Of a stretch of 9,192 nucleotides of DNA, positions 1-9,192 are shown in pieces. This DNA is from a virus. Its lineage: Duplodnaviria; Heunggongvirae; Uroviricota; Caudoviricetes. The notes below the pieces were generated by a model, which was not told the origin of the DNA, did no database searches, and saw nothing but the letters and a program-made list of their open reading frames with translations. A program made the position numbers and the translations under genes. The stretch's first letter is position 1. Each line of letters starts with the position of its first letter. The stretch lies in IMG/VR virus record IMGVR_UViG_2671180366_000013; one strand, 5' to 3'.

Positions 1-57
1 TAAGTTGGAGTCATTACCAATATTAAGCAGTGAAATTTAGTCTATAAGATAATTGGC

Positions 58-88
58 AAAAAAAAGCCCGGTGCAATATACGCCGGGC
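58..88 (-). terminator. Rho-independent terminator downstream of gnd
   Basis: Plus-strand 66-73 (gcccggtg) pairs with 81-88 (cgccgggc): an 8-bp stem with one G-U pair and a 7-nt loop. On the minus-strand transcript it is followed immediately by a U8 tract (plus-strand A8 at 58-65). It lies about 28 nt past the gnd stop codon. Confidence 0.6.
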
Positions 89-115
89 CTCAATTTTATT
101 GTTGGTTAAATCAGA

Positions 116-1522
116 TTAATCCAGCCATTCAGTATGGAACACACCTTCTTTATCAATACGCTTATAAGTATGCGCACCAAAATAGTCACGCTGTGCCTGG
201 ATCAGGTTCGCAGGCAGAACAGCAGCACGGTAGCTGTCGTAATAGGCAACCGCTGCGGAGAAGGTCGGAACCGGAATACCGTTCTGTACTGCATAAGCAA
301 CGACATCACGCAGCGCCTGCTGGTAGTCATCGGCAATTTGCTTGAAGTACGGAGCCAGCAGCAGGTTAGCGATCTGCGGATTTTCGGCATAAGCATCGGT
401 GATTTTCTGCAGGAACTGCGCACGGATGATGCAGCCAGCACGGAAAATCTTCGCGATTTCGCCGTAGTTCAGATCCCAGTTGTACTCTTCAGACGCAGCA
501 CGCAGCTGAGAGAAGCCCTGGGCGTAAGAAACGATTTTGCCCAGATACAGCGCACGACGAACTTTTTCGATGAACTCAGCCTTGTCGCCTGCTGGCTGTG
601 CTTGCGGACCAGAGAGAACTTTAGATGCGGCAACACGCTGATCTTTCAGAGAAGAGATATAACGTGCAAACACAGACTCGGTAATCAGCGACAGCGGTTC
701 GCCGAGATCCAGCGCGCTCTGGCTGGTCCATTTACCGGTACCTTTGTTAGCCGCTTCATCCAGGATCACATCAACCAGGTAGTTACCGTCTTCATCTTTT
801 TTGGTGAAGATATCTTTGGTGATGTCGATCAGGTAACTGCTCAGTTCACCGTTATTCCACTCGGTGAAGGTCTGTGCCAGTTCTTCGTTGGTGAGGTTCA
901 GGCCACCTTTAAGCAGAGAATAGGCTTCAGCAATCAGTTGCATATCACCGTATTCGATACCGTTGTGAACCATCTTCACATAATGGCCTGCGCCATCGGC
1001 ACCAATATAGGTAACGCATGGCTCCCCGTCTTCAGCTACTGCGGCGATTTTGGTCAGGATTGGTGCAACCAGTTCATAGGCTTCTTTCTGGCCACCAGGC
1101 ATAATGGAAGGACCTTTCAGCGCGCCTTCTTCACCACCGGAAACACCGGTACCGATGAAGTTAAAGCCTTCGGCAGAAAGCTCACGGTTACGGCGAATGG
1201 TGTCCTGGAAGAAGGTATTACCACCATCAATGATGATGTCACCTTTATCGAGGTATGGCTTGAGGGAATCAATAGCAGCATCCGTGCCTGCACCTGCTTT
1301 CACCATTAACAGGATGCGACGAGGCGTTTCCAGAGATTCAACGAACTCTTTCACCGTATAGTAAGGAACCAGTTTCTTGCCTGGATTTTCGGCAATCACT
1401 TCTTCCGTCTTTTCACGGGAACGGTTGAAAATAGAGACGGTATAACCACGGCTTTCGATGTTGAGCGCAAGGTTGCGCCCCATCACGGCCATACCGACGA
1501 CGCCGATCTGTTGCTTTGACAT
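116..1522 (-). CDS. gnd: 6-phosphogluconate dehydrogenase (decarboxylating), 468 aa
   Basis: Full-length ORF with ATG at 1522-1520 and TAA at 118-116. N-terminal Rossmann motif [11 protein letters not shown]. Over its whole length the translation reads like E. coli Gnd as I recall it. Strong SD AGGAG (plus 1529-1533) sits 6 nt upstream of the ATG. GC near 50% by eye. Confidence 0.97.
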
Positions 1523-1684
1523 TGTTTACTCCTGTCAGGGGTGGTCACCGCGAAGTGTGCGGCTTAAATGTGGTATAGATGTTAACTCACTCATAGAGAT
1601 ACTGAATAGCATTACCTTGGATATACCACACCGGATATCTCATCTTTTCCGTTTTTTAAAACCCATTTATATGAAATTACTGAA
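1523..1684 (-). promoter_or_regulatory. manB-gnd intergenic region containing the gnd 5' UTR, SD and presumably the gnd promoter
   Basis: 162-nt non-coding gap between the manB stop and the gnd start. The minus-strand sequence ends ...CCCTGACAGGAGTAAACA-ATG, which matches the conserved gnd leader as I recall it. I could not place convincing -35/-10 hexamers by eye; TTAACA (revcomp of plus 1584-1589) is a possible -35 but has no good -10 at 16-18 bp spacing. Confidence 0.4.
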
Positions 1685-3055
1685 TTACTTGTTCAGTAAC
1701 TCAAGGATAAGTTTTGTCTTTTCTTCCATCAGCGGTACATCGCCGCGCGATTCCACATTCAACCGCACCACCGGTTCGGTGTTGGAGGAGCGCAGGTTAA
1801 AGCGCCAGTCGGCAAAGGTCATGCTGATGCCATCGGTGCGATCCACCGCCAGCGCCTCGCGGCTAAAGTGCTGTTCCACGCGGTTAATCGCCTCAACGGG
1901 GTGTGCCAGTTTGCTGTTGATCTCACCGCTTGCCGGAAACGCTGCCATCCGGTCGCGCACCAGTTCGCCCAGCGTTTTTCCTTTCAGGCACACCAGTTCG
2001 GCGACCAGCAGCCACGGGATCATGCCGCTGTCGCAGTAAGCGAAATCACGGAAGTAATGGTGGGCGCTCATTTCGCCACCGTAGATAGCGTCTTCCTTGC
2101 GCATACGTTCTTTAATAAAGGCGTGTCCGGTTTTCGACATTACCGGGGTGCCGCCTGCGGCAGTCACCACATCAACGGTGTTCCAGGAGAGACGTGGATC
2201 GTGGATGATCTTCGCGCCGGGATTTTTTTCGAGGAACGCTTCTGCCAGCAGGCCGACAATGTAGTAGCCCTCAATAAACTGCCCTTTTTCGTCAAACAGG
2301 AAACAGCGGTCAAAATCGCCATCAAAGGCAATGCCCATATCCGCGCCGTGTTTGATGACCGCATTGCGGGTGTCGTCGCGACATTCCGGCAGTAGCGGGT
2401 TAGGAATACCGTTGGGGAAATTGCCGTCCGGCGTGTTGTGCACTTTGATTAATTCCACGGGTGCGCCGAGGGCTTTAAAGCGGGCTTCAATGGCGTCCAC
2501 CACCGGACCCGCCGCGCCGTTCCCGGAGTTAATCACCAGCTTGAGCGGCGTGAGGTTTTTGACGTTGATATAACCGAACAGGTGATCAACGTAAGCGTCA
2601 CGCAGATTGATTTGCTGATAGCGACCGCGTTTGGTTTCATCAACGGGAGGAAAGTCGTTGGCTTCTGCCAGACGCTGGATGTCGCGCAGTCCGGTATCAC
2701 CGCTGATCGGGCGAGCCCCTTCGCGCACCAGTTTCATGCCGTTGTAATCCATCGGGTTATGGCTGGCGGTAACTTCGATGCCGCCATCCACGCCGAGATG
2801 GAACGTGGCGAAATAGATCTCTTCGGTGCCGGACATGCCAATATCCAGCACATCGACGCCCGCATCCTGTAACCCCTTCGCCAGCGCCAGTTTTAAGGTT
2901 TCGCTGGTGAGTCGGACGTCACCGCCTAACACAATGGTTTTCGGTTTGAGAAATTCGCCATAAGCGCGACCAATGCGCCAGGCAATATCTTCATTCAGTT
3001 CTTCGCCTAATTTCCCGCGAATATCATAGGCTTTAAAGCAGGGTAAACTCGACAT
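1685..3055 (-). CDS. manB: Phosphomannomutase (Man-6-P to Man-1-P), 456 aa
   Basis: ATG at 3055-3053, TAA at 1687-1685. Active-site phosphoserine motif TASHNP, metal-binding DGDFDR, N-terminus [14 protein letters not shown] typical of ManB/CpsG. SD AAGGTAT about 6 nt upstream. GC-rich (about 55-60% by eye) apart from the last 15 or so codons. Confidence 0.95.
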
Positions 3056-3137
3056 GATATACCTTAAACAAATAATACTTATTACAGATTAACTAAAAAT
3101 ATTAGCGCTCTTCTACTAACGTTACATTATCAAAAAT

Positions 3138-4577
3138 TTAGCTACGACCATATCGGTCCTGAAAACGGATAACATCGTCTTCTTCTAAATAAGATCCAGA
3201 ACGAACTTCAATTAAATCAAGAGGAATTTTCCCTGGATTTTCCAAGCAGTGTATTACACCAAGAGGTATGTAAACAGATTCATTTTCGCTAAGAATCTTA
3301 GTTTCAGAACCTATAGTCACCCTTGCAGTTCCAGAAACTATGATCCAATGTTCTGCCCTATGATGGTGCATTTGTAAAGAAAGTCCTTCACCAGGATTTA
3401 CTGTTATACGTTTGACCTGATAACGCTCCCCTGTGTCAATGGAATCATATTTACCCCAAGGACGATATACTTCGCGATGAACATAATGCTCGCTACGACC
3501 TGAATTTTTAATTTGTTCTACTATTTTCTTTACATCCTGAACTTTATTTCTCTCTGAGACAAGAACAGCATCCTTTGTTTGGACAACAACTAAATTTTCC
3601 ACTCCAACTGTAGCAACAATTCCCGATTCGGCATATATGAAAGAATTCTTTGTTTCATGAGAGAAAATATCCCCAACTATTACGTTGCCGTCTGAGTCTT
3701 TATCATTAATTTCCCAAAGAGAAGACCATGAACCGACATCACTCCAGCCAGCATCCATTGGAATAACAATTGCGTCTTTTGTTTTTTCCATTACAGCGTA
3801 ATCAATTGACTCTTCAGGGCACTTAGAGAAAGAACTTTCATCTAAACGCACAAAATCAAGGTCAAAGTTCGCTGAAGCAATTGCTTTTTCACAAGCGGAT
3901 AAAATATCAGGCCGAAATTGTTTAAGTTCCTCTATATAACGATTTGCACTAAACAAAAACATACCGCTATTCCAATAATACTCACCGGAAGCAAGATATT
4001 TAGTGGCTGTCTCATGATTTGGCTTTTCAACAAATGATGACACTATAAATGCATCCGAATCTTCCTGATTAATATATTGTCCTCGATGTATATAACCATA
4101 ACCAGTTTCTGCTTTGTCTGGAATTATACCAAATGTTACCAATTTCCCATCAGCAGCGTATGGAATTGCCGATCTAACAGCGTTACAAAATTTTTCTTCA
4201 TCGTGTATAACGTGATCTGCAGCCAGTACGAGCATAAGATCATCTGCACTTTTATCAGACTTAGACATCAGCAACGCCGCTAATGCAATTGCAGGGGCAG
4301 TGTTACGCCCAACAGGCTCAAGGATGATATTCTTTGAAGTCAATCTATCGATTTTTCTAAGCTGTTCAGCAACTATAAAGCGGTATTGTTCATTACAAAT
4401 GACATAAGGGTTGGTACAATCCAAACCATCCAGACGATTAGCCGTTGTTTGAAGCATGGTATGACTACCGATTAGGCTAAGAAATTGTTTCGGATAGAGA
4501 ATTCTTGATAGTGGCCACAACCGACTGCCTGAACCACCAGCCATAATGATAGGTGTAATAATTTTATTATTGTTCAT
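3138..4577 (-). CDS. manC: Mannose-1-phosphate guanylyltransferase (GDP-mannose pyrophosphorylase), 479 aa; alternative start at 4589 gives 483 aa
   Basis: N-terminal nucleotidyltransferase motif [14 protein letters not shown] and C-terminal cupin-type domain (…[19 protein letters not shown]…), the architecture of type II ManC/CpsB. Two in-frame ATGs (4589 and 4577): the second has a weak GAGA SD upstream and gives an N-terminal length matching CpsB-type proteins; the first would overlap the upstream glycosyltransferase by 23 nt. TAA at 3140-3138. AT-rich. Confidence 0.92.
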
Positions 4578-5772
4578 ATAATTTCTCATCTAATGTATTC
4601 ATTAAATTGGCAACTTTTGATTCCCAAGAAAAATTATTTTCTACAAAACTACGGGCATTTTCAGCCACTTCAGTATAACGATTATAATCGTAAATTATTT
4701 CTCTTAGTACGTTTTTATATTGCTCTACTGTATCTGCAACAAAAATTTCGCTACCTGATTTTGCATTAATACCTTCATAACCAATGCTAGATGTAATACA
4801 TGGTAAACCTAAAGCCATGTATTCAAGAATTTTATTTTGTACGCCTGCTCCAAGACGAACAGGACATATACCTATATGCCCTGTAGAAGCGGAAGAATTG
4901 ATATCATCAACAGTACCTAAAGCAATTGTATTTTTAAATGAATTTAATATATTTTTATTAGTTTCTGAGATCTTACCAATCACTTTAAAAATAATATTAA
5001 ACTCATCATACAAGCAAGGTAAAATATTCTTAGCAAAATGTTTTGCAGCATCCATATTTTGTAAAGAATACATATTTCCGATAAATATAAGTTCCACAGG
5101 CTTATCGATTTTTATTTCTCTTTTTATATATCTCAAGGCTGATGTATCAACCCCATTATTGACTATATGGATATTACTGCCCGGATTAGGGTAGAGATAG
5201 TCACGGTCTACGGATGAAATAAAAGTGGTCAAATCAAAAAGATTCGCCACAGAACGTTCATATGATTCTAATCTTTTTTGTTCCAGAGAATAAATAATTG
5301 CACGCAAACTTTTTTTACTTGCTAATTTTTTAACGCGACTGTAATTCAAAGATATTGCATCTGTCATATCAAGAATTTTGAACTTGTCTGTATCCTTAAC
5401 ATAATCAGCAACTCTTATCAGATGACAAAATACTGCATCGCATTGTTTAATTAATTTATTGTATTTATTCTTAAATGTGTCCGATTGATAATAAGCAATT
5501 TGCAACGGTTTTTGCGTAACCAAAGCTTTTAATACATTATAATATGATTTATATTTTGGTAGATAGACACGATGAATTTCTTTGAAGACCGAGTCATTTA
5601 TATTTATTTCAAGTTCTAGTGGTTGATCACATAAGCTCAGAAGAATAAGATCATATTTTTTGGAAAGTTCTTTACATAACATATAGACTCTTAATCTATC
5701 CCCTCCAATGACAGGGTAGGGAAAGCGAGGTGTAAGAACCAGTATTTTTTTTCTCTGCTCTGATTGATTCAT
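4567..5772 (-). CDS. Glycosyltransferase, GT-B fold / GT4 family (donor unknown; possibly a mannosyltransferase given position next to manC), 401 aa
   Basis: N-terminal domain motif [17 protein letters not shown] and C-terminal donor-binding motif [19 protein letters not shown], both typical of Glycos_transf_1. The ORF track starts at a GTG (5829) that would overlap the epimerase gene by 37 nt; the first ATG (5772-5770) leaves a 20-nt gap after the epimerase stop and has AAGG upstream, so I call the start at 5772. TAA at 4569-4567. Confidence 0.85.
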
Positions 5773-5792
5773 AAAACTGAAACCTTTTATAT

Positions 5793-6800
5793 TCAGAATC
5801 CGTCTGGATAATTTTTTTTCCAACGCCACGAGTCCAATAACATCTGTTCTAGAGTTTGTTCGGCTTGCCAGTCCAATAAAGAATTAGCTTTATCTGCATC
5901 AGCCCAACAAGACGCAACATCCCCTGCCCTTCTCTCTATAAAAGATTTATTGACCTTAATGTTTGTTAATTTTTCAAATGTAGTGATTAATTCAAGCACC
6001 GAATAACCTTTTCCTGTACCAAGATTAAAGATATTATATCCCGAATTGATACTTAAATAATTCATTGCAGCCAAATGACCTTTCGCTAAGTCAACAACAT
6101 GAATAAAATCCCTTACACCTGTTCCATCATTAGTAGGGTAATCATTGCCATAAATAAATAATTTATCACGTTTACCACTCGCAACATCCAATAAATAAGG
6201 AACAAGATTATTAGGGATACCAGATGGAGCCTCACCTATTTTACCACTAGAATGAGCACCGACAGGATTAAAATATCTCAAGCAAATTATATCCAGTTTT
6301 CCCGTGGAACTAACATCCTCTAGAATTTTTTCAACAAAATACTTCGATGTGCCATATGGATTCGTAGTTCCTCCAATTTTAGCTGTTTCTGGAATTGGAA
6401 TTATCTCTGGTTCACCATAGACTGTCGCAGATGAACTAAAGATAAATTTTTTAATTCTGTACTCTTCCATTACCTGTAATAAAGTAATGGTCACTCCAAC
6501 ATTATTCTGGTAATACTTTAAGGGTTCACTTTTAGACTCTGAAACAGATTTAAAGCCAGCAAAATGAATAACTATATCTATGGCGTGTTTCTCGAAAATA
6601 GCGGAGAGTGTCTTCCTACACCCAGCATCTCCAGTAATTGTTATAAAATCACGTCGAGTAATTTCTTTTATTTTTTCGATACACTTGTATGAAGCATTAC
6701 TGAAATTGTCCAGAACGATAATCTCATGACCTGCATTCAGTAATTCAATAGCCGTATGAGATCCGATATATCCAGCACCACCAGTTACTAATATGTTCAT
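5793..6800 (-). CDS. gne: UDP-hexose 4-epimerase of the GalE family (NAD-dependent SDR), 335 aa; predicted to accept N-acetylated substrates (Gne-like)
   Basis: N-terminal NAD motif VTGGAGYIGSH, SSSATVYG substrate motif, catalytic YGTSK (Tyr-x3-Lys), colinear with E. coli GalE throughout. The position aligned to GalE Tyr299 is Cys298 here (codon at 5907-5909). ATG at 6800-6798 with GGAGAT SD about 7 nt upstream. The gne symbol rests on the Cys inference; GalE-family membership is secure. Confidence 0.9.
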   Translation of the reverse strand: MNILVTGGAGYIGSHTAIELLNAGHEIIVLDNFSNASYKCIEKIKEITRRDFITITGDAGCRKTLSAIFEKHAIDIVIHFAGFKSVSESKSEPLKYYQNNVGVTITLLQVMEEYRIKKFIFSSSATVYGEPEIIPIPETAKIGGTTNPYGTSKYFVEKILEDVSSTGKLDIICLRYFNPVGAHSSGKIGEAPSGIPNNLVPYLLDVASGKRDKLFIYGNDYPTNDGTGVRDFIHVVDLAKGHLAAMNYLSINSGYNIFNLGTGKGYSVLELITTFEKLTNIKVNKSFIERRAGDVASCWADADKANSLLDWQAEQTLEQMLLDSWRWKKNYPDGF

Positions 6801-6816
6801 ATTATATCTCCACTAA

Positions 6817-7962
6817 CTAATCGTCAAAATTTATTATATCAAGTTCATGGCCATTAAACCGATAATGTGAATAATATTTTTGCTGATAAGACATTATTAG
6901 CTGTTTATTGATACTTTTCATCTTGAAATCTTTAGGAAATTCCTCATCCAAATGTGAGATTTTTTTAACACACTCCTTATTGTGTATAATTTCATCATAG
7001 CCGATTAAGGAATGCTCTGTCGCATAAATATATAATCCATATGATAGTGCTTCTGCAATTTTTGTTTTCATTCCACTTCCTAAAACTATAGGAGAATAAA
7101 AAACATCACAAGCAGATAATAAATATGACATTTCACTATTAGATAGATTATCGAAAAAAAATAAATTATCCAAATCAGGAAGATTCAAAGTAGTACTTTT
7201 CCTACCTGCCAAAATATAGCAATAATCATTATTAGACTTTGCTGCATTTAAAACATAGTTGGCAGCATCTATATTTGGAAAAAAATCAAAAGATGCAGTA
7301 AATACTACTTTTTTCCTATTATCATTATTCAATCGATTATACTCATTAATAAAGTGAGCTGACAATACATCAGTTGGTTTTTCTCTACTAAATATCACAG
7401 GGAGAATTAAATTTCTGCTTTTTTTAATCCCATAAAATTTATCCATTGCATTTTTATCTTGCCGGGTAATATAGCTAACTAAATCTGAATTCTTAAGCCC
7501 GATAAATTCATTGAGATAAACAATTAATTTTTCAATAAAAGTAGTTATGTTTTTATCTTTTTGTCTTATTAAGTCATATTCGAAGTTATCCGTAAACAAT
7601 ATGATCTTTTTGTGGGGCATGAGTATTCTAAAAAGCAGACATAACAATCCAAGCCGAGAGTTGTGAAAAGCAAGAATATCTTGCTTCCGTAAAATTTTAA
7701 TTATTGAGAAAATATAAGGGACATAAAATGATGGTATAAAAAAAAGCCTGGATATTATATCCTGACGTTTACCTTTAATAAATGATATATGTTGAAAAGT
7801 ATTGTCTTCGAATAGTTTACCTGAGGATTTTTTATCAATAAGTGTTAAATTAACATTCTGTTTTTGTAGAAAACTAACAAGCGTACGTAAATATACTCCT
7901 CCTCCGGTAAGTTCATTATATGAGTTAATTGAAATGAGACAGAGTTTCTTATTTTTTTTCAT
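6817..7962 (-). CDS. Glycosyltransferase, GT-B fold / GT4-like, 381 aa
   Basis: ATG at 7962-7960, TAG at 6819-6817. N-terminal LTGGGVYLRTL and C-terminal GSGMKTKIAEALSYGLYIY match the Glycos_transf_1 donor-binding region. Very AT-rich. Overlaps the upstream gene by 14 nt. Confidence 0.8.
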   Translation of the reverse strand: MKKNKKLCLISINSYNELTGGGVYLRTLVSFLQKQNVNLTLIDKKSSGKLFEDNTFQHISFIKGKRQDIISRLFFIPSFYVPYIFSIIKILRKQDILAFHNSRLGLLCLLFRILMPHKKIILFTDNFEYDLIRQKDKNITTFIEKLIVYLNEFIGLKNSDLVSYITRQDKNAMDKFYGIKKSRNLILPVIFSREKPTDVLSAHFINEYNRLNNDNRKKVVFTASFDFFPNIDAANYVLNAAKSNNDYCYILAGRKSTTLNLPDLDNLFFFDNLSNSEMSYLLSACDVFYSPIVLGSGMKTKIAEALSYGLYIYATEHSLIGYDEIIHNKECVKKISHLDEEFPKDFKMKSINKQLIMSYQQKYYSHYRFNGHELDIINFDD

Positions 7963-8980
7963 TAAATGCCGCCGTTAAAATTTCCGCATATCTCTCTTCA
8001 GAAAAAAGCTCACGCTTGCTATAAATAGTTTGTCTCAAATGATAATATTTTTCATTATCAAGACTAATTAATTTGTAGGCTACTTGTGCTAAATCTTCTT
8101 TATTATTGGCAATAAATACGCCAGGAAAACTTTCTGCATACAACTCTCTAATTGCACCAACATTATAGCCTATCACAGGGCAACCACAGCATAGCGCTTC
8201 AATAGTAACCAGCTCATATCCTTCATAATAGGACGGTAAAATAAGTACTCTGGATTTCTTAAATATTTCTGGCATTTTCGCATAGGGGACAGCAATGCTG
8301 GTCAGAACATTATTTAGCGAAGCAAAATTTTGTGGGGCGGGAATACTTGAAACTAAATGGAAGGAAGTATCTGGCAGATTTTTACATATGTAATACAGAT
8401 CATCTATTCCTTTTCCTTTTTCCAATCGCCCGACAAATGTCACATATTCTGCTTCATTAACATCAGTGTAATCAAATTGTGCAAGATTTATAAAATTTCG
8501 AACAACTTTGATTTTATGTGAATTAATATTGTAAAGCTCATTCCATTCACTTTTAACCTTATTTGAAACAGCCCAGATATTTTTTGAAAATGCTCCAGCC
8601 CAACGCTCATAGAAAGATAAAAGACCACTGCCAGACAACCGATTAGGTTTTTTATTCATGACTGTTTGAAAATAACATTTCATATTGCCATGAGCTATTA
8701 AGATGTCATTCCTATAAAAAGGAGAACAATAGCCATGTGCAATAACTTTAAACGTCACGCCACGTAATTTTTGTAAGGTTAAATAAAGAGAAACTAATAT
8801 TGGATAAAGTGCTACTTGTATTTTTTTGTTACGAATTTTGTTAGAAATTTTGAAGTATGTTTTATCAAGTATAATGACTTTAACCCCCAAATTTTTAAGA
8901 ATGTTACATTGTTGGGCAACAACCCTTTCCACCCCACCTTGCCCTCCTGAACCATTATACGCGGCGATATATATAATCAT
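7949..8980 (-). CDS. Glycosyltransferase, GT4 family (retaining), 343 aa
   Basis: N-terminal GSGGQGGVERVV and canonical E-x7-E motif EGYELVTIEALCCGCPVIG. The ORF track start (9031) is a GTG; the first ATG at 8980-8978 gives a typical GT4 N-terminus (MIIYIAAYNGSGG), has GGGAAG about 10 nt upstream, and forms an ATGA overlap with the stop of the upstream ORF. TAA at 7951-7949. Confidence 0.85.
   Translation of the reverse strand: MIIYIAAYNGSGGQGGVERVVAQQCNILKNLGVKVIILDKTYFKISNKIRNKKIQVALYPILVSLYLTLQKLRGVTFKVIAHGYCSPFYRNDILIAHGNMKCYFQTVMNKKPNRLSGSGLLSFYERWAGAFSKNIWAVSNKVKSEWNELYNINSHKIKVVRNFINLAQFDYTDVNEAEYVTFVGRLEKGKGIDDLYYICKNLPDTSFHLVSSIPAPQNFASLNNVLTSIAVPYAKMPEIFKKSRVLILPSYYEGYELVTIEALCCGCPVIGYNVGAIRELYAESFPGVFIANNKEDLAQVAYKLISLDNEKYYHLRQTIYSKRELFSEERYAEILTAAFNEKK

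Positions 8981-9192: not shown

Follow-up and report, generated by a model that had tools for sequence, protein, structure and literature searches.

Colanic-acid-like manB in the O-antigen cluster of Escherichia coli O6: a GC-rich gene body probably derived from cpsG

The manB gene of the Escherichia coli O6 O-antigen cluster carries a GC-rich body of the colanic acid cpsG type, framed by a first 13 nt and a last 38 nt that diverge sharply from cpsG, in a cluster whose other genes are AT-rich. We propose, with a probability that we put at roughly 90%, that this gene is a 'colanic-acid-like' (CA-like) O-antigen manB, the body of which was replaced by cpsG and in which exchange is still continuing. 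An origin of the body in cpsG would account for the GC-rich composition of manB.

The window, which is the whole stretch of 9,192 nt analysed here, matches the chromosome of E. coli strain YJ6 at 100% identity, many O6:H16 ETEC genomes are identical to it from position 19 onward, and at least 80% of it is present in 153 complete genomes, that is, in about 153 O6 genomes. It is the half of the E. coli O6 O-antigen cluster that lies nearest to gnd. In the surrounding 49 kb of YJ6 the RefSeq gene order is: wca genes including cpsB and cpsG, galF, wzx(O6), wzy(O6), glycosyltransferases, galE, a glycosyltransferase, manC, manB, gnd and ugd. manB sits inside the O-antigen cluster (galF to gnd), and the colanic acid cluster keeps its own cpsG, which together with cpsB is found 19.3 kb upstream among the wca genes. 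All genes of the window are on the minus strand, and four more cluster genes lie upstream of manC. The features that matter for the argument are:

116-1522, minus strand: gnd, a housekeeping gene that flanks the O-antigen locus (NCBIfam PRK09287, 774.8 bits).
1523-1684, minus strand: manB-gnd intergenic region of 162 nt, part of a junction module common to several serogroups (found together with the manB tail in 444 genomes).
1685-3055, minus strand: manB (rfbK), encoding the O6 cluster's phosphomannomutase, predicted from its open reading frame and a full-length NCBIfam PRK15414 match; 456 amino acids, intact.
1685-1722, minus strand: AT-rich 3' stub of manB, its last 12 codons and stop, not cps-like (17 of 35 sites differ from cpsG).
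1723-3042, minus strand: colanic-acid-like, GC-rich core of manB, gene nt 14-1333 (96.6% identical to the cpsG of the same genome, no gaps).
1838-1904, minus strand: short patch of recombination by which the YJ6-type (ETEC) O6 manB differs from the Nissle-type (5 of the 11 YJ6/Nissle differences in 67 nt).
3043-3055, minus strand: O6-specific 5' head of manB, ATGTCGAGTTTAC, encoding MSSLP in place of MKKLT (6 of 10 sites differ from cpsG).
3056-3137, minus strand: AT-rich manC-manB spacer of 82 nt, holding the putative ribosome-binding site of manB (GC 0.232).
3138-4589, minus strand: manC (predicted GDP-mannose pyrophosphorylase; PRK15460, TIGR01479), AT-rich and not cps-like, the contrast partner of manB.

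The manB protein matches the NCBIfam model PRK15414 'phosphomannomutase CpsG' from end to end (1-456 of 456) with 1046.9 bits against a cutoff of 801, and its catalytic phosphoserine loop (SHNP, residue 98) and metal-binding loop (DGDFDR, residue 245) are both intact. Because these features are joined by differences from cpsG that are mostly synonymous, manB is predicted to be a functional phosphomannomutase with a body of colanic acid type. Phosphomannomutase converts Man-6-P to Man-1-P and so supplies GDP-mannose; the manB product presumably does so for the mannose-containing O6 repeat unit, from a gene that we take to be transcribed within the O-antigen operon. The manC product scores 861 bits against PRK15460 and 788 bits against TIGR01479. 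RefSeq names the O-antigen manB of YJ6 'cpsG', adjoining the O6 wzx/wzy genes.

The compositional break is large. manB has a GC content of 0.551 and a GC3 of 0.648, manC 0.381 and 0.264, the four further upstream genes 0.28-0.36 and 0.22-0.26, and gnd 0.506 and 0.531, while in the same genome the colanic acid genes cpsG (0.553 and 0.641) and cpsB (0.557 and 0.622) have values close to those of manB. These values bear out the reading of the first-pass annotation, made from the sequence alone, that manC and everything upstream are AT-rich and that manB is GC-rich, above even gnd. The third codon position is G or C in 296 of 457 codons of manB versus 128 of 484 in manC (Fisher p = 8e-33), so that GC3 is far from uniform across the pair (0.65 versus 0.26), and GC computed over a sliding 200 nt falls from 0.52-0.61 to 0.34-0.41 over positions 2900-3100 and likewise to 0.40-0.42 over 1500-1800. 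At manB's 3' terminus, the 38-nt tail has 28.9% GC, like the rest of the O6 cluster (28-38%). The earlier description of an AT-rich end of manB at about 33% GC over 1685-1730 was right in composition (32.6%) and somewhat generous in length, as the divergent segment comprises 12 codons and the stop at 1685-1722 and not some 15 codons. The first 40 or so codons of manB also have a lower GC3 (0.40-0.47), a feature that we rejected as a recombination signal since cpsG shows an equal dip.

Between manC and manB lies the AT-rich 82-nt spacer, for which the coordinates first given proved exact. It has no similarity to the cpsB-cpsG spacer. A promoter and terminator scan of positions 1400-3300 returned nothing above shuffled expectation; within the spacer, the coding (minus) strand has no terminator-like site, and the single promoter-like match is on the opposite strand and falls below shuffled expectation. 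Beyond being AT-rich the spacer shows nothing remarkable.

Comparison of manB with the resident cpsG locates the source of the GC-rich tract. The cpsG of YJ6 (L001:40974-42344) is 1,371 nt long, equal in length to manB, and lies 19,289 bp from it in direct orientation. The two genes align without gaps and differ at 68 positions: 6 in gene nt 4-13, 45 in nt 14-1333 and 17 in nt 1334-1366. This corresponds to 95.0% identity over the whole gene and 96.6% over the 1,320-nt core (window 3042-1723), and the longest identical run is 122 nt, ample for a RecA-dependent crossover. The head and the tail stand apart from the core, with 6 of 10 sites differing at the 5' end (Fisher p = 4e-7) and 17 of 35 at the 3' end, when the core has 45 of 1320 (Fisher p = 4e-15). 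The 3' junction is placed at 1723|1722, after gene nt 1333, by a maximum chi-square scan in which none of 200 permutations reached the observed value; the 5' junction falls between window positions 3043, where the O6-specific sites end, and 3015, which adjoins the next informative site at 3014. Since the sharp divergence is confined to 13 nt at the start and 38 nt at the end of manB, both junctions lie inside the window, as the first-pass annotation had suspected when it proposed a recombinant, cps-like manB allele. A segment matching cpsG is indeed present, and the idea of a chimera with cpsG holds, except that the cps-like portion is more than a segment and amounts to essentially the entire gene body. 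By comparison, manC is only 63.4% identical to the cpsB of the same genome at the nucleotide level and 70.2% at the amino acid level, and is not CA-like. Codon differences in the core number 41 synonymous and 3 nonsynonymous; the manB core is under purifying selection.

These junctions bear directly on whether the jump in composition could have arisen from selection on the codon usage or expression of manB, with no recombination. Codon bias can in principle produce differences in GC3, although nothing specific speaks for it at this locus, and manC, co-transcribed and only 82 nt upstream, has a GC3 of 0.26. Moreover, the GC-rich part and the stretch with 96.6% identity to cpsG have exactly the same extent, ending at sharp junctions inside the open reading frame, which leaves codon selection with next to no probability as the explanation.

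The core of O6 manB is 95.4-97.8% identical to the cpsG of about 4,500 E. coli genomes. As the cpsG alleles of YJ6 and Nissle 1917 are themselves only 96.3% identical, O6 manB is as near to either of them as they are to each other and falls inside the diversity of E. coli cpsG. Among these genomes the search turned up no near-identical cpsG donor (>98%) for the entire core; the best match to a non-O6 cpsG reached about 97.8%, which implies either a mosaic allele or a founding event that was not recent. The sole homologue from another genus that was compared, in Citrobacter braakii, has the same type of tail and is about 80% identical to the O6 core, at a locus that looks like a cpsG/manB fusion; a distance of this size would agree with species specificity of the CA-like sequence. 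The sequence comparison, in which C. braakii alone stood for the other genera, thus supports E. coli cpsG as the probable donor type.

The first-pass annotation had allowed for a Klebsiella-like allele as well, and an import of manB from another GC-rich genus has precedents of a kind: Sugiyama and colleagues reportedly described in 1998 GC-rich, Klebsiella-like manC and manB genes in the mannan clusters of E. coli O8, O9 and O9a and explained them by recombination. GC-richness alone cannot separate such sources, and 38 E. coli records hold manB/cpsG homologues at 80-90% identity, so that foreign-type alleles may exist in the species. However, the O6 core shares its polymorphisms with E. coli cpsG and lies within the range of that gene, whereas the C. 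braakii homologue is only about 80% identical to that core, and the AT-rich manC of O6 is unlike that of the Klebsiella-type O8/O9 clusters, where manC and manB are both of this kind and the whole cluster is foreign; in O6 only the body of manB is GC-rich and it is of the E. coli cpsG type. The Klebsiella-like donor was accordingly dropped, and we consider a foreign import very improbable.

To place O6 among other serogroups, manB and cpsG were taken from seven genomes (O6 YJ6, O6 Nissle, O7, O43, two fucose-type clusters and O157), and the manB of O75 was added separately. Every O-antigen manB collected has a GC-rich, cps-like core. Across the core the 7 manB and 7 cpsG alleles show 0 fixed differences and 71 shared polymorphisms, and all 9 fixed differences between the two genes lie in the last 38 nt. 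Core alleles differ at 41-61 positions between manB genes (with the O6 pair, which differs at 6 sites, set aside), at 32-56 between cpsG genes and at 32-66 between manB and cpsG. In the seven genomes manB differs from its own cpsG by a mean of 47.7 mismatches and from the cpsG of other strains by 49.6, with no clear excess likeness to the resident copy, and the near equality of the two distances indicates that intragenomic conversion is not common enough to outweigh the exchange of the whole region between strains. In this small sample, with own and other distances about equal, manB and cpsG evolve in concert through gene conversion; intragenomic conversion is one contributor, beside inter-strain recombination in a hypervariable region. 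The absence of fixed differences could alternatively result from repeated independent replacements.

The ends of the gene vary by lineage. O6, O7, O43 and the two fucose-type clusters have their 3' tail and manB-gnd spacer in common, and tail plus spacer occur at a coverage of at least 80% in 444 genomes, about 290 of them non-O6. The gnd-proximal 65 nt or so of the spacer is conserved in C. braakii, where a related tail is also found. O157 manB has a cps-like core with an AT-rich tail of its own (EKKTKALLKLLSE) and the head MKSLT, and O75 manB joins its cps-like core to a third type of tail, with its own AT-rich stubs, junctions at other positions and the head MSSLT. In O43 the head is MKKLT, as in cpsG, and MSSLP is specific to O6 among the serogroups compared. 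The manC-manB spacers of O6 and O75 are both 82 nt long and poorly alignable. As stubs and junctions differ between lineages, replacement by cpsG seems to have occurred several times independently, and on these alignments the 3' junction of O6 is inherited or shared with other serogroups, and the 5' junction is specific to the cluster.

Exchange on a recent time scale can be seen by comparing the O6 clusters of YJ6, a phylogroup A-type ETEC strain, and Nissle 1917, a B2 strain, which differ at 11 sites over 1523-9192. Six of these sites are in manB, and 5 fall within 67 nt, at 1838-1904 (simulated P = 5e-6). At these sites Nissle has the state common to all other alleles, and the YJ6-type patch recurs in the colanic acid cpsG of strain MP1 with 1 mismatch in 111 nt. 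At gene positions 237 and 1218 the Nissle-specific states of manB (237A and 1218T) are those of Nissle's own cpsG, and YJ6 manB has the state of YJ6 cpsG; the evidence for micro-conversion from the strain's own cpsG consists of these two sites in one lineage. The differences between the O6 manB genes are short conversion tracts, each under about 60 nt, and such short patches point to recent conversion. The manB-gnd spacer (1523-1684) is identical in the two strains, whereas their gnd genes differ at about 45 sites although the O6 cluster is nearly identical, which places a lineage boundary between window positions 1499 and 1838.

Taken with the data from other serogroups, these patches weigh on a simpler history in which cpsG replaced or duplicated into manB once, in the ancestor of all gnd-adjacent manB genes, and the copies then diverged slowly and independently under purifying selection, with no continuing conversion. 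Such a history would fit the 3' stub and spacer that O6 shares with O7, O43 and two other clusters, the similar distances to own and other cpsG, and the lack of a recent donor for the whole core. It is harder to reconcile with 71 shared polymorphisms and no fixed difference in the core, with manB alleles that are as distant from one another as from cpsG, and with the differing stubs and junctions of O157 and O75, which imply several independent events; nor does it predict clustered patches between near-identical O6 clusters or two Nissle sites that equal the strain's own cpsG. A single old event is therefore unlikely, although it is less remote than either a foreign import or codon selection.

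We return to replacement by cpsG with continuing exchange, for which we suggest the following mechanism. The original O6 manB would have been AT-rich, like manC and the glycosyltransferase genes, and its body would have been replaced from cpsG by homologous recombination or gene conversion that spared only the outermost 13 nt on the 5' side and 38 nt on the 3' side. Conversion needs homology on both sides, so a tract cannot pass the last conserved blocks (CFKAYDIRG at the start and a second block near the end of the gene) into unrelated flanks. The flanks of the two genes are unrelated in this sense, with the manC spacer facing the cpsB spacer on one side and gnd facing wcaJ on the other, and the ends of the gene would so keep their AT-rich sequence. 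Afterwards short tracts would pass between the manB core and the pool of cpsG alleles in E. coli, within the genome and between strains, and through this continuing exchange the paralogues would evolve in concert and share polymorphisms. We infer the direction, from cpsG to manB, from the composition of manB, which matches cpsG and the neighbouring colanic acid genes cpsB, gmd and fcl, and not the operon to which manB belongs. As to the ends, a blastn search of 5,426 E. coli genomes found no AT-rich 'ancestral' manB with an O6-type tail, tail and spacer occurring only on cps-like cores, and a degenerate search for the codon pattern of the tail in 185,579 species genomes gave a single match, in C. 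braakii, to a gene that is likewise GC-rich. Because no fully AT-rich manB with O6-type stubs turned up, that the stubs are remnants of the original gene, protected by the anchoring of conversion tracts, is a point that we infer rather than observe.

The 3' stub may have had a separate path. It may have reached O6, together with the manB-gnd spacer, via a crossover in the conserved core while O-antigen clusters were being assembled or exchanged, in which case manB would be a three-part mosaic. One could go further and regard the tail and the 162-nt spacer as a conserved junction module, never homogenised with cpsG, that serves as a fixed right-hand crossover point, the cps-like core then acting as a universal 1.3-kb homology cassette for swapping and assembling clusters and for the 19-kb deletion; or the module might be kept for expression signals of gnd. 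This extension is speculative and we think it rather doubtful.

The class to which we assign O6 manB was reportedly defined in Salmonella. Stevenson and colleagues are said to have been the first, in 1991, to note the similarity of rfbK and cpsG in LT2, and Jensen and Reeves reportedly described in 2001 (in Microbiology 147:599) CA-like manB genes in 12 of 21 Salmonella O groups, with 93-99% identity to the colanic manB, concerted evolution, (sub)species specificity and a manC that is not CA-like. Like these genes, O6 manB is close to the resident colanic manB while its manC is not, and it is a GC-rich gene in an AT-rich cluster. The O6 case differs in species and O antigen, and in that manB adjoins gnd and has a 3' stub and spacer common to several E. 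coli serogroups. The O6 locus shows every testable defining feature of the CA-like manB class.

Comparable cases are known within E. coli, where the O157 manB, which like that of O6 has a cps-like core, is >95% identical to cpsG, and variation of manB between strains has been attributed to gene conversion, with neutral or purifying evolution (Iguchi et al., 2011; PMC3158064). The part of the earlier work that is relayed there states that the original manB of O157 was replaced by the colanic acid gene (Samuel et al., 2004, via Iguchi et al., 2011). In contrast to O6, the O157 gene has its own tail and head, and next after it come an IS remnant and perB instead of gnd. In E. coli B, manB and cpsG are described as highly similar, recombining paralogues (PMC13626634, citing Jensen and Reeves, 2001 and 2004), and deletions of 23,293 bp between cpsG and manB recur there, in nine lineages according to Table 2 and in 8 of 12 populations according to the text of that paper (PMC13626634). 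As in O6, the manB/cpsG pair of that system is in direct orientation, with the distal colanic acid genes as well as the O-antigen cluster lying between its two copies, and the O7 manB carries the O6-type 3' tail. The work on the E. coli B type, however, concerns the deletion product, a chimeric cpsG-manB, whereas the window holds the intact, undeleted arrangement. By analogy, the O6 cpsG-manB pair, 19,289 bp apart, should allow a like deletion. A search of the accessible literature found no publication that comments on O6 manB specifically; as CA-like manB is already known in kind from Salmonella, E. coli O157 and E. coli B and is ordinary in enterobacterial O-antigen loci, O6 is at most one more example, from a cluster that was sequenced long ago.

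The jump in GC content at manB can thus be read as the footprint of homogenisation between the paralogues of the O-antigen and colanic acid GDP-mannose pathways, and nothing new is needed to explain it. It does have practical consequences, in that annotation pipelines label the O-antigen manB of O6 'colanic acid cpsG', horizontal-transfer scans based on GC content will mark manB as a native-looking gene in a foreign cluster, and manB is a poor marker of serogroup phylogeny. For the organism itself, cpsG and manB form direct repeats through which the O-antigen cluster and the distal colanic acid genes can be lost in one deletion, as in E. coli B and O14:K7.

The transferred O6 block has its right-hand boundary between window positions 1499 and 1838, and so at the 5' end of gnd, in the manB-gnd spacer or in the tail of manB, because in a comparison of strain YJ6 with Nissle 1917 (both O6) gnd has diverged, with about 45 differing sites over window 99-1499, while the spacer is identical and the upstream O6 cluster nearly so. 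Outside the window, the annotation marks the O6 wzy of Nissle 1917 (L006, the locus of this strain, 10575-11918) as a pseudogene carrying an internal stop, which agrees with the semi-rough O6 LPS for which this strain is known.

On the far side of gnd, the ugd-gnd interval of YJ6 is the site of an IS1 insertion, the right end of which opens the window:

Window 1-18: right end of IS1, sequence TAAGTTGGAGTCATTACC

The IS1 transposase coding sequence ends ahead of this segment, at position 20003 of the YJ6 locus (L001), and the matches of other O6:H16 genomes begin only at window position 19.

The RefSeq/PGAP labels for the O-antigen genes manB (window 1685-3055; 'cpsG, colanic acid biosynthesis phosphomannomutase') and manC (3138-4589; 'cpsB') are misleading as names for genes of the O6 cluster; the equivalog score of manC, 861 against a cutoff of 859, barely passes. 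ORF starts also differ between the longest-ORF call and RefSeq (5829 versus 5772 and 9031 versus 8980). Consecutive ORFs overlap briefly at two places:

Window 4567-4589, minus strand at manC: overlap of manC with the upstream GT4 gene
Window 7949-7962: overlap of a GT gene with the next GT4 gene

These short overlaps suggest that genes of the O6 operon are translationally coupled.

The O75 cluster of E. coli KE41 offers a comparison:

L013 (KE41 locus) 4689-9220: O75 cluster

Its manC-manB spacer equals that of O6 in length (82 nt), but the two align poorly, and in O75 wzx sits between manB and gnd. The O75 manC is of intermediate GC (0.473), and the O75 manB has an AT-rich head and tail of its own.

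A different arrangement is found in Citrobacter braakii ATCC 51113 (NZ_NAEW01000002.1):

L014 (C. braakii locus) 2026-7765: wcaI, cpsB and a cpsG-like gene, followed directly by gnd and ugd

Every gene of this set is GC-rich, and the cpsG-like gene ends in a tail of the O-antigen manB type. It looks as though a crossover between cpsG and manB has removed the O-antigen cluster from this locus together with the distal colanic acid genes, in the manner of the cpsG/manB deletions reported in E. coli O14:K7 and in the LTEE.

What the first reader, a model, noticed from the sequence alone, without database searches (positions are those of the whole stretch)
5793..6800. GalE-family epimerase carries Cys at the gatekeeper position
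Aligning the C-terminal region to E. coli GalE (…GDLPAYWADASKA…) against this protein (…GDVASCWADADKA…) places Cys298 (codon 5907-5909) at the position of GalE Tyr299. In GalE-family enzymes a bulky Tyr there restricts the pocket to UDP-Glc/Gal, whereas a small residue (Cys307 in human GALE, Ser306 in WbpP) admits UDP-GlcNAc/GalNAc. This predicts a UDP-GlcNAc/UDP-GalNAc 4-epimerase (Gne-like, possibly bifunctional), which would supply GalNAc (or Gal) for the O-unit or for WecA-type initiation.
Basis: partly seen in the sequence, partly recalled or inferred. Interest (0 to 1): 0.55.

Follow-up and report, generated by a model that had tools for sequence, protein, structure and literature searches.

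The report
E. coli O6 gne: UDP-GalNAc-supplying epimerase

Summary
ORF 5793-6800 (-) encodes a 335-aa GalE-family epimerase. Codon 5907-5909 is TGT (Cys298) and aligns, with no nearby gaps, to Tyr299 of E. coli K-12 GalE and Cys307 of human GALE. The other five pocket residues (K84, S124, Y149, N178, N198) match the bifunctional "group 2" enzymes.

The window is the E. coli O6 O-antigen cluster. The O6 repeat contains one internal GalNAc, one GlcNAc and no Gal. All 153 complete genomes carrying this gene also carry housekeeping galE (Tyr299), and none carries an O157-type gnu. So the prediction that this enzyme supplies UDP-GalNAc is well supported.

It is not new. Cunneen et al. 2013 and Liu et al. 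2020 already list O6 as having gne. The gatekeeper rule has mutagenesis support in E. coli, human, Neisseria, Yersinia and Aspergillus enzymes.

Cys is also not unusual. It is the commonest residue at this position (41 of 150 family representatives; 117 of the 120 nearest homologues). Tyr is the rarity (4 of 150).

Two side clauses are not supported: supplying "Gal", and "WecA-type initiation" with GalNAc.

No enzyme assay of the O6 protein was found, so the function remains an inference.

The parts
5793..6800 (-). gne (RefSeq name: galE), a 335-aa GalE/Gne clade A UDP-hexose 4-epimerase of the E. coli O6 O-antigen cluster
   Evidence: ORF; RefSeq CDS WP_001024185.1 at the same coordinates. 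TIGR01179 scores 430.4 bits against a cutoff of 262.3. It is 49% identical to K-12 GalE and to human GALE. The AF2 model has pLDDT 92.7 and TM 0.97-0.98 to GalE structures. GC is 35.5% against 54.4% for K-12 galE.
5907..5909 (-). Cys298 codon (TGT), the gatekeeper / C5-pocket residue, equivalent to E. coli GalE Tyr299, human GALE Cys307 and B. longum GalE Cys299
   Evidence: It is retained in the most divergent O6 allele found (98.7% DNA identity).
6207..6209 (-). Asn198 codon, the C2-pocket residue (E. coli N199, human N207, B. longum N200) that swings out to admit the N-acetyl group
   Evidence: role described in PMC6668579. Asn is found in 144 of 150 representatives.
6342..6356 (-). Y149-x-x-x-K153 catalytic motif (Tyr codon 6354-6356, Lys codon 6342-6344)
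   Evidence: Invariant in 150 of 150 representatives and in alignments A1 and A2.
6429..6431 (-). Ser124 codon, the catalytic-triad serine
   Evidence: Ser in 146 of 150 and Thr in 4 of 150 representatives.
6549..6551 (-). Lys84 codon, a sugar-pocket wall residue (E. coli K84, B. longum K85)
6267..6269 (-). Asn178 codon, which recognises O6 of the sugar (E. coli N179, human N187, B. longum N180)
6762..6782 (-). G7-G-A-G-Y-I-G13 Rossmann NAD+-binding motif
   Evidence: G7, G8, G10 and G13 are invariant.
4567..5772 (-). Downstream family 4 glycosyltransferase of the O6 cluster (context; one of the four GTs that build the O unit)
   Evidence: RefSeq CDS WP_001076405.1. Its start is ATG 5772, not the longer GTG 5829 ORF.
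6817..7962 (-). Upstream glycosyltransferase of the O6 cluster (context)
3138..4589 (-). manC (GDP-mannose pathway; context: the O6 unit has two Man residues)
1685..3055 (-). manB (annotated cpsG), phosphomannomutase (context)

Best explanation
The gene is gne of the E. coli O6 O-antigen cluster. It encodes an NAD+-dependent SDR-type UDP-hexose 4-epimerase of the GalE/Gne clade. The mechanism is the usual one: Tyr149, Ser124 and Lys153 oxidise C4, the 4-keto sugar rotates in the pocket, and it is reduced from the other face. Position 298 is a small Cys instead of the Tyr299 of E. coli's own GalE, and the C2-pocket Asn198 is present. Together these should give room for the 2-N-acetyl group during rotation, so the enzyme should interconvert UDP-GlcNAc and UDP-GalNAc, and probably UDP-Glc and UDP-Gal as well (group 2 behaviour). 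In the cell its job is to supply UDP-GalNAc for the internal alpha-GalNAc of the O6 repeat. WecA starts that repeat with GlcNAc. Housekeeping GalE cannot make UDP-GalNAc. Shown here: sequence, alignment, pocket residues, fold, gene context and co-occurrence patterns. Inferred: the substrate range and the in vivo role.
For: Identity of the locus: the window is 100% identical to O6 strains, and the cluster reads galF-wzx(O6)-wzy(O6)-GT2-GT4-GT-gne-GT4-manC-manB-gnd. Family membership: TIGR01179 scores 430 bits against a cutoff of 262; identity is 49% to both E. coli GalE and human GALE; model TM is 0.97-0.98 to GalE structures. Pocket: K84, S124, Y149, N178, N198 and C298 equal the group 2 set K85, S125, Y150, N180, N200 and C299 of B. 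longum GalE, whose pocket residues are reported as completely conserved with human GALE; the residues were confirmed. The top PDB sequence hit is the engineered Y299C E. coli GalE (1LRK), then B. longum GalE. Causality of the residue (literature): Y299C raises UDP-GalNAc activity 230-fold and C307Y abolishes it; Neisseria S299F and F300S swap mono- and bifunctionality; A. nidulans L320C gains and L320Y lacks the activity; Yersinia O:8 Gne behaves the same way. Need: the O6 unit is ->4)-a-GalNAc-(1->3)-[b-Glc-(1->2)]-b-Man-(1->4)-b-Man-(1->3)-a-GlcNAc-(1->. Paralogy: housekeeping galE is in 5391 of 5426 genomes, and a chimeric query shows it in every genome that has this gene. No alternative GalNAc route: there is no gene between galF and wcaM, and the 153 gne genomes and 1315 gnu genomes are disjoint (1468 records, at most one place each). 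Conservation: Cys298 is kept in the divergent O6 allele, in the colinear Salmonella houtenae cluster, and in the O103, O185 and other E. coli O-cluster paralogues. Literature: O6 is scored 'gne present and correct, gnu absent and correct', and O6 is listed among serogroups with gne where GlcNAc is the first sugar.
Against: I found no enzyme assay, knockout or complementation of the O6 protein itself. Cunneen et al. caution that clade A GalE and Gne cannot yet be separated by sequence alone. The A. nidulans paper notes that a large cleft does not guarantee activity on the larger substrate. The fold comparison cannot tell group 1 from group 2. RefSeq and NCBIfam simply call it GalE. The gnu screen would only find O157-like alleles, at roughly 85% DNA identity or more.
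Confidence: 0.9

Rival explanations
1. It is a dedicated UDP-GlcNAc/UDP-GalNAc epimerase with little or no activity on UDP-Glc/UDP-Gal. That would be group 3-like specificity on a group 2 scaffold, rather than a truly bifunctional enzyme.
For: The O6 unit needs GalNAc but not Gal, and housekeeping GalE already covers UDP-Gal, so nothing selects for keeping UDP-Glc/Gal activity. E. coli Y299C loses 5-fold activity on UDP-Gal. Cunneen et al. note that discrimination against UDP-Glc has not been tested in enlarged pockets.
Against: All six pocket residues are those of enzymes with equal activity on both substrate pairs. The changes that characterise the group 3 enzymes WbpP and WbgU are absent here: K84 and N198 are retained. 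The match to WbgU is about 80 bits, against about 360 bits for GalEs. Yersinia O:8 Gne also uses UDP-Glc.
Confidence: 0.12
2. It is a redundant second GalE restricted to UDP-Glc/UDP-Gal (group 1 behaviour), and UDP-GalNAc comes from somewhere else.
For: RefSeq/PGAP and the TIGR01179 and PRK10675 models name it UDP-glucose 4-epimerase GalE. A small gatekeeper permits N-acetyl-substrate activity but does not strictly prove it.
Against: The gatekeeper is Cys, not Tyr, Phe or Leu. The O6 unit has no Gal. Housekeeping galE is present in the same genomes. No other candidate UDP-GalNAc or Und-PP-GalNAc source was found. The gene is conserved inside the cluster, including in a Salmonella cluster diverged to 55-69% protein identity.
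Confidence: 0.03
3. [quoted passage not shown]
For: The O6 main chain has one GlcNAc and one GalNAc, so the structure alone does not say which comes first (Cunneen 'need gnu OR gne' group).
Against: Similarity to O157 Gnu (ECs_2847) is only 27% over the N-terminal 161 residues, E 1e-8, against 49% over the full length to GalE. The gene is inside the cluster, not upstream of galF. It lies in clade A, not clade D.
Confidence: 0.01

Closest known systems
Gne of other enterobacterial O-antigen clusters (Yersinia enterocolitica O:8 Gne; E. coli O86 Gne; the gne genes of O103, O185 and others), clade A of Cunneen et al. 2013
   Same: It is a galE-like gene sitting inside an O-antigen cluster, in addition to the gal-operon galE. 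The O unit has a non-initiating GalNAc. The gatekeeper is small: Cys in the O103, O185 and third E. coli paralogues I aligned. In Yersinia, function is attributed to pocket size. The O6 gene is itself already listed as gne.
   Different: It is only 53-57% identical to the other E. coli paralogues I aligned. It sits in the middle of the cluster between glycosyltransferases rather than next to gnd. I found no published biochemistry for the O6 protein.
Group 2 bifunctional GalE enzymes: human GALE (1EK6/1HZJ) and Bifidobacterium longum GalE (6K0G-I)
   Same: It is 49% identical to human GALE, with the same six pocket residues including Cys at the gatekeeper and Asn at the C2 pocket. Model TM is 0.95-0.98.
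   Different: Those enzymes serve Leloir or GNB/LNB catabolism and general glycoconjugate supply. This one is a laterally acquired, low-GC accessory copy dedicated to one O antigen.
E. coli housekeeping GalE (b0759; group 1b) and its engineered Y299C mutant (1LRK)
   Same: It is 49% identical over the full length with the same fold and catalytic triad. The Y299C mutant is the single best PDB sequence hit.
   Different: The wild type has Tyr299 and does not use UDP-GlcNAc. It lies in the gal operon, has 54% GC against 35.5% here, and is present in about 99% of E. coli genomes against 153 of 5426 for this gene.
Gnu (Z3206/ECs_2847) and GnaB/WbpP/WbgU/TviC epimerases
   Same: They belong to the same extended SDR superfamily and have related historical 'gne' naming.
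   Different: Gnu shares 27% identity over the Rossmann part only. TviC scores 79.6 bits against a cutoff of 760. WbgU scores about 80 bits. They act on different substrates (Und-PP-GlcNAc; UDP-GlcNAcA).

Membership tests
GalE/Gne clade A UDP-hexose 4-epimerases (SDR1E; TIGR01179) | Scores above the curated HMM cutoff over the full length | tested here: met
   TIGR01179 scores 430.4 bits against a cutoff of 262.3. PRK10675 scores 407.8 against 394.
GalE/Gne clade A UDP-hexose 4-epimerases (SDR1E; TIGR01179) | N-terminal GxxGxxG NAD+ motif and Ser-Tyr-Lys catalytic triad | tested here: met
   G7-G13, S124, Y149 and K153 are present and invariant in the alignments.
GalE/Gne clade A UDP-hexose 4-epimerases (SDR1E; TIGR01179) | Two-domain GalE fold | tested here: met
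   The AF2 model has pLDDT 92.7. Foldseek gives TM 0.97-0.98 and rmsd 1.2-1.3 A to human and E. coli GalE.
Group 2 (bifunctional UDP-Glc/Gal + UDP-GlcNAc/GalNAc) epimerases, Ishiyama classification | Small residue (Cys/Ser) at the gatekeeper / C5 pocket | tested here: met
   Cys298 aligns with Tyr299 of E. coli GalE and Cys307 of human GALE.
Group 2 (bifunctional UDP-Glc/Gal + UDP-GlcNAc/GalNAc) epimerases, Ishiyama classification | Remaining pocket residues as in human and B. longum GalE (Lys, Ser, Tyr, Asn, Asn) | tested here: met
   K84, S124, Y149, N178 and N198.
Group 2 (bifunctional UDP-Glc/Gal + UDP-GlcNAc/GalNAc) epimerases, Ishiyama classification | Comparable measured activity on both substrate pairs | not testable with these tools
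   This needs an enzyme assay. I found no published assay of the O6 protein.
gne, by the operational criteria of Cunneen et al. 2013 | Clade A gene located inside an O-polysaccharide gene cluster | tested here: met
   It lies between glycosyltransferase genes of the galF-gnd O6 cluster.
gne, by the operational criteria of Cunneen et al. 2013 | A separate galE (gal operon) elsewhere in the same genome | tested here: met
   The chimeric query still gives 5391 records, and all 60 listed O6 genomes have two places. K-12 galE lies in galETKM.
gne, by the operational criteria of Cunneen et al. 2013 | O unit contains a GalNAc that is not the initiating sugar, and no gnu is present | tested here: met
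   The O6 structure has one GalNAc and one GlcNAc. There is no gene between galF and wcaM. The gne and gnu genome sets are disjoint. The literature assigns GlcNAc as the first sugar, and that assignment is itself an inference.
Group 1 GalE (UDP-Glc/Gal only; E. coli GalE type) | Bulky gatekeeper (Tyr, Phe or Leu) | tested here: not met
   Cys298.
Gnu (clade D, Und-PP-GlcNAc 4-epimerase) | Full-length similarity to Z3206/ECs_2847 and a position upstream of galF | tested here: not met
   Similarity is 27% over 161 aa only. The gene is inside the cluster, whereas O157 gnu lies between galF and wcaM.
GnaB / WbpP / TviC (clade B, group 3) | HMM or sequence similarity to TviC, WbpP or WbgU | tested here: not met
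   TviC scores 79.6 bits against a cutoff of 760. WbgU scores about 80 bits, E about 1e-21, against about 360 bits for GalEs. I did not make a residue-level alignment to WbpP Ser306; that equivalence is taken from PMC6668579.

The most novel reading that the evidence does not exclude
The O6 enzyme may have drifted from the generic bifunctional group 2 behaviour. It could be effectively N-acetyl-specific, or otherwise altered in substrate range, despite carrying a textbook group 2 pocket. That would mean residues outside the six-residue 'box' tune specificity in O-antigen-dedicated Gne paralogues.
Probability: 0.1. Interest if true: 0.25.

Novelty: already known. Interest (0 to 1): 0.1.

Why it matters
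It matters little beyond annotation quality. O6 is a major serogroup: the genomes matched here include UPEC/ExPEC strains CFT073 and 536, O6:H16 ETEC strains, the probiotic Nissle 1917 and the reference strain ATCC 25922. Its GalNAc depends on this gene, so anyone moving the O6 cluster into another host for glycoengineering needs it. RefSeq labels the gene only as 'UDP-glucose 4-epimerase GalE', which hides that role. The family survey is a useful reminder that E. coli GalE's Tyr299 is the exception. Cys, Ser and Val dominate, so many proteins named 'GalE' are probably able to make UDP-GalNAc. None of this opens a new question, because both the gatekeeper rule and the O6 gne assignment are already published.

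Tried and rejected
(1) The primary Yersinia O:8 Gne paper (Bengoechea 2002, PMC135196) is not held. I relied on its summaries.
(2) Three literature searches for direct work on the O6 enzyme and a search of the Cunneen supplements for strain names found nothing specific.
(3) Structure prediction plus Foldseek confirmed the fold. It cannot discriminate specificity groups, because wild-type E. coli GalE, the Y299C mutant, human GALE and B. longum GalE all score TM 0.95-0.98. The tools give no side-chain-level pocket geometry.
The Ser306 equivalence is taken from the literature.
(5) A 'distant' blastn of gne against E. coli genomes did not reach housekeeping galE, so I tested co-occurrence with chimeric queries instead.
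(6) I considered and rejected the Gnu-type reading, the GnaB/TviC-type reading and the redundant group 1 GalE reading.
(7) I rejected the idea that Cys298 is an unusual substitution.

Full report
WHAT IS THERE. The window is the 3' two-thirds of an O-antigen gene cluster, with every gene on the minus strand. In window order these are gnd (116-1522), manB (1685-3055), manC (3138-4589), a family 4 glycosyltransferase (4567-5772), the epimerase gene in question (5793-6800), a second glycosyltransferase (6817-7962) and a third (7949-8980). Megablast against 5,426 complete E. coli genomes finds the whole window in 153 of them at 95% identity or more. It is 100% identical in strain YJ6 and near-identical in named O6 strains (O6:H16 isolates, CFT073, 536, Nissle 1917, ATCC 25922). 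RefSeq annotates the flanking wzx and wzy as 'O6 family' flippase and polymerase. The full cluster reads galF-wzx-wzy-GT2-GT4-GT-galE-GT4-manC-manB-gnd.

CHECK OF THE OBSERVATION. The ORF runs from ATG 6800-6798 to TGA 5795-5793 and encodes 335 aa. Codon 298 is TGT at 5907-5909, followed by TGG.

- BLASTP against E. coli K-12 GalE (taken from the galETKM operon) gives 49% identity and E 4e-124. The only gap is one residue at about position 165, and Cys298 lies opposite Tyr299.
BLASTP then places Cys298 opposite Cys307.
- An eight-sequence MAFFT alignment gives the same column.

HOW UNUSUAL IS IT? It is not unusual. Among the 120 closest cluster representatives in the 5.8-billion-protein collection, 117 have Cys at this column. 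A word-index-free HMMER scan of 1.84 billion 50%-identity representatives gave 150 top hits. At this column they read C 41, V 34, S 28, I 13, L 10, N 6, Y 4, F 4, A 4, T 3 and three others. Meanwhile K84, S124, Y149, K153, N178 and N198 are essentially invariant. Cys is the plurality state of the family, and the Tyr of E. coli GalE is the rarity. Fittingly, the best PDB sequence match of this protein is not wild-type E. coli GalE. It is the engineered Y299C mutant (1LRK), followed by the naturally Cys-bearing B. longum enzyme.

WHAT THE RESIDUE MEANS. Nam et al. 2019 (PMC6668579) describe the sugar pocket of B. longum GalE as K85, S125, Y150, N180, N200 and C299. Three of these (K85, N200, C299) vary between specificity groups. 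The size of the 'C5 pocket' residue is the primary determinant: Cys or Ser in groups 2 and 3, and Tyr or Leu in group 1. Mutagenesis supports this in several systems:

- E. coli Y299C gains 230-fold activity on UDP-GalNAc and loses 5-fold on UDP-Gal. Human C307Y loses the N-acetyl activity.
- Reciprocal swaps in Neisseria (S299F and F300S) exchange mono- and bifunctionality.
- A. nidulans L320C gains the activity and L320Y lacks it.
- Yersinia O:8 Gne behaves the same way.

The O6 protein has K84, S124, Y149, N178, N198 and C298, which is exactly the group 2 set. The AlphaFold model is confident (pLDDT 92.7) and superposes on human GALE, E. coli GalE, the Y299C mutant and B. longum GalE at TM 0.95-0.98. 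This confirms the fold but cannot separate the groups.

BIOLOGICAL CONTEXT. The O6 repeat is ->4)-a-D-GalNAc-(1->3)-[b-D-Glc-(1->2)]-b-D-Man-(1->4)-b-D-Man-(1->3)-a-D-GlcNAc-(1->, or with a GlcNAc branch in the Jann variant (PMC11148006). It needs GDP-Man (manC and manB are in the cluster), UDP-GlcNAc, UDP-Glc and UDP-GalNAc. It needs no UDP-Gal. Four glycosyltransferases in the cluster match the four linkages made after a WecA-initiated GlcNAc.

I tested the operational criteria of Cunneen et al. 2013 for calling a clade A gene gne:

- The gene is inside an O-antigen cluster.
- A separate galE exists elsewhere. K-12 galE DNA is found in 5,391 of 5,426 genomes. A chimeric query (gne plus the neighbouring GT plus galE) still returns 5,391 records, and all 60 listed O6 genomes have two places. 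Every genome with this gene therefore also has housekeeping galE.
- The alternative route to GalNAc is absent. In O157 Sakai, gnu (ECs_2847) lies between galF and wcaM, and in O6 that interval is 175 bp with no gene. Genome-wide, gnu occurs in 1,315 genomes. A gne+gnu chimeric query returns exactly 153 + 1,315 = 1,468 records with at most one place per genome, so the two sets are disjoint.

The protein itself is not Gnu-like: it shares 27% identity over the N-terminal 161 residues only. It is not GnaB/TviC-like either: 79.6 bits against a cutoff of 760.

Cys298 is retained in several related genes:

- the most divergent O6 allele;
- a Salmonella enterica subsp. houtenae cluster that is gene-for-gene colinear with O6 at 55-69% protein identity;
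- the galE-like paralogues of the O103 and O185 clusters and a third E. coli O-antigen cluster.

Only the gal-operon enzyme has Tyr.

MECHANISM (inferred). NAD+ bound at the G7-G13 Rossmann motif abstracts the C4 hydride, assisted by Tyr149, Ser124 and Lys153. The 4-keto intermediate rotates and hydride is returned to the opposite face. The small Cys298 enlarges the C5 pocket and Asn198 can swing out of the C2 pocket, so the 2-acetamido group can be accommodated in both orientations. The expected result is UDP-GlcNAc/UDP-GalNAc interconversion, most likely alongside UDP-Glc/UDP-Gal. The UDP-GalNAc feeds the transferase that adds the terminal main-chain a-GalNAc. Wzy then links units through a-GlcNAc-(1->4)-GalNAc. 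I put 0.9 on the UDP-GalNAc-supplying role. Within that, I put roughly 0.75-0.8 on true bifunctionality and about 0.12 on an N-acetyl-dedicated enzyme.

COMPARISON WITH WHAT IS KNOWN. This is already in the literature. Cunneen et al. 2013, Table S2, scores O6 as having one main-chain GalNAc and one main-chain GlcNAc, with 'gne present and correct' and 'gnu absent and correct'. Liu et al. 2020 list O6 among the twelve serogroups in which GlcNAc is deduced to be the initial sugar because gne is in the cluster. The gatekeeper rule itself dates from 2001-2004 and has been confirmed repeatedly. What I could not find is any biochemical or genetic study of the O6 enzyme itself. The assignment therefore remains an inference, but a strong one.

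The O6 unit has no Gal. The idea that WecA initiates with UDP-GalNAc has been replaced by the Gnu pathway.

VERDICT. The novelty rating is 'already known' and interest is low (0.1). The residual value is an annotation note: RefSeq calls the gene GalE. There is also the general point that Cys, not Tyr, is the family norm at this position.

Noticed in passing
window 1685-3055 (manB) versus 3138-4589 (manC): There is a sharp composition step between the two genes. manB is 55% GC and 96.8% identical in DNA to the colanic-acid cpsG of O157 Sakai. The adjacent manC is 38% GC and only about 66% identical to cpsB. This looks like replacement of the cluster's original manB by recombination with the resident colanic-acid copy. 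RefSeq even names it cpsG.
   Followed up: partly
L003 / L004 (Salmonella enterica subsp. houtenae contigs), 1089-11075: This Salmonella O-antigen cluster is gene-for-gene colinear with E. coli O6 (galF-wzx-wzy-GT2-GT4-GT-gne-GT4-manC). Protein identity is 55-69% per gene, with gne the best conserved of the specific genes at 68%. It probably makes the same or a very similar O unit. I did not identify the serogroup.
   Followed up: partly
L005-L007, gene at 8001-9020: P0090 is a different 339-aa galE paralogue with a Cys gatekeeper, 57% identical to the O6 protein. It is widespread in E. coli (indexed in 4,132 blocks of the assembly collection). It sits in a separate polysaccharide island with three glycosyltransferases, a Wzz/GNVR-type protein and a DUF4832 protein, next to an integrase in one genome. 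It is not the galF-gnd locus.
   Followed up: no
window 5793-6800; L001 11775-12782: RefSeq/PGAP names the gene 'galE: UDP-glucose 4-epimerase GalE'. The NCBIfam equivalog TIGR01179 and subfamily PRK10675 both pass their cutoffs. The curated models therefore do not separate Gne-capable from GalE-only enzymes, and the public annotation hides the UDP-GalNAc role.
   Followed up: yes
window 5772-5829 and 8980-9031: The mechanical ORF list extends two glycosyltransferase ORFs to upstream GTG codons (5829 and 9031). This creates an apparent 37-nt overlap with the 3' end of gne. RefSeq starts them at ATG 5772 and at 8980, which leaves a 20-nt gap after the gne stop codon. The overlap is probably not real.
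   Followed up: partly
window 5745-5752, 5812-5819, 7154-7161, 7738-7745, 7952-7959 (also 58-65): There are six homopolymer runs of exactly eight A or T. One lies in gne codons 327-329 (W-K-K-N) and one in the first codons of the downstream glycosyltransferase. They may simply reflect the 28-35% GC of these genes. I did not examine slippage or frameshift variants, although a 314-aa truncated relative (P0003) exists.
   Followed up: no
PDB search with window:5793-6800:-: The top-ranked solved structure by sequence is the engineered E. coli GalE Y299C mutant (1LRK/1LRL, 366.3 bits). It ranks ahead of wild-type E. coli GalE (about 361 bits) solely because of the shared Cys.
   Followed up: yes
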